From: Escherichia coli 042
Lineage (GTDB): Bacteria > Pseudomonadota > Gammaproteobacteria > Enterobacterales > Enterobacteriaceae
Reading direction: 5' to 3' (one strand)
Length of the DNA: 64,000 bases
NCBI RefSeq assembly: GCF_000027125.1
Contig: NC_017626.1
Shown: positions 1 through 64,000 of the stretch, one piece after another
Layout of the letters: every line of letters starts with the position of its first letter
How positions within the stretch are numbered: the first letter of the stretch is position 1
Program-made: the position numbers and the translations under genes
The notes under the pieces: model-generated
What the model was told of the DNA's origin: nothing
Databases searched by the model: none
Seen by the model: the letters and a program-made list of their open reading frames with translations, nothing else

Positions 1-15
1 GAAGGCCTGAAAACT

Positions 16-40
16 AAGGGGGAGAAAGCGTCTCCCCCTT
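16..40 (+). terminator. GC-rich hairpin (10-bp stem aagggggaga/tctccccctt), probable terminator of the upstream off-window gene
   Basis: Perfect inverted repeat seen directly; weak T-tract after it. Confidence 0.45.
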
Positions 41-120
41 CATGTTTAAGTTTTTGTAAAAATGAATTTGTTATCTCCTCCACTGACTACGCTTTAAGCC
101 AGAGTCAATCCGGAGGCGTT

Positions 121-1236
121 ATGCATCGACAATTCTTTTTCTCTGTGCCCCTTATTTGTCTTTCTTCCGCTCTCTGGGCGGCTCCTGCAACGGTAAATGT
201 CGAAGTACTGCAAGACAAACTCGACCATCCCTGGGCGCTGGCCTTTTTACCCGATAATCACGGTATGTTAATCACTCTGCGCGGCGGCGAGTTGCTTCAC
301 TGGCAAGCAGGAAAAGGATTATCTGCGCCGCTTTCCGGAGTGCCGGACGTTTGGGCGCACGGGCAGGGCGGTCTGCTGGACGTGGTTTTAGCGTCTGATT
401 TTGCTCAGTCGCGCCGCATCTGGTTAAGTTATTCCGAAGTTGGCGATGATGGCAAAGCCGGAACTGCTGTGGGTTATGGCCGCTTAAGTGATGATCTCTC
501 AAAAGTGACCGACTTCCGCACCGTCTTTCGCCAGATGCCAAAACTGTCTACCGGCAACCATTTTGGCGGGCGGCTGGTATTCGACGGTAAAGGTTATCTT
601 TTTATTGCTCTGGGCGAAAACAATCAGCGCCCGACGGCGCAGGATCTGGATAAATTACAGGGCAAACTGGTGCGTCTGACCGACCAGGGCGAAATCCCGG
701 ATGATAATCCTTTTATAAAGGAATCCGGTGCGCGCGCCGAGATCTGGTCTTATGGCATTCGTAATCCGCAAGGAATGGCGATGAATCCGTGGAGTAAAGC
801 ACTATGGCTGAATGAACATGGCCCGCGCGGTGGTGATGAAATTAATATCCCGCAAAAAGGCAAAAACTACGGCTGGCCGCTGGCAACCTGGGGAATCAAC
901 TATTCGGGCTTTAAGATACCGGAAGCGAAAGGGGAGATCGTCGCCGGGACCGAGCAACCTGTTTTTTACTGGAAAGATTCGCCCGCCGTGAGCGGCATGG
1001 CCTTCTATAACAGCGATAAATTCCCCCAGTGGCAGCAAAAATTATTTATTGGTGCGCTGAAAGATAAAGATGTCATTGTGATGAGCGTCAACGGCGACAA
1101 AGTGACAGAAGATGGCCGTATTTTAACGGACAGGGGGCAGCGAATTCGTGATGTTCGCACTGGACCCGACGGTTATTTATACGTTCTCACCGACGAGTCC
1201 AGTGGGGAATTACTTAAAGTTAGCCCACGCAATTAG
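121..1236 (+). CDS. yliI: PQQ-dependent soluble aldose sugar dehydrogenase
   Basis: 371-aa ORF with signal-peptide-like N-terminus; recognised sequence and K-12 synteny. Confidence 0.9.
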
Positions 1237-1859
1237 CTAACGGGAATCATCACCACTTTGCGCACTGCTGGGCGTTCAGTGAGTTGCTGATACCAGCGTT
1301 GCAGATTTGGACGCGGTGTCCAGGTCAGGCCAACGTTAAACAAATTGTAGATGAACGGAGCGATAGCGATATCGCCCACACCAAACTCGTCGCCAGAGAA
1401 CCATTTTACTTTTGCCAGTTCCGCATCGAGCAGGGCAAACAGGGCGTCGCACTCTTTACAACTGGCATCAATGGCGGCCTGATCGCGCTCTTCCGGTGGT
1501 GTTCTGACTAATCCCATCAGGATCCCGCGATGGGCATTACTGAGCGTCTGGTTTGCCCAGTCCATCCATTTTTCTGCTTCCGCACGACGTGCCGGTGAGT
1601 CGATCCACAGGCGTTTTTGCCCGTACTGTGCCGCCAGATAGCGGACAATGGCGTTTGATTCCCAAAGAATGAGATCACTTTCGTCGTCACGCAACAACGG
1701 CACCAGCCCGTTAGGGTTCATCGCCAGAAAATCAGCATCGTGATTTATCCCAAACTCACGGCCCGCGAGAATTTGCTCATAAGGTAGTTCCAGTTCTTCG
1801 AGCGTCAGCAATACTTTTTTTACGTTGGTTGAATTATTCCGACCCCACAGCGTAATCAT
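1233..1859 (-). CDS. gstB: glutathione S-transferase
   Basis: ORF 1233..1865; start trimmed to MITLWGRNN to give the 208 aa I remember; convergent 4-bp overlap with yliI. Confidence 0.85.
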
Positions 1860-2105
1860 ACTCACCCCTTTTCCGACAGGCAGCCACAGGCTGAACAGGA
1901 CTCCGATGGTGAAGTAAAGTTAACTTTTAAGCAACAGCTGGCAAAAAAATGACACCAGAAGCAGCGAAGCGGCAGGATATTGCATAAACTTTAAAAACTT
2001 TACCAACTTACGGTTTCTTTAAGTTTGTGTGTGCGTTATTAATCACCGAACTTATCATACGGCGATATAACGTATTTTTTTTGAATGGATACTCGGGTGG
2101 CATTT

Positions 2106-3308
2106 ATGACGCAATACTCCTCTCTCCTTCGTGGTCTTGCAGCGGGTTCTGCATTTTTATTCCTTTTTGCCCCAACGGCATTCGCGGCGGAACAAACCGT
2201 TGAAGCGCCGAGCGTGGATGCGCGTGCATGGATTTTAATGGATTACGCCAGCGGTAAAGTGCTGGCAGAAGGCAATGCGGATGAGAAACTGGATCCCGCG
2301 AGCCTGACTAAAATCATGACCAGCTATGTGGTTGGGCAGGCGCTTAAGGCCGATAAGATTAAACTCACCGATATGGTGACGGTCGGTAAAGATGCCTGGG
2401 CGACGGGAAATCCGGCACTGCGTGGTTCATCGGTAATGTTCCTTAAACCGGGCGATCAGGTTTCGGTGGCAGACCTGAACAAAGGTGTGATTATCCAGTC
2501 CGGTAATGACGCCTGTATTGCGCTGGCCGATTACGTTGCCGGGAGCCAGGAGTCATTTATTGGTCTGATGAATGGTTATGCCAAAAAACTGGGTCTGACC
2601 AACACTACCTTCCAGACGGTGCACGGTCTGGATGCGCCAGGGCAGTTCAGTACCGCGCGCGATATGGCATTGCTGGGTAAAGCATTGATCCACGATGTGC
2701 CGGAAGAGTATGCCATTCATAAAGAGAAAGAGTTCACCTTCAACAAAATTCGTCAGCCTAACCGTAACCGTCTGCTGTGGAGCAGCAATCTGAATGTTGA
2801 TGGCATGAAGACAGGAACCACGGCAGGCGCGGGATATAATCTGGTTGCTTCGGCTACCCAGGGCGATATGCGTTTGATCTCCGTAGTACTGGGTGCGAAA
2901 ACTGACCGTATCCGTTTTAATGAGTCTGAGAAATTATTGACCTGGGGTTTCCGCTTCTTTGAAACCGTGACGCCAATTAAACCTGATGCCACCTTTGTGA
3001 CTCAGCGCGTCTGGTTTGGTGATAAGAGCGAAGTGAATCTCGGGGCAGGTGAAGCGGGCTCAGTGACCATACCGCGTGGGCAGCTGAAAAACCTGAAAGC
3101 GAGTTATACGTTAACGGAACCGCAGCTTACCGCACCGCTGAAAAAAGGTCAGGTTGTCGGGACCATTGATTTCCAGCTTAACGGTAAATCCATTGAGCAG
3201 CGTCCGCTGATCGTGATGGAAAATGTGGAAGAGGGCGGATTCTTTGGTCGGATGTGGGATTTCGTTATGATGAAATTCCATCAGTGGTTCGGCAGCTGGT
3301 TCTCTTAA
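2106..3308 (+). CDS. dacC: D-alanyl-D-alanine carboxypeptidase PBP6
   Basis: SxxK motif (SLTKIMT), signal peptide; start at MTQYSS within ORF 2085..3308. Confidence 0.92.
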
Positions 3309-3351
3309 TCTTCTGATAACCGGATGGCGCGAAACGTCATCCGGTTATACG

Positions 3352-4113
3352 TCATTGATACATCAACTTAATACGCTGCGTCTGCGCGTACTTCACATAC
3401 TCATCTTCCGGGCAACAATCGCTCACTACAATATCAAATCGTTTCAGGTCACCCATGCGTGCCGGACGCACCTTGCCAAATTTACTGTGGTCGACAACCA
3501 GCACATGCTTTTGCGCCATCGACATGGCCCAGTGTTTTACCGGCAACTCTTCAAGATTAAAACAGGTAGCTCCCTTACTGACATGCACCCCTGCCGCGGA
3601 ATAAAAAGCGATATCCGGGCAAAAATTATTCAGCGTTTGCTGAAAATCGATGGGTTTGAAAATGGCGTTGCTGGCGTGAAATTCACCACCGCAAAGAAAC
3701 GCGCGGCAATGAGGTTTCTCTTTCAGTGCCAGAAAGGTATTTAGCGAATAACAAACGGCGGTAAAGGGGATTTCATTATCAATTGCTTCAATAATCCACG
3801 GCGTGGTGGTGCCACAGTCAAAAAAGAGGGTCTGATCGGGTTCTACCAGCGTCGCAGCCAGTTTTGCCGCCCGGCGTTTTTCTTCCACCAGGCGGGATTT
3901 TTGATCGCTTAACAGGTAATGGCTGGCGCTGCGCGGTTCCAGAACAATATAGCCGCCGAGCAAAACGACGGGCGCACTGTGGTTGTTCAGATCGCGACGA
4001 ATCGTCATCTCCGAAACCCCAAGCAAGGCGGCGGCGTCTTTAAGATGTAACTTATCGCTGCGTTTTAATTCTTGCAGCAGCTGCCCGATACGCTCTTCGC
4101 GACGTGTTTCCAT
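3352..4113 (-). CDS. deoR: deoxyribose operon repressor DeoR
   Basis: 253-aa ORF with N-terminal HTH; K-12 synteny. Confidence 0.88.
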   Translation of the reverse strand: METRREERIGQLLQELKRSDKLHLKDAAALLGVSEMTIRRDLNNHSAPVVLLGGYIVLEPRSASHYLLSDQKSRLVEEKRRAAKLAATLVEPDQTLFFDCGTTTPWIIEAIDNEIPFTAVCYSLNTFLALKEKPHCRAFLCGGEFHASNAIFKPIDFQQTLNNFCPDIAFYSAAGVHVSKGATCFNLEELPVKHWAMSMAQKHVLVVDHSKFGKVRPARMGDLKRFDIVVSDCCPEDEYVKYAQTQRIKLMYQ

Positions 4114-4170
4114 AATCCCTCTGAATAGTTATTGAAGCGAGCCGCTCAATACTACACTTTTTAGCAGAGA

Positions 4171-4767
4171 TCAGTCACGCACCCAGCCTTTGCGGATCGG
4201 TAATGCAAAACAGAAGCGATACCACGATTGCAGACGTTGATAGAGTTTATGCCCAAACGCTTGCCAGATAATCTGAGCGCTAAGGCAGCCAATCATACCT
4301 GCCAGCAATCCACCGAGCATATCCAGCGGCCAGTGGACGCCAAGATAAACGCGCGACCAGGCAATGACGACGGCCAGCACCATTAAAAGTGAGCCGGACC
4401 ACAGGCGATGCCAGCATAAAAATGCCAGTGCAAAGGTGAAAATCACCGTACCGTGATCGCTCGGGAATGAGTCATCCGCCGCATGATGCAGGAAGTTATA
4501 GCCGATATTTTCGACAAAGGGTCGGTCGTGCGGAAAAAGATGCCCCATCGTCCAGGACACAAACAGGCTGACCGCCAGCGCGATAGCGATTTTTATCACC
4601 AGTTGCCGTTGTGCTGTAAGCCCCCACAACCAAAGTACTGCGGCCAGCAGCGGCACCACGGTAATCAAATCTTTTGCAATAAAAATCGCCAACGAGATCA
4701 TCCACGGCGCAGAGTCTGGCGTCGCGTTAATAAGAGAGAATAGAGAGAGATTCAAATTTTCCAGCAT
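4171..4767 (-). CDS. ybjG: undecaprenyl-diphosphate phosphatase (PAP2 family)
   Basis: Membrane ORF; start trimmed to MLENLN. Confidence 0.85.
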   Translation of the reverse strand: MLENLNLSLFSLINATPDSAPWMISLAIFIAKDLITVVPLLAAVLWLWGLTAQRQLVIKIAIALAVSLFVSWTMGHLFPHDRPFVENIGYNFLHHAADDSFPSDHGTVIFTFALAFLCWHRLWSGSLLMVLAVVIAWSRVYLGVHWPLDMLGGLLAGMIGCLSAQIIWQAFGHKLYQRLQSWYRFCFALPIRKGWVRD

Positions 4768-5051
4768 AACTTCCCGACGCAAAGTGATTAAAAGGGAGCC
4801 AATACAGGCAAGTCGTTGAGAATAAAGTGCAGGTTAAACTGGGTAAAGCGGCATCGTCTTATTTCCCTCAAGCGGCCTGTTTACGGTGGGTGATTGTAAC
4901 GGGCATAGGTTAAATAAAACTTAAAGAAAGCGTAGCTATACTCGCAATAATGTAAGAATGTGCTTAACCGTGGTTTCAGCTACAAAATTCGCTTTCTCGT
5001 TAGCTGCGCTTTTATTAAACTTTGCGCGATTATTATTGGCGAAGAAATTGC

Positions 5052-6284
5052 ATGCAAAATAAATTAGCTTCCGGTGCCAGGCTTGGACGTCAGGCGTTAC
5101 TTTTCCCTCTCTGTCTGGTGCTTTACGAATTTTCAACCTATATCGGCAACGATATGATTCAACCCGGTATGTTGGCCGTGGTGGAACAATATCAGGCGGG
5201 CATTGATTGGGTTCCTACTTCGATGACCGCGTATCTGGCGGGCGGGATGTTTTTACAATGGCTCCTGGGGCCGCTGTCGGATCGTATTGGTCGCCGTCCG
5301 GTGATGCTGGCGGGAGTGGTGTGGTTTATCGTCACCTGTCTGGCAATATTACTGGCGCAAAACATTGAACAATTCACCCTGTTGCGCTTCTTGCAGGGCA
5401 TAAGCCTCTGTTTCATTGGCGCTGTGGGATACGCCGCAATTCAGGAATCCTTCGAAGAGGCGGTTTGTATCAAGATCACCGCGCTGATGGCGAACGTGGC
5501 GCTGATTGCTCCGCTACTTGGTCCGCTGGTGGGCGCGGCGTGGATCCATGTGCTGCCCTGGGAAGGGATGTTCGTCTTGTTTGCCGCATTGGCAGCGATC
5601 TCCTTTTTCGGTCTGCAACGAGCCATGCCTGAAACCGCCACGCGTATAGGCGAGAAACTGTCGCTGAAAGAACTCGGTCGTGACTATAAGCTGGTGCTGA
5701 AGAACGGCCGCTTTGTGGCGGGGGCGCTGGCGCTGGGATTCGTTAGTCTGCCGTTGCTGGCGTGGATCGCCCAGTCGCCGATTATCATCATTACCGGTGA
5801 GCAGTTGAGCAGCTATGAATATGGCTTGCTGCAAGTGCCTATTTTCGGGGCGTTAATTGCGGGTAACTTGCTGTTAGCGCGTCTGACCTCGCGTCGCACC
5901 GTACGTTCGCTGATTATTATGGGCGGCTGGCCGATTATGATTGGTTTGTTGGTCGCTGCTGCGGCAACGGTTATCTCATCGCACGCGTATTTATGGATGA
6001 CCGTCGGGTTAAGTATTTATGCTTTCGGCATTGGTCTGGCGAATGCGGGACTGGTGCGATTAACTCTGTTTGCCAGCGATATGAGTAAAGGTACGGTTTC
6101 TGCGGCGATGGGGATGCTGCAAATGCTGATCTTTACCGTCGGTATTGAAATCAGCAAACATGCCTGGCTGAACGGGGGCAACGGACTGTTTAATCTCTTC
6201 AACCTTGTCAACGGAATTTTGTGGTTGTCGCTGATGGTTATCTTTTTAAAAGATAAACAGATGGGAAATTCGCACGAAGGGTAA
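5052..6284 (+). CDS. mdfA: MFS multidrug efflux transporter MdfA/Cmr
   Basis: 12-TM-like ORF; start MQNKLASG inside ORF 5022..6284. Confidence 0.92.
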
Positions 6285-6323
6285 AAAATGCCTGATTGCT
6301 TTGTGCGATCAGGCATTCTCGAA

Positions 6324-6608
6324 TTAATGGTGATGGTCGTCAATCTGGTGTTCGATAACCATCCCTTCACCTACGCTGGCAAGATGGCGAACATAAGGAT
6401 GCGGGCGGTAAGCCGGAGCTGGCGCAGGAGCCACATAGACGGTTTGCGGCACAGTCGCGACGCTGACCGCTTGTGGAACGCTGACTGAATCAGGAACCAC
6501 AACCACTTTGTATCCACTCGGCACATCGACGGTGACACTTTGCGCCATCGCCACACCAGTAAAGCCCATTAAAAGCGCGCCCAACAGTAGACAATTTTTC
6601 ATAATCAT
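6324..6608 (-). CDS. ybjH: small secreted protein YbjH
   Basis: 94-aa ORF with signal peptide; synteny. Confidence 0.75.
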   Translation of the reverse strand: MIMKNCLLLGALLMGFTGVAMAQSVTVDVPSGYKVVVVPDSVSVPQAVSVATVPQTVYVAPAPAPAYRPHPYVRHLASVGEGMVIEHQIDDHHH

Positions 6609-6693
6609 TTCGCCTGAAATAATGCAGCGGGTTAATTTCCGCGAATTATGCAGCCTTCATTCAGGCATTGTGTTGCCGGGCGTGCTGCCGTTT

Positions 6694-7509
6694 TTATTGG
6701 TTAAATGGCGCTTCGTGTTTAAGAACTTTATCGATCACATCCAGTACGCCTTCACGGTTATTGGAGCCTGCCCGGTATTTTGCCGCTGCGACGACCGCGC
6801 TGCCGGCATTTTCCATTGCAAAACTAAAGCCTGCCTGACGCAGCATCTCAATATCGTTACCGCCATCGCCAAAGACCACCACTTCGCTGTCGTCTATTCC
6901 CCATAATTTCTGCAGTTGGCGAAGGCCATTGGCTTTATGTACGCCGGGGATAATCAGATCGATGCTGCCGTTGCCGGTGTGGACCGGCACCATAATATCG
7001 CCGATGGCCTCATGTAATGCTTTTTGTACTTGTGGAATCAGTTCATCGGAAAGATTCAGACCAAACTTAAAGAAGATATCTTCTAAGATGTCAAAGTTAT
7101 CGACGTATTCCAGACGGTGATAATACATTTCCGCCACCGTTTTCATGGCATCGTCATATTTTTTGAGTGTATAGGCGCTATTTTTTCCGCAGGCAATAAT
7201 TTCCACTTCCGGGCGCGTCAGCAAATGTTCCACGACAGTAGCAAACGCATCCTTCGACAGCTCGCCATTAAAAACATCTTTGCCTTCGCTCACTACCCAG
7301 CCGCCGTTTTCAGCCACAAAGGCAATTTCATTAGCAATTTCAGGGAAGAAAGAGATCAACTGATAATATTGATTCCCGCTGGCGACCACAAAGCGAATGC
7401 CTTGTGCTTTCATTTGCTGATACTGAGCCATAAACCGCTCACGGTTATAGGTTTTTTGATCGCTTAAGAAAGTACCATCCATGTCTACCGCAATTAATTT
7501 AATGCTCAT
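6694..7509 (-). CDS. ybjI: HAD-superfamily (Cof-like) phosphatase
   Basis: DxDGT motif (IAVDMDGTFL) at N-terminus. Confidence 0.88.
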   Translation of the reverse strand: MSIKLIAVDMDGTFLSDQKTYNRERFMAQYQQMKAQGIRFVVASGNQYYQLISFFPEIANEIAFVAENGGWVVSEGKDVFNGELSKDAFATVVEHLLTRPEVEIIACGKNSAYTLKKYDDAMKTVAEMYYHRLEYVDNFDILEDIFFKFGLNLSDELIPQVQKALHEAIGDIMVPVHTGNGSIDLIIPGVHKANGLRQLQKLWGIDDSEVVVFGDGGNDIEMLRQAGFSFAMENAGSAVVAAAKYRAGSNNREGVLDVIDKVLKHEAPFNQ

Positions 7510-8717
7510 CAACTATTCTCCATCGCCGTCTGCGTTTTGGTATCGGGTTTGGCGACGGCTTTCGCGACAATAGCCGCGAGAATAACCAGCGCCAGTACAA
7601 CCAGCATTGCACTACGTAATCCATAATGTTCGCCGAGATAGCCCAGCAGCGGCGGCCCGACGAGGAAAGCCAGATAACCGGTCGTTGCTACCACGCTGAC
7701 GCGGGTCGGTGCATCGGGGCCGGTATCGCTGGCGGCAGAAATGGTCAGAGGGAAGCCCAGCGAGGCACCTAGTCCCCAAAGTACAACAGACACTCCTGCG
7801 ACCCAGGCGCTATCGACAAAAATAATCAGCCCAATACCCAACGCCCCCATTAGCGCACTGGCCCGAACCACGGCAACGCGACTGTAACGGTCGATGAACC
7901 AACCGCCAGTGAAGCGTCCAACGGTCATCCCCAGGGTAAAACCGGCATAAATCAGCGAGCCGGAAGTGGGGCTAAAACCGTGACCGTCAACCATTAATAA
8001 GGGTAACCAGTCGTTGGCAGAACCTTCGGCAAAGGCCATCGCCAGCACCACAACACCAATCAGCAGCAACTGGATATCGCGATAAAAAGGTACGCCTTTT
8101 TCGCCATGCTGGGTGCCATCGGCAGCATTTTTGCCCGTACCGTCAGGGATTGCCTGAATGGCGATATAAATAGGCGCGATACCTACCAGCGCCGCCAATA
8201 AAATGTGCACCGTTGCCGGAACGCCAAAGGCCGTCAGTGCCATCCCGACACCAGCGCCTGCCAGCGTGCCCAGGCTATAAAAACCGTGCATCATCGGCAA
8301 AACCGTCTTATTCATTTCTCGCTCAACGGCAGCACCTTCAACGTTTATCGCCACTTCCGCAGAACCAAAACTTGCCCCAAAGACGCCGAGACCAACGGCA
8401 AAGAGCAGGGGCGATGTCAGCCAGAGTGCCAGACTTAGTATCATCATCCCGATCAATGCGCAGGACATCGTGACCAGGATGACATTACGCGTCCCAAAGC
8501 GTTTCACTAACCACGCCGAGCAGAGAATACCGCTCATTGAACCGATCGACAGACCAAAGAGGACTCCGCCCATTTCAGCGATCGAAACAGAAAGAATATC
8601 GCGGATAGCAGGCGTACGGGTTGCCCAGGACGCCATTAACAGGCCCGGCAAAAAGAAGAACATAAACAGCGCCCAGGTTCGGCGTTTCAATGCATTACGT
8701 GAAGAATTTACGGTCAT
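7509..8717 (-). CDS. ybjJ: MFS-type inner membrane transporter
   Basis: 402-aa polytopic membrane ORF; synteny. Confidence 0.85.
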
Positions 8718-8800
8718 AGATCACGTCAAAATAAGAAGAGGGAAGACAACATTAGCAAGGTTGTGTACATTTGTACACAATTGCAGAGAGAGGAAATGAC

Positions 8801-9337
8801 ATGCGTCGCGCTAACGATCCGCAACGGCGAGAAAAAATTATCCAGGCCACGCTGGAGGCGGTGAAACTTTATGGAATACATGCTGTTACGCACCGCAAAA
8901 TTGCTACCCTTGCCGGGGTACCGTTGGGGTCGATGACCTACTATTTTTCAGGAATTGATGAGTTGTTGCTGGAGGCGTTCAGCAGTTTTACTGAGATCAT
9001 GTCCCGGCAATATCAGGCATTTTTTAGCGATGTTAGTGATGCTCCGGGCGCATGCCAGGCTATCACCAATATGATTTACAGCTCACAGGTTGCAACGCCG
9101 GATAACATGGAGCTGATGTACCAGCTCTACGCGCTGGCTAGCCGAAAACCGCTATTAAAAACGGTAATGCAAAACTGGATGCAGCGCAGTCAGCAAACGC
9201 TCGAACAATGGTTTGAACCCGGAACCGCTCGCGCGCTTGATGCGTTTATTGAGGGGATGACGCTGCATTTTGTCACCGACCGTAAGCCGCTATCACGCGA
9301 GGAGATTTTGAGGATGGTTGAGAGGGTTGCAGGGTAG
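8801..9337 (+). CDS. rcdA: TetR-family transcriptional regulator RcdA
   Basis: N-terminal TetR HTH; start MRRANDP inside ORF 8771..9337. Confidence 0.88.
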
Positions 9338-9355
9338 TAGATAAATTTCAGGCAA

Positions 9356-9435
9356 CAAAAAACCCATCAACCTTGAACCGAAATGGCGGGGTTGATGGGC
9401 TCCACAAAATGGGGACATCAAAGAAAAGCAGTGGC
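9356..9435 (-). ncRNA. rybB: sigmaE-dependent small RNA RybB
   Basis: Minus-strand sequence GCCACTGCTTTTCTTTGATGTCCCC...GGTTGATGGGTTTTTT matches the RybB sequence I remember, including the terminator hairpin and U-tract; located between rcdA and ybjL as in K-12. Confidence 0.85.
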
Positions 9436-9439
9436 ACTA

Positions 9440-9475
9440 ATTAAGACTGATGCCCTGCGGAAAAGTTCTGCGGTT
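9440..9475 (-). promoter_or_regulatory. putative sigmaE promoter of rybB (-35 GAACTT, -10 TCTTAA)
   Basis: Minus-strand GAACTT, a 16-nt spacer, then TCTTAA just upstream of the RybB 5' end. Confidence 0.5.
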
Positions 9476-9511
9476 GTGCAAAAAAATTTCATTTTCAGGG
9501 CAACTTCAGTT

Positions 9512-11197
9512 TTATCCTAATCCTGGCCATACCATGACGATGATTGTCCCTGCCAGCGTCAGCAGGACGTTGGCGATTGCGTAGGTGCCCGCATAGCCCA
9601 GCGCCGGGATGTTACTGCGAGCTGTATCACTGATGATCTCCATTGCCGGCGCGCAGGTGCGTGCGCCCATCATTGCGCCGAACAACAGTGCGCGGTTCAT
9701 TCGCAATACATAAGCACCGAACAAGAAACAGATAACCACGGGCACCAGACTGACAATCAATCCGGCAATCAACATTTGACCGCCAATTGCGCCCAGGCCG
9801 TTATTAATACCGCTACCGGCGCTCAGACCAACGCCTGCCATAAACACCATCAAGCCGAACTCCTTCACCATGCTTAATGCACCCTGCGGAATGTAACCGA
9901 AGGTCGGGTGGTTCGCGCGCATAAAGCCCAGCATGATTCCGGCGAATAACAACCCGGCAGCGTTCCCCATGCCGAAACTGAATGTGCTGAACTGGAAGGT
10001 GATCATCCCGATCATCAGCCCAATAACAAAGAAGGCGCAGAATGCCAGCAAGTCAGTGACCTGGCTGTGAATCGAGATAAAGCCGATGCGATCGGCGATG
10101 GTTTTTACGCGACGGGCATCGCCGCTGACTTGTAAAACGTCACCTTTGTTAAGCACGACGTTGTCATCAATCGGCATCTCAATCTGGCTACGAATGACGC
10201 GGTTAAGGAAGCAACCGTGATCGGTCAACTTCAGTTGTGCCAAGCGTTTGCCAACAGCGTTATGGTTTTTAACGACCACTTCTTCAGTGACGATACGCAT
10301 GTCGAGAAGGTCACGATCGAAAACTTCTTTGCCATTACGGAAACTGGGATCGAGTCGGGCGTGGGCGTCAGGATAGCCTACCAACGCTATTTCATCGCCC
10401 ATTTGTAGTACGGCATCACCGTCTGGATTTGCCAGAATCCCGTTACGCCGAATACGTTCAATGTAACAGCCAGTTTGTCGATAAATACCCAGTTCACGCA
10501 GATTTTTGCCGTCGGTCCAGGCCACCAGCTCCGGGCCGACGCGGTAGGCCCGGATCACCGGTAAATAAACCTTACGGTTGGCATCAGTGTCCAGGCCACG
10601 TTCGCGGGCGATTTGCTGGGCGCTGGTCTGTAAGTCCTGATGCTGCAATTTCGGCAAGTAACGCGCACCAACAATCAAACTCACCAGACCGATTAAATAG
10701 GTTAAGGCATACCCGAGGCTCAGATTATCCAGTGCCAGTGAGAGCTGCCTGCTTTCCATGCCGGAATGACGCAGTGTATCGCCAGCACCGACCAGAACCG
10801 GTGTTGACGTCATAGAGCCTGCTAACATACCGGCCGTCAGGCCAATATCCCAGCCAAACAGCTTACCTAACCCTAAGGCGATCACCAGCGCACTGCCAAC
10901 CATCACCAGTGCTAACATTAGGTAATTTTTCCCATCGCGAAAAAAAATGGAAAAAAAGTTCGGTCCGGCTTCGACCCCGACGCAGAAAATAAACAGCATA
11001 AAGCCAAGATTAAGCGCGTCGGTGTTAATGCTGAAATGTTGTTGGCCTAATAACAGCGATACGACTAAAACGCCAATGGAATTACCCAGTTGGATCGAAC
11101 CAAGTCGTAACTTTCCGAGACATAGCCCAAGCGCGAGGACCACAAATAATAACAGAATGTAATTCCCATTTAACAATTCGGCGACGTTTATATTCAC
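9512..11197 (-). CDS. ybjL: putative transporter YbjL with TrkA-C-like domains
   Basis: 561-aa ORF; synteny and size. Confidence 0.88.
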
Positions 11198-11466
11198 GGA
11201 GGCTAACTTCTTGTTTACTAGTAAGCTGTTGAAAGAAATGGTAATTTACGATAATGTTTTTTACCAGAATTCAGGGCGCAGATTCATTCAGCGCACCTAA
11301 ACGATAGTAAAGTAACAATATATTTTACTAGTGTAATCACATTAGGTATCAACGGCTATATGAATTGCGTTGGCCTATATTAGCATGGAATGCGAAGCGG
11401 CTTTATCTTACTGAACGCCACACTGGCGAAAAATGTGTTCGATAGACGCAGTGTCAGGAGGAACGA

Positions 11467-11844
11467 GTGAAACATAAACAACGTTGGGCGGGGGCAATCT
11501 GCTGTTTTGTCCTCTTCATTGTGGTGTGCCTTTTTCTGGCAACGCACATGAAAGGCGCTTTTCGGGCTGCCGGGCATCCTGAAATCGGCTTGCTGTTTTT
11601 CATTCTTCCTGGAGCAGTTGCCAGCTTTTTTTCACAGCGTAGAGAAGTCCTGAAACCTCTGTTTGGCGCAATGCTGGCGGCACCCTGTTCAATGCTTATT
11701 ATGCGGCTGTTTTTTTCACCGACGCGCTCATTCTGGCAAGAGCTGGCATGGTTATTAAGTGCGGTGTTCTGGTGTGCGCTGGGGGCACTGTGTTTCTTAT
11801 TTATCAGTAGTTTGTTTAAACCACAGCACAGAAAAAATCAGTAA
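11467..11844 (+). CDS. ybjM: inner membrane protein YbjM
   Basis: 125-aa hydrophobic ORF; synteny. Confidence 0.8.
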   Translation: MKHKQRWAGAICCFVLFIVVCLFLATHMKGAFRAAGHPEIGLLFFILPGAVASFFSQRREVLKPLFGAMLAAPCSMLIMRLFFSPTRSFWQELAWLLSAVFWCALGALCFLFISSLFKPQHRKNQ

Positions 11845-11873
11845 AGCCCTCAACGTGAGGGCTTGTCAGACGA

Positions 11874-12131
11874 TCAGGCGTCCAGATTCTCTTTCACCCA
11901 TGCAGCAAAATCGGTATAGCCGCCGATATGTTGCTGATCGACAAAAATCTGCGGCACGGTTTCTACGGGTTTACCTGCCTTTTGTTGTAGATCTTCTTTA
12001 GTGATCCCTTCCGCACGAATATCAACATACTGATACTGAAAATCATCGCGTTCATTGCTCAATTTCTCAGCCAGATCTTTTGCACGCACACAGTAAGGGC
12101 AACCCGGACGACCAAAAATAACGGTTTGCAT
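11874..12131 (-). CDS. grxA: glutaredoxin 1
   Basis: CPYC active-site motif; start MQTVIFGRPGCPYC. Confidence 0.92.
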   Translation of the reverse strand: MQTVIFGRPGCPYCVRAKDLAEKLSNERDDFQYQYVDIRAEGITKEDLQQKAGKPVETVPQIFVDQQHIGGYTDFAAWVKENLDA

Positions 12132-12290
12132 TATTTCTCTCCTCATAGATTTATGCCTGTAATGATCACGCTAAAATGTATTCGCTGAAAGTAGGTTTAA
12201 CCTGTTGCATTAATTGCTAAAAGCTATAACTGTTAAACACAATACAGTGAAAAGTTTTAGACTGAAGGCTCACTTTGCAGAGGGAAGCGT

Positions 12291-12578
12291 ATGCGCGCGA
12301 TCGGTAAATTGCCTAAAAGCGTGTTGATACTGGAATTTATCGGAATGATGTTGCTGGCGGTGGCGCTGCTGTCGGTAAGCGGCTCCCTGTCGCTGCCTGA
12401 GCCATTTTCTCGGCCAGAAGTGCAGATTCTGATGATTTTTCTCGGTGTTTTGCTCATGCTTCCCGCTGCGGTGGTGGTTATTCTTCAGGTGGCAAAACGT
12501 CTTGCCCCACAGCTGATGAACCGTCCACCGCAATATTCACGTTCAGAAAGAGAAAAAGATAATGACGCCAACCATTGA
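12291..12578 (+). CDS. ybjC: small membrane protein YbjC
   Basis: 95-aa ORF overlapping the nfsA start; synteny. Confidence 0.8.
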   Translation: MRAIGKLPKSVLILEFIGMMLLAVALLSVSGSLSLPEPFSRPEVQILMIFLGVLLMLPAAVVVILQVAKRLAPQLMNRPPQYSRSEREKDNDANH

Positions 12579-13284
12579 ACTTATTTGTGGCCATCGCTCC
12601 ATTCGCCATTTCACTGATGAACCCATTTCCGAAGCGCAGCGTGAGGCGATTATTAACAGCGCCCGTGCGACGTCCAGTTCCAGTTTTTTGCAGTGCAGTA
12701 GCATTATTCGCATTACCGACAAAGCGTTACGTGAAGAACTGGTGACGCTGACCGGTGGGCAAAAACACGTAGCGCAAGCGGCGGAGTTCTGGGTGTTCTG
12801 TGCCGACTTTAACCGCCATTTACAGATCTGTCCGGATGCACAACTTGGCCTGGCGGAGCAACTGTTGCTCGGTGTCGTTGATACAGCAATGATGGCGCAG
12901 AATGCGTTAACCGCAGCGGAATCGCTGGGATTGGGCGGGGTATATATCGGCGGCCTGCGCAATAATATTGAAGCGGTGACGGAACTGCTGAAATTACCGC
13001 AGCATGTTCTGCCGCTGTTTGGGCTGTGCCTTGGCTGGCCTGCGGATAATCCGGATCTTAAGCCGCGTTTACCGGCTTCCATTTTGGTGCATGAAAACAG
13101 CTATCAACCGCTGGATAAAGACGCACTGGCGCAGTATGACGAACAACTGGCGGAATATTACCTCACCCGTGGCAGCAATAATCGCCGGGATACCTGGAGC
13201 GATCATATCCGCCGAACAATCATTAAAGAAAGCCGCCCATTTATACTGGATTATTTGCACAAACAGGGTTGGGCGACGCGCTAA
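12562..13284 (+). CDS. nfsA: oxygen-insensitive NADPH nitroreductase NfsA
   Basis: 240-aa ORF; recognised sequence. Confidence 0.92.
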   Translation: MTPTIELICGHRSIRHFTDEPISEAQREAIINSARATSSSSFLQCSSIIRITDKALREELVTLTGGQKHVAQAAEFWVFCADFNRHLQICPDAQLGLAEQLLLGVVDTAMMAQNALTAAESLGLGGVYIGGLRNNIEAVTELLKLPQHVLPLFGLCLGWPADNPDLKPRLPASILVHENSYQPLDKDALAQYDEQLAEYYLTRGSNNRRDTWSDHIRRTIIKESRPFILDYLHKQGWATR

Positions 13285-13344
13285 AACCGCCACGCCGATG
13301 TATGATACGCGGGCTTTTGACCAGGTCTGACAGAGAGGTGCAGG

Positions 13345-14247
13345 GTGAAAATTGCCATATTGTCCCGGGATGGAACGCTCTATTCGTGTAAGCGGCTTCG
13401 TGAAGCCGCTATACAGCGCGGTCACCTGGTTGAAATTCTTGATCCGCTTTCTTGCTACATGAACATAAATCCTGCGGCGTCTTCTATTCACTACAAAGGC
13501 CGCAAGTTACCCCATTTTGATGCTGTGATCCCGCGTATTGGTACCGCCATTACCTTTTATGGGACGGCGGCACTGCGCCAGTTCGAGATGCTGGGGAGCT
13601 ATCCGCTCAATGAGTCGGTCGCCATTGCCCGGGCGCGTGACAAATTGCGTTCAATGCAACTGCTGGCGCGTCAGGGCATCGACCTGCCTGTCACGGGCAT
13701 TGCGCATTCGCCGGATGATACCAGCGATTTAATCGACATGGTCGGTGGTGCGCCGCTGGTGGTTAAGCTGGTTGAAGGTACGCAGGGAATTGGTGTCGTG
13801 CTGGCGGAGACGCGTCAGGCGGCCGAAAGCGTGATTGACGCCTTTCGCGGTCTGAACGCGCATATTCTGGTGCAGGAATATATCAAAGAGGCGCAAGGGT
13901 GCGATATCCGCTGCCTGGTTGTTGGGGATGAAGTGGTCGCGGCGATTGAACGGCGGGCGAAAGAGGGCGATTTTCGTTCCAATTTGCATCGTGGCGGCGC
14001 GGCAAGCATCGCCAGTATCACACCACAGGAGCGTGAAATCGCGATAAAAGCCGCGCGAACGATGGCGCTGGACGTTGCTGGTGTGGATATTCTGCGTGCT
14101 AATCGCGGGCCATTGGTGATGGAGGTGAATGCGTCGCCGGGGCTGGAAGGAATAGAAAAAACCACCGGTATCGACATCGCGGGTAAAATGATCCGCTGGA
14201 TCGAACGCCACGCTACGACCGAATATTGCCTGAAAACGGGTGGTTAG
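13345..14247 (+). CDS. rimK: ribosomal protein S6 glutamate ligase (ATP-grasp)
   Basis: 300-aa ATP-grasp ORF; recognised. Confidence 0.92.
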
Positions 14248-14334
14248 TCGCAATCACATTACTGATCATGGTTTTGCCTGCGCTTTTTGCGTAAGCTGTG
14301 CCGGTCTTTTTATCGAAAGAGGTTGTACAAAATT

Positions 14335-14811
14335 ATGACATCGCTGGTCGTTCCTGGTCTGGATACGTTGCGTCAATGGCTCGATGACCTGGGGATGAGT
14401 TTTTTTGAATGTGATAACTGTCAGGCTCTGCATCTGCCCCATATGCAGAATTTCGACGGTGTCTTTGATGCCAAAATCGATCTGATCGATAACACGATCC
14501 TGTTTTCTGCCATGGCGGAAGTCCGACCTTCAGCCGTATTGCCGCTGGCGGCGGATTTATCAGCCATCAATGCCAGTTCGCTGACCGTGAAAGCATTTCT
14601 TGATATGCAGGATGATAATCTGCCAAAGCTGGTGGTTTGCCAGTCTTTATCCGTTATGCAGGGCGTAACCTATGAGCAGTTTGCATGGTTCGTGCGTCAG
14701 AGCGAAGAGCAGATTTCGATGGTCATTCTTGAAGCTAATGCCCATCAACTGCTGTTACCGACTGACGATGAAGGGCAAAACAACGTTACCGAAAACTATT
14801 TCCTCCACTGA
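14335..14811 (+). CDS. ybjN: YbjN family protein (putative sensory transduction regulator)
   Basis: Start MTSLVVPGLD inside ORF 14287..14811, giving 158 aa. Confidence 0.82.
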   Translation: MTSLVVPGLDTLRQWLDDLGMSFFECDNCQALHLPHMQNFDGVFDAKIDLIDNTILFSAMAEVRPSAVLPLAADLSAINASSLTVKAFLDMQDDNLPKLVVCQSLSVMQGVTYEQFAWFVRQSEEQISMVILEANAHQLLLPTDDEGQNNVTENYFLH

Positions 14812-15161
14812 TAACTCCTTTCGAGTACGCAGTCGCTGCCGCAGTGACTGCGTGCTGCAAAATTATCTGCTGTTTTTAACCTTTTCTTAAAGATTATTTC
14901 ACTTCTCTTGTGCCGATTTGGCTTTATCACATAGAGCAAATACGCATAAAAATTTGTTAAATACCGTTTTTTAATCCGAGCTATAGTCTCAAACCCTGGC
15001 TAAAGTTATTCTTGCGATGCTTTTATATAGCGAGCAGTGCTGGCCGGGAGAGAGTTCTCTTTTCTTACACCGCGCCGATAAAAAATATGCACGTTTATTG
15101 CATATCTTTCAGTGTGACAACTTTTGTTCGTTTGTTAACGAACTTTCAGAAGGAAAGAGAT

Positions 15162-16274
15162 ATGACCGCCTTAAATAAAAAATGGCTATCGGGTCTGGTT
15201 GCGGGTGCTCTGATGGTCGTCTCTGTCGGCACGCTCGCGGCTGAACAAAAAACACTCCACATTTATAACTGGTCTGATTATATCGCCCCGGACACGGTGG
15301 CCAATTTTGAAAAAGAAACCGGTATTAAAGTCGTCTACGATGTTTTCGACTCTAACGAAGTACTGGAAGGCAAATTAATGGCGGGTAGCACCGGCTTTGA
15401 CCTGGTGGTGCCGTCAGCAAGCTTTCTGGAGCGCCAGTTGACTGCGGGAGTTTTCCAGCCGCTGGATAAAAGCAAATTGCCGGAGTGGAAGAATCTCGAC
15501 CCGGAGCTGCTGAAGTTGGTCGCCAAACACGATCCCGACAATAAATTTGCTATGCCCTATATGTGGGCGACGACCGGGATTGGCTATAACGTCGATAAAG
15601 TCAAAGCGGTACTGGGCGAAAACGCGCCCGTCGATAGCTGGGACTTGATCCTCAAGCCTGAAAATCTGGAAAAACTGAAAAGCTGCGGTGTCTCTTTCCT
15701 CGATGCACCAGAAGAAGTTTTTGCTACCGTGCTGAATTATCTCGGTAAAGATCCCAACAGCACTAAAGCAGATGATTACACCGGACCGGCAACCGATCTG
15801 CTGTTAAAGCTGCGCCCGAACATTCGTTATTTCCATTCATCTCAATACATTAACGACCTGGCAAACGGCGATATCTGCGTCGCTATTGGCTGGGCGGGCG
15901 ATGTCTGGCAGGCGTCAAACCGCGCGAAGGAAGCGAAGAATGGCGTTAATGTCTCGTTCTCGATTCCGAAAGAAGGGGCGATGGCGTTCTTTGATGTCTT
16001 CGCCATGCCTGCGGATGCCAAAAATAAAGACGAAGCCTATCAGTTCCTGAATTACCTGCTGCGCCCGGATGTGGTGGCGCATATTTCCGACCATGTGTTC
16101 TATGCCAACGCGAACAAAGAAGCTACGCCGCTGGTAAGCGCGGAAGTGCGTGATAATTCAGGGATTTATCCTCCGGCGGACGTTCGTGCGAAGTTGTTCA
16201 CTCTGAAAGTGCAGGATCCAAAAATAGACCGTGTGCGCACCCGCGCGTGGACCAAAGTGAAGAGCGGAAAATAA
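15162..16274 (+). CDS. potF: putrescine ABC transporter periplasmic binding protein
   Basis: Start MTALNKKWLSG with signal peptide inside ORF 15012..16274. Confidence 0.92.
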   Translation: MTALNKKWLSGLVAGALMVVSVGTLAAEQKTLHIYNWSDYIAPDTVANFEKETGIKVVYDVFDSNEVLEGKLMAGSTGFDLVVPSASFLERQLTAGVFQPLDKSKLPEWKNLDPELLKLVAKHDPDNKFAMPYMWATTGIGYNVDKVKAVLGENAPVDSWDLILKPENLEKLKSCGVSFLDAPEEVFATVLNYLGKDPNSTKADDYTGPATDLLLKLRPNIRYFHSSQYINDLANGDICVAIGWAGDVWQASNRAKEAKNGVNVSFSIPKEGAMAFFDVFAMPADAKNKDEAYQFLNYLLRPDVVAHISDHVFYANANKEATPLVSAEVRDNSGIYPPADVRAKLFTLKVQDPKIDRVRTRAWTKVKSGK

Positions 16275-16368
16275 TCCGCAGTCGTAGATGCCGGACGGGC
16301 GCACCACACCCGCCGGCAATTCGCACCATTATGGTGCGCTTGCACACATTCAATGCCGGAGAGCAGCC

Positions 16369-17502
16369 GTGAATGACGCTATCCCTCGCCCGCAGGCGAA
16401 AACCCGTAAGGCGCTGACGCCGCTATTAGAAATCCGCAACCTCACCAAATCCTACGATGGTCAACATGCGGTGGATGATGTCAGCCTGACCATCTACAAA
16501 GGTGAAATCTTCGCGCTGCTGGGCGCATCCGGCTGTGGCAAGTCCACGCTGCTGCGTATGCTGGCAGGTTTCGAACAACCTCCTGCCGGACAGATAATGC
16601 TTGATGGCGTCGATTTGTCACAGGTACCGCCTTACCTGCGCCCCATCAATATGATGTTTCAGTCTTACGCGCTGTTTCCGCATATGACCGTGGAACAGAA
16701 TATCGCTTTTGGCCTGAAACAGGACAAATTGCCGAAAGCGGAAATTGCCAGCCGGGTCAATGAGATGCTCGGGCTGGTGCATATGCAGGAGTTCGCCAAA
16801 CGCAAACCGCATCAGCTTTCCGGCGGTCAGCGACAGCGTGTGGCACTGGCCCGAAGCCTTGCCAAGCGCCCGAAACTATTACTGCTCGATGAGCCGATGG
16901 GCGCGCTGGATAAAAAGCTGCGTGACCGGATGCAGCTTGAAGTGGTGGATATTCTGGAGCGTGTCGGTGTGACTTGTGTGATGGTCACCCACGATCAGGA
17001 AGAGGCGATGACCATGGCGGGGCGCATCGCCATTATGAATCGTGGGAAATTTGTCCAGATTGGCGAACCGGAAGAGATCTATGAGCATCCGACCACCCGC
17101 TATAGCGCTGAATTTATCGGTTCGGTTAATGTCTTTGAAGGTGTACTCAAAGAGCGTCAGGAAGATGGTCTGGTGCTTTATTCGCCGGGACTGGTGCACC
17201 CACTGAAAGTCAATGCAGATGCTTCAGTGGTTGATAACGTGCCGGTACACGTAGCGCTGCGTCCGGAAAAAATCATGCTTTGCGAAGAGCCGCCCGCCAA
17301 TGGTTGTAACTTCGCGGTGGGGGAGGTGATACACATTGCCTATCTCGGCGATCTTTCGGTATATCACGTTCGTCTGAAAAGTGGGCAGATGATCAGCGCC
17401 CAGCTACAAAACGCCCATCGTCATCGTAAAGGGTTACCGACCTGGGGCGATGAAGTGTGTTTGTGCTGGGAAGTGGACAGCTGTGTGGTGCTGACGGTTT
17501 AA
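16369..17502 (+). CDS. potG: putrescine ABC transporter ATPase
   Basis: Walker A GASGCGKST; likely GTG start (VNDAIPRP) to give the 377 aa I remember. Confidence 0.88.
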   Translation: MNDAIPRPQAKTRKALTPLLEIRNLTKSYDGQHAVDDVSLTIYKGEIFALLGASGCGKSTLLRMLAGFEQPPAGQIMLDGVDLSQVPPYLRPINMMFQSYALFPHMTVEQNIAFGLKQDKLPKAEIASRVNEMLGLVHMQEFAKRKPHQLSGGQRQRVALARSLAKRPKLLLLDEPMGALDKKLRDRMQLEVVDILERVGVTCVMVTHDQEEAMTMAGRIAIMNRGKFVQIGEPEEIYEHPTTRYSAEFIGSVNVFEGVLKERQEDGLVLYSPGLVHPLKVNADASVVDNVPVHVALRPEKIMLCEEPPANGCNFAVGEVIHIAYLGDLSVYHVRLKSGQMISAQLQNAHRHRKGLPTWGDEVCLCWEVDSCVVLTV

Positions 17503-17511
17503 GGAGCAAAG

Positions 17512-18456
17512 ATGAGTACACTTGAACCTGCTGCCCAGCCAAAACCCTTTAAGCTGTGGCTGTCGCAGTTGCAAATGAAGCATGGGCGCAAACTGGTGAT
17601 TGCGCTGCCCTATATCTGGCTAATCCTGCTGTTTCTGCTGCCATTTCTGATCGTTTTTAAAATAAGCCTGGCGGAGATGGCGCGCGCCATTCCACCTTAT
17701 ACCGAACTGATGGAGTGGGCTGACGGGCAACTTTCCATCACTCTTAATCTCGGTAATTTCCTGCAACTGACCGACGATCCGCTCTATTTCGATGCTTATC
17801 TCCAGTCGCTACAGGTGGCGGCGATTTCGACTATTTGCTGTTTACTGATCGGCTATCCGCTGGCGTGGGCGGTGGCGCACAGTAAGCCCTCGACCCGTAA
17901 TATCTTATTGCTACTGGTGATCCTGCCGTCGTGGACCTCGTTTCTGATTCGCGTTTATGCCTGGATGGGAATATTAAAAAATAACGGCGTGCTGAATAAT
18001 TTTCTGCTGTGGCTGGGGGTTATCGATCAACCTCTGACCATTCTTCATACCAATCTGGCCGTTTATATTGGCATTGTTTACGCCTATGTGCCGTTTATGG
18101 TGCTGCCGATTTATACCGCGTTGATTCGTATTGATTATTCGCTGGTGGAAGCGGCACTGGATCTCGGTGCAAGACCGCTGAAAACGTTCTTTACTGTGAT
18201 CGTGCCGCTGACCAAAGGCGGGATTATTGCCGGATCGATGCTGGTGTTTATCCCGGCTGTGGGCGAGTTTGTGATCCCTGAACTGCTCGGTGGCCCGGAC
18301 AGCATCATGATCGGGCGCGTGCTATGGCAGGAGTTCTTTAACAATCGCGACTGGCCGGTGGCCTCAGCGGTAGCGATCATCATGTTGCTGCTGCTAATTG
18401 TGCCGATAATGTGGTTCCACAAGCATCAGCAAAAAAGCGTGGGAGAACACGGATGA
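17512..18456 (+). CDS. potH: putrescine ABC transporter permease
   Basis: Polytopic permease ORF; exact start uncertain by a few codons. Confidence 0.88.
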   Translation: MSTLEPAAQPKPFKLWLSQLQMKHGRKLVIALPYIWLILLFLLPFLIVFKISLAEMARAIPPYTELMEWADGQLSITLNLGNFLQLTDDPLYFDAYLQSLQVAAISTICCLLIGYPLAWAVAHSKPSTRNILLLLVILPSWTSFLIRVYAWMGILKNNGVLNNFLLWLGVIDQPLTILHTNLAVYIGIVYAYVPFMVLPIYTALIRIDYSLVEAALDLGARPLKTFFTVIVPLTKGGIIAGSMLVFIPAVGEFVIPELLGGPDSIMIGRVLWQEFFNNRDWPVASAVAIIMLLLLIVPIMWFHKHQQKSVGEHG

Positions 18457-19298
18457 ATAATTTACCGGTCGTTCGTTCGCCCTGGCGGATTGTGATTTTG
18501 CTGCTGGGCTTCACCTTTCTCTACGCGCCAATGCTGATGCTGGTGATCTATTCATTCAACAGCTCGAAGCTGGTGACGGTGTGGGCCGGCTGGTCAACGC
18601 GCTGGTATGGCGAATTATTGCGCGATGACGCGATGATGAGTGCGGTTGGTTTAAGCCTGACAATTGCGGCCTGTGCGGCGACGGCGGCGGCGATCCTCGG
18701 GACGATTGCGGCGGTCGTGCTGGTGCGCTTTGGCAGGTTTCGCGGATCAAATGGTTTTGCTTTTATGATCACCGCGCCGCTGGTGATGCCAGATGTCATC
18801 ACGGGCTTGTCGCTATTGTTGTTATTCGTCGCGCTTGCTCATGCCATTGGCTGGCCTGCGGACCGCGGTATGCTCACCATCTGGCTGGCGCATGTCACTT
18901 TCTGTACGGCTTATGTGGCAGTCGTTATTTCGTCGCGTCTGCGGGAACTGGATCGCTCGATAGAAGAAGCAGCGATGGATCTCGGTGCGACGCCGCTGAA
19001 AGTGTTTTTCGTCATTACGCTACCGATGATCATGCCCGCGATCATTTCTGGCTGGTTACTGGCTTTTACTTTGTCGCTTGATGATCTGGTGATCGCCAGC
19101 TTTGTTTCCGGGCCGGGAGCCACCACGTTACCGATGCTGGTCTTTTCCAGCGTGCGGATGGGGGTGAATCCGGAAATCAACGCCCTGGCAACATTGATCC
19201 TCGGCGCGGTCGGAATTGTCGGATTTATCGCCTGGTATCTGATGGCGCGCGCAGAAAAACAGCGGATACGCGACATCCAGCGTGCAAGACGTGGCTGA
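18453..19298 (+). CDS. potI: putrescine ABC transporter permease
   Basis: Start MNNLPVVRSP overlapping potH stop by 4 bp. Confidence 0.9.
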   Translation: MNNLPVVRSPWRIVILLLGFTFLYAPMLMLVIYSFNSSKLVTVWAGWSTRWYGELLRDDAMMSAVGLSLTIAACAATAAAILGTIAAVVLVRFGRFRGSNGFAFMITAPLVMPDVITGLSLLLLFVALAHAIGWPADRGMLTIWLAHVTFCTAYVAVVISSRLRELDRSIEEAAMDLGATPLKVFFVITLPMIMPAIISGWLLAFTLSLDDLVIASFVSGPGATTLPMLVFSSVRMGVNPEINALATLILGAVGIVGFIAWYLMARAEKQRIRDIQRARRG

Positions 19299-19357
19299 AG
19301 ACACTAAAATTTGCCAACCTGGCTACATAATGCCGCGCATGTCGCGGCATTGTTTTC

Positions 19358-19846
19358 ATGGAAGACGAAACGTTGGGATTTTTTAAGAAAACATCTTCAT
19401 CTCATGCTCGCCTGAATGTGCCTGCGCTGGTGCAGGTGGCGGCGCTCGCCATTATTATGATCCGTGGCCTCGACGTGCTGATGATTTTCAATACGCTGGG
19501 CGTGCGCGGTATTGGCGAGTTCATTCATCGCAGCGTACAAACCTGGAGTTTAACGCTGGTCTTTTTAAGCAGTCTGGTGTTGGTTTTTATTGAGATCTGG
19601 TGTGCGTTTTCACTGGTGAAAGGGCGTCGCTGGGCGCGCTGGCTGTATCTGTTGACACAAATCACGGCCGCAAGTTACTTGTGGGCGGCTTCGCTGGGGT
19701 ATGGTTATCCGGAGCTGTTCAGCATTCCCGGTGAATCAAAACGTGAAATCTTCCATAGCCTGATGCTGCAGAAGCTGCCGGATATGCTCATCCTGATGCT
19801 GCTGTTCGTTCCCTCGACCAGTCGGCGGTTCTTCCAGTTGCAATAA
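19358..19846 (+). CDS. ybjO: inner membrane protein YbjO
   Basis: 162-aa membrane ORF; synteny. Confidence 0.8.
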   Translation: MEDETLGFFKKTSSSHARLNVPALVQVAALAIIMIRGLDVLMIFNTLGVRGIGEFIHRSVQTWSLTLVFLSSLVLVFIEIWCAFSLVKGRRWARWLYLLTQITAASYLWAASLGYGYPELFSIPGESKREIFHSLMLQKLPDMLILMLLFVPSTSRRFFQLQ

Positions 19847-19886
19847 TGTGTATAATCGTCGCCCCTGATGATGTGAAGGTCAATGT

Positions 19887-21014
19887 ATGCAGTGCGCACT
19901 TTACGACGCGGGTCGCTGTCGTTCCTGTCAGTGGATAACGCAGCCGATTCCAGAGCAACTCTCCGCTAAAACCGCCGATCTTAAAAATCTGCTCGCCGAC
20001 TTTCCGGTTGAGGAATGGTGCGCACCGGTGTCAGGCCCGGAACAAGGGTTTCGTAATAAAGCCAAAATGGTGGTGAGTGGTAGCGTTGAAAAACCACTGC
20101 TCGGTATGCTGCATCGAGACGGCACACCGGAAGACCTTTGTGACTGCCCGCTTTATCCTGCCTCATTTGCGCCCGTTTTTGCGGCGCTAAAACCGTTTAT
20201 CGCCCGAGCGGGGTTAACGCCCTACAACGTGGCGCGTAAGCGTGGCGAACTGAAATACATTCTGCTGACTGAAAGCCAGAGCGATGGCGGCATGATGCTG
20301 CGCTTTGTACTGCGTTCTGATACCAAGCTGGCGCAACTGCGTAAGGCGCTGCCGTGGTTACAGGAACAACTACCGCAGCTGAAAGTTATCACCGTCAATA
20401 TTCAGCCGGTACATATGGCGATCATGGAAGGGGAGACGGAGATCTACCTGACTGAACAACAGGCGCTGGCAGAGCGTTTTAACGACGTACCGCTGTGGAT
20501 CCGTCCGCAAAGTTTCTTCCAGACCAATCCGGCGGTCGCCAGCCAGCTTTACGCTACCGCGCGCGACTGGGTGCGGCAACTACCGGTAAACCATATGTGG
20601 GATCTCTTCTGCGGCGTGGGGGGCTTTGGTTTACACTGCGCGACGCCTGACATGCAGTTAACCGGGATCGAAATTGCACCAGAGGCCATTGCCTGTGCGA
20701 AGCAGTCAGCCGCTGAACTGGGCTTAACGCGTTTGCAATTTCAGGCGCTGGACTCCACTCAGTTTGCTACCGCCCAGGGGGAAGTGCCGGGGCTGGTGCT
20801 GGTTAACCCGCCGCGACGTGGCATTGGTAAACCGCTATGTGATTATCTCTCAACGATGGCACCGCGTTTTATCATCTACTCCAGCTGTAACGCCCAAACC
20901 ATGGCGAAAGATATCCGTGAACTGCCTGGTTATCGCATCGAACGGGTACAGCTTTTCGATATGTTCCCCCACACCGCGCATTACGAAGTGCTGACGCTGC
21001 TGGTGAAGCAATAA
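19887..21014 (+). CDS. rlmC: 23S rRNA m5U747 methyltransferase RlmC (RumB)
   Basis: N-terminal Cys cluster CxxC and SAM-MTase fold; 375 aa. Confidence 0.9.
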
Positions 21015-21037
21015 AAAAGCCGCAGGTGCGGCTTTCT
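21013..21037. terminator. bidirectional rho-independent terminator between rlmC and artJ
   Basis: Hairpin gccgca-gg-tgcggc flanked by an A-run and a T-run. Confidence 0.6.
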
Positions 21038-21042
21038 GAATC

Positions 21043-21774
21043 TTACTGTGGGAACCACTGGTCATTGATTTTCTGATACGTGCCGTCAGCTTTAATTGCT
21101 GCCAGTGCGTTATTGAGTTTTTCCAGCAAGGCTTTGTTATCCGGGCGTACAGCGATGCCCAGACCGGTGCCGAAGTATTGCGGATCGGTCACTTTTTCAG
21201 TAGCAACGCCCAGTTGCGGATTGGTTTTCAGCCATTCGTTTACCACCGCTGTGTCACCAAACACGCCATCAATACGGCCATTTTTCAGATCGATAAAGGC
21301 ATTCTGATAACTGTCATAGGAGACAGTTTTCACTTCGGGGTGCTGATCTTGAATATATTTCTGGTGCGTGGTGCCGTTTTCCATCCCAATACGTTTGCCT
21401 TTCAGGTCGGCAAACGTTTTGTAGGTATCTTTTTTGGCAATCACGACGGCTGAGTTTTCATAGTAGGGCGTGGTAAATGATACCTGTTTGCTACGCTCCG
21501 GCGTGATATCCATTCCGGAGATTACGGCGTCATATTTTCTGAATTTCAGTGACGGGATCAGGCTGTCGAACGCGTGATTAGTAAAAGTACATTCTGCCTG
21601 CATTTGTTTGCACAAGGCTTTTGCCAGGTCGATATCAAAGCCGACAATCTCATTATTAGCACCTATAGATTCAAAGGGTGGATAGGTGGCTGAAACGCCA
21701 AAATTGATTTTCTCTGCGGCAGAAGCACCGAAAGTAAAGGAAGCAAGTAAAGCGGCAAGAACTAACTTTTTCAT
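21043..21774 (-). CDS. artJ: arginine ABC transporter periplasmic binding protein ArtJ
   Basis: Start MKKLVLAALLAS; paralog of artI. Confidence 0.92.
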   Translation of the reverse strand: MKKLVLAALLASFTFGASAAEKINFGVSATYPPFESIGANNEIVGFDIDLAKALCKQMQAECTFTNHAFDSLIPSLKFRKYDAVISGMDITPERSKQVSFTTPYYENSAVVIAKKDTYKTFADLKGKRIGMENGTTHQKYIQDQHPEVKTVSYDSYQNAFIDLKNGRIDGVFGDTAVVNEWLKTNPQLGVATEKVTDPQYFGTGLGIAVRPDNKALLEKLNNALAAIKADGTYQKINDQWFPQ

Positions 21775-21888
21775 GATGGAACTCCCGTCTGTCAATCTTA
21801 TGATTTTTGGCCGTGTCTGCGGCATGGGATAACAATGCCATCAAGTGAATTTATATGCAATAAATATGATTAAATAATTTAAATGAAA

Positions 21889-21922
21889 TAAAAAAATACG
21901 GACAACTTAGTGAGTTGTCCGT
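21889..21922 (-). terminator. terminator of the artPIQM operon
   Basis: Inverted repeat acggacaact/agttgtccgt followed by a T-run on the minus strand. Confidence 0.55.
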
Positions 21923-21948
21923 ATTCATTATAAGAATTTATGCACTAT

Positions 21949-21985
21949 GTAGGCCGGATAAGGCGTCCGCGCCGCATCCGGCATC
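21949..21985. repeat. REP (repetitive extragenic palindrome) element
   Basis: gtaggccggataaggcgtccgcgccgcatccggcatc matches the REP consensus core. Confidence 0.75.
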
Positions 21986-21999
21986 AGCACGCAGCCAAA

Positions 22000-22668
22000 T
22001 TAATTCCTTCGCTCAAACGCCAGTGCTTTGCGCTCGATCAGACGCATCATCAGCGTCAGCAGGCCGTTAACGACCAGATAAATAATCCCTGCCGCGCCGA
22101 ACACCATTACATCGTAGGTGCGTCCGTACAACAACTGGCTGTATCCCATCACTTCCATCAGCGTAATGGTGTAAGCCAGAGAGGTACTTTTGAACACCAG
22201 CACCACTTCGTTGGAATAAGAAGAGAGCGAGCGTTTAAAGGCATACGGCAGCAGGATCGCCAGCGTATCTTTTTTGCTCATTCCCAGGGCGCTACAGGAC
22301 TGCCACTGACCTTCCGGGATCGCACGAATTGCACCGTAAAACAGCTGCGTGGTATACGCCGCACTGTTCAGCGACAACGCAATCAGCGCACACAGCCACG
22401 GTTCTGACAGCAAATGCCACAGTGCCGGATACTCCTGCAACGTCGGGAACTGGCCCGGCCCGTAATAAATCAGGAAGATCTGCACCAGCAGCGGCGTACC
22501 GGTAAACAGCGTGATATAACCCCGCACCAGCCACACCAGCACCGGCGTTTTCAGCGTCAGGATGATGGTAAAAATCAACGCCAGAATCAGTGCCACAATC
22601 AGCGAGGCAACGGTTAGCGTCAGGCTGGTGTGCAGCCCTTTCATCAGTTCGGGTAAATACTCAAACAT
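22000..22668 (-). CDS. artM: arginine ABC transporter permease
   Basis: 222-aa permease ORF. Confidence 0.92.
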   Translation of the reverse strand: MFEYLPELMKGLHTSLTLTVASLIVALILALIFTIILTLKTPVLVWLVRGYITLFTGTPLLVQIFLIYYGPGQFPTLQEYPALWHLLSEPWLCALIALSLNSAAYTTQLFYGAIRAIPEGQWQSCSALGMSKKDTLAILLPYAFKRSLSSYSNEVVLVFKSTSLAYTITLMEVMGYSQLLYGRTYDVMVFGAAGIIYLVVNGLLTLMMRLIERKALAFERRN

Positions 22669-23384
22669 TAGCCAGGCCTCCGCTCAAAACGTGTCGCGCG
22701 CAGGTCAATGCGTTTGAGAATGTACTGACTGAGCAGGGTGATCACCAGGTAAATCGCCGCCGCCACAATGTACCAGGTAAATGGTTCCTGGGTACGGGTA
22801 GCGATGCTTTTGGTTTGTAGCATTAAATCATTCACACTAATCAAACTGACCAGCGCGGTATCTTTCAGCAGCACCAGCCACTGGTTACCGAGACCCGGCA
22901 GCGCATGACGCCACATTTGCGGCATCACCAGACGGAAAAAGATAGCTGATTTCGACAGCCCCAGCGCCTGACCGGATTCCCACTGACCCACCGGTACCGC
23001 TTTTAATGCACCACGCAGCGTTTGCGAGGCATAGGCGGCATACAGCAGTGACAGAGCGATGACACCACAAAGGAACGGGCTAACGTCGAAGTTCTCAATG
23101 TCCATCTGCACCGGGATCTGCACGAACCCAAGATTGATGGTGAAGCCATCCGAAAGCGTCAGCAGCAGCTGCGAGGAGCCAAAATAGATAAACAGCACCA
23201 CCAGAATTTCTGGCAGGCCACGCAGAATGGTTACCAGCGCTGAACCTGCCCACGCGACAGGACGCCATTTTGCCGACTCCCATACCGCAAAGAACATCGC
23301 CAGCGCCAGCCCGACAATCAATGCACAAACGGCAAGGCCGACGGTCATCCCGGCGGCGCTTGCTAAAGGAAAAAATTCATTCAT
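22668..23384 (-). CDS. artQ: arginine ABC transporter permease
   Basis: 238-aa permease ORF. Confidence 0.92.
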
Positions 23385-23390
23385 CAGGAA

Positions 23391-34817: not shown

Positions 34818-35786
34818 TTATGCGAGAACCAAATCTCCCTGCGGATGGCAGGAGCAGGCCAGCACGTAACCTTCAGCGATTTCGGCGTTGGTCAGCGTCA
34901 TTGTGCTGCTCACCGTATATTCACCGGAAACCACTTTCGTCTTACAGCAGCCGCAAACACCTGCACGGCAGGCGGCGACAACCGGAACTTTATTGCTTTC
35001 CAGCGCCTCCAGTAGCGTGGTGCCAACCGAGGCGTAAAATTCTCGTGCCGGTTGCAGTTTGGTGAATTTCAGACCGCTGGTCGCCGCTTCCGCTACTGGG
35101 GTGAAGAATTTCTCTTTAAAGAAACGCGTCACGCCGAGCGCTTTCACTTCCTGCTCTACCCAATCCATATACGGAGCCGGGCCACAGGTCATCACGGTAC
35201 GTGAAGCTAAGTCAGGGACACCTGCCAGCAGTTCGCGAGTGAGACGACCAGCGATAAAGCCTTCGGTAACGTTATTTTCTGCCACCAGCGTCACCGGATA
35301 GTTGCGCCACTCATCGGCGAAAATAACATCCTGCGGCGAACGCACGTTGTAGATCACCTGCACATCGGCCTGCGGACGGTTCTTCGCCAGCCAGCGACGC
35401 ATCGACATAATCGGCGTGACGCCGCAGCCTGCCGCCAGCAACAGGAATTTATCTTCTGCTTTATCGTCGCAGGTAAATTCCCCCATCGCGTCCGAAAGCC
35501 AGAGATAATCACCGCGTTTTACATCGCGCGTCAGCCACTGGGAGCCGACACCGTCATCAATCTGCCGCACAGTCAGGGTGATGTATTCACTCACGCCTGG
35601 CGTGGAGGAAATGGTGTAAGCACGCAGCGTTTCCGCTGAGTTTCGCACGCTGACCAGTGCATATTGCCCGGCGCGATATGGGTAGTAATCGTGGCAAATC
35701 AGGGAAATCGTCCACACATCCGGCGTTTCTTGCGTAATGTGATGAACCTGCATCCGCCACGGGCATTGATTCGTTGGCATCGTCAT
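34818..35786 (-). CDS. hcr: NADH oxidoreductase for hybrid-cluster protein
   Basis: C-terminal 2Fe-2S ferredoxin Cys cluster and FNR-like reductase fold. Confidence 0.9.
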   Translation of the reverse strand: MTMPTNQCPWRMQVHHITQETPDVWTISLICHDYYPYRAGQYALVSVRNSAETLRAYTISSTPGVSEYITLTVRQIDDGVGSQWLTRDVKRGDYLWLSDAMGEFTCDDKAEDKFLLLAAGCGVTPIMSMRRWLAKNRPQADVQVIYNVRSPQDVIFADEWRNYPVTLVAENNVTEGFIAGRLTRELLAGVPDLASRTVMTCGPAPYMDWVEQEVKALGVTRFFKEKFFTPVAEAATSGLKFTKLQPAREFYASVGTTLLEALESNKVPVVAACRAGVCGCCKTKVVSGEYTVSSTMTLTNAEIAEGYVLACSCHPQGDLVLA

Positions 35787-35797
35787 CGACAAACTCC

Positions 35798-37450
35798 TTA
35801 CGCGCTCAACAGTTGCTTCATGTCTTCTTCAACAGTGGTGATAGAACGCAGGCCGAATTTCTCGTTCAGCACCGCCAGCAGATCTGGTGTCAGGAAACCT
35901 GGTGCAGTCGGGCCGGTGACGATATTTTTCACACCCAGAGAAAGCAGTGTCAGCAGAATGACAATCGCTTTCTGTTCAAACCAGGAGAGCACCAGTGACA
36001 GCGGCAGATCGTTGACACCGCAGCCCAGTTTTTCTGCCAGCGTTACCGCCAGAATAATTGCTGAGTAAGCATCGTTACACTGACCAGCATCCACCAGACG
36101 CGGCAGACCTTCGATATCGCCAAACTCGAGTTTGTTAAAGCGATATTTACCACAGGCGAGAGTCAGGATCAGACAGTCATCCGGCACGCTGGTGGCGAAA
36201 TCGGTGAAGTAGTGACGCTCGCCGCGTGCGCCGTCACAGCCGCCAAGCAGGAAGATATGACGCAGTTTTTCACGGCTCACCAGATCAATCAGCGTATCGG
36301 CTGCGCCAAGCAGTGTCTGGCGACCAAAGCCCACGGTGATCAGGTGCGGAATTTCGCTGTACGGGAAGCCCGCCATCTGTTGCGCCTGGGCAATGACCGC
36401 AGAGAAATCTTCGCCATCCAGATGACGCACACCCGGCCAGCCAACGATGCTGCGGGTCCAGATACGATCGTCATAAGCGCCTACGGTTGGGTCGATGATG
36501 CAGTTCGAGGTCATCACGATGGGGCCAGGGAAACGAGCGAACTCCACTTGCTGATTCTGCCAGCCGCTGCCGTAGTTACCGACCAGATGCTTGAATTTAC
36601 GCAGCTCCGGGTAGCCATGCGCAGGCAGCATTTCACCGTGGGTGTAGACATTAACGCCCGTGCCTTCGGTCTGTTCCAGCAGGTTGTAGAGATCTTTGAG
36701 ATCGTGACCGGAAATCAGAATGCATTTACCTGCCGTCGCTTTGACGTTGACCTGGGTTGGGGTCGGGTGACCGTATTTACCGGTTTCGCCTGCGTCCAGA
36801 ATGCTCATCACTTTGAAGTTCATCTGGCCGATTTCCATTGAACACTCAAGAAGCGCGTTCATATCGGCAGGCCAGGTTCCCAGCCACGCCATGATTTTAT
36901 GGTACTGGGCATAAATATCGTTGTCGTATTGACCGAGAACATGCGCGTGTTCCATATAGGCCGCCGCACCTTTCAGGCCATACAGGCACAGCAGGCGCAG
37001 GCCGAGAATGTTTTCGCCAATCGCCGCTTTATCTTTGTTAGGGGTAAATTCTGCTGCCTGACGTTGCAGCTCGCCGAGATCATCGCTCACCAGTTGCAGG
37101 TCAGCCATCGGGTTATCGACGCGGGCGTTGGCATCTACAGCCAGGCATTGTGCTTTCAGCGCCTCGCGCAGGGCAATCGCTTCACGAGCGTAGCCGACTA
37201 TACGCGGAGAATCGAAGTTAACGTTGGTCAGGGTTGAGAAAAATGCGCGTGGCGCAAAGCTGTCTACATCGTGGTTGATGATGCCGTATTCACGCGCTTT
37301 TACCGCCCAGGCCGAAAGCCCTTGCAGCGCCGCGATGAGTAAATCCTGAAGGTCAGAGGTTTCCGCCGTTTTACCACACATCCCCTGCGCGTATGAGCAG
37401 CCGTTTCCTGCCGGAGTACGGATAGTTTGTTCACATTGCACACAAAACAT
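35798..37450 (-). CDS. hcp: hybrid-cluster protein (hydroxylamine reductase)
   Basis: N-terminal MFCVQCEQT Cys motif. Confidence 0.93.
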
Positions 37451-37593
37451 GATCACACCTTTTAAAGTTATATTTAATATACATGTTTAAGGTTAAGACG
37501 CTTAACGCAGGGATAAAAGGGATTTTTCATGCAACTTTAAGGGAGATTGATTTAGCGCAATTTTGGCGGCAGGGATCTACCGCCAGAGAGGTA

Positions 37594-38493
37594 TTACGCG
37601 GAAAAAAAGGCGATGAGGATCGGCACTAACAGGCTAAGAATAAAACCGTGAACAATCGCCGCCGGGACCATATCCAGCCCGCCAGTACGTTGAAGAACGG
37701 GCAGGGTGAAATCCATCGACGTGGCACCGCATAAGCCCAGTGCAGTAGAGCGGCTGCGGCGAATCAGCCCAGGGATCAACATAATAGCAATCAGCTCACG
37801 GGCCAGATCATTAAAAAACGCCGCGCTCCCGATTACCGGACCAAAAGATTCGGTCAATAAAATACCGGAAAGAGAATACCAGCCGAAACCGGAGGCCATT
37901 GCCAGCGCGGTATTGATGGGAAGATCAAGAATAAAGGCGTTAATTAAACCACCAATTAATGAACTGGCAATCACCACCACGGCGACAATCATTCCCCGGC
38001 GATTAAGGACAATCTGCTTTAAGGTCATGCCATTATTGCGCAACTGAATACCGACGAGGAAAAGTAGCAGAATTAAGGTGTATTCACTGGCTTCGGTCGC
38101 ATGTTGTAAGAAAGCCAGTCCACTCAGGCCAATGGCAAAACCAATCACTACTACGCCGCACAGTTTTAGCGACTCCAGCGCCATCGCAATACGCGACGGG
38201 AGTTTTTCTTGCTGGTGGTGATTGCGCCACGGCAGACCGCGCTCCAGCCACAACAACGCAATAATATTGCAGAGTAAAATAATGGTAATGCTGACGGCGG
38301 AATAATGCAGAATCGCCAACAGGTTACTGGCGAGGTTATCGAGAAACGCCAGACTGATACCCATAAAAAAGAGAATGAGGTAAACCATCCAACTTAATAG
38401 CTGATTAATAACTTTTAATGCAGCTTTTTGGCGAAGCGGAATGAGGTAACCCACAATCAGGGGAACCAGAATGATTAACAGCCCAGAAAACAT
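37594..38493 (-). CDS. lysO: lysine exporter LysO (YbjE)
   Basis: Polytopic membrane ORF; start MFSGLLIIL. Confidence 0.85.
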   Translation of the reverse strand: MFSGLLIILVPLIVGYLIPLRQKAALKVINQLLSWMVYLILFFMGISLAFLDNLASNLLAILHYSAVSITIILLCNIIALLWLERGLPWRNHHQQEKLPSRIAMALESLKLCGVVVIGFAIGLSGLAFLQHATEASEYTLILLLFLVGIQLRNNGMTLKQIVLNRRGMIVAVVVIASSLIGGLINAFILDLPINTALAMASGFGWYSLSGILLTESFGPVIGSAAFFNDLARELIAIMLIPGLIRRSRSTALGLCGATSMDFTLPVLQRTGGLDMVPAAIVHGFILSLLVPILIAFFSA

Positions 38494-38936
38494 GAAAACC
38501 CAGTCCTTGCAAAGATGAAGTCGAAATGCGCGATGACACACTACTGAAAGCGGAAGGACGAGTAAAGTTGCAATTAAAAGGAAATGTTATGGATAAGGAT
38601 CGTTAGGGTATTCATTTTCATTTAAAGATATTCTTGCGCTTTAATTACAAACCGCACCGGTGTTGGTGGCGTCAAAATCGCCGAGGCGTTCCCTGAAGGC
38701 CGGGGCAGCCCACATGGATGTGGGCTGAGGGCGCGTTTTACAGGGATGTTACCTCGCGCCCGACCCGGTAGCCGCAAGGGATAAGTCGAGGGCACCGCGC
38801 AGCGGCGATTTTGTTCGCCAGAGCCCGGGGGTGCAGGGGGCGGCGGCGATTGGCCGCCCCCTGCGCGCTCCCTGCGCCAGTGACTATATGTGGCTTAACA
38901 CATCAAGGAGCGCAACAGGAAGATGAATCAATATAT

Positions 38937-38969
38937 TTAAAAAAGGCCTGACATTGCGCCAGGCCTTCT
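38937..38969 (-). terminator. rho-independent terminator of aqpZ
   Basis: Hairpin aggcctg...caggcct followed by a T-run on the minus strand. Confidence 0.6.
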
Positions 38970-38976
38970 GCGTTAA

Positions 38977-39672
38977 TTAATTACGTTTTTCCAGCAGGGT
39001 CCGGTAAATCAGACCACCGATAATGCCGCCGACAATTGGCACCACCCAGAAGAACCACAGTTGTTCTAATGCCCAGCCGCCCTGGAAGATAGCAACCGCG
39101 GTGCTGCGCGCCGGGTTAACAGAAGTGTTAGTCACCGGAATACTGATTAAGTGAATCAGGGTTAAGGCCAGACCAATAGCGATCGGCGCAAAACCAGCAG
39201 GAGCGAATTTGTCGGTTGCGCCGTGGATCACCAGCAGGAAACCTGCACTCAATACCAGTTCAACTACCAGCGCGGAAAGCATGGAATAACCGCCTGGCGA
39301 ATGCTCGCCATAACCGTTAGAAGCAAAACCGCTGGCTGCCGCGTCAAAACCCGTTTTACCACTGGCAATTAAATACAGCAGCGCCGCTGCAACAATACCG
39401 CCGACAACCTGGGCAATTACGTAGCCAACGACTTCTTTTGCCGGAAAACGTCCGCCAGCCCATAAACCAATAGTGACCGCCGGGTTAAAATGACCACCAG
39501 AAATGTGACCAACAGCAAAGGCCATCGTCAGAACGGTCAGACCGAACGCCAACGCCACGCCGGCAAAACCAATGCCTAATTCCGGGAAGCCTGCGGCCAG
39601 TACGGCACTACCACAGCCACCAAAAACAAGCCAGAAAGTACCAAAACATTCAGCTGCTAATTTTCTGAACAT
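38977..39672 (-). CDS. aqpZ: aquaporin Z
   Basis: Two NPA motifs (HFNPAVT, NPARS). Confidence 0.93.
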
Positions 39673-40097
39673 ATCCACCTCAATTAAAAATTGACCCTGT
39701 GAAAAATATGGTCGTTTTATAGGGTCGTCGTAAAAAAGTGACGACGGAAATAATGCGCGGCTATTTTAAAAACGAAGGCAAATCATTCGCCAGATAAATA
39801 AATCCAGTAAATTTGATTTAGGGCAACAGCGGGTTGCCCCATATAGTCATTTGTCTGATTGACAGTGTAGTGCAAGCGAAAGATTTAATCCTTTAGGCGT
39901 AATAAAAAATAATTTATCATGCTAATTATTTGATTTTGTTGTTTTTGCAGGCTTATCAGCAAGAGGGAGTATAACGCGATTATTCGCTCATTTTTCAGAC
40001 ATTTGCCATGCTTAAATGTGATGTCATCACGTATTAGCATGGCCTTTCCCGTTATACTGCCAGCGTAAAGGATAAGTCACATATTTCTGGAGGGGAT

Positions 40098-41756
40098 ATG
40101 ATTCTTGAGCGCGTTGAAATTGTGGGTTTTCGCGGTATCAACCGTTTGTCGTTGATGCTGGAACAATACAACGTCCTGATTGGGGAGAACGCGTGGGGTA
40201 AATCCAGCTTGCTGGACGCCTTAACTCTGCTGCTATCGCCAGAATCAGATCTCTACCATTTTGAGCGCGACGATTTCTGGTTCCCGCCGGGAGATATCAA
40301 CGGTCGGGAACATCATCTGCATATTATTTTGACCTTCCGCGAATCGCTGCCAGGCCGACATCGGGTTCGCCGCTATCGGCCGCTGGAAGCGTGCTGGACG
40401 CCATGCACCGATGGCTATCACCGTATTTTTTATCGTCTGGAAGGGGAGAGTGCGGAAGACGGCAGCGTGATGACACTGCGCAGTTTTCTCGATAAAGACG
40501 GACATCCGATTGATGTCGAGGATATTAACGATCAGGCACGCCATCTGGTGCGTTTAATGCCGGTGCTGCGCTTGCGTGATGCCCGTTTTATGCGCCGTAT
40601 TCGTAACGGCACGGTGCCAAATGTCCCTAATGTGGAAGTCACCGCGCGCCAGCTCGATTTCCTCGCCCGTGAGTTGTCCTCACATCCGCAAAATCTCTCT
40701 GATGGACAGATTCGTCAGGGACTTTCCGCAATGGTACAGCTGCTTGAGCATTATTTCTCTGAGCAGGGGGCCGGACAGGCGCGATATCGTTTAATGCGGC
40801 GGCGAGCCAGCAATGAGCAACGAAGCTGGCGCTATCTGGATATCATCAACCGGATGATTGACCGACCTGGTGGGCGCTCGTATCGGGTTATTTTGCTCGG
40901 CCTGTTTGCTACTTTGTTGCAGGCAAAAGGCACATTGCGGCTGGATAAAGACGCCCGTCCATTATTGCTGATTGAAGATCCAGAAACCCGTTTACACCCC
41001 ATTATGCTTTCAGTTGCCTGGCATCTGTTGAACCTTCTGCCATTGCAGCGCATCGCTACTACCAACTCGGGAGAGTTGCTTTCGTTAACGCCGGTAGAGC
41101 ATGTTTGCCGACTGGTACGTGAGTCCTCTCGCGTTGCCGCCTGGCGTCTGGGACCGAGTGGCTTGAGTACCGAAGATAGCCGACGCATATCCTTTCACAT
41201 TCGTTTTAACCGTCCGTCATCGCTGTTTGCCCGTTGTTGGCTGCTGGTGGAAGGGGAAACGGAAACCTGGGTTATCAATGAACTGGCGCGTCAGTGCGGA
41301 CATCATTTTGATGCCGAAGGGATCAAGGTCATTGAGTTTGCCCAGTCCGGGCTAAAGCCACTGGTTAAATTTGCCCGGCGAATGGGGATTGAATGGCATG
41401 TACTGGTCGATGGCGATGAAGCAGGGAAGAAATATGCCGCTACGGTACGCAGCCTGTTGAATAACGATCGGGAAGCCGAACGAGAACATTTAACGGCGTT
41501 ACCGGCGCTGGATATGGAACATTTTATGTATCGGCAGGGATTTTCCGATGTGTTCCACCGCGTGGCGCAAATCCCGGAAAATGTACCGATGAATCTGCGC
41601 AAAATTATCTCGAAAGCGATCCATCGCTCTTCCAAACCCGATCTTGCCATTGAAGTGGCAATGGAGGCAGGACGTCGTGGTGTGGATTCCGTACCGACGC
41701 TGCTGAAAAAAATGTTCTCACGCGTGCTGTGGCTGGCGCGCGGTCGCGCGGATTAA
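40098..41756 (+). CDS. ybjD: OLD-family-like ABC-type ATPase with putative C-terminal nuclease domain
   Basis: N-terminal Walker A GENAWGKSS, Walker B-like LLLIEDPETRLHP; 552 aa. Confidence 0.85.
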   Translation: MILERVEIVGFRGINRLSLMLEQYNVLIGENAWGKSSLLDALTLLLSPESDLYHFERDDFWFPPGDINGREHHLHIILTFRESLPGRHRVRRYRPLEACWTPCTDGYHRIFYRLEGESAEDGSVMTLRSFLDKDGHPIDVEDINDQARHLVRLMPVLRLRDARFMRRIRNGTVPNVPNVEVTARQLDFLARELSSHPQNLSDGQIRQGLSAMVQLLEHYFSEQGAGQARYRLMRRRASNEQRSWRYLDIINRMIDRPGGRSYRVILLGLFATLLQAKGTLRLDKDARPLLLIEDPETRLHPIMLSVAWHLLNLLPLQRIATTNSGELLSLTPVEHVCRLVRESSRVAAWRLGPSGLSTEDSRRISFHIRFNRPSSLFARCWLLVEGETETWVINELARQCGHHFDAEGIKVIEFAQSGLKPLVKFARRMGIEWHVLVDGDEAGKKYAATVRSLLNNDREAEREHLTALPALDMEHFMYRQGFSDVFHRVAQIPENVPMNLRKIISKAIHRSSKPDLAIEVAMEAGRRGVDSVPTLLKKMFSRVLWLARGRAD

Positions 41757-42745
41757 CCGCGAAACATCGTGGCCATTTGTGGCTGAATAGCGTCGAGCAT
41801 CTCATAGCGCCGACGGTATTCAGCCCGTTTTTTACTGGCGATTTCGGCAATCTCTTTTCGTGCTATCTGTGCTGGAAGGCGGTAATGGCGTTCAGCATCA
41901 CATACGCCGCCAACCGACTCCCAGAACGCGTTGTAATCAGCATGGATCTTGCCTTCTTTATCGCGATAACGCAGGCTGCGGTAAATATGTGTTTCATTGC
42001 TGACGGCAATGATCTGCTCTACCTGCAAACGTTGGGCAAACAGACAGGCTGCTTCCATCACAAGGCGTTTGGGAAATAGCCCGTGGCAGGCTTTCGTCGC
42101 ATTCTGGATTTCCTGATGTGGAATTTCCCATTTTGCGCCTTGCAGTCCGCCAATAAACATTGTTCTTTTCCCCTGATATTCACACAGGGTAAACGTGATC
42201 TCTGCCAGAGGAATACCTTCGCTGTTGCGGAACAGGATTGTGCTGTCACCTTCTTTATCCATTGAGATCATCATGGTCAGCTCAAGTGTGAACTGCTCGC
42301 CGTTTTTGCCTTCCAGCTTCGCCAGTTGCAGCCCGGGGGTATTCAAATATAAGCTGAATTCTTCCGCCGACATACACCCGCGGAGTAACGCATAATGGTA
42401 ACGTAACGCCTCCAGCAATTGCTTACGGCTAAGATTCGCCGCAAGGTAAGGGCGATGCAGACGCACAGGCAGTCGCGGCTGGCGCGTTAACAACACATTG
42501 AGATTAGGCCAGTGGGAAAGTTCGTTCATCCACTCAACGCTTAAACGCGGCATAATCAACGAGCGCAGCAAAAATTTCTGGCGAAAACTACGGCGATGCC
42601 AGAATTTACCCGGCCGACACTGTCCACGTGCCAGACTAAGAAAAAGTGACAGGCTGCTGAGAGATTCAGATGGCGTAAAGGTCCGTTCAGTTAGCTGCGA
42701 CATATTCATGAAATCAATGGTTATACATGACGTCGATTTCACCAT
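41753..42745 (-). CDS. ybjX: VirK/YbjX (DUF535) family protein
   Basis: 330-aa ORF; synteny; 4-bp convergent overlap with ybjD. Confidence 0.85.
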   Translation of the reverse strand: MVKSTSCITIDFMNMSQLTERTFTPSESLSSLSLFLSLARGQCRPGKFWHRRSFRQKFLLRSLIMPRLSVEWMNELSHWPNLNVLLTRQPRLPVRLHRPYLAANLSRKQLLEALRYHYALLRGCMSAEEFSLYLNTPGLQLAKLEGKNGEQFTLELTMMISMDKEGDSTILFRNSEGIPLAEITFTLCEYQGKRTMFIGGLQGAKWEIPHQEIQNATKACHGLFPKRLVMEAACLFAQRLQVEQIIAVSNETHIYRSLRYRDKEGKIHADYNAFWESVGGVCDAERHYRLPAQIARKEIAEIASKKRAEYRRRYEMLDAIQPQMATMFRG

Positions 42746-42859
42746 TGCGTATCTTAACCAAACATCAATAGTGTGATTACTAACGTAAATTTTAGGGTTT
42801 TGTTGATATTTCGTTGAAGTTAATGACCCGGATTGGCATATGGAGTATTCAGAATATTT

Positions 42860-43975
42860 ATGAAAAAGCGGAAAACCGTGAAGAAGCGTTACGTTATTGC
42901 GCTGGTGATAGTCATCGCCGGGCTGATTACGTTATGGAGAATTCTTAACGCACCCGTGCCGACTTATCAGACGCTGATTGTGCGCCCCGGTGAATTACAG
43001 CAAAGCGTGCTGGCGACCGGAAAGCTGGACGCGCTGCGTAAGGTTGATGTGGGCGCGCAGGTCAGCGGTCAGTTGAAAACGCTGTCGGTGGCGATTGGCG
43101 ATAAAGTAAAAAAAGACCAGCTTTTAGGGGTTATTGATCCTGAACAGGCTGAAAACCAGATTAAGGAGGTGGAAGCAACGCTGATGGAGCTACGCGCGCA
43201 GCGGCAGCAGGCGGAAGCGGAGCTGAAACTGGCGCGGGTGACGTATTCCCGTCAGCAACGTCTTGCACAAACGCAAGCGGTTTCACAGCAGGATCTTGAT
43301 ACCGCCGCGACGGAGATGGCTGTGAAACAGGCGCAAATTGGCACCATTGACGCGCAAATCAAGCGCAATCAGGCCTCACTCGATACGGCTAAAACCAATC
43401 TCGATTACACCCGCATCGTTGCCCCGATGGCCGGGGAAGTCACGCAAATAACCACTCTGCAAGGCCAGACGGTGATTGCCGCACAACAAGCACCGAACAT
43501 TCTGACGCTGGCAGATATGAGCACCATGCTGGTAAAAGCGCAGGTTTCTGAAGCGGATGTAATCCACCTGAAGCCGGGGCAAAAAGCCTGGTTTACGGTG
43601 CTTGGCGATCCGCTGACGCGCTATGAGGGGCAAATCAAGGATGTGCTACCGACGCCGGAAAAGGTTAACGACGCTATTTTCTATTACGCCCGTTTTGAAG
43701 TCCCCAACCCCAATGGTTTGCTGCGGCTGGATATGACCGCGCAAGTGCATATTCAGCTCACCGATGTGAAAAATGTGCTGACGATCCCTCTGTCGGCGTT
43801 AGGCGATCCGGTTGGCGATAATCGTTATAAAGTCAAATTGTTGCGTAATGGTGAAACACGCGAGCGTGAAGTGACGATTGGCGCACGTAACGATACCGAT
43901 GTTGAGATTGTCAAAGGGTTGGAAGCGGGCGATGAAGTGGTGATTGGTGAGGCCAAACCAGGAGCTGCGCAATGA
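42860..43975 (+). CDS. macA: macrolide efflux membrane fusion protein
   Basis: Start MKKRKTVKK; coiled-coil periplasmic adaptor. Confidence 0.92.
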
Positions 43976-45918
43976 CGCCCTTGCTCGAATTAAAGGATAT
44001 TCGTCGCAGCTATCCTGCCGGTGATGAGCAGGTTGAGGTGCTGAAGGGCATCACCCTCGATATTTATGCTGGTGAGATGGTGGCGATTGTCGGCGCTTCG
44101 GGTTCCGGTAAATCGACCCTGATGAATATTCTCGGCTGCCTGGATAAGGCCACCAGCGGCACCTATCGCGTAGCCGGTCAGGATGTTGCCACGCTGGACG
44201 CCGATGCGCTGGCGCAACTGCGTCGCGAACACTTCGGCTTTATTTTCCAGCGTTACCATTTGCTTTCGCATTTAACCGCCGAGCAGAACGTTGAAGTACC
44301 CGCCGTCTATGCCGGTCTTGAGCGGAAACAGCGGCTGCTTCGCGCCCAGGAGTTGCTGCAACGACTGGGGCTGGAAGACCGTACAGAGTATTATCCGGCA
44401 CAGCTTTCGGGTGGTCAGCAACAGCGCGTCAGCATCGCGCGGGCATTGATGAACGGCGGTCAGGTAATTCTTGCCGATGAACCGACCGGCGCACTGGACA
44501 GCCATTCTGGCGAAGAGGTGATGGCGATCCTGCATCAGCTGCGCGATCGCGGGCATACGGTGATTATCGTTACCCACGATCCGCAGGTTGCTGCTCAGGC
44601 CGAGCGGGTGATCGAAATTCGCGACGGCGAAATTGTGCGCAATCCTCCCGCCGTTGAAAAAGTGAATGCTACTGGCGGGACGGAACCTGTTGTCAACACT
44701 GCGTCTGGCTGGCGGCAGTTTGTCAGCGGTTTTAACGAGGCGCTGACGATGGCATGGCGGGCGCTGGCAGCGAATAAAATGCGTACTTTACTGACCATGC
44801 TGGGGATTATTATCGGTATTGCGTCGGTGGTTTCCATTGTCGTGGTGGGCGACGCCGCCAAACAAATGGTGCTGGCGGATATTCGTTCTATTGGTACGAA
44901 TACTATTGACGTCTACCCCGGGAAAGATTTTGGCGATGACGATCCGCAATATCAGCAGGCGCTGAAGTACGACGACTTAATCGCCATCCAAAAACAACCG
45001 TGGGTCGCCTCAGCCACACCTGCCGTCTCGCAAAACCTGCGCCTGCGTTATAACAATGTTGATGTGGCTGCCAGTGCCAATGGCGTGAGCGGCGATTATT
45101 TTAATGTCTATGGCATGACCTTCAGTGAAGGGAACACCTTTAATCAGGAGCAGCTGAACGGTCGTGCGCAGGTCGTGGTTCTCGACAGTAATACTCGCCG
45201 CCAGCTTTTCCCCCATAAAGCAGATGTGGTTGGCGAGGTGATTCTGGTCGGCAATATGCCCGCCAGAGTCATTGGTGTGGCGGAAGAAAAACAGTCGATG
45301 TTTGGTAGCAGTAAAGTGCTGCGTGTCTGGCTACCTTACAGCACGATGTCCGGGCGAGTTATGGGCCAGTCGTGGCTGAACTCCATTACTGTCAGGGTGA
45401 AAGAAGGATTTGACAGCGCCGAGGCGGAACAGCAACTCACGCGTTTACTTTCACTGCGCCACGGTAAGAAGGATTTCTTTACCTGGAACATGGACGGCGT
45501 CTTGAAAACCGTTGAAAAGACCACACGTACTTTACAACTGTTTCTGACGCTGGTGGCGGTGATTTCGCTAGTGGTGGGCGGTATTGGTGTAATGAATATT
45601 ATGCTGGTGTCAGTGACCGAGCGGACGCGGGAAATTGGCATTCGCATGGCTGTAGGTGCGCGAGCAAGTGATGTGTTGCAACAGTTCCTGATCGAAGCCG
45701 TGCTGGTTTGCCTGGTCGGTGGCGCGTTGGGAATAACACTGTCACTGTTAATTGCTTTCACCTTGCAGCTTTTCTTATCCGGCTGGGAGATTGGTTTTTC
45801 ACCGTTGGCGTTGCTGCTGGCGTTTCTCTGCTCGACGGTCACCGGGATTTTATTTGGCTGGTTACCCGCACGAAATGCGGCACGACTGGATCCAGTAGAT
45901 GCTCTGGCTCGAGAGTAA
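43972..45918 (+). CDS. macB: macrolide ABC exporter ATPase/permease
   Basis: Walker [10 protein letters not shown], signature LSGGQQQR; C-terminal FtsX-like TM domain. Confidence 0.93.
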
Positions 45919-45990
45919 TTTTTGAGATAAAAATGCCAGCCGATCGGGCTGGCATTTTGCCTTTAGGATGTACACAATGAGACAGAAGAG

Positions 45991-46215
45991 CTATGCGACT
46001 GCCGCTTCTACTTCGACGGGCACAATAACACTGGCGTGATTGCCTTTTGGCCCCTGGTGGACATCAAACTGAACGGATTGTCCAGCTTTTAGCGTTCTGT
46101 AACCATCCATCTGAATGGTGGAATAATGAGCGAAAATATCTTCGCCGCCGCCTTCAGGGCAGATGAAACCAAACCCTTTGGCATTGTTGAACCACTTAAC
46201 AGTACCCTTTTCCAT
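45991..46215 (-). CDS. cspD: cold-shock-domain stationary-phase protein CspD
   Basis: CSD motifs KGFGFI; start MEKGTVKWFN. Confidence 0.92.
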   Translation of the reverse strand: MEKGTVKWFNNAKGFGFICPEGGGEDIFAHYSTIQMDGYRTLKAGQSVQFDVHQGPKGNHASVIVPVEVEAAVA

Positions 46216-46537
46216 GCTTCGACATCCTTCGCAAATCTTATACAAGTAAGATGGAATAAACCGGGGTCAGAGAGGGGGCTGTTCAAAACCTCGCCAACTC
46301 TAGAAATACAATTTAGAGAATTAGGGCGAGCCGTCAAGCATTTGACAGGGGCCAGGGGGCAGGTATGAATCAAAAATTTGAAGCAGTTAACGCTATTGAC
46401 AGGAATGTGACAGATGTCGCTGATGCCAACGATAGATGATAGTTATCTATCATGTGGAGTAGATTGGTCAGGCAAATAAGCTCTTGTCAGCGGCAGGGTG
46501 TTCTGCCGATAACCGTAACCGAAGATGATAACTGACA

Positions 46538-46858
46538 ATGGGTAAAACGAACGACTGGCTGGACTTTGATCAACTGGCGGAAGAAAAAGTTCGCGACGCG
46601 CTAAAACCGCCATCTATGTATAAAGTGATATTAGTCAATGATGATTACACTCCGATGGAGTTTGTTATTGACGTGTTACAAAAATTCTTTTCTTATGATG
46701 TAGAACGTGCAACGCAATTGATGCTCGCTGTTCACTACCAGGGGAAGGCCATTTGCGGAGTCTTTACCGCCGAGGTTGCAGAAACCAAAGTGGCGATGGT
46801 GAACAAGTACGCGAGGGAGAATGAGCATCCATTGCTGTGTACGCTAGAAAAAGCCTGA
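46538..46858 (+). CDS. clpS: ClpA adaptor ClpS
   Basis: 106-aa ORF; recognised. Confidence 0.92.
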
Positions 46859-46888
46859 ATGCAGGCATAAAAATTGGGGGAGGTGCCT

Positions 46889-49165
46889 ATGCTCAATCAA
46901 GAACTGGAACTCAGTTTAAATATGGCTTTCGCCAGAGCGCGCGAGCACCGTCATGAGTTTATGACCGTCGAGCACTTGTTACTGGCGCTGCTCAGTAACC
47001 CATCTGCCCGGGAGGCGCTGGAAGCGTGTTCTGTGGATTTGGTTGCGCTCCGTCAGGAACTGGAAGCCTTTATTGAACAAACCACACCCGTTCTGCCTGC
47101 CAGTGAAGAGGAGCGCGACACACAGCCGACGCTGAGTTTTCAGCGTGTACTGCAACGTGCGGTCTTCCATGTCCAGTCCTCCGGTCGCAATGAGGTTACC
47201 GGTGCAAACGTTCTGGTCGCTATCTTTAGCGAACAGGAGTCGCAGGCGGCATATCTGTTGCGTAAACATGAAGTCAGCCGTCTCGATGTGGTGAACTTTA
47301 TCTCTCATGGCACGCGTAAAGACGAGCCGACACAGTCTTCTGATCCTGGCAGCCAGCCAAACAGCGAAGAACAAGCTGGTGGGGAGGAACGTATGGAGAA
47401 TTTCACGACGAACCTGAATCAGCTTGCGCGCGTGGGCGGAATCGACCCACTGATTGGTCGTGAGAAGGAGCTGGAGCGTGCTATTCAGGTTCTCTGCCGT
47501 CGCCGTAAAAACAACCCGCTGCTGGTGGGGGAATCTGGTGTCGGTAAAACCGCGATTGCGGAAGGTCTTGCCTGGCGAATTGTTCAGGGCGATGTGCCGG
47601 AAGTGATGGCTGACTGTACGATTTACTCTCTCGATATCGGTTCTCTGTTAGCGGGCACAAAATATCGCGGCGACTTTGAAAAACGTTTTAAAGCGTTGCT
47701 CAAGCAGCTGGAGCAGGATACTAACAGCATCCTGTTTATTGATGAGATCCACACCATTATCGGTGCGGGTGCAGCCTCTGGTGGCCAGGTCGATGCGGCT
47801 AACCTGATCAAACCGCTGCTCTCCAGCGGTAAAATTCGCGTAATTGGTTCGACAACCTATCAGGAGTTCAGCAACATTTTCGAGAAAGACCGTGCTCTGG
47901 CGCGTCGCTTCCAGAAAATTGATATTACTGAACCGTCGATCGAAGAAACTGTTCAAATCATCAATGGCCTGAAACCGAAGTATGAAGCGCACCACGACGT
48001 GCGTTATACCGCAAAAGCGGTGCGTGCAGCGGTAGAGCTGGCGGTGAAATACATTAACGATCGTCATCTGCCGGATAAAGCCATTGACGTTATCGACGAA
48101 GCGGGCGCTCGCGCACGCCTGATGCCGGTAAGCAAACGCAAGAAAACCGTTAATGTGGCGGATATTGAGTCCGTGGTGGCCCGTATTGCGCGCATTCCAG
48201 AGAAGAGTGTTTCGCAGAGTGACCGCGATACCCTGAAAAACCTCGGCGATCGCCTGAAAATGCTGGTCTTCGGTCAGGATAAAGCCATTGAGGCGCTGAC
48301 TGAAGCCATTAAGATGGCGCGTGCAGGTTTAGGTCACGAACATAAACCGGTCGGTTCGTTCCTGTTTGCAGGCCCTACCGGGGTCGGGAAAACAGAGGTG
48401 ACGGTACAGCTTTCGAAAGCTTTGGGCATTGAGCTTCTGCGCTTTGATATGTCCGAGTATATGGAACGCCATACCGTCAGCCGTCTGATTGGTGCGCCTC
48501 CGGGATACGTTGGTTTTGATCAGGGCGGTTTGCTGACTGATGCGGTCATCAAGCATCCACATGCGGTGCTGCTGCTGGACGAAATCGAGAAAGCGCACCC
48601 GGACGTGTTCAATATTCTGTTGCAGGTGATGGACAACGGTACGCTGACCGATAACAACGGACGCAAAGCGGACTTCCGTAACGTGGTGCTGGTGATGACC
48701 ACCAACGCTGGGGTACGAGAAACTGAGCGTAAATCGATTGGTCTTATCCACCAGGATAACAGCACCGATGCGATGGAAGAGATCAAGAAGATCTTTACGC
48801 CGGAGTTTCGTAACCGTCTCGACAACATTATCTGGTTCGATCATCTCTCCACCGACGTGATCCATCAGGTGGTGGATAAATTCATCGTCGAGTTGCAGGT
48901 TCAGCTGGATCAGAAAGGTGTTTCTCTGGAAGTGAGCCAGGAAGCGCGTAACTGGCTGGCCGAGAAAGGTTACGACCGGGCAATGGGCGCACGTCCGATG
49001 GCGCGTGTCATCCAGGACAACCTGAAAAAACCGCTCGCCAACGAACTGCTGTTTGGTTCGCTGGTGGACGGCGGTCAGGTCACCGTCGCGCTGGATAAAG
49101 AGAAAAATGAGCTGACTTACGGATTCCAGAGTGCACAAAAGCACAAGGCGGAAGCAGCGCATTAA
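46889..49165 (+). CDS. clpA: ATP-dependent Clp protease ATPase subunit ClpA
   Basis: Two AAA+ modules ([16 protein letters not shown]); start [11 protein letters not shown]. Confidence 0.95.
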
Positions 49166-49188
49166 TCTAATTGTTAGGTAGGTTGGTG

Positions 49189-49228
49189 AAGTCCGTAATC
49201 TCGAAAGAGGTTACGGACTTTTTGTTTG
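49189..49228 (+). terminator. rho-independent terminator of clpA
   Basis: 10-bp stem aagtccgtaa/ttacggactt followed by TTTTGTTTG. Confidence 0.7.
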
Positions 49229-49377
49229 TAGGCTGGGGCGGTGAAAACCCTATTTTTGGAGGTGAAGGTAAGTTGTTGATAATTAATGGTGCTGGAAGGT
49301 AAGAATAAAAAAGGGTGGCAGCAGGAAAATGAGATGATTTTGCTTTATTAACAACGAGCTAAACGTGTAGTATTTGA

Positions 49378-49525
49378 GTTCACTGCCGTACAGGCAGCTT
49401 AGAAAGGCAGAAGACAACAGCGCAAAATGGACATATCGTTCACTGCCGTACAGGCAGCTTAGAAATTCGTACTTAACGAACTGTTGCTCCTCTGCTGGTT
49501 CACTGTCGTACAGGCAGATAAAATG
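49378..49525 (+). CRISPR. orphan type I-F CRISPR mini-array: 3 repeats (last degenerate), 2 spacers of 32 nt
   Basis: Two exact copies of the 28-nt repeat GTTCACTGCCGTACAGGCAGCTTAGAAA plus a degenerate terminal copy; AT-rich leader upstream; no cas genes in the window. Confidence 0.88.
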
Positions 49526-49703
49526 CGAAAAAAGCTCGTACTTTCGTACGCGCTTTTCTTTAAATATGACGGTGAGGGGGGATTGACTCGCTTCGCTCGC
49601 CCTGCGGGCAGCCCGCTCACTGCGTTCACGGTCTGTCCAACTGGCTATCGCCAGTTGTCGCCCCCCGGTAGGGGCTTCTCATCCCCCCTGGAGTGCAATA
49701 TGC

Positions 49704-49737
49704 GAAAAAAAAGCTCGCACTTTCGTACGAGCTCTTC
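49704..49737 (-). terminator. rho-independent terminator of serW
   Basis: Hairpin gagctcgtacgaaagtgcgagct followed by a T8 tract on the minus strand. Confidence 0.7.
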
Positions 49738-49745
49738 TTTGAATA

Positions 49746-49833
49746 TGGCGGTGAGGGGGGGATTCGAACCCCCGATACGTTGCCGTATACACACTTTCCA
49801 GGCGTGCTCCTTCAGCCACTCGGACACCTCACC
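49746..49833 (-). tRNA. serW: tRNA-Ser (88 nt, long variable arm)
   Basis: Minus strand reads GGTGAGGTGTCCGAGTGGCTGAAGGAGCACGCCTGGAAAGTGTGTATACGGCAACGTATCGGGGGTTCGAATCCCCCCCTCACCGCCA. Confidence 0.93.
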
Positions 49834-50086
49834 AAATTGTTTTGCTGCCAAACCTCATGGGTGGCAACGGGGCGCTACTATAGGGAGTTGGAGTAAAACG
49901 GTCAAGAAGAATTTTAATGATAATTATTGTTTGCTCATACTGTAAACAAGTTGTGCAGTATATCTACATCGAGACAAGTTATGGACTTATACTTCCAAAG
50001 TACTTCATACATATCACAAAATAAAAAGGCCGGTTAAACCGACCTTTTACTCGTTCTTTCTCTTCGCCCATCAGGCGGTAAAACAA

Positions 50087-50308
<222 letters not shown>

Positions 50309-50589
50309 ATCCTCTGGGGTATCACTACCGTAATTTGAACCGGCAAGATAATGCCGAAGTTCTGTAAATAAGTAAAGATTTGCGCGCTAAATCGCAACAA
50401 ACAGGTTCGGCACATTACTCCGAAAACACACGGCTAAGCCGCACCAAAAGCGCAACGTATAAGGGAGCGGTGAGATAAACGATGGGCGTTACCTGACGCG
50501 AAAAATTCCTTATCGGCAGCGGGGTAATGAGCGTAACCAACTCTGCGACCGCAATTATAACACTCTGGGGAGAAATGTGCCGAAAACAT

Positions 50590-51294
50590 TCATTCTTGTG
50601 GTGAAAACAAGCACCGTGGTACCCAGAAATTATTCGGCAATCGTCCGAGGCGCATTTGGTTGAGATAATTCAGATAATCCCGGCGGGGAATTTCGAAGGC
50701 ACCAAGCGACGCTGTGTGATCGTTAAGTACCTGGCAGTCGATAAGTTTACCGCCATGACCAAGAAATTCCTCACAGAATACCAGAAGCGCCGTTTTAGAC
50801 GCATTTTCCATCCGGCTGAACATGGACTCGCCACAAAATAGCGTTCCCTGGGCCACGCCGTACATACCGCCGACAAGCTCATCTTCACGCCAGACTTCAA
50901 TAGAGTGAGCATGACCGAGTTCGTGAAGGCGATGGTAGGCTTCGACCACGCCACGCGTGATCCAGGTTCCTTCTTCGCGATCGCTGGCACAGCCTTCAAT
51001 GACCTGACCAAAAGCGTAATTCATCGTGACTCGATAGGGCGAGCGTTTATGAAATCGCTTCATACTACGGCTGATATGCAGTGATTCTGGCCATAGCACC
51101 GCGCGGGGATCGGGCGACCACCAGAGGATGGGGTCGCCTGGAGAAAACCACGGAAAAATACCACGCTGGTAAGCCATTAACAGGCGCGCAGGGCTAAGAT
51201 CGCCCCCCAGTGCCAGCAGGCCGTTAGGCTCACGTAATGCGCCTTCCGGGGAAGGGAAGGCTATTGAATGGCGAGAAAGCTGAACCAGGCGCAT
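50590..51294 (-). CDS. aat: leucyl/phenylalanyl-tRNA--protein transferase
   Basis: 234-aa ORF; synteny and recognised sequence. Confidence 0.9.
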
Positions 51295-51335
51295 GACCGC
51301 AAAACTCCACGCAAGTCGGATCGTTCAATAATAGC

Positions 51336-53057
51336 TTACAAACCCTGCTTGAACTGGTAATAACGCCCCTGTCTGGCAAGCAGTTCTGCGTGAGTACCTT
51401 GCTCAATAATTTGCCCGTTGTCCATCACTATTATTTGTTGGAAACGAGAGAGTCCGCGAAGTCGATGGGTGACCATTAACACCGTTTTCTCATGCATCAT
51501 TTCTGCAAGCAATTCAAGGATCTGACTTTCGGTTGTGGCATCTAAGCCTTCTGTAGGTTCATCCAGCAATACCAGCGGCGCATCATGTAACAGCGCACGG
51601 GCGATAGCCAGACGGCGCAGTTCACCACCGGAGAGCTGGCGTCCGCCTTCACCCAACCAACTGTTGAGACCTGCATCCTCGAGCAGCTTCTCCAGACCAA
51701 CGCGACGCAAGATCTCCGCCAGAGCCTCATCACTACTGCCAGGTGAGGCGAGTAACAGATTATCACGCAGCGTGGCGCTAAACAGATGCACTCGCTGAGG
51801 AACAACGCTGATGGTCTGTCGTAGAGCCGCTTCATTCAGGCTGGCTATGGGGCTATCGTTAAGCAAAATCTTGCCTTGTTGCGGGTCCCATGCGCGGGTC
51901 AGCAGTTGTAACAGTGTTGATTTGCCGCATCCGGTTCGCCCGAGAATCGCTATATGTTCCCCGGCGTTTACCTGAAGAGAAATCCCTTTAAGTGCCTGTT
52001 GGGATTGCTCCGGATAAGTGAATTGAACATCCCGTAACGTCAGCGAAACGCGATCGGCAACACGAGTTTGGGTATCAGGGAAGGTGACTTCCGGTTTTTG
52101 ATCCGTTAAGTCAGTGATCCGAACGGCAGAGGCAATGACTTGCCCCAGATGCTGAAATGCACCCGTTACTGGTGCCAGTGCTTCAAACGCGGCTAACGCG
52201 CAGAAGACAAACAGGGCAATTAACGCGCCGGGTTGAGCATTGCCGCCAACGCCGCCAGACGCCATCCACAGCATCAGGATCACCGCTAACGCGCCAATGA
52301 GCAGCATTATCGCTTGCGACAATGCGGTGAGTTCAGATTGACGACGTTGCGCTTCCAGCCACTGAATTTCGGTATTCTCTAACTGCGTGCGATAACGATC
52401 GCTGGCACCAAAAATGGTCAGCTCAGCTTGCCCTTGCAGCCAGGCCGTCAGTTGTTGGCGATACTGCCCGCGAAGATGAGTCAGATTTTGCCCGGTGCTT
52501 TTTCCCGCACGATAAAACAGTGGTGGCATAAGGAAAAGCGTCAGTAACATAATGCCGCCCAGCGTAAAGGCGAGGGTGAAATCAAGGAAACTTAACCCGA
52601 TTGTCACCACCATAATCACCACAAAAGCGCCCACCAGCGGCGAGATAACGCGCAGGTAAAGATGATCGAGCGTATCAACATCCGCCACCACGCGGTTGAG
52701 CAATTCGCCCTGACGATAGCGCGCCAGTCCTGCAGGGGAGAGGGGCAGCAATTTGCTGAAGGTATAAATGCGCAGATGCTGCAACACGCGGAAAGTCGCG
52801 TCGTGACTTACCAGACGTTCAAAATAGCGCCCGGCAGTACGGGTGATTGCTGCACCACGCACGCCCGCAGCGGGTAGCATATAGTTGAAGCTGTACAGTC
52901 CGGCAACCCCCGCTACCGCTGAGGCCGAGAGGAACCAGCCGGAAAGTGTCAACAGACCGATACTGGCGAGCAGCGTGACAATTGCCAGCACAATACCAAG
53001 ACTTAACATCCATTTATGACGTTTATACAGTGCCAGATAGGGTAGCAAAGCGCGCAT
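51336..53057 (-). CDS. cydC: glutathione/cysteine ABC exporter subunit CydC
   Basis: TM domain plus ABC ATPase (GRTGCGKST). Confidence 0.92.
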   Translation of the reverse strand: MRALLPYLALYKRHKWMLSLGIVLAIVTLLASIGLLTLSGWFLSASAVAGVAGLYSFNYMLPAAGVRGAAITRTAGRYFERLVSHDATFRVLQHLRIYTFSKLLPLSPAGLARYRQGELLNRVVADVDTLDHLYLRVISPLVGAFVVIMVVTIGLSFLDFTLAFTLGGIMLLTLFLMPPLFYRAGKSTGQNLTHLRGQYRQQLTAWLQGQAELTIFGASDRYRTQLENTEIQWLEAQRRQSELTALSQAIMLLIGALAVILMLWMASGGVGGNAQPGALIALFVFCALAAFEALAPVTGAFQHLGQVIASAVRITDLTDQKPEVTFPDTQTRVADRVSLTLRDVQFTYPEQSQQALKGISLQVNAGEHIAILGRTGCGKSTLLQLLTRAWDPQQGKILLNDSPIASLNEAALRQTISVVPQRVHLFSATLRDNLLLASPGSSDEALAEILRRVGLEKLLEDAGLNSWLGEGGRQLSGGELRRLAIARALLHDAPLVLLDEPTEGLDATTESQILELLAEMMHEKTVLMVTHRLRGLSRFQQIIVMDNGQIIEQGTHAELLARQGRYYQFKQGL

Positions 53058-54824
53058 TTAAATCTCCTCCTGACGATGGGCCAGTAATGTGGCGAATGGG
53101 CCACCAGCCACACTTAATTCCGCGTAACGTCCTTGCTCAATAATCTGACCATCCTGCATTACCCAAATGACATCCCAGTCAGCAAGATCTTCTAACTGGT
53201 GGGTGACCATTAACGTTGTCTGGCGCAGAGAGGCGGCATTAAGCGCCTCCATTACGCGCTGTTCACTGTGAGCATCAAGGCTGGCAGCGGGTTCATCCAA
53301 CAGTAATAGCGAACAGGGATTTAGTAATGCTCGGGCCACCGCCACGCGCTGTGCCTGCCCCACGGAAAGGCGGGCAGCCTGGTCGCCAACAGGCGTATCA
53401 ACGCCTTGTGGCAGGAGCGGTAGAAACTCACTGACCCAGGCGTTATCCAGCGCTGTTTGTAACTCGTGTTCGCTGGCATCAGGTCGTGCCAGTAGTACGT
53501 TATCCCGTAGTGTTGCTGCCGGTAATTGTGGGTTTTGCCCAACCCAGGAGAGATGTTTACGCCATGATTCCGGTGATAAATCGCGTAATTCTATCCCGTT
53601 GATTCGTAGCGATCCCTGATATGAGAGAAAACCAGAAAGCGCGTTCAGCAGTGAGCTTTTACCTGAACCGCTGCGACCAACCAACACTGCACGTTGGCCT
53701 GCTGGCAAAGTAAAGTTCAGCGGTCCAGCCAGCGTTTTACCTTCTGGTGATGTAATAAACAGATCCTCGGCTTCAATGGTCACCGGATCGGTTGATGCTA
53801 ATTCCGCCTCACCACGTTGCGGATGGGCGAGCGGGGTTTCCATAAACGTTTTCAGACTGTCAGCTGCGCCAACAGCCTGGGCTTTAGCATGATAAAACGT
53901 ACCGAGATCGCGTAATGGCTGGAAAAACTCCGGCGCAAGGATCAGGGCCAGAAAACCCGCAGCCAGCGTCACGCCAGTATCATAGTGACCAAAATCCAGC
54001 TCGCCGAGATAGGAAAAACCAAAGTAGACCGCCACCAGAGCAATTGACAGCGAGGTAAAAAATTCGAGAATGCCGGAGGATAAAAACGCCAGCCGTAGCA
54101 CTTCCATTGTCCGTTGGCGGAAATCTTCCGAAGCAGAACGAATACTTTCAATTTCAGCTTCACCACGACCAAAAATACGCAATGTTTCCATGCCGCGCAG
54201 GCGATCGAGAAAATGCCCACTTAAGCGAGCAAGAGCGAGAAAGTTACGTCGGTTAGCATCGGCAGCCCCCATTCCAACCAGCGCCATAAACAACGGAATT
54301 AACGGAGCAGTGCCCAGCAGAATGAGCGCCGCAGCCCAGTTAGAGGGGAAGATAGCCACCACAATCAGCAACGGCACCGACACTGCCAGCGCCATTTGCG
54401 GCAGGTAGCGTGCATAGTAATCATGCATATCGTCAATTTGCTCGAGTACCAGCGTCGCCCAGCTCCCCGCCGGTTTACCCTGAATCCACGCTGGCCCTGC
54501 TTGTTGCAGACGGTCGAGAACCTGACGGCGGATGGCAAAGCGGATATGCTGCCCGGCGTGATAACCCACCCGTTCGCGTAACCAGACCACCCATGCGCGC
54601 AGTACAAAGGTCAGAACCAGTAACGTAAAGGGAAGCAGCAGGGCTTCACGGGGAATATTCTCCATAATCATATGTTGCAGAATTCGCGCCATGAACCAGG
54701 CCTGGGCAATGATCAATATGCCGCTCACAAAGCCCAGCAGACGAGAAATATTCAGCCAACGTTGGGAGATGACGCTTTGCTGTTTTAACCAGCGGGTTAA
54801 CTCTTTTTGACGGGATTTATTCAT
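53058..54824 (-). CDS. cydD: glutathione/cysteine ABC exporter subunit CydD
   Basis: TM domain plus ABC ATPase (GRSGSGKSS); abuts cydC. Confidence 0.92.
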   Translation of the reverse strand: MNKSRQKELTRWLKQQSVISQRWLNISRLLGFVSGILIIAQAWFMARILQHMIMENIPREALLLPFTLLVLTFVLRAWVVWLRERVGYHAGQHIRFAIRRQVLDRLQQAGPAWIQGKPAGSWATLVLEQIDDMHDYYARYLPQMALAVSVPLLIVVAIFPSNWAAALILLGTAPLIPLFMALVGMGAADANRRNFLALARLSGHFLDRLRGMETLRIFGRGEAEIESIRSASEDFRQRTMEVLRLAFLSSGILEFFTSLSIALVAVYFGFSYLGELDFGHYDTGVTLAAGFLALILAPEFFQPLRDLGTFYHAKAQAVGAADSLKTFMETPLAHPQRGEAELASTDPVTIEAEDLFITSPEGKTLAGPLNFTLPAGQRAVLVGRSGSGKSSLLNALSGFLSYQGSLRINGIELRDLSPESWRKHLSWVGQNPQLPAATLRDNVLLARPDASEHELQTALDNAWVSEFLPLLPQGVDTPVGDQAARLSVGQAQRVAVARALLNPCSLLLLDEPAASLDAHSEQRVMEALNAASLRQTTLMVTHQLEDLADWDVIWVMQDGQIIEQGRYAELSVAGGPFATLLAHRQEEI

Positions 54825-54946
54825 TGCACGCTTAGCAGGTGAGTTATCAGAATTATTTGCAGAGCAATGTTACAACGAGGAAAAAATAAAGGCGACCCAT
54901 AGTCGCATGGTGTCGCCTTCTTTACTTTTGTTACTGATTTGTAAAA

Positions 54947-56029
<1,083 letters not shown>

Positions 56030-56457
56030 TCAAATTCTCCCGTCATTATCACCTCTGCTACTTAAATTTCCCGCTTTATAAGCCAATTAAATGATGAATA
56101 AACGCCTCTGGTAATGAATATCTGGCATGTTGTACTAAAAATCGATGTTTTGCTTTGACAATCCCCTGGTGTTTTGCGAAAACATTCGAGGAAGAAAAAA
56201 AAACAGTATTCTTATATGCGCATAACCATGCATGTAAATACCATGTTTACCGTGCTAGTGAAATCTACGTATGGCGTGGACAGACGCCATTCGTGATGTC
56301 GATAGCTGCCACAAGGCAACGGTCTTCTCACCGTAGACCCAGGCATTGCGCGCCGTGAATCTTCATGATTTCGGTCTATCGTGACGGGTAGCGACTCTGA
56401 ACAGTGATGTTTCAGGGTCAGACAGGAGTAGGGAAGGAATACAGAGAGACAATAATA

Positions 56458-56952
56458 ATGGTAGATAGCAAGAAGCGCCCTGGCAAAGATCTCGACCGTA
56501 TCGATCGTAACATTCTTAATGAGTTGCAAAAGGATGGGCGTATTTCTAACGTCGAGCTTTCTAAACGTGTGGGACTTTCCCCAACGCCGTGCCTTGAGCG
56601 TGTGCGTCGGCTGGAAAGACAAGGGTTTATTCAGGGCTATACGGCGCTGCTGAACCCCCATTATCTGGATGCATCACTTCTGGTATTCGTTGAGATTACT
56701 CTGAATCGTGGCGCACCGGATGTGTTTGAACAATTCAATACCGCTGTACAAAAACTTGAAGAAATTCAGGAGTGTCATTTAGTATCCGGTGATTTCGACT
56801 ACCTGTTGAAAACACGCGTGCCGGATATGTCAGCTTACCGTAAGTTGCTGGGGGAAACCCTGCTGCGTCTGCCTGGCGTCAATGACACACGGACATACGT
56901 TGTTATGGAAGAAGTCAAGCAGAGTAATCGTCTGGTTATTAAGACGCGCTAA
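56458..56952 (+). CDS. lrp: leucine-responsive regulatory protein Lrp
   Basis: Start MVDSKKRPGKDLDRID inside ORF 56404..56952; 164 aa. Confidence 0.94.
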   Translation: MVDSKKRPGKDLDRIDRNILNELQKDGRISNVELSKRVGLSPTPCLERVRRLERQGFIQGYTALLNPHYLDASLLVFVEITLNRGAPDVFEQFNTAVQKLEEIQECHLVSGDFDYLLKTRVPDMSAYRKLLGETLLRLPGVNDTRTYVVMEEVKQSNRLVIKTR

Positions 56953-57086
56953 CACGGAACAGGTGCAAAATCGGCGTATTTTGATTACACTCCTGTTAAT
57001 CCATACAGCAACAGTACTGGGGTAACCTGGTACTGTTGTCCGTTTTAGCATCGGGCAGGAAAAGCCTGTAACCTGGAGAGCCTTTC

Positions 57087-64000: not shown

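Follow-up and report, generated by a model that had tools for sequence, protein, structure and literature searches.

The short spacer between the divergent genes ybjJ and rcdA of Escherichia coli 042 raises the question of which protein, if any, recognizes the near-perfect palindrome that it contains, and which of the two genes is primarily controlled through this site. We addressed this question in a stretch of 64,000 nucleotides (hereafter, the window), where an earlier note had described the palindrome as being in a textbook position for an autoregulatory operator of a TetR-family protein. The gene coordinates are those of the annotation of strain RM14516 mapped onto the window, the two being 100% identical across positions 8300-9400; the same stretch, 8300-9400, was found in 5418 of the 5426 complete E. 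coli genomes. The following genes surround the site:

6694..7509, minus strand: ybjI, second gene of the ybjJI operon (annotation; 1-nt overlap between its start and the ybjJ stop)
7509..8717, minus strand: ybjJ, divergent MFS transporter and repressed target (annotation; Pfam MFS_1)
8801..9337, plus strand: rcdA (ybjK), TetR-family regulator binding the site (annotation; Pfam TetR_N PF00440 and TetR_C_31 PF17940)
9354-9432, minus strand: rybB sRNA gene, located between rcdA and ybjL (Rfam RF00110, 105 bits; annotated at the same place in MG1655)
9512-11197, minus strand: ybjL (mapped annotation)

The product of ybjI is a phosphatase, and the ybjJI operon is repressed by RcdA (PMC3535384); the single-base overlap of the ybjJ stop and the ybjI start at position 7509 suggests translational coupling within this operon.

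Direct reading and comparison with the reverse complement confirm that the palindrome, TTGTGTACATTTGTACACAA (8761-8780), is self-complementary at 18 of its 20 positions. It consists of 9-bp arms flanking a TT centre, and the two central bases are the only mismatches to its own reverse complement. The palindrome, which corresponds to positions 887383-887402 of MG1655, lies within the 83-bp divergent spacer between ybjJ and rcdA (8718-8800), and its distance from the rcdA ATG, previously given as about 20 bp, is exactly 20 bp. Three features can be delineated in this part of the spacer:

8761..8780, no strand assigned: probable RcdA operator, two RcdA boxes TTGTGTACA in inverted orientation around a TT centre, matching the published palindromic RcdA box
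8764..8777, no strand assigned: 14-bp core TGTACATTTGTACA, that is, TGTAC-N4-GTACA, identical in all 80 orthologous loci
8786..8796, plus strand: purine-rich Shine-Dalgarno region of rcdA, GAGAGAGGAAA (read directly)

The number of 20-mers in the 64-kb window that are palindromic at 18 or more positions is 7, compared to 2.4 +/- 1.3 expected from Markov-1 simulations, which translates to a chance expectation of about 0.003 per 83-bp spacer (2.4/64000 x 83). Six further 18/20 palindromic 20-mers are located at positions 2612, 13391, 21016, 25918, 38707 and 49638. The inverted pair TGTAC-N4-GTACA is present in a single copy in the 64 kb, even when one mismatch is allowed. Single half-boxes, TTGTNNACA, occur 11 times in the window against 8.3 +/- 3.5 expected, that is, at chance level, which rules out these scattered single RcdA boxes as additional targets. 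That the palindrome itself is more than a chance occurrence is settled by its conservation in 80 orthologous loci (see below).

The site is already known: the operator was described by Shimada et al. 2012 (MicrobiologyOpen), who renamed YbjK as RcdA (PMC3535384), so that the present finding is a re-discovery. In that study, genomic SELEX with purified RcdA repeatedly recovered the ybjJ-rcdA spacer, and the 72-bp overlap of the SELEX clones contains the palindrome TTGTGTACAttTGTACACAA, to which the palindrome in the window is identical at 20 of 20 positions. The site thus coincides with the RcdA box that Shimada et al. 2012 described in K-12 in its 20-bp sequence, its place between ybjJ and rcdA and the protein that binds it, and the window differs in strain background only. 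SELEX-clos, SELEX-chip, EMSA, AFM and DNase I footprinting were all applied to this spacer, and the ybjJ-rcdA probe produced the strongest gel shift among all probes, with more than 10 complexes (PMC3535384). At a low RcdA concentration, there was a single clear DNase I protection in the spacer, at the palindromic RcdA box, whereas at higher concentrations RcdA spread cooperatively along the DNA and formed large complexes (PMC3535384). As shown in this literature, purified RcdA binds the palindrome first and shields it from DNase I. The EMSA and footprinting with purified RcdA that the earlier note put forward as a check have accordingly been in print, with a positive result, and its proposal of an operator for the TetR-family protein RcdA is supported by the published binding to an identical sequence (PMC3535384).

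The RcdA box unit, with the consensus TTGTnnACA or TTGTnTACA derived from six footprints (PMC3535384), is present in the window palindrome in two exact inverted copies, 8761-8769 on the plus strand and 8772-8780 on the minus strand. The genomic arrangement is also of the TetR type: the inverted repeat adjoins a gene for a protein with a TetR_N helix-turn-helix domain, and the divergent gene for the MFS_1 transporter YbjJ shares the same spacer. Together, these lines of evidence leave us highly confident that RcdA, a TetR-family regulator, uses the palindrome as its primary, high-affinity operator.

The published account contains one inconsistency on the location of this site: the running text places the 22 clones and the 72-bp segment with the palindrome at tfaX-appY, whereas the legend to Fig. 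1 places them at ybjJ-rcdA (PMC3535384). A 34-bp query around the palindrome matched one place per genome in 5422 of the 5426 complete E. coli genomes and, in the records inspected, this place is between ybjJ and rcdA. The single genomic place at ybjJ-rcdA indicates that the Fig. 1 legend of PMC3535384 is correct, and the same count (5422 genomes), together with the legend, excludes that the palindrome also occurs at tfaX-appY.

To delineate the conserved positions of the site, we collected 80 orthologous loci (RcdA identity 67-98%) in a protein-based scan with one genome per species, which covered Escherichia, Citrobacter, Salmonella, Klebsiella, Enterobacter, Kluyvera, Kosakonia, Raoultella, Lelliottia, Phytobacter and other genera. 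The core TGTACATTTGTACA is identical in all 80 loci, and the G immediately preceding it is kept in 79. The outer positions of the palindrome vary, with position 18 being C in 34 loci and T in 46. Set against the consensus of Shimada et al. 2012, the phylogenetic footprint obtained here has the inner GTGTAC...GTACA invariant and the outer TT variable. The 20-bp stretch that separates the palindrome from rcdA is unconserved across the 80 loci except for a Shine-Dalgarno-like purine run, a GAGG/GGAG-type motif that recurs ahead of the rcdA start codon in the orthologues. Some variation at the edge of the palindrome exists within E. coli as well: about 1163 of the 5422 genomes have at least 2 mismatches to the 34-bp query, and in two such genomes that were inspected, AC replaces GT at 8760-8761, so that T1, the outermost base of the palindrome, becomes C (CTGTGTACA...). 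A C at this outermost position is also found in 10 of the 80 other species.

Conceivably, the palindrome could be the site of another regulator that recognizes TGT...ACA sequences, namely LexA or CRP, given that it contains both TGT-N8-ACA and TGTGT...ACACA. The consensus is CTGT-N8-ACAG for LexA and TGTGA-N6-TCACA for CRP; in the palindrome, the outer C/G that define a LexA box are replaced by G/C, and the gap between the half-sites is 8 bp rather than the 6 bp of a CRP site. RcdA has also been reported to bind near sulA, which is a LexA target (PMC3535384); however, the conservation of the motif follows homologues of rcdA and ybjJ in distant taxa. We therefore reject a LexA or CRP site on the consensus motifs and regard such a reading as highly improbable.

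Having assigned the palindrome to RcdA with high confidence, we turn to the gene that it serves. The divergent neighbour of rcdA is ybjJ in all 80 loci, and the palindrome is located 42-46 bp from the ybjJ start codon in 79 of these. The distance to the rcdA start spans 19-120 bp overall, being 19-23 bp in most genera and 53-120 bp in Salmonella, Klebsiella, Raoultella and their relatives (loci L022, L023, L025, L034, L042, L050, L055, L057, L061, L065 and L076), where the distance to ybjJ is unchanged. The combination of a fixed ybjJ distance and a variable rcdA distance argues that the site is anchored to the promoter side of ybjJ, such that its most conserved role would be the control of the transporter promoter.

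Left of the palindrome, positions 8745-8759 form a second conserved block (GACAACnTAnCAAG, 80 loci). The pattern of invariant and free positions in this block fits a minus-strand extended -10 element of ybjJ: the TG and the T, A and final T of the -10 hexamer are kept in 80 of 80 loci, and the positions denoted 'n' are variable. The predicted elements are:

8749..8757, minus strand: predicted extended -10 of the ybjJ promoter, TGCTAATGT, pattern TGnTAnTGT (suggested by conservation)
8772..8777, minus strand: predicted -35 of the ybjJ promoter, TGTACA, in the right half of the palindrome (80/80 loci, 17-bp spacer)

With these elements, transcription of ybjJ is predicted to start near 8742, and the operator would cover about -19 to -38, that is, the -35 element and the spacer, so that RcdA bound to the operator would shut RNA polymerase out of the ybjJ promoter. 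Repressors that act by steric hindrance commonly bind at such a position, which is also consistent with the derepression of ybjJ reported for the rcdA mutant, where it was observed both by Northern blot and with lacZ (PMC3535384). A scan of the 83-bp spacer with the sigma-70 consensus called no site at the set threshold, and the list of transcription start sites of Kim et al. 2012 contains none between ybjI and ybjL; the geometry given here for both the ybjJ and the rcdA promoters is thus a prediction, drawn from the conservation of the spacer.

On the opposite strand, two hexamers stand out as the candidate promoter of rcdA:

8743..8748, plus strand: candidate -35 of the rcdA promoter, AAGACA (nnGACA in 78/80 loci, lost in two Salmonella loci)
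8766..8771, plus strand: candidate -10 of the rcdA promoter, TACATT, within the operator palindrome (kept in 80/80 loci, with a 17-bp spacer to the candidate -35)

If these hexamers are used, rcdA transcription would start near 8778, and the operator would extend from about -17 to +3. A -10 element in this position would explain the invariance of the TT centre, which is not palindromic. Because the palindrome block overlaps the only conserved candidate promoter of rcdA, the site would be autoregulatory.

These predicted start sites also bear on the possibility that the palindrome functions as an RNA hairpin, in a leader, an attenuator or a terminator, instead of a protein-binding site. Either strand of the sequence can form a hairpin of 8-9 bp (-13.7 and -12.7 kcal/mol, z about -4.3), and the commonest change in the orthologues, C to T at position 18, would retain a G-U pair on the plus strand. 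However, any palindrome folds in this manner; given the predicted start sites, the palindrome would be untranscribed; the stem is A+T-rich, with no U-run after it on either strand, and a terminator scan made no call at the palindrome. Rfam has no match there either, the sole nearby match being RybB at 9354-9432. Furthermore, the four loop bases are invariant, which hairpins need not have, and a direct RcdA footprint has been published (PMC3535384). A role as an RNA hairpin is thus hardly credible, and we proceed with the operator.

The sign of the autoregulation is a more difficult matter. The activity of rcdA-lacZ falls markedly in the rcdA mutant, which was interpreted by the authors as "autogenous and positive control" (PMC3535384). 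The view of the palindrome as a textbook autoregulatory TetR operator is thus borne out for autoregulation, through the rcdA-lacZ result, but that result is at odds with self-repression: the published sign is positive, and the repressed target is ybjJI. The predicted geometry, in contrast, implies that RcdA would repress both promoters, against the published positive autoregulation of rcdA.

Negative autoregulation could be the main role of the site if bound RcdA occludes the rcdA promoter and shuts down its own synthesis, as in TetR, a reading implicit in the earlier note. This is what the overlap of the operator with the candidate rcdA promoter (nnGACA in 78 of 80 loci, 17 bp, TACATT in 80 of 80) would suggest, and the invariance of the non-palindromic TT centre makes more sense if these two bases also form the end of the -10 hexamer. 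Nevertheless, the only experiment has the opposite sign, with lower rcdA-lacZ activity when RcdA is missing, the spacing between the site and rcdA varies (19-120 bp) and the candidate -35 is gone in Salmonella, so that we consider self-repression as the main role possible but doubtful. Positive autoregulation, direct or indirect, accounts for the reporter results, namely, the decrease of rcdA-lacZ and the increase of ybjJ-lacZ in the rcdA mutant (PMC3535384), and the MG1655 record names RcdA a dual regulator. RcdA might, for example, silence a competing, overlapping ybjJ promoter and thereby free the rcdA promoter: the two predicted promoters appear to share the same ~36 bp back to back, such that polymerase would occupy one at a time, and it is conceivable, if speculative, that the derepressed ybjJ promoter out-competes the rcdA promoter in the mutant as an indirect effect. 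Yet the case for positive control is based on one reporter experiment, and a location over the sole conserved candidate -10 of rcdA is odd for an activator; we view positive autoregulation as rather unlikely.

By analogy with other TetR repressors, a small-molecule ligand presumably frees RcdA from the operator. Acetate increased the binding of RcdA to other promoters, and TMAO binds RcdA with a Kd of 7 mM, but both are unlike classical inducers in behaviour; RegulonDB lists a dimer form of RcdA, with RcdA-TMAO and RcdA-Tris as inactive forms. A physiological connection comes from ionic liquids: rcdA loss-of-function mutants have been repeatedly selected for ionic-liquid tolerance (PMC5691611, PMC6174563), one of these studies links the tolerance to the MFS pump YbjJ, for which RcdA is the predicted regulator, and [C2mim]Cl induces ybjJ 3.2-3.7-fold (PMC4077768). 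The conserved job of the site might be to gate YbjJ, an exporter that helps determine how well production strains tolerate ionic liquids.

Several characterized systems resemble this arrangement. In TetR/tetO and QacR/IR1, as at the RcdA site, an inverted repeat is located between the gene for a TetR-family protein and a divergent transporter gene, overlaps a promoter (an overlap that is predicted in the case of RcdA) and serves both genes. The operator sequence and the spacing of the half-sites in these systems are unlike those of the RcdA operator, and their targets are repressed and drug-released, whereas the self-regulation of RcdA is published as positive. EilR/eilO of Enterobacter lignolyticus ('Jungle Express', PMC6127294) is a further analogue, with a TetR-family protein that represses a divergently encoded MFS pump, a role in ionic-liquid tolerance and an operator embedded in both divergent promoters (PMC6127294). 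The eilO operator, AAAGTTGGACACGTGTCCAACTTT, is however unrelated and is present in two copies per spacer, with Tyr3, Arg32 and His47 making the base contacts. These differences in the operator and in the contact residues, along with the absence of EilR from the relatives of RcdA in the PDB, rule out that EilR/eilO and RcdA are the same system.

A match in the operator sequence itself was found in a different phylum. A full-text search with the 14-bp core matched one other paper, Bolla et al. 2012 (NAR; PMC3467072), on Rv3066, the TetR-like repressor of the Mmr efflux pump of Mycobacterium tuberculosis. A single Rv3066 dimer occupies each site, the operator IR1, TGTACATTTGTACA, is bound with a Kd of 4.4 nM, and the protein comes off the DNA in the presence of ethidium (PMC3467072). 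IR1 thus has the same 14 bp as the core of the RcdA palindrome at 8764-8777, and the Rv3066 EMSA oligonucleotide, CGAGCCTCCTTTGTGTACATTTGTACATGT, has 17 contiguous bp in common with the window, TTGTGTACATTTGTACA. The proteins are homologous as well: Rv3066 (PDB 3t6n) is similar to RcdA with an E-value of 6.7e-17 and belongs to the same TetR_C_31-type fold family, its HTH region is LSHRRVAAEANVPVGSTTYYF, and the recognition-helix motifs of the two proteins are near-identical (one of the pair being VPVGSTTYYF). The modelled DNA contacts of Rv3066 are R15, H37, R38, T52 and Y53 (PMC3467072), which correspond, in our own mapping from the sequences read side by side, to R9/R10, H31, R32, T46 and Y47 of RcdA, the same amino acids in each case. 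By analogy with Rv3066, the RcdA dimer would read the TGTAC/GTACA half-sites in successive major grooves.

Both regulators control an adjacent efflux transporter. The systems differ in that the mycobacterial pump, Mmr, belongs to the SMR rather than the MFS family, and rv3066 is located downstream in the same operon rather than divergently. Furthermore, M. tuberculosis has two adjacent operator copies, IR1 and IR2, whereas the palindrome is single in the E. coli window, and Rv3066 binds as one discrete dimer that is released by ethidium, unlike RcdA, for which cooperative spreading, with many complexes on long probes, has been reported. No open-access paper was found that discusses RcdA together with Rv3066, although subscription papers on the structure of RcdA may already note the identity of the operators.

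Between these two systems, the operator can be traced through additional homologues. Among 1.84 billion representative proteins, we identified 2221 relatives of RcdA, and about half of the 148 new matches listed, which are 28-61% identical to RcdA, retain the motif HRx[IV]A...VPLGSxTY[YH]F; in a further search, the best 120 protein homologues of RcdA were from Enterobacteriaceae only. We then examined the contigs of ten distant relatives with 28-44% identity, nine of which have a G+C content of 57-71%. The motif TGTAC-N4-GTACA, with at most one mismatch, is present within 260 bp upstream of the regulator gene in seven of the ten (L086, L087, L089, L090, L092, L094 and L097), in several of these twice, compared to 0.05 loci expected from shuffling; one of the three relatives that lack the motif had just 50 bp of upstream sequence. 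The divergent gene encodes a clear YbjJ homologue (42-57% identity) in six distant loci, with a seventh matching at 25%.

The occurrence of the motif together with YbjJ-like partners in distant relatives points to an old, widespread cassette of ybjJ, rcdA and the operator, whereas Rv3066 combines the same operator with a different pump. We tentatively suggest, with somewhat less than even confidence, that the palindrome belongs to an old operator type, TGTAC-N4-GTACA, which is common to the subfamily, travels with RcdA/YbjJ-like cassettes far beyond Enterobacteria and is base-identical in the Rv3066 system. If so, RcdA would fundamentally be a local repressor that a ligand releases and that controls the YbjJ exporter, the global role described for it in biofilm formation and csgD control would be secondary, and competition between fully overlapping divergent promoters would indirectly produce the positive autoregulation that has been reported. 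The link to Rv3066 and Mmr further suggests candidate inducers of RcdA, namely, cationic aromatic compounds, as well as a structural model for operator recognition. Crystal structures of RcdA itself are available (5x5i, 7acl, 7acm and 7aco), and the protein encoded in the window is one residue apart from the PDB chains 5x5i, 7acl and 7aco, with an N/D difference at position 90.

Finally, one of the 80 orthologous loci (L072) comes from a record titled 'Chryseobacterium sp. 18061' and has a typical enterobacterial ybjJ-operator-rcdA organization, with an RcdA protein of 67% identity and the exact 20-bp palindrome; this assembly is probably mislabelled or contaminated.

Follow-up and report, generated by a model that had tools for sequence, protein, structure and literature searches.

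What is the inverted repeat that lies in front of potF? A first-pass annotation of the 64,000-nucleotide stretch of Escherichia coli 042 DNA analysed here (the window) had noted a 7-bp inverted repeat about 60-75 bp upstream of potF. It had also noted that the segment TGCAC-N5-TTGCA within the repeat resembles a -24/-12 sigma-54 element, and it had suggested that the segment, lacking the GG dinucleotide, may instead be a regulator operator. We conclude that the palindrome is very probably the core of potFp, the promoter that drives the putrescine ABC-transporter operon potFGHI and depends on sigma-54 (RpoN). It is an element that was already known, a non-canonical sigma-54 promoter, and not a separate operator.

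Results

The palindrome and its surroundings

The gene order in the window is nfsA-rimK-ybjN-potFGHI. potF (15162-16274, + strand) encodes the putrescine-binding periplasmic protein and is the first gene of potFGHI, according to the open reading frame list and to the way RefSeq annotates E. coli records that are identical or nearly so. Direct reading of the ybjN-potF spacer shows the inverted repeat ATATGCA-CGTTTAT-TGCATAT at 15085-15105, with perfect 7-bp arms and a 7-nt spacer and no strand of its own. The potF ATG is at 15162, which places the palindrome 57-77 nt upstream. When the repeat is extended in a repeat search, it has 11-nt arms that match at 91% (15081-15091 and 15099-15109). Thus, the repeat is where the first-pass annotation had put it, and the TGCAC-N5-TTGCA segment is present as described, with TG as the -25/-24 dinucleotide.

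As a bare repeat the palindrome is unremarkable and is not beyond chance. A count over the 64-kb window gives 136 perfect 7-bp inverted repeats when spacers of 0-15 nt are allowed, compared with about 64 in mononucleotide shuffles; eight have a 7-nt spacer, compared with 4.3 in shuffles, and the 350-nt ybjN-potF spacer alone contains four perfect 7-bp repeats. The core ATGCA-N7-TGCAT occurs once in the 64 kb, where 0.17 would be expected, and it appears at least once in 17 of 100 shuffles. What marks the palindrome as real is its conservation and the published binding data, not its symmetry.

The symmetry itself has a simple origin. The canonical element is TGGCAC-N5-TTGCA, and potF has AT rather than TG at -26/-25, so that ATGCA mirrors the -12 half, TGCAT. 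The palindrome exists because T in place of G at -25 puts the self-complementary TGCA, the core of the -12 TTGCA, into the -24 element. The inverted repeat is therefore a side effect of a non-canonical -24 element.

The 389 bases around the palindrome are found at 95% identity or more in 5,419 of 5,426 complete E. coli genomes, in the order rimK-ybjN-potF-potG. Both arms are unchanged in the sampled strains (K-12-like, O157, Br112, AR_0058, EC42405 and SCPM), where variation is confined to the A-run, the spacer and position -7. An upstream open reading frame starting at the palindrome ATG (15087) shares the potF frame in E. coli; it is not conserved, because the distance from motif to ATG is 74, 75 or 76 nt in other genera. 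A consensus scan of 14700-15300 found no sigma-70 promoter candidate on the + strand, manual inspection near the palindrome found no conserved -35/-10 hexamers, and Rfam gave no credible RNA family in 14700-15300.

Other repeats lie further upstream in the spacer. An inverted repeat with 21-nt arms (81% complementary) directly follows the ybjN stop codon at 14819-14861, with a T-rich stretch after it; this is probably the terminator of rimK-ybjN, although a simple terminator scan did not call it. At 14978-15012, two direct-repeat-like elements (GCTATAGTCTCA … GGCTAAAGTTATT) are followed by CTTGCGA, an arrangement common to E. coli, Salmonella and Yokenella. In E. coli Br_112_kylling, this part of the spacer is replaced or deleted and everything from TTGCGATGC onward is kept.

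The palindrome coincides with a sigma-54 site occupied in vivo

The segment fits the sigma-54 register, ATGCAC-GTTTA-TTGCA, and it contains the GC at -13/-12 within TTGCW (TTGCA, 15098-15102). The 17-mer TATGCACGTTTATTGCA (15086-15102, + strand), with its -24 region ATGCACG at 15087-15093 and its -12 region TTGCA, is letter for letter the sigma-54 ChIP-seq site OS08, ‘potF’, of Bonocora et al. (2015; PMC4591121). The likeness to a -24/-12 element that the first-pass annotation had seen is thus borne out. The OS08 peak centre (892944) lies 5 bp from the motif centre (892939), on the + strand with potF downstream (PMC4591121), so the sigma-54 ChIP data that the annotation had named as a check agree as well. 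OS08 has a fold-above-threshold (FAT) score of 2, and its promoter is listed as ‘predicted’ in EcoCyc (PMC4591121). This low ChIP-seq occupancy (FAT 2) counts against potFp. An earlier ChIP-chip study had placed a sigma-54 region at 892604-893381. The original prediction and array papers are reportedly Reitzer & Schneider 2001 and Zimmer et al. 2000.

The predicted sigma-54 transcription start is at 15113 on the + strand, 49 nt before the ATG (PMC4591121 Table 1), and is taken as the motif centre plus 19 bp; we found no mapped potF start site, and 15113 is a prediction. Salmonella is also covered by this work, as the ChIP-qPCR primer list includes potF and all 14 Salmonella sites tested were enriched (PMC4591121).

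The offset between window and genome coordinates was checked through a second site of the same table, OS07 (TTGGCGAAGAAATTGCA, window 5036-5052, + strand), which is also the second-best canonical sigma-54 motif of the window. The best one, ATGGCGCGAATTCTGCA (54692-54676, - strand; 16.9 bits), is not in the high-stringency tables of Bonocora et al.

Binding in vitro and expression data come from Shimada et al. (2021; PMC8743547). The strongest RpoN-holoenzyme gSELEX peak (100%) falls in the ybjN-potF spacer, at 892632 (window ~14788), about 300 bp upstream of the palindrome. The motif given to this peak in their Table S2 is not the palindrome: it is a second TGCA-type sigma-54-like motif, TTTGCATGGTTCGTGC / TTTGCATGGTTCGTGCG, with TG for GG, at 14680-14696 in the 3' part of ybjN (PMC8743547). 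Beneath the peak itself, our search for a canonical sigma-54 motif returned nothing above 5.2 bits. On nitrogen depletion, potG mRNA rose 6.0-fold and potI mRNA 3.2-fold, and the authors concluded that activation requires RpoN and NtrC together (PMC8743547). The first-pass annotation had noted that potFGHI is nitrogen-regulated, and these data confirm it.

Lack of GG is compatible with a sigma-54 site

A GG at -25/-24 is a hallmark of the sigma-54 consensus, although it is not absolute. It is absent here: potF and every aligned ortholog have TG, with G-24 present. We built a position-specific scoring matrix (PSSM) from 48 canonical sigma-54 ChIP sites, in which G-25 occurs in 48 of 48. The potF motif scores 2.5 bits and ranks 324th among about 128,000 window positions; therefore, sequence alone would not call it. 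The same motif with GG would score 19.5 bits (a gain of 17), near the best E. coli sites.

Sites of this kind are bound in vivo. Five of 135 high-stringency in vivo sigma-54 sites lack G-25, namely potF, ygfT, dhaM, yqeC and ybhA (PMC4591121), and promoter function of the yqeC site has been confirmed by mutagenesis (PMC4591121). These results remove the ground on which an operator had been preferred. Two further results speak against the operator reading: known binders of palindromes fit poorly here, the NtrC half-site spacing being wrong and the ArgR match being at background, and conservation across genera is asymmetric (Y-21 and G-20 on the left, T-15 and T-14 on the right), as sigma-54 predicts.

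The motif is conserved across Enterobacteriaceae

We compared 80 potF loci from Enterobacterales, 59 of them from Enterobacteriaceae genera. ATGCAYG-N4-TTGCAT is present in 57 of the 59, at 58-220 nt before the ATG and with randomised flanks, and the -24/-12 spacing is identical in 57 of 59. Within the 80-locus set, the motif was found in none of the Yersinia, Serratia, Pectobacterium, Dickeya, Brenneria or Rahnella loci. The published conservation table is high for Citrobacter, Enterobacter, Klebsiella, Cedecea, Raoultella and Cronobacter (PMC4591121), low for Salmonella and Yokenella, and empty beyond, in agreement with the taxonomic pattern of our loci (PMC4591121).

In an unbiased MAFFT alignment of 20 genera, the motif block is the best conserved intergenic stretch. 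TTGCA does not vary in any of the 55 distinct Enterobacteriaceae sequences with the motif. The symmetric invariant positions number five (ATGCA/TGCAT), and the next two are asymmetric, YG on one side and AN on the other. Conserved bases outside the symmetric core (Y-21, G-20, A-19, T-17, T-15 and T-14) match the preferences of sigma-54, in the spacer as well. Asymmetry of this kind would be predicted from sigma-54 binding rather than from a dimeric regulator. Across Enterobacteriaceae, strong purifying selection acts on the motif, whose position profile resembles that of sigma-54 sites except at A-26, T-25 and T-10.

Some loci depart from this pattern. Yokenella (L013) keeps both arms with a spacer shorter by 2 nt (ATGCATTTATTGCAT) and has lost the leader hairpin described below; the published conservation table likewise counts its site as lost (PMC4591121). 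Salmonella arizonae and diarizonae have a degraded -12 element (AGGCA, with TT lost) and no NtrC site. In Pseudocitrobacter faecalis (L032), a canonical TGGCGAGGTTTTTGCA lies about 141 nt before the potF ATG and about 66 nt upstream of the ATGCA-type motif.

The positions that depart from the consensus are themselves frozen. A-26, T-25 and T-10 do not vary among the 55 distinct sequences with the motif, although the pattern used to pick these sequences itself fixes the three positions; L045, a locus outside this set, has G at -26 and keeps T at -25. No locus showed a GG variant of the site in a separate scan whose scoring favours GG. Sigma-54 prefers T-26 and G-25, unlike the frozen A-26/T-25. 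The invariance of A-26, T-25 and T-10 is beyond what sigma-54 alone explains, and a second factor might share the sigma-54 site.

potFp resembles other sigma-54 promoters

The NtrC-activated promoters of the Ntr regulon (glnAp2, glnHp2, glnK, nac, astC, argT and patA) share with potFp the bipartite -24/-12 structure with fixed spacing, sigma-54 occupancy in vivo, a leader of 20-90 nt, a function in nitrogen scavenging and an NtrC-consensus palindrome in cis. Unlike them, potFp has TG for GG at -25/-24 and A for T at -26. Its ChIP occupancy is lower (FAT 2 compared with 6-24 for glnH, glnK, nac and glnA), and its only good NtrC site is about 1.2 kb downstream, between potF and potG, whereas the sites of the Ntr-regulon promoters are 100-150 bp upstream.

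The closest relative that we found is the ygfT site OS32, TATGCCCGTTTATTGCA(T) (L084, 6979-6995, - strand), identified by sigma-54 ChIP in E. coli K-12 (PMC4591121). It is identical to the potF motif at 16 of 17 bases; among the shared features are TAT at -27 to -25, CGTTTA in the spacer and T at -10. Like the potF site, it is weakly occupied (FAT 3), intergenic and directed toward its gene, with a predicted start 36 nt from ygfT. It differs in having asymmetric outer flanks (…TGCATCGCG) and in belonging to a purine/urate catabolism cluster. Judging from their sequences, potF and ygfT may form a small ‘ATGCA’ subclass of sigma-54 sites; ATGCAYGNNNNTTGCAT is a search pattern for a larger class that would include both. 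The intragenic yqeC site IS34 (TGAGCACGAACCTTGCA) also lacks G-25 and yet is a genuine sigma-54 site (PMC4591121), shown to be a functional promoter by site-directed mutation, ChIP-qPCR and qRT-PCR (Bonocora et al., PMC4591121). It differs from potF in having A, not T, at -25, in its position inside a gene and in its long leader.

The best NtrC site of the operon lies between potF and potG

Upstream of potF we found no NtrC-like dyad; the best candidate has four mismatches. A near-perfect NtrC-consensus palindrome, CGCACCATTATGGTGCG, is present in the potF-potG spacer at 16322-16338 (no strand assigned), 31 nt before the potG GTG and about 1.2 kb downstream of potFp. A second NtrC-like match with one mismatch, TTCACTCTGAAAGTGCA, lies inside the potF coding sequence at 16197-16213, 125 bp upstream of that palindrome. 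The spacer palindrome coincides with an NtrC gSELEX peak at 894130 (95%), and NtrC shifts a ‘potG’ probe in gel assays (PMC8743547). NtrC ChIP data, to which the first-pass annotation had also pointed, did not bear it out at this locus: ChIP-seq of nitrogen-starved cells lists no NtrC peak between 847 kb and 1073 kb, and so none at potF.

The spacer site and the upstream motif occur together. Of 56 loci with the upstream motif, 43 have an exact GCACY-N5-RGTGC core no more than 220 nt beyond the potF stop codon; of 24 loci without the motif, none does (Fisher 2e-11, uncorrected for phylogeny). The site is conserved as (T/C)GCACC-N5-GGTGC(A/G). Its loop bases are free and its arms keep the NtrC consensus, which argues for protein recognition rather than an RNA hairpin.

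Shimada et al. treat this region as a ‘potG promoter’ (PMC8743547). Such a promoter would have neither the space nor a sigma-54 motif: no canonical sigma-54 motif occurs between 15200 and 17600. Therefore, we infer from co-occurrence that 16322-16338 is a candidate enhancer of potFp, acting from about 1.2 kb downstream. A parallel is relA, where NtrC bound 649-838 bp upstream is likewise far from the sigma-54 promoter that is its proposed target. Compared with such distance-independent enhancers, the candidate at potF differs in lying downstream, within the operon.

The potF leader has a conserved stem-loop

The potF 5' leader contains a conserved stem-loop, GTTCG-TTTGTTAA-CGAAC, at 15126-15143, just before the Shine-Dalgarno sequence. 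Across 20 genera, compensatory changes occur at three of four predicted pairs of the stem (for example GCGCG/CGCGC in Leclercia and GCCCG/CGGGC in Klebsiella), and the loop TGTTAAC is nearly invariant; the stem-loop matches no Rfam family. The loop resembles an ArcA half-site (TGTTAA), and this ArcA-like element lies at 15133-15139. ArcA has been reported as a repressor of potFGHI.

Upstream of the promoter, a CT-rich tract, UCUCUUUUCUU (15056-15066), is complementary over 11 bp to the ribosome-binding region of potF, AAGGAAAGAGA (15150-15160). In predicted folds, the Shine-Dalgarno sequence is mostly paired in read-through RNA (probability unpaired 0.11-0.37), compared with 0.5 for RNA that starts at 15113. 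The duplex of tract and ribosome site beats shuffled sequences (z < -2) in 19 of 55 loci, mainly in Escherichia and Citrobacter, and is thus not general. The tract resembles the CT-rich ‘insulator’ described for sigma-54 promoters in a preprint (bioRxiv 10.1101/086108).

Discussion

Experiments by others have shown that the exact 17-mer is occupied by sigma-54 in vivo and that the operon is induced on nitrogen depletion. We propose that RNA polymerase-sigma-54 holoenzyme binds ATGCACG in the -24 region and TTGCA in the -12 region to form a closed complex. An ATP-dependent enhancer-binding protein, most likely phosphorylated NtrC under nitrogen limitation, would then remodel this complex, and transcription would start about 49 nt upstream of the potF ATG. 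In this proposal the weak -24 half would keep basal occupancy low, and NtrC would reach the promoter by looping from its site 1.2 kb downstream.

A further proposal has two parts. First, A-26, T-25 and T-10 might be held either by a second symmetric protein on ATGCA-N7-TGCAT or by a distinct, low-affinity mode of -24 recognition, of which ‘ATGCA’ would be the signature. Second, and separately, potFp might have a natural NtrC enhancer 1.2 kb downstream, between the first and second genes of the operon. That both parts hold together seems to us unlikely.

The best surviving alternative to a plain sigma-54 promoter is that a symmetric dimeric regulator has its operator at the palindrome, in addition to sigma-54 or in place of it; this operator would overlap the sigma-54 site, and the regulator might, for example, compete with the holoenzyme. 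A regulator sharing the site would explain the frozen non-consensus A-26/T-25 and T-10: these are exactly the positions that extend GCA...TGC to the symmetric ATGCA...TGCAT, and no ortholog has drifted to GG despite the 17 bits that this would add to the sigma-54 score. Yokenella retains both arms though its spacer has lost 2 nt, and Lrp, ArcA and ArgR have been reported on the potF promoter region. Against this, positions six and seven of the arms are conserved asymmetrically, as Y-G in the left arm and A-N in the reverse complement of the right arm, and the ygfT twin carries a directional 19-mer without the outer symmetry. The candidates that we tried do not fit. An NtrC site is a 17-bp dyad (TGCACC-N5-GGTGCA) whose half-sites need a 13-bp offset; the TGCA cores of the palindrome are 11 bp apart, and a scan allowing two mismatches misses 15085-15105. 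An ArgR operator consists of two 18-bp boxes (wnTGAATwwwwATTCAnw) 2-3 bp apart; the palindrome scores 11/16 as a single box and 20/32 as a pair, which is background, as about 29% of 360-nt stretches drawn at random from the window reach at least 20 for a pair. The half-sites of NsrR (AAnATGCATTT) and CytR (GTTGCATT) resemble the palindrome; among papers pairing NsrR with potF, we found no report of NsrR binding there. Finally, we found no published binding at the palindrome of any protein other than sigma-54. We regard such an operator as improbable.

Much less probable still is that the palindrome is the site of ArgR, Lrp or ArcA annotated at the potF promoter, with an incidental likeness to sigma-54. 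Some genuine ARG boxes do contain TATGCAC or TGCAT. The palindrome is at background, however, and the best ARG-box-like pair in the ybjN-potF spacer is elsewhere: TACGCATAAAAATTTGTT-aaa-TACCGTTTTTTAATCCGA (14941-14979) matches the consensus at 22/32, within about the top 8% of random stretches. This pair could correspond to the ArgR site listed for the potF promoter by EcoCyc and IPOD-HR. The ArcA-like TGTTAA (15133-15139) is outside the palindrome, and the sigma-54 ChIP peak is centred on the palindrome.

There is almost no likelihood at all that the repeat arose by chance, or that it acts only as a hairpin in read-through RNA and has no function at the DNA level. Perfect 7-bp repeats are common (136 in the window, four in this spacer) and the arms pair in the predicted fold of the read-through RNA, but the block is the most conserved intergenic part across about 20 genera, sigma-54 binds the site in vivo, and the arms never covary and are invariant in sequence, which points to protein recognition and not RNA pairing, so that this conservation and the ChIP data exclude both.

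The palindrome is thus best read as the known nitrogen-stress promoter of the putrescine importer, not as a new operator. It follows that a missing GG is unsafe ground for rejecting a sigma-54 site. If a second protein holds A-26, T-25 and T-10 in place, potFp would be a sigma-54 promoter with an embedded operator; if they reflect a low-affinity mode of -24 recognition, selection would keep ‘ATGCA’ for tight, enhancer-limited expression. A sub-optimal -24 element has stayed frozen throughout the family Enterobacteriaceae. The operon also contains its own best NtrC site, which is downstream of the promoter and has co-evolved with it. Both results bear on how weak sigma-54 promoters are tuned.

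Follow-up and report, generated by a model that had tools for sequence, protein, structure and literature searches.

Operators of the hcp-hcr promoter of Escherichia coli: a degenerate FNR site, an NsrR site over the start of transcription, and a perfect palindrome that is a coincidence

Which of the short sequences between lysO and hcp in Escherichia coli 042 are the operators that control hcp? A preliminary description, made by eye, had singled out two: an FNR-like half-palindrome, and a perfect inverted repeat closer to the gene that was put forward as the kind of NsrR or OxyR site to be expected of a promoter responsive to anaerobiosis and nitrosative stress. I followed both up in the window, that is, the whole stretch of 64,000 nucleotides that was analysed. 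The reading that I favour, at roughly nine chances in ten, is that the 143-nt lysO-hcp intergenic region is the known and multiply regulated hcp-hcr promoter, under the control of FNR, NsrR and probably NarL/NarP, and that the repeat is not one of its operators. The site boundaries given below rest on ChIP-level data, weight matrices and conservation, not on footprints.

The region is the lysO-hcp-hcr-poxB locus of E. coli. The gene hcp, for the hybrid cluster protein or hydroxylamine reductase, occupies 35798-37450 on the minus strand with its ATG at 37450. Its reading frame matches the hydroxylamine reductase/Hcp equivalogs of NCBIfam (NF003658, E = 2e-245; also TIGR01703), and with the annotation of E. 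coli in agreement, the gene and the strand had been called correctly from the start. The second gene of the operon, hcr (34818-35792, minus strand), encodes the NADH oxidoreductase partner of Hcp and matches the equivalog NF007964 at E = 9e-192 over residues 3-324; its true start probably lies two codons inside the reading frame. The frame that follows it matches PoxB. Of 5,426 complete E. coli genomes, 5,424 contain the DNA around the sites, annotated as lysO / hcp; a 160-nt promoter segment matches some of them without a difference and 3,592 of them at 99% identity or more. For comparison across species I used 78 orthologous hcp promoters from different species of Enterobacteriaceae, which together with the window make 79 sequences.

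Any operator has to be placed relative to the start of transcription, and this start has been mapped experimentally: Fig. S1 of Rodionov 2005 (PMC1274295) marks it at the T that follows AAACATG and precedes ATATT. In the window this is position 37481 on the minus strand, which leaves a 31-nt leader. Counted from +1 at 37481, the FNR site is centred at exactly -72.5, and Table 1 of Myers 2013 (PMC3688515) independently gives the same figure. Relative to the mapped start, the -10 hexamer would be TAACCT (37490-37495, minus strand, -14 to -9), in which TA..CT is invariant in 77 to 78 of the 78 species and mean identity is 0.915. I infer from spacing a putative and weak -35 hexamer, TTTTAT, 17 bp further upstream (37513-37518, minus strand); its first TTT is kept in 75 to 78 of the 78 species. 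A simple promoter and terminator scan of 37350-37700 called neither a consensus sigma-70 promoter nor a terminator, the former as expected for a promoter that depends on an activator. Myers 2013 (PMC3688515) describes hcp-hcr as lacking a sigma-70 ChIP peak and mentions a sigma-E-dependent site, so either the sigma-70 or the sigma-E holoenzyme may use the hcp promoter (37450-37600). In one strain, E. coli O169:H41 strain 2014EL-1345-2, a copy of IS421 (IS4-like; positions 3091-4498 of the locus L081) has inserted in the hcp promoter. The break lies near window position 37510 and separates the FNR site and the -35 region from the -10, an arrangement that should uncouple hcp from FNR activation in that strain.

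The FNR-like sequence TTGATTTAGCGCAA was found exactly where it had been reported, at 37547-37560; on the minus strand, that of hcp, it reads TTGCGCTAAATCAA. One of its halves is a perfect TTGAT and the other carries two mismatches, and as a consensus match it is unremarkable: the window contains 38 sequences within two mismatches of the bare consensus, against 32 +/- 5.6 expected. Counting consensus matches was therefore rejected as non-discriminating, and a matrix was built instead from 61 ChIP-supported sites in the Myers 2013 table (PMC3688515), with hcp excluded from the training. The hcp site scores 12.8 and ranks fourth among 63,987 positions in the window. The training sites range from 11.75 to 21.3, so that the score lies inside the range of validated sites, near its low end, and about 0.01 matches this good are expected per 143-nt intergenic region.

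A sceptic could hold that such a 14-mer is a chance resemblance and that the anaerobic induction of hcp is indirect, and could point to the 38 matches against 32 and to the low position of the score within the training range. What decides against this, and leaves it a negligible probability, is binding and conservation. Table S6 of Myers 2013 gives the identical 14-mer for hcp, with an FNR ChIP-seq peak in K-12, and the same paper counts hcp-hcr among the FNR-activated operons (PMC3688515). Identity of the 14-mer across the 78 species reaches 99.1%, where the 3' coding end of lysO has 63% and the promoter spacer 40%; all 79 promoters have their best FNR match here, at one and the same distance from the ATG. 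Its centre at -72.5 also falls on the helical face required for activation relative to the mapped +1. Mutation of TTGCG or of ATCAA within the site is reported to abolish anaerobic induction. The assignment to FNR is thus upheld by the published ChIP-seq peak, the conservation and the matrix rank together.

Three other positions in the window score slightly higher than the hcp site with the FNR matrix. The top match, at 13.76, is TTGATTTAGGGCAA (39813-39826) in the aqpZ-ybjD intergenic region, a single base away from the hcp site; in Myers 2013 (PMC3688515) this 14-mer is bound by FNR in ChIP-seq and has no assigned target operon. A 7-2-7 match of the NarL/NarP type lies 74 bp from it, at 39886-39901. 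I considered whether the hcp and aqpZ/ybjD 14-mers belong to a duplicated segment and rejected the idea, as their similarity ends at the 14-mer itself. The other two matches, 46625-46638 and 19652-19665 (13.4 and 13.3), have K-12 counterparts whose coordinates are absent from the part of Table S6 of Myers 2013 that was compared (PMC3688515). To the extent covered by that part of the table, matrix score alone does not identify bound sites.

Where, then, does NsrR bind? I built a second matrix from 25 sites in Table 4 of Mehta 2015 (PMC5320621), again with hcp excluded, and the best of 63,978 positions in the window, at a score of 25.9, is 37465-37487. This sequence, AAGTTATATTTAATATACATGTT, is an 11-1-11 inverted repeat centred at +6 and spanning -6 to +17. 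It is 95.9% conserved in the 78 species, and in 79 of 79 promoters it is the best NsrR match, with a score of at least 22.3 in each. The identical 23-mer lies under the NsrR ChIP-seq peak at hcp in strain CFT073 (Mehta 2015, Tables 2 and 4), with the summit 22 bp upstream of the hcp start codon (PMC5320621), and the core of the site had been predicted in Table S2 of Rodionov 2005 (PMC1274295). In an nsrR mutant of Salmonella, hcp mRNA rises 284-fold (PMC2884951), and the hcp promoter serves as an NsrR-dependent NO reporter (PMC9052748). The sequence at 37465-37487 is a real, NO-responsive NsrR operator.

The inverted repeat GTTAAG-ACG-CTTAAC exists, but one base away from where it had been placed. 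Its true position is 37492-37506 (-25 to -11, centre -18), whereas 37491-37505 reads GGTTAAGACGCTTAA. The very AT-rich stretch that was said to enclose it is also real (37460-37490, 90% A+T); the repeat sits beside it and not within it. That stretch is the true NsrR operator, which lies 5 bp downstream of the repeat. The preliminary description had itself proposed that matrix scans and footprints placing the sites at other coordinates should count against it, and the matrix scans and the ChIP data do locate the site elsewhere, at 37465-37487. Over the repeat itself, no overlapping 23-mer scores above 0 with the NsrR matrix, and no 11-mer half-site within it scores above 6.

Could the repeat nevertheless be an NsrR- or OxyR-type operator of hcp? 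It is a perfect palindrome with 6-bp arms over the -10 region, where a repressor might plausibly bind, and it is intact in all E. coli alleles examined, divergent ones included. Nevertheless, the proposal is very improbable. Where the true site scores 25.9 with the NsrR matrix, the 23-mers that overlap the repeat reach at most 0. The complete sequence GTTAAG...CTTAAC is present in none of the 78 orthologous promoters, although repression by NsrR is conserved, as the Salmonella mutant attests. Across the 78 species the upstream arm and loop show 26.4% identity, the random level; the downstream arm, CTTAAC, is 77.8% identical only because it overlaps the -10. Indeed the repeat consists of promoter spacer together with four -10 bases, the TAAC of TAACCT, which CTTAAC includes.

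Nor is a palindrome of this kind a rarity. Perfect repeats with 6-nt arms and a 3-nt loop number 13 in the window, compared with 15.6 expected under an independent-base model and 17.5 +/- 4.3 under a first-order Markov model, and a perfect 6-nt-arm repeat with a loop of 0 to 10 arises in 28% of shuffles of the 143-nt intergenic region. Folded as a hairpin the repeat yields -2.4 kcal/mol, which 16 of 200 shuffles match or beat.

The OxyR half of the proposal was examined with the classical consensus, four ATAG-type elements at 10-bp spacing (ATAGnTnnnAnCTAT-N7-ATAGnTnnnAnCTAT), scanned as 37-mers. The top match in the window, at 17 of 20, is 12191-12227, 60 to 96 bp upstream of grxA (11874-12131, minus strand), and it serves as a positive control. 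The gene grxA is a classic OxyR target, and I take 12191-12227 to be its known OxyR site. By comparison, the 37-mers that cover most of the repeat (37457-37493 and 37466-37502) reach only 10 to 11 of 20, a level attained at 195 to 770 positions of the window. The best match in the hcp promoter, at 13 of 20, is 37448-37484, which lies over the leader and the start codon (+1 to +34) and excludes the repeat. Judged by its letters, the repeat is not a canonical OxyR site. OxyR-dependent regulation of hcp has reportedly been described, by Almeida in 2006 and by Seth in 2012, and an OxyR site elsewhere in the hcp promoter is conceivable. The work of Seth 2012 is summarised in PMC8115020.

Alternatively, the repeat could have arisen recently, in Escherichia only, as a binding site for a different regulator, or it could be a structural feature by which promoter melting is tuned. 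Its position in the spacer and the -10 is one where DNA structure can matter; divergent E. coli alleles carry it, and E. whittamii very nearly does. Yet its retention within E. coli says nothing, since sequences so closely related share 97-100% identity over the entire promoter. One arm is already altered in E. whittamii, and Salmonella and Klebsiella lack the repeat. Add to this the weak hairpin, the chance-level count and the lack of any known motif recognised in the repeat, and this idea also has very little going for it, if a shade more than an NsrR or OxyR operator. The repeat is a coincidental palindrome, put together from unconstrained spacer and the TAAC of the -10, and not an operator.

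A more serious question is whether +6 is the only place at which NsrR acts. A second NsrR-like 23-mer, AAGTTGCATGA-A-AAATCCCTTTT on the minus strand, occupies 37515-37537 (centre -45), with the FNR site on one side and the -35 on the other. It ranks second in the whole window, and its score of 18.0 is inside the training range of 12 to 32; the same aligned position is the second-best NsrR match in most species, reaching up to 25.2, and falls inside the training range in 30 of 79 promoters. Its TTG core is conserved in 71 to 78 of the 78 species, and the element is conserved in Yersinia and Erwinia also (Rodionov 2005, Fig. S1, PMC1274295). CFT073 and the divergent alleles p11B and Z247 have AAGTTGCATTA in place of the AAGTTGCATGA of the window, and Mehta 2015 (PMC5320621) names the half-site AAGTTGCATTA among the possible NsrR motifs of the CFT073 hcp peak and reports that single 11-mers bind NsrR. 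As the main NsrR operator, AAGTTGCATGAAAAATCCCTTTT at -45 was rejected, Table S2 of Rodionov 2005 and Mehta 2015 both pointing to +6.

That 37515-37537 works alongside +6, as a second functional site or as a single 11-bp half-site, is a possibility I take seriously and still consider doubtful. In the right half the conserved form is AAA..CCTTTT, whose invariant C stands at a position occupied by A in NsrR sites; this suggests that the -35 region or an A-tract, and not an NsrR half-site, imposes the constraint. Enterobacter and Leclercia have lost the left half, and in Salmonella it is lost or degraded, and yet there NsrR represses hcp by the 284-fold factor given above (PMC2884951). The ChIP-seq summit, too, at -22 from the ATG, is over the +6 site (PMC5320621). 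If the second operator does exist, NsrR at -45 would be an anti-activator, standing in the way of FNR at -72.5 as it recruits RNA polymerase. The -45 element would then be a lineage-variable operator additional to the core-promoter block at +6, and the stringency of hcp repression would be different in species that have lost the left half-site (Salmonella, Enterobacter and Leclercia). Chismon et al. 2010 may already have described a second NsrR operator at -45.

The NsrR matrix marks a few other places in the window. The fourth-ranked match, a 23-mer at 38565-38587 with a score of 15.4, is some 24 bp upstream of where the lysO reading frame starts. It has TAAAGTTGCA in common with the -45 element of hcp, in inverted orientation, so that the two copies flank lysO. 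Its conservation is not broad: only 9 of 75 species reach the threshold, most of them Citrobacter and one of them E. whittamii. The match at 56127-56149 is identical to the trxB site of CFT073, itself part of the training set, and another at 9484-9506 (score 17.0) adjoins a gene.

At the far end of the promoter, inverted heptamers of the NarL/NarP 7-2-7 type, TACCTCT-CT-GGCGGTA on the minus strand, occupy 37578-37593 with their centre at -104.5. They differ from TACYYMT-N2-AKRRGTA at two positions, a degree of likeness found 6 times in the window against 2.7 expected, and they are 86% conserved in the 78 species. They make a candidate NarL/NarP site; Chismon et al. 2010 reportedly assigned one at hcp to -104.5. 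Candidate NarP sites upstream of hcp were also reported by Rodionov 2005 (PMC1274295). The same letters partly serve a second structure, a GC-rich hairpin (37564-37585, minus strand) directly after the lysO stop codon (37594-37596), whose upstream arm is also the promoter-proximal heptamer. It folds at -8.6 kcal/mol (z = -5.7; none of 200 shuffles folds as well), and both of its arms are conserved while the loop is variable. It is not a canonical intrinsic terminator, as no T-run follows it and the terminator scan is silent.

How might these sites work together? Under anoxia, FNR at TTGCGCTAAATCAA, centred at -72.5, would activate a promoter that has a good -10 and a poor -35. From the position of the site I infer activation of the class I type, presumably through the C-terminal domain of the alpha subunit of RNA polymerase. 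NsrR, lying across -6 to +17, would block initiation until NO damages its iron-sulfur cluster; this steric block is suggested by the position of the operator, the ChIP data and the use of the promoter as an NO reporter (PMC9052748). The putative NarL/NarP site at -104.5 would add an input from nitrate and nitrite. The sites with their matrix ranks and conservation, the ChIP occupancy in K-12 and CFT073, the activation by FNR and the repression by NsrR are established here or in the cited work, and everything of substance on the hcp promoter is already known.

The promoter is a textbook-level case of control by oxygen (FNR), nitrate and nitrite (NarL/NarP) and nitric oxide (NsrR), and it is in wide use for reporting NO inside cells; beyond annotation the present finding matters little. 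What the case does illustrate is the fate of operators called by eye: the right call was a degenerate and statistically unremarkable half-palindrome, and the wrong one was a perfect palindrome produced by chance. Placement with respect to the start site, weight matrices and conservation across species separate the true operator from the chance one cleanly.

Finally, it is worth setting the locus beside known systems. It is the same locus as the hcp-hcr promoter of E. coli K-12 (Filenko 2005/2007, Chismon 2010, Rodionov 2005, Myers 2013, Mehta 2015): the published sites are, letter for letter, the FNR 14-mer and the NsrR 23-mer of the window. Compared with the K-12 sequence in Fig. S1 of Rodionov 2005 (PMC1274295), a single base of the spacer is changed (CCCCGCG to CCCTGCG), and from the published promoter there is no difference of substance. 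Among NsrR operators, the +6 site has the same 11-1-11 architecture as those of ytfE, hmp and ygbA, and in the CFT073 list its score is second only to that of ytfE (PMC5320621). The repeat differs from these operators in its 6-bp arms and 3-bp gap and carries GTTAAG where they carry a half-site of the AAGATGCATTT type, so it is not a member of the family; with OxyR operators such as that of grxA it shares no feature. As for activation, the promoter resembles the class I FNR/CRP promoters, in which the activator sits near -61.5, -71.5 or -72.5 or further upstream at helical-turn intervals: its only FNR site is at -72.5, its -35 is poor, and the scan called no consensus sigma-70 promoter. Most FNR-activated promoters are instead of class II, with the site at -41.5 (19 of 23 in Myers 2013, PMC3688515), and hcp is one of the few that have theirs upstream.

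Follow-up and report, generated by a model that had tools for sequence, protein, structure and literature searches.

Two protein-coding genes, ybjD and ybjX, converge on one another in the window analysed here, a stretch of 64,000 nucleotides from Escherichia coli 042, and their stop codons interlock (Table 1). The TAA stop of ybjD occupies positions 41754-41756, where the + strand reads GAT TAA, and the TAA stop of ybjX is the complement of TTA at 41753-41755; the 4-bp overlap of the two stops on opposite strands that was claimed in the original prediction is thus confirmed by the four letters common to both. The reference annotation of K-12 MG1655 carries the identical 4-bp overlap, with ybjD (b0876) at 916473..918131 and ybjX at 918128..919120. 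The genes, their overlap, the overlap of their transcripts and the Rho-dependent stop described below were all previously on record.

Table 1. Features of the ybjD/ybjX junction, with positions in the window
Feature	Position	Strand	Basis or remark
ybjD (proposed name oldB) CDS	40098..41756	+	ORF, 552 aa; OLD-family ATPase and Toprim protein
Stretch antisense to the 3′ half of ybjD, covered by ybjX-strand RNA	40871..41752	-	PMC7815308
TTAA common to both stop codons	41753..41756		Sequence reading
ybjX CDS	41753..42709	-	Start Met13, 318 aa, experimentally supported; legacy ORF to 42745, 330 aa
Intrinsic-terminator-like element for ybjD	41781..41833	+	Inverted repeat 41781-41795/41811-41825, then CG and TTTTTT at 41828-41833
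ybjX -10 TGAAAT (42741-42736) and transcription start (about 42727-42728)	42727..42741	-	Sequence compared with published mapping
PhoP box TATTGA-TGTTT-GGTTAA over the ybjX -35 region	42754..42770	-	Pattern match

The product of ybjD had been described as OLD-like, and the matches obtained support that assignment. Pfam places AAA_15 and DUF2813 (E = 6e-160) over residues 1-375 of YbjD and OLD-like_TOPRIM over residues 376-440, its best PADLOC matches are the models for GajA (4.7e-80) and Old (1.7e-25), and in the PDB it weakly resembles GajA and an OLD nuclease; published work also treats the protein as a member of this family (PMC13261556). The search of NCBIfam returned only sub-threshold matches to ATPase motifs. 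[quoted passage not shown] Unlike P2 Old and Gabija GajA, however, ybjD is a core chromosomal gene and not part of a mobile island. Of 5426 complete E. coli genomes, 5424 have it annotated as ybjD. It is flanked on one side by aqpZ (lysO in Salmonella) and on the other by ybjX and then macAB. Neither a UvrD/GajB-like helicase nor a retron partner adjoins ybjD at the locus, and the same conclusion was reached previously (PMC13261556). Published work on YbjD covers phenotypes only; the protein is cytotoxic when over-expressed, and it alone gives an anti-phage phenotype from a plasmid (PMC13261556).

The convergent gene, ybjX, had been assigned to the VirK/DUF535 family, and both a Pfam match and homology to the plasmid-borne VirK uphold this. 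Residues 48-325 of the 330 in the legacy product align with positions 2-280 of the 281 in the DUF535 profile (PF04393; E = 3e-102, 342.1 bits, the cut-off being 27), and a tblastn search aligned 87% of the YbjX query with features annotated virK on Shigella plasmids, at 38-40% identity and E about 1e-46. No NCBIfam model matched YbjX, and a sequence search of the PDB gave no match for it. Plasmid VirK of Shigella and YbjX of Salmonella (SomA) belong to the same Pfam family and have the same PhoP-box promoter design as the ybjX described here; unlike VirK of the Shigella virulence plasmid, the latter is a chromosomal copy within the core genome. According to published reports, single deletion of ybjX in Shigella is without phenotype, the gene only reinforcing virK, and the accounts of where YbjX resides conflict: the Shigella study describes a cytoplasmic, GNAT-like protein, whereas other work locates it in the outer membrane.

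The 5′ boundary of ybjX, which had been placed at 42745, requires revision, as this is the legacy 330-aa start and is too far upstream. Transcription of ybjX was mapped to start 18 bp downstream of the legacy ATG in both E. coli K-12 (PMC2760140) and Shigella (PMC12562796), and mutagenesis assigned the start of translation to Met13 or Met15 (PMC12562796), which correspond to 42709 and 42703 in the window. With the transcription start inside the legacy ORF and translation beginning at one of these two codons, the real coding sequence is therefore 41753-42709 (or 42703); PGAP calls a 957-nt CDS of 318 aa. The K-12 reference still carries the 330-aa model, with 12-14 superfluous codons at the 5′ end. 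The -10 hexamer and the transcription start both lie within the legacy ORF; they were assigned by setting the sequence against the Shigella results of primer extension and -10 mutagenesis (PMC12562796) and against the K-12 start at +18 (PMC2760140). The putative PhoP box, TATTGA-N5-GGTTAA, is letter for letter the one validated by mutagenesis for Shigella ybjX (PMC12562796), and direct activation of ybjX by PhoP has been published for Salmonella (PMC3335776); together these support PhoP regulation of ybjX, whose family the original prediction had linked to PhoPQ regulons in Shigella and Salmonella.

Four tetramers can hold two opposed stop codons, TTAA, TTAG, CTAA and CTAG, and convergent overlaps peak at a length of 4 (PMC2174442; Lillo and Krakauer, 2007). 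The ybjD/ybjX junction belongs exactly to this canonical class and does not differ from it in any respect; among convergent overlaps, the 4-bp stop/stop type is the most frequent. A scan of contigs with YbjX, involving peptide patterns specific to close relatives, yielded 13 loci, and Salmonella and distant relatives of YbjD were found by protein searches and contig look-ups. The 4-bp overlap was kept in all 11 Enterobacteriaceae loci, as TTAA or CTAG (the latter at locus L010), and it reads TTAG in Salmonella; three of the four canonical tetramers are thereby represented among orthologous junctions. Conservation of the overlap spans Escherichia species, Citrobacter, Salmonella and two more distant Enterobacteriaceae, where YbjX is only 48% identical, and the whole synteny of the locus is retained in the order aqpZ-ybjD-ybjX-macA. 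Because it is conserved, the overlap is not a chance event, but neither is it unusual. Two other pairs of the same class are found in the window, yliI/gstB at 121..1236(+)/1233..1865(-) and amiD/ybjS at 28549..29379(+)/29376..30452(-), and the 50 kb of K-12 that correspond contain 11 convergent junctions, 3 of them 4-bp stop/stop pairs.

Constraint on the C-termini of the two proteins accounts for this conservation, and antisense regulation need not be invoked. Any mutation of TTAA would modify the end of one protein or of both, and the overlap would thereby persist without selection for antisense regulation. The two genes are probably an ordinary, vertically inherited convergent pair of unrelated core genes whose stops interlock on TTAA. 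A small GC hairpin that encloses both stops (41747-41761) was also considered as a functional element and rejected because it is broken in other Escherichia.

With no intergenic spacer between ybjD and ybjX, any terminator must sit in the partner gene and, since each CDS holds the shared bases, it is not possible for both transcripts to stop before the overlap. It is consequently true by geometry that, as claimed, each gene is transcribed into its partner, and this is also documented by a published list of excludons in MG1655 (PMC12288877) and by a region of Rho-dependent termination within ybjD (PMC7815308). This latter region was reported at K-12 position 917246 on the - strand, antisense to ybjD (PMC7815308, Supplementary file 2). 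Using an offset of 876375 to convert between window and K-12 coordinates (no indels occur over 40098-42862), the site corresponds to about window position 40871, some 880 nt inside ybjD. The numbers of reads upstream and downstream of it were 299 and 18 without BCM and 568 and 545 with BCM, for a Rho score of 15.9 (p = 6.9e-53; PMC7815308), and the antisense stretch transcribed from the ybjX strand is C-rich and G-poor. A search of the - strand for a hairpin followed by a U-tract that could serve as a terminator for ybjX found none; a U7 run at 41706-41712 was tried and rejected for want of an adequate adjoining hairpin (z = -1.3). The only sigma-70-like site detected in 39600-43200 is on the + strand, and hence there is no obvious internal antisense promoter in ybjD. 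The antisense RNA over ybjD may thus represent read-through from the PhoP-activated ybjX promoter, a candidate for its 5′ origin.

On the ybjD strand, the intrinsic-terminator-like element spans nt 25-77 beyond the ybjD stop and falls within the ybjX CDS, at codons 9-26 counted back from its C-terminal end; the hairpin alone takes up codons 9-24. The 15-nt arms of its inverted repeat form 14 pairs (93% complementary), and the RNA folds with -26.7 kcal/mol (z = -5.08), a stability reached by none of 200 shuffles; of the hairpins that adjoin the window's 237 T-runs, only one is more stable. Across 12 sequences, pairing was retained in 94.6% of cells compared to 25-57% with slid partners, and the covariation was weak, amounting to one compensatory pair and not exceeding the shuffle control. 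A strong hairpin is confined to Escherichia and Citrobacter, and in Citrobacter the U-tract is interrupted; in Salmonella and the two distant genomes, the structure was no better than shuffles. The hairpin and U6 probably end ybjD transcripts, as a predicted terminator, and termination at this site would impose an obligatory overlap of ~80 nt between the ybjD and ybjX mRNAs. The curated Term-seq data list no 3′ ends at K-12 9179xx-9183xx (PMC7815308), where expression of ybjD may be too low, and a scan of 39600-43200 against Rfam (E <= 1) returned no RNA family.

The possibility that this hairpin functions as a bidirectional terminator was considered and rejected, as it is located inside the ybjX CDS and on the - strand the sequence continues ACAAAUGG with no U-tract. 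The bidirectional terminators and programmed head-on polymerase collisions described by SEnd-seq between convergent E. coli genes (Wang et al., bioRxiv 10.1101/2022.10.23.513370) likewise involve convergent genes that have a stable stem-loop close to their boundary, where polymerases arriving from either side can meet. The ybjD/ybjX hairpin differs from them in being within a CDS rather than between genes and in having a U-tract on one side only, which makes it at best a one-way terminator; the opposite (ybjX) strand is instead terminated by Rho far inside ybjD.

The original prediction had further raised the prospect of antisense interference between the two genes. Mutual interference is plausible and physically possible, through collision of polymerases or cleavage by RNase III of double-stranded RNA; it would be strongest on ybjD during PhoPQ induction of ybjX and probably small at basal expression. 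In its fullest form, the pair would be a working excludon: PhoPQ-induced transcription of ybjX (low Mg2+, antimicrobial peptides, intracellular niche) would drive polymerases across the 3′ half of ybjD and produce ~880 nt of RNA antisense to it, lowering the level of a potentially toxic OLD ATPase-nuclease by collisions and RNase III, and ybjD would read ~80 nt into the 3′ end of ybjX. Several published observations are consistent with this notion, namely the documented overlap in transcription (PMC12288877, PMC7815308), the strong activation of ybjX by PhoP (PMC12562796, PMC3335776) and the cytotoxicity of over-expressed YbjD (PMC13261556), as well as the greater synteny of excludon pairs relative to other neighbouring pairs (PMC12288877) and the head-on polymerase collisions established at convergent E. 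coli genes (bioRxiv 10.1101/2022.10.23.513370). Nevertheless, we regard a working excludon as unlikely. Coding constraint explains the conservation of the overlap, the terminator hairpin is not conserved past Escherichia and Citrobacter, and such overlaps are frequent, with three in the window and 165 pairs listed. Moreover, no measurement of the expression of either gene in a mutant of the other, nor any opposite expression of the two, was found in the papers searched, and the search for evidence of a regulatory effect of the overlap likewise found none.

The listing itself has to be read with its criterion in mind. ExcludonFinder lists 165 convergent excludons for E. coli MG1655, of which ybjD-ybjX is one, with transcript overlap in at least 50% of 58 RNA-seq samples (NAR 2025; PMC12288877), and yliI-gstB and amiD-ybjS are also listed. 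This listing is based on RNA-seq coverage only, with reciprocal regulation reported only for the case study relBE-ydfV, and its authors noted that validation by p19 capture of double-stranded RNA is not feasible for convergent excludons (PMC12288877). A pair with overlapping CDSs qualifies almost automatically once both genes are expressed, and hence inclusion of ybjD-ybjX in the list says little about function. More doubtful still is the extended proposal that PhoPQ-induced ybjX transcription constitutes a built-in antisense silencer of ybjD (oldB), such that host or envelope-stress signals would turn down a core anti-phage or DNA-processing activity, with the Escherichia-specific hairpin in ybjX setting the reach of the reverse interference. 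Should an antisense effect prove to be both true and sizeable, the PhoPQ regulon would be linked to the level of an OLD-family protein.

As a discovery, the ybjD/ybjX overlap matters little; its practical consequence arises from the placement of each gene's terminator in the other gene, that of ybjD as a predicted hairpin and that of ybjX as the Rho site. With the terminators embedded in this manner, deletion of either gene likely changes the 3′ end of the other's transcript, and perhaps its expression, and caution is warranted in interpreting virulence phenotypes of ybjX or phage phenotypes of ybjD that are obtained with knock-outs.

That ybjD and ybjX instead form a functional two-gene module, for example one in which an OLD nuclease and a VirK-type protein cooperate in defence or envelope stress, their interlocked stops reflecting co-inheritance, is very improbable. 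In every one of the Enterobacteriaceae examined the two genes are neighbours with interlocked stops, but the entire neighbourhood is syntenic and the adjacency therefore reflects vertical descent. No DUF535 gene lies beside the more distant YbjD homologues (53%, 44% and 41% identity), and the DUF535 genes of Massilia have no OLD neighbour; the absence of a DUF535 gene beside distant YbjD relatives, together with the lack of any PADLOC defence model matching YbjX, led to rejection of the module. The genes are also convergent with separate promoters, YbjD needs no partner for its plasmid-borne anti-phage phenotype (PMC13261556), and the two proteins have evolved at very different rates, with identities between E. 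coli and Salmonella of 57% for YbjX and 90% for YbjD. Finally, the notion that the overlap is an artefact of annotation, with one ORF ending earlier or not being a gene, can be dismissed almost outright: the 5′ end of ybjX did prove to be mis-annotated and the legacy annotation is imperfect, but alignments with orthologues from five genera extend to the final residue of each protein, with the stops remaining interlocked, Pfam covers YbjX nearly to its C-terminus and YbjD through Toprim, and both proteins have been expressed and studied (PMC13261556, PMC12562796).

The gene order of the region, lysO-aqpZ-ybjD-ybjX-macA-macB, is that of an E. coli core locus, and the stretch is carried, annotated as ybjD, ybjX and macA, by 5424 of 5426 complete E. 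coli genomes. This stretch aligns collinearly with K-12 MG1655 at 98.55% identity and without indels across 40098-42862, and the two are identical over 41700-41860. The family assignments originally proposed for the two genes hold: OLD-like for ybjD, based on the domains listed in the table and on matches of its product to the PADLOC GajA and Old models, and VirK/DUF535 for ybjX, based on its DUF535 score and on the 38-40% identity of Shigella virulence-plasmid virK across 87% of YbjX length. With its near-universal presence in E. coli and 90% identity in Salmonella and Citrobacter, ybjD resembles a core housekeeping gene, and distant relatives (L018, L020) lie among ribH-nusB-thiL-pgpA and dxs-ispA-xseB; this profile is somewhat at odds with a 2026 study that presents it as a rare defence gene of the Class 1 OLD type, handles it as a stand-alone gene and mentions its convergent arrangement (PMC13261556). 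A 730-kb E. coli "plasmid" record in PLSDB (CP088669.1, H13) also has ybjX-ybjD at 100% protein identity, and is probably either misfiled chromosomal sequence or a chromid of very large size.

Features of the ybjD/ybjX junction, the ybjX promoter and two further convergent overlaps
Feature	Position	Strand	Basis
ybjD ORF, 552 aa	40098-41756	+	Pfam DUF2813 (E = 6e-160), OLD-like TOPRIM, AAA ATPase
ybjX ORF, 330 aa (legacy)	41753-42745	-	Pfam DUF535, 342 bits (cut-off 27)
TTAA common to both stop codons	41753-41756	both	sequence
15-nt inverted repeat, GGCTGAATAGCGTCG / CGACGGTATTCAGCC	41781-41795 / 41811-41825	+	93% complementary
CG then TTTTTT after the repeat	T-run 41828-41833	+	sequence
ybjX Met13	42709	-	sequence and published mapping
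ybjX -10 hexamer, TGAAAT	42741-42736	-	sequence and published mapping
PhoP box, TATTGA-N5-GGTTAA	42754-42770	-	letter-for-letter match to box validated in Shigella
yliI/gstB, TTAG, shared 1233-1236	121..1236 / 1233..1865	+ / -	convergent, confirmed in window
amiD/ybjS, TTAG, shared 29376-29379	28549..29379 / 29376..30452	+ / -	convergent, confirmed in window

On the + strand ybjD ends ...GCG GAT TAA, and the TAA of ybjX is the complement of TTA at 41753-41755; the two ORFs therefore share TTAA, as expected from the predicted 4-bp overlap of the stops on opposite strands. The overlap is already known, being present in the K-12 reference annotation (ybjD 916473..918131, ybjX 918128..919120), and it is not unusual: the frequency of convergent overlaps jumps at length 4 (Lillo and Krakauer, PMC2174442), and 3 of the 11 convergent junctions in the K-12 stretch matching the window overlap by 4 bp. 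All facts of the original prediction stood apart from the 5' end of ybjX, placed at 42745. Its proposed refutation, termination of both transcripts before the overlap, is an impossible event because each CDS itself includes the shared bases. A small GC hairpin around both stops (CGCGG-ATTAA-CCGCG, 41747-41761; -10.2 kcal/mol, z = -2.6), also present in K-12, is broken in other Escherichia and hence probably due to chance.

A scan for YbjX relatives, with one genome per species, returned 13 loci. At all 11 in the Enterobacteriaceae (six Escherichia, namely two E. coli strains, E. albertii, E. whittamii and two further species; three Citrobacter; and two other genera), ybjD is convergent and the overlap is exactly 4 bp, with CTAG in place of TTAA at one of them; at the Salmonella junction the 4 bp are TTAG. 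Synteny extends over the whole neighbourhood, so the arrangement is one of vertical descent. YbjX evolves much faster than the proteins of the adjoining genes: E. coli and Salmonella share 57% identity in YbjX vs 90% in YbjD, and against the two distant Enterobacteriaceae genera YbjX identity is only 48%, vs 85-86% for YbjD, 86-89% for AqpZ and 80-86% for MacA. The C-terminus of YbjD is invariant, and the YbjX tail is variable in sequence and constant in length. Coding constraint is sufficient for the overlap to persist, because any change of TTAA outside the allowed tetramers would lengthen a protein. Elsewhere in the locus, Salmonella (L016/L017) has no aqpZ between lysO and ybjD, Escherichia sp. 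MOD1-EC7003 retains aqpZ as fragments only, and the closest matching genome (strain MEW, L014 459-1484) has an IS110-family transposase gene between lysO and aqpZ that is absent from the window. In E. albertii NBRC 107761, the macA match is split into two parts, residues 1-206 and residues 203-381, suggestive of a frameshift.

As there is no intergenic spacer, each terminator must sit inside the partner gene. For ybjD, the element at 41781-41833 is a predicted intrinsic terminator, occupying codons 9-26 from the ybjX C-terminus (hairpin 41781-41825, codons 9-24). The RNA hairpin folds at -26.7 kcal/mol (z = -5.08), a value equalled by 0 of 200 shuffles, and is the second most stable next to any of the 237 T-runs of at least five in the 64-kb window. 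Escherichia and Citrobacter retain the stem (paired cells 94.6% vs 25-57% for slid controls, with one compensatory pair), the U-tract being interrupted in Citrobacter; the hairpin does not outperform shuffles in Salmonella or in either of the two distant genomes. The curated Term-seq list (PMC7815308) holds no 3' end at this site. A ybjD transcript ending at the hairpin would overlap ybjX mRNA by about 80 nt. Past the ybjX stop on the - strand, no hairpin-plus-U terminator was found and the RNA is C-rich and G-poor. A Rho termination region antisense to ybjD was mapped on the - strand at K-12 917246 (Rho score 15.9, p = 6.9e-53; Adams et al. 2021, PMC7815308, Supplementary file 2), equivalent to about 40871 in the window and 882 nt past the ybjX stop. 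Read-through from ybjX is the simplest candidate source of this antisense RNA, since the - strand of ybjD yielded no sigma-70-like site.

The best-supported reading is that of an ordinary convergent pair with interlocked stops, in which ybjD would use an embedded one-way intrinsic terminator and ybjX a distant Rho-dependent stop, mutual antisense transcription being a by-product of the arrangement. That transcription of each gene enters the other, as anticipated, follows from the shared bases and agrees with the inclusion of ybjD-ybjX, together with yliI-gstB and amiD-ybjS, among the 165 convergent excludons (neighbouring convergent genes with overlapping transcripts) listed for MG1655 by ExcludonFinder, a pair being listed when seen in 50% or more of 58 RNA-seq samples (PMC12288877). 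The coverage criterion is near-automatic for overlapping coding sequences when both genes are expressed and, according to its authors, convergent pairs could not be validated by double-stranded RNA capture (PMC12288877); the listing thus shows overlap, not regulation. Interference through head-on collisions and RNase III is physically plausible, would act mainly on ybjD under PhoPQ-induced ybjX, and appears unlikely overall; in the literature searched, PMC12288877 and PMC13261556 were the only papers to name both genes, and no published expression of either gene in a mutant of the other was found. A deletion allele of either gene would likely affect its partner's 3' end in cis, because the ybjD hairpin lies inside ybjX and the ybjX Rho site, where the antisense stretch 40871-41752 ends, inside ybjD. 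There is no sign of a two-gene module, given that no DUF535 gene lies beside the genes for more distant YbjD relatives (53%, 44% and 41% identity) and no OLD gene beside the DUF535 genes of Massilia, that Shigella plasmid virK matches are annotated as virK alone, and that no PADLOC defence model matches YbjX.

Position 42745 is the legacy start codon of ybjX, not its true start. Genome-wide mapping of start sites put the beginning of K-12 ybjX transcription at +18 relative to the legacy ATG, with the remark that orthologues start at Met13 (PMC2760140); primer extension and -10 mutagenesis located the same start site in Shigella, where Met-to-Leu mutants showed translation from Met13 or Met15 (PMC12562796). 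The PGAP call is a CDS of 957 nt. The suggested link to PhoPQ is upheld by the exact PhoP box and by the direct activation of Salmonella ybjX by PhoP through two such boxes (PMC3335776). The box lies in the ybjX-macA divergent region (42745-42860), between promoters set back to back across a spacer of about 115 bp; in Shigella the two start sites are only 58 bp apart, with partly overlapping -35 regions (PMC12562796). One difference between the window and K-12 falls at 42730, near the ybjX start site. Published accounts of VirK/YbjX conflict in location and function: in the Shigella study they are cytoplasmic and GNAT-like, whereas studies of APEC and Klebsiella place them in the outer membrane and assign them a part in lipid A myristoylation.

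Follow-up and report, generated by a model that had tools for sequence, protein, structure and literature searches.

We judge, with a probability of roughly 0.8, that the short CRISPR array located between clpA and serW in the window (i.e. the whole analysed stretch of 64,000 nucleotides) is the type I-F orphan array found beside clpA in most E. coli, and that it guards the cell against incoming I-F cas operons. An array of this kind is an already described element, known as an "anti-CRISPR" or "anti-cas" array, and is ordinary for E. coli; in the window we have found the location between clpA and serW and spacers that match I-F cas genes, and across complete E. coli genomes the spacers do not coexist with their targets. 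The annotation that we consider correct is that of an orphan I-F anti-cas array, rather than that of a phage or plasmid record or of a hypothetical protein.

The array consists of three 28-nt repeats, two of them exact and the third a degenerate terminal copy, which enclose two 32-nt spacers (Table 1), with both start-to-start distances of the repeats equal to 60 nt. A sequence-only reading of this DNA, made before our analysis, had described the same layout at positions 49378-49525, and both its repeats and the letters of its two spacers have proved exact. The two exact repeats match 27 of the 28 consensus positions of the Rfam family RF01317 (CRISPR-DR4, gathering score 35), as is expected from the type I-F assignment that the same reading had made, and the terminal repeat scores 25.4 bits against this family; zero matches to the repeat occurred in any of the dinucleotide shuffles of the window. 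The length of the spacers is also that of 87% of newly acquired I-F spacers (PMC4117759).

Table 1. Positions of the array and of its flanking features in the window.
Feature	Position	Strand	Description
clpA	46889-49165	+	99.6% identical to E. coli clpA; start taken from the 2,277-bp annotated clpA of other genomes
clpA terminator hairpin	49188-49221		3' of clpA
CRISPR leader	49222-49377	+	between clpA terminator and repeat 1
Repeat 1	49378-49405	+	exact I-F repeat GTTCACTGCCGTACAGGCAGCTTAGAAA; CRISPR-DR4, 50.1 bits
Spacer 1	49406-49437	+	GGCAGAAGACAACAGCGCAAAATGGACATATC; 32 nt, leader-proximal, anti-csy2
Repeat 2	49438-49465	+	exact copy of GTTCACTGCCGTACAGGCAGCTTAGAAA; CRISPR-DR4, 50.1 bits
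Spacer 2	49466-49497	+	TTCGTACTTAACGAACTGTTGCTCCTCTGCTG; 32 nt, anti-cas3f
Terminal repeat	49498-49525	+	GTTCACTGTCGTACAGGCAGATAAAATG; 22/28 identical to the exact repeat
Hairpin with T-runs on both strands	49530-49561	both	terminator-like sites at 49537-49550 on both strands
serW, tRNA-Ser(GGA)	49746-49833	-	
infA	50087-50305	-	beyond serW

The exact repeat is predicted to fold into a hairpin with a 5-bp stem and a 5-nt loop, i.e. the form that is cleaved by Cas6f (-8.6 kcal/mol), and the predicted hairpin is retained in the terminal repeat (-5.9 kcal/mol), where one pair becomes G-U through the change of C9 to U. Five of the six mismatches of the terminal repeat are located within its last 8 nt: the first 20 nt, from which the spacer-2 crRNA would take its 3' hairpin, are retained, while the last 8 nt are replaced, and the end of the repeat (49520-49533) resembles the serW-flank sequence at 49697-49710. 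Since these last 8 nt would be merely the 5' handle of a crRNA that does not exist, both spacers could give complete crRNAs, the Cas6f hairpin being kept in the terminal repeat. Judged by its repeat, spacing, predicted hairpin, PAM and leader, the window array is a type I-F CRISPR array; spacer 1 is located at the leader end and is therefore the newer of the two spacers, with spacer 2 being the older.

The surrounding DNA is E. coli chromosome, collinear with that of strain N3 over 49 kb, and the array is located between clpA and serW, as the sequence-only reading had placed it. The leader has an A+T content of 61.5%, against 49% for the whole window, and is 84-87% identical over 212 nt to the leaders of the clpA-side arrays of two I-F-positive strains; the junction between leader and repeat is identical to that of the I-F-positive strains, and the final 40 nt before repeat 1 are nearly invariant across 10 loci. 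A scan of the plus strand of the leader for the sigma-70 consensus found no site, so the expression of the window array rests on the literature; a weak promoter candidate can be picked out by eye (TTATTA at 49345-49350, a 17-nt interval, and TAGTAT at 49368-49373). At the other end of the array, the hairpin at 49530-49561 is likely, from its sequence, to be a two-way terminator between the array transcript on the plus strand and the serW/RtT-like transcript on the minus strand; a 54-nt stretch that covers it (49528-49581) is 91% identical to 49707-49760, being a copy of the serW terminator together with the 3' end of the tRNA.

The array is separated from serW by a 179-nt unit (49526-49705), where the copy of the serW terminator is followed by an RtT-like match on the minus strand (49567-49702; 33.6 bits, below the Rfam gathering score of 45); under the matches to 49526-49705 in several E. 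coli genomes, RefSeq annotates an "RtT sRNA". The unit is present in strain N3 and is implied by the 220-nt gap before serW in strains 19KM1831 and WP8-S17; it is absent in K-12, O157 and SCAID URN1, where the gap between array and serW is approximately 43 nt.

No I-F cas gene has been found in the 64-kb window: searches with six I-F Cas proteins (tblastn) and with the whole operon (blastn) matched the two spacers alone, in agreement with the sequence-only reading. The window is thus without a complete type I-F CRISPR-Cas system, with cas1f, cas3f (cas2-3), csy1, csy2, csy3 and cas6f all missing. In I-F-positive strains, the order at this site is clpA, array, cas1f-cas3f-csy1-csy2-csy3-cas6f, serW, second array and infA; the same order of flanking genes and the same leader-repeat junction confirm that this is where the I-F system of E. 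coli resides on the chromosome, as the sequence-only reading had stated. The alignment with the I-F locus of strain 504838 (L003) delimits the missing part: L003 1-1649 corresponds to window 47817-49465, L003 10962-11190 to window 49705-49933, and L003 12170-18032 to window 50023-55885, so that the window lacks the infA-side array as well as the entire cas operon, and synteny picks up again at serW and at infA.

The I-F loci of 504838 and GN02100 share with the window the chromosomal site, the repeat, the leader-repeat junction and the orientation of the clpA-side array, and the window array corresponds, by this sequence comparison, to the array on the clpA side in I-F-positive strains. The complete loci differ from it in the number of clpA-side spacers, which is 8 in GN02100 (a count derived from the 508-bp annotated span of the array) and 13 in 504838, against two in the window, and in the end of the terminal repeat, which in the window is ATAAAATG, fused to the serW flank, and in 504838 is TATTCACA. 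In GN02100, csy2 (L002 20746-21669) has an internal stop and a pseudogene annotation; decay is thus under way in some of the cas-bearing loci.

Both spacers match genes of this operon. Spacer 1 is identical at 32 of 32 positions to csy2 of strain Rb-50, at 31 of 32 to csy2 of 504838 (L003 9001-9032, plus strand; mismatch at position 28) and at 28 of 32 to csy2 of GN02100; spacer 2 is identical at 32 of 32 positions to cas3f of 504838 (L003 5044-5075, minus strand) and of other strains, and at 31 of 32 to cas3f of GN02100, so that a perfect extant target allele exists for each spacer. For both spacers and in both sampled I-F operons, 504838 and GN02100 (the two in which the PAM of spacer 1 has been read), the protospacer is immediately preceded by 5'-CC on the spacer-identical strand, which is the I-F PAM, equivalent to protospacer-GG-3' on the target strand (PMC4117759). 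The two protospacers are located on opposite strands, 3.9 kb apart. Targets in cas genes next to the correct PAM indicate that genuine I-F adaptation machinery took the spacers from an I-F cas operon, rather than from a phage or an ordinary plasmid.

The sequence-only reading had proposed instead that the array is a relic whose spacers could reveal past invaders and which is mainly of use as a strain marker. Plasmid matches have been reported for the arrays of I-F-positive E. coli (PMC2886076), and the rarity of the csy2 spacer, found as an array spacer in only one of the 5,426 complete E. coli genomes searched, means that it marks a lineage; nonetheless, we regard a record of phage or plasmid invaders as very improbable, given the perfect matches of both spacers in chromosomal I-F cas genes next to a CC PAM. 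A query of the two joined spacers against 50,697 phage records returned only chance-level matches of 22-24 nt (E of about 2), and the same query against 72,556 plasmid records returned just two oversized records, which match spacer 2 only; no true protospacer was found in either collection, and a phage or plasmid origin of the two spacers was rejected. The two records, CP088669.1 (730 kb) and NZ_CP141089.1 (4.9 Mb), are typed as non-mobilizable and, judged by size and typing, are probably chromosomal sequence filed as plasmids. The claim that the spacer content is strain-informative stands insofar as the csy2 spacer is shared with a single other genome, that of strain N3, and makes a minor lineage marker; with only two spacers it does not go far, and Touchon and Rocha judge CRISPRs of this kind to be poor epidemiological markers (PMC2886076).

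Within the window, neither spacer has a second match at up to 9 mismatches, and the spacers are thus not copies of local chromosomal sequence; had they been such copies, this would have spoken against the sequence-only reading by its own test. The spacers do copy the DNA that fills the clpA-serW locus in other strains, though they are not local copies in the window genome. Across the complete genomes, spacer 1 or its target occurs in 240 and spacer 2 or its target in 414 (either in cas3f or in an orphan array), in exactly one place per genome, which means that spacer and target are never found in the same genome; the places that match are orphan arrays or csy2/cas3f and nothing else. The array resembles self-targeting CRISPR spacers in that its spacers derive from chromosomal genes of the same species, but differs from them in that the target is missing from the spacer-carrying genome, so there is no ongoing autoimmunity. 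The same counts bear on another explanation, in which the array would be a Cas-independent regulatory RNA that pairs in antisense with a host transcript: regulatory roles have been proposed for orphan arrays of Listeria (PMC8616872), and nothing specific to this array favours such a role, which we consider the least probable of all explanations, with no other match of the spacers in the window at up to 9 mismatches and no second matching place in any of the 414 and 240 genomes.

The census of the 5,426 complete E. coli genomes places the window array in the common state of the species. The I-F gene csy3 occurs in 241 genomes, and an orphan-type junction, i.e. a terminal repeat fused to the serW flank, in 5,177 (approximately 95%), amounting to 5,418 of the 5,426 as the sum of two separate counts. 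The uncommon part of the window array is its leader-proximal csy2 spacer. The array of N3 is identical to that of the window at 148 of 148 positions, and this identity extends over a 370-nt block that takes in the RtT-like unit as well; since the surrounding block is equally identical, we have drawn no conclusion from this identity on selection acting on the array.

The same leader and the same ...CAGATAAAATG end of the terminal repeat recur in all of seven other orphan arrays, taken from across the range of similarity (N3, 19KM1831, WP8-S17, K-12 BW25113, O157:H7, 67-1 and SCAID URN1), and for 10 of their 11 spacers the match is to cas1f, cas3f or csy2, next to a CC PAM. The exception is the leader-proximal spacer of SCAID URN1 (GCACACGTCGAGCTGGTGGGGATTAATGCTGG, L009 847-878), for which neither of the two sampled I-F loci holds a match at up to 9 mismatches. 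In WP8-S17-ESBL-12 (L005 547-638), the cas3f spacer TCGACGGGGTGCGGTAAAACCTTTGCGAACGC occurs twice in tandem at the leader end, and this is a duplication of a repeat-spacer unit, not a new acquisition.

The orphan arrays of K-12 and O157:H7 are similar to that of the window in locus and in type of terminal repeat, and carry a single spacer against an I-F cas gene (cas1f) with a CC PAM; they differ in having only this cas1f spacer, which departs from the sampled allele at 2-3 positions, and approximately 43 nt between array and serW, whereas both spacers of the window have perfect extant targets and the 179-nt RtT-like unit stands before serW. Lineages that have in common spacer 2, the variant of the terminal repeat and the junction also differ at the leader-proximal side, where the window has the csy2 spacer and 19KM1831 has a cas3f and a cas1f spacer. 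The alignment of the leaders of L002-L009 with window 49166-49377 has revealed haplotypes that do not split orphan from cas-bearing loci: the leader of the K-12 orphan array is identical over 212 nt to that of I-F-positive 504838, and the leader of 67-1 is identical too; the leader of the SCAID URN1 orphan array is nearly identical to that of I-F-positive GN02100; a third haplotype is common to the window, 19KM1831 and WP8-S17, with N3 being close to it. Such mixing of leader sequences suggests that the cas operon has been lost or gained repeatedly, or that the locus has recombined, and, together with the different leader-proximal spacers, points to repeated traffic between the orphan and the cas-bearing states.

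The published descriptions of orphan arrays agree with these features. Touchon and Rocha (2010) described cas-less arrays at the clpA-side site whose only spacers are ones that match Cas1, Cas3 and Csy2, and proposed for these arrays a role in blocking I-F systems that enter the cell (PMC2886076). The window array has in common with the anti-cas orphan array of that study and of Almendros et al. (2016) the clpA-serW site, the 28-nt repeat, the leader, the modified terminal repeat, the lack of I-F cas genes and the matches of both spacers to I-F cas genes with a CC PAM, and differs in its spacer combination alone, csy2 followed by cas3f, which is found in one other complete genome (N3). Seven cas-matching spacers are listed by Touchon and Rocha (PMC2886076), and a search that covered the supplements of their article and a full-text search did not find the sequences of the window spacers; the articles of Almendros et al. 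(2016) and Diez-Villasenor et al. (2010) lay outside this search. The naming also differs between groups: Touchon and Rocha use CRISPR3 for the ubiquitous array on the clpA side and CRISPR4 for the one separated by serW (PMC2886076), while the Mojica group calls the orphan array CRISPR4.

According to a review of the Mojica group (PMC8616872), Almendros et al. (2016; Nat Microbiol 1:16081) found, in other strains, that native orphan arrays are constitutively expressed, that they interfere with plasmids carrying I-F cas genes and that they trigger primed spacer acquisition; expression, interference and priming are thus reported for comparable arrays, and we extend them to the window array by analogy with this published work. 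The name of a relic, given by the sequence-only reading, holds for the orphan state of the array in the window but tells half the story, the literature, as rendered by the review, describing a constitutively expressed anti-cas device.

On these grounds, the array would be transcribed from its leader, as the literature leads us to expect, and would be silent in effect as long as the cell is without Cas proteins. If the DNA of an I-F cas operon enters, the incoming Cas6f would cut the transcript after each repeat hairpin, and both crRNAs could form, the terminal repeat keeping its hairpin; the incoming Csy complex would load the crRNAs of the array, and the incoming Cas2-3 would degrade the cas genes that encode Cas2-3 and Csy themselves. 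The cell would provide the guides, and the invader would provide the proteins that destroy the invader. Primed adaptation could put further cas-derived spacers at the leader end: spacer 2 (cas3f), common to other lineages, would be the older guard, and spacer 1 (csy2) a later addition in the lineage of the window, plausibly by priming from the cas3f spacer.

The arrangement of the two protospacers is compatible with an origin of spacer 1 by priming but not diagnostic of it, since I-F priming takes spacers from both strands and from both sides of the primed site (PMC4117759) and the geometry of the protospacers does not discriminate between origins. We put forward, tentatively and as the less probable side of the question, that the csy2 spacer is a natural record of an aborted invasion that took place after the loss of the cas genes: an I-F operon with an Rb-50-like csy2 allele would have entered, the resident cas3f crRNA would have turned the operon on itself, and the csy2 spacer would have been gained by priming ahead of the operon's destruction. 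If this is true, a comparison of the leader-proximal spacers of approximately 5,000 orphan arrays would provide a field record of the frequency with which E. coli rejects I-F systems.

The main competitor of the anti-cas reading is quoted by Touchon and Rocha (PMC2886076) from Diez-Villasenor et al. (2010), who hypothesize that the I-F system of an ancestor took spacers from its own cas genes, that the deletion of the cas operon was then favoured, and that the short array persists without function as a scar of autoimmunity. A neutral self-targeting scar would look the same in sequence as an anti-cas array, and several observations agree with it: the absence of cas genes from the 64-kb window, the tiny size of the array and the fusion of its terminal repeat to serW-flank sequence, which is similar to a deletion endpoint, the lack of a consensus promoter in the leader scan, the 2-4 mismatches between K-12-type cas1f spacers and the extant cas1f allele, which suggest drift, and the leader haplotypes common to orphan and cas-bearing loci (that of K-12 being that of 504838), which are expected if orphan arrays derive from cas-bearing loci. 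Several points speak against an inert scar: the orphan form is found in approximately 95% of the complete genomes, its repeats are exact and its leader-repeat junction hardly varies; moreover, differing leader-proximal cas-derived spacers beside a shared spacer 2 imply either acquisitions after the orphan state was reached or differential loss, Touchon and Rocha give population arguments against the pure inertia of the orphan array (PMC2886076), and expression, interference and priming by native orphan arrays have been published, as related in the review (PMC8616872). We therefore hold an inert scar to be unlikely, albeit a more serious candidate than an invader record; the hypothesis concerns the origin of the array and could be compatible with a present anti-cas role.

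Read as an anti-cas device, the window array provides one more example of the published idea of a cas-less array as a trap against the establishment of its cognate CRISPR-Cas system, an idea that helps to explain the presence of I-F cas genes in merely 4% or so of complete E. coli genomes.

Over the orphan arrays at L004 424-822 and L005 424-882, which are homologous to window positions from approximately 49283 to 49630, the minus strand bears a "hypothetical protein" in RefSeq (WP_012602745.1, WP_077698801.1); this annotation is almost certainly a spurious open reading frame through the repeats. Comparable open reading frames run over the window array at 49374-49586 (plus strand) and at 49283-49417 and 49459-49629 (minus strand).

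Elsewhere in the window, the RybB sRNA is located at 9354-9432 on the minus strand (105 bits against Rfam), and internal repeats occur at 59378-59654, at the position of ftsK. The window and N3 differ at approximately 38.6-39.0 kb (38597-38974), where N3 has an IS110 family transposase between aqpZ and lysO.

An additional element is located in the cas3f-csy1 intergenic region of I-F-positive E. coli (L003 6766-6845 and L002 19118-19207), where two repeat-like copies flank a 25-nt pseudo-spacer (TAGATGTATCTCCGGATACGGACTT) in an antisense, degenerate mini-array, the second copy being identical to the repeat over 18 nt. In its first 14 nt, the pseudo-spacer agrees at 12 of 14 positions with a palindromic site with a 5'-CC PAM that is located approximately 140 nt upstream of the csy1 start codon, and the mini-array resembles the crRNA-like Cas-regulating RNAs that have been reported for types I-B, I-E and V-A (bioRxiv 10.1101/2023.03.10.532045).
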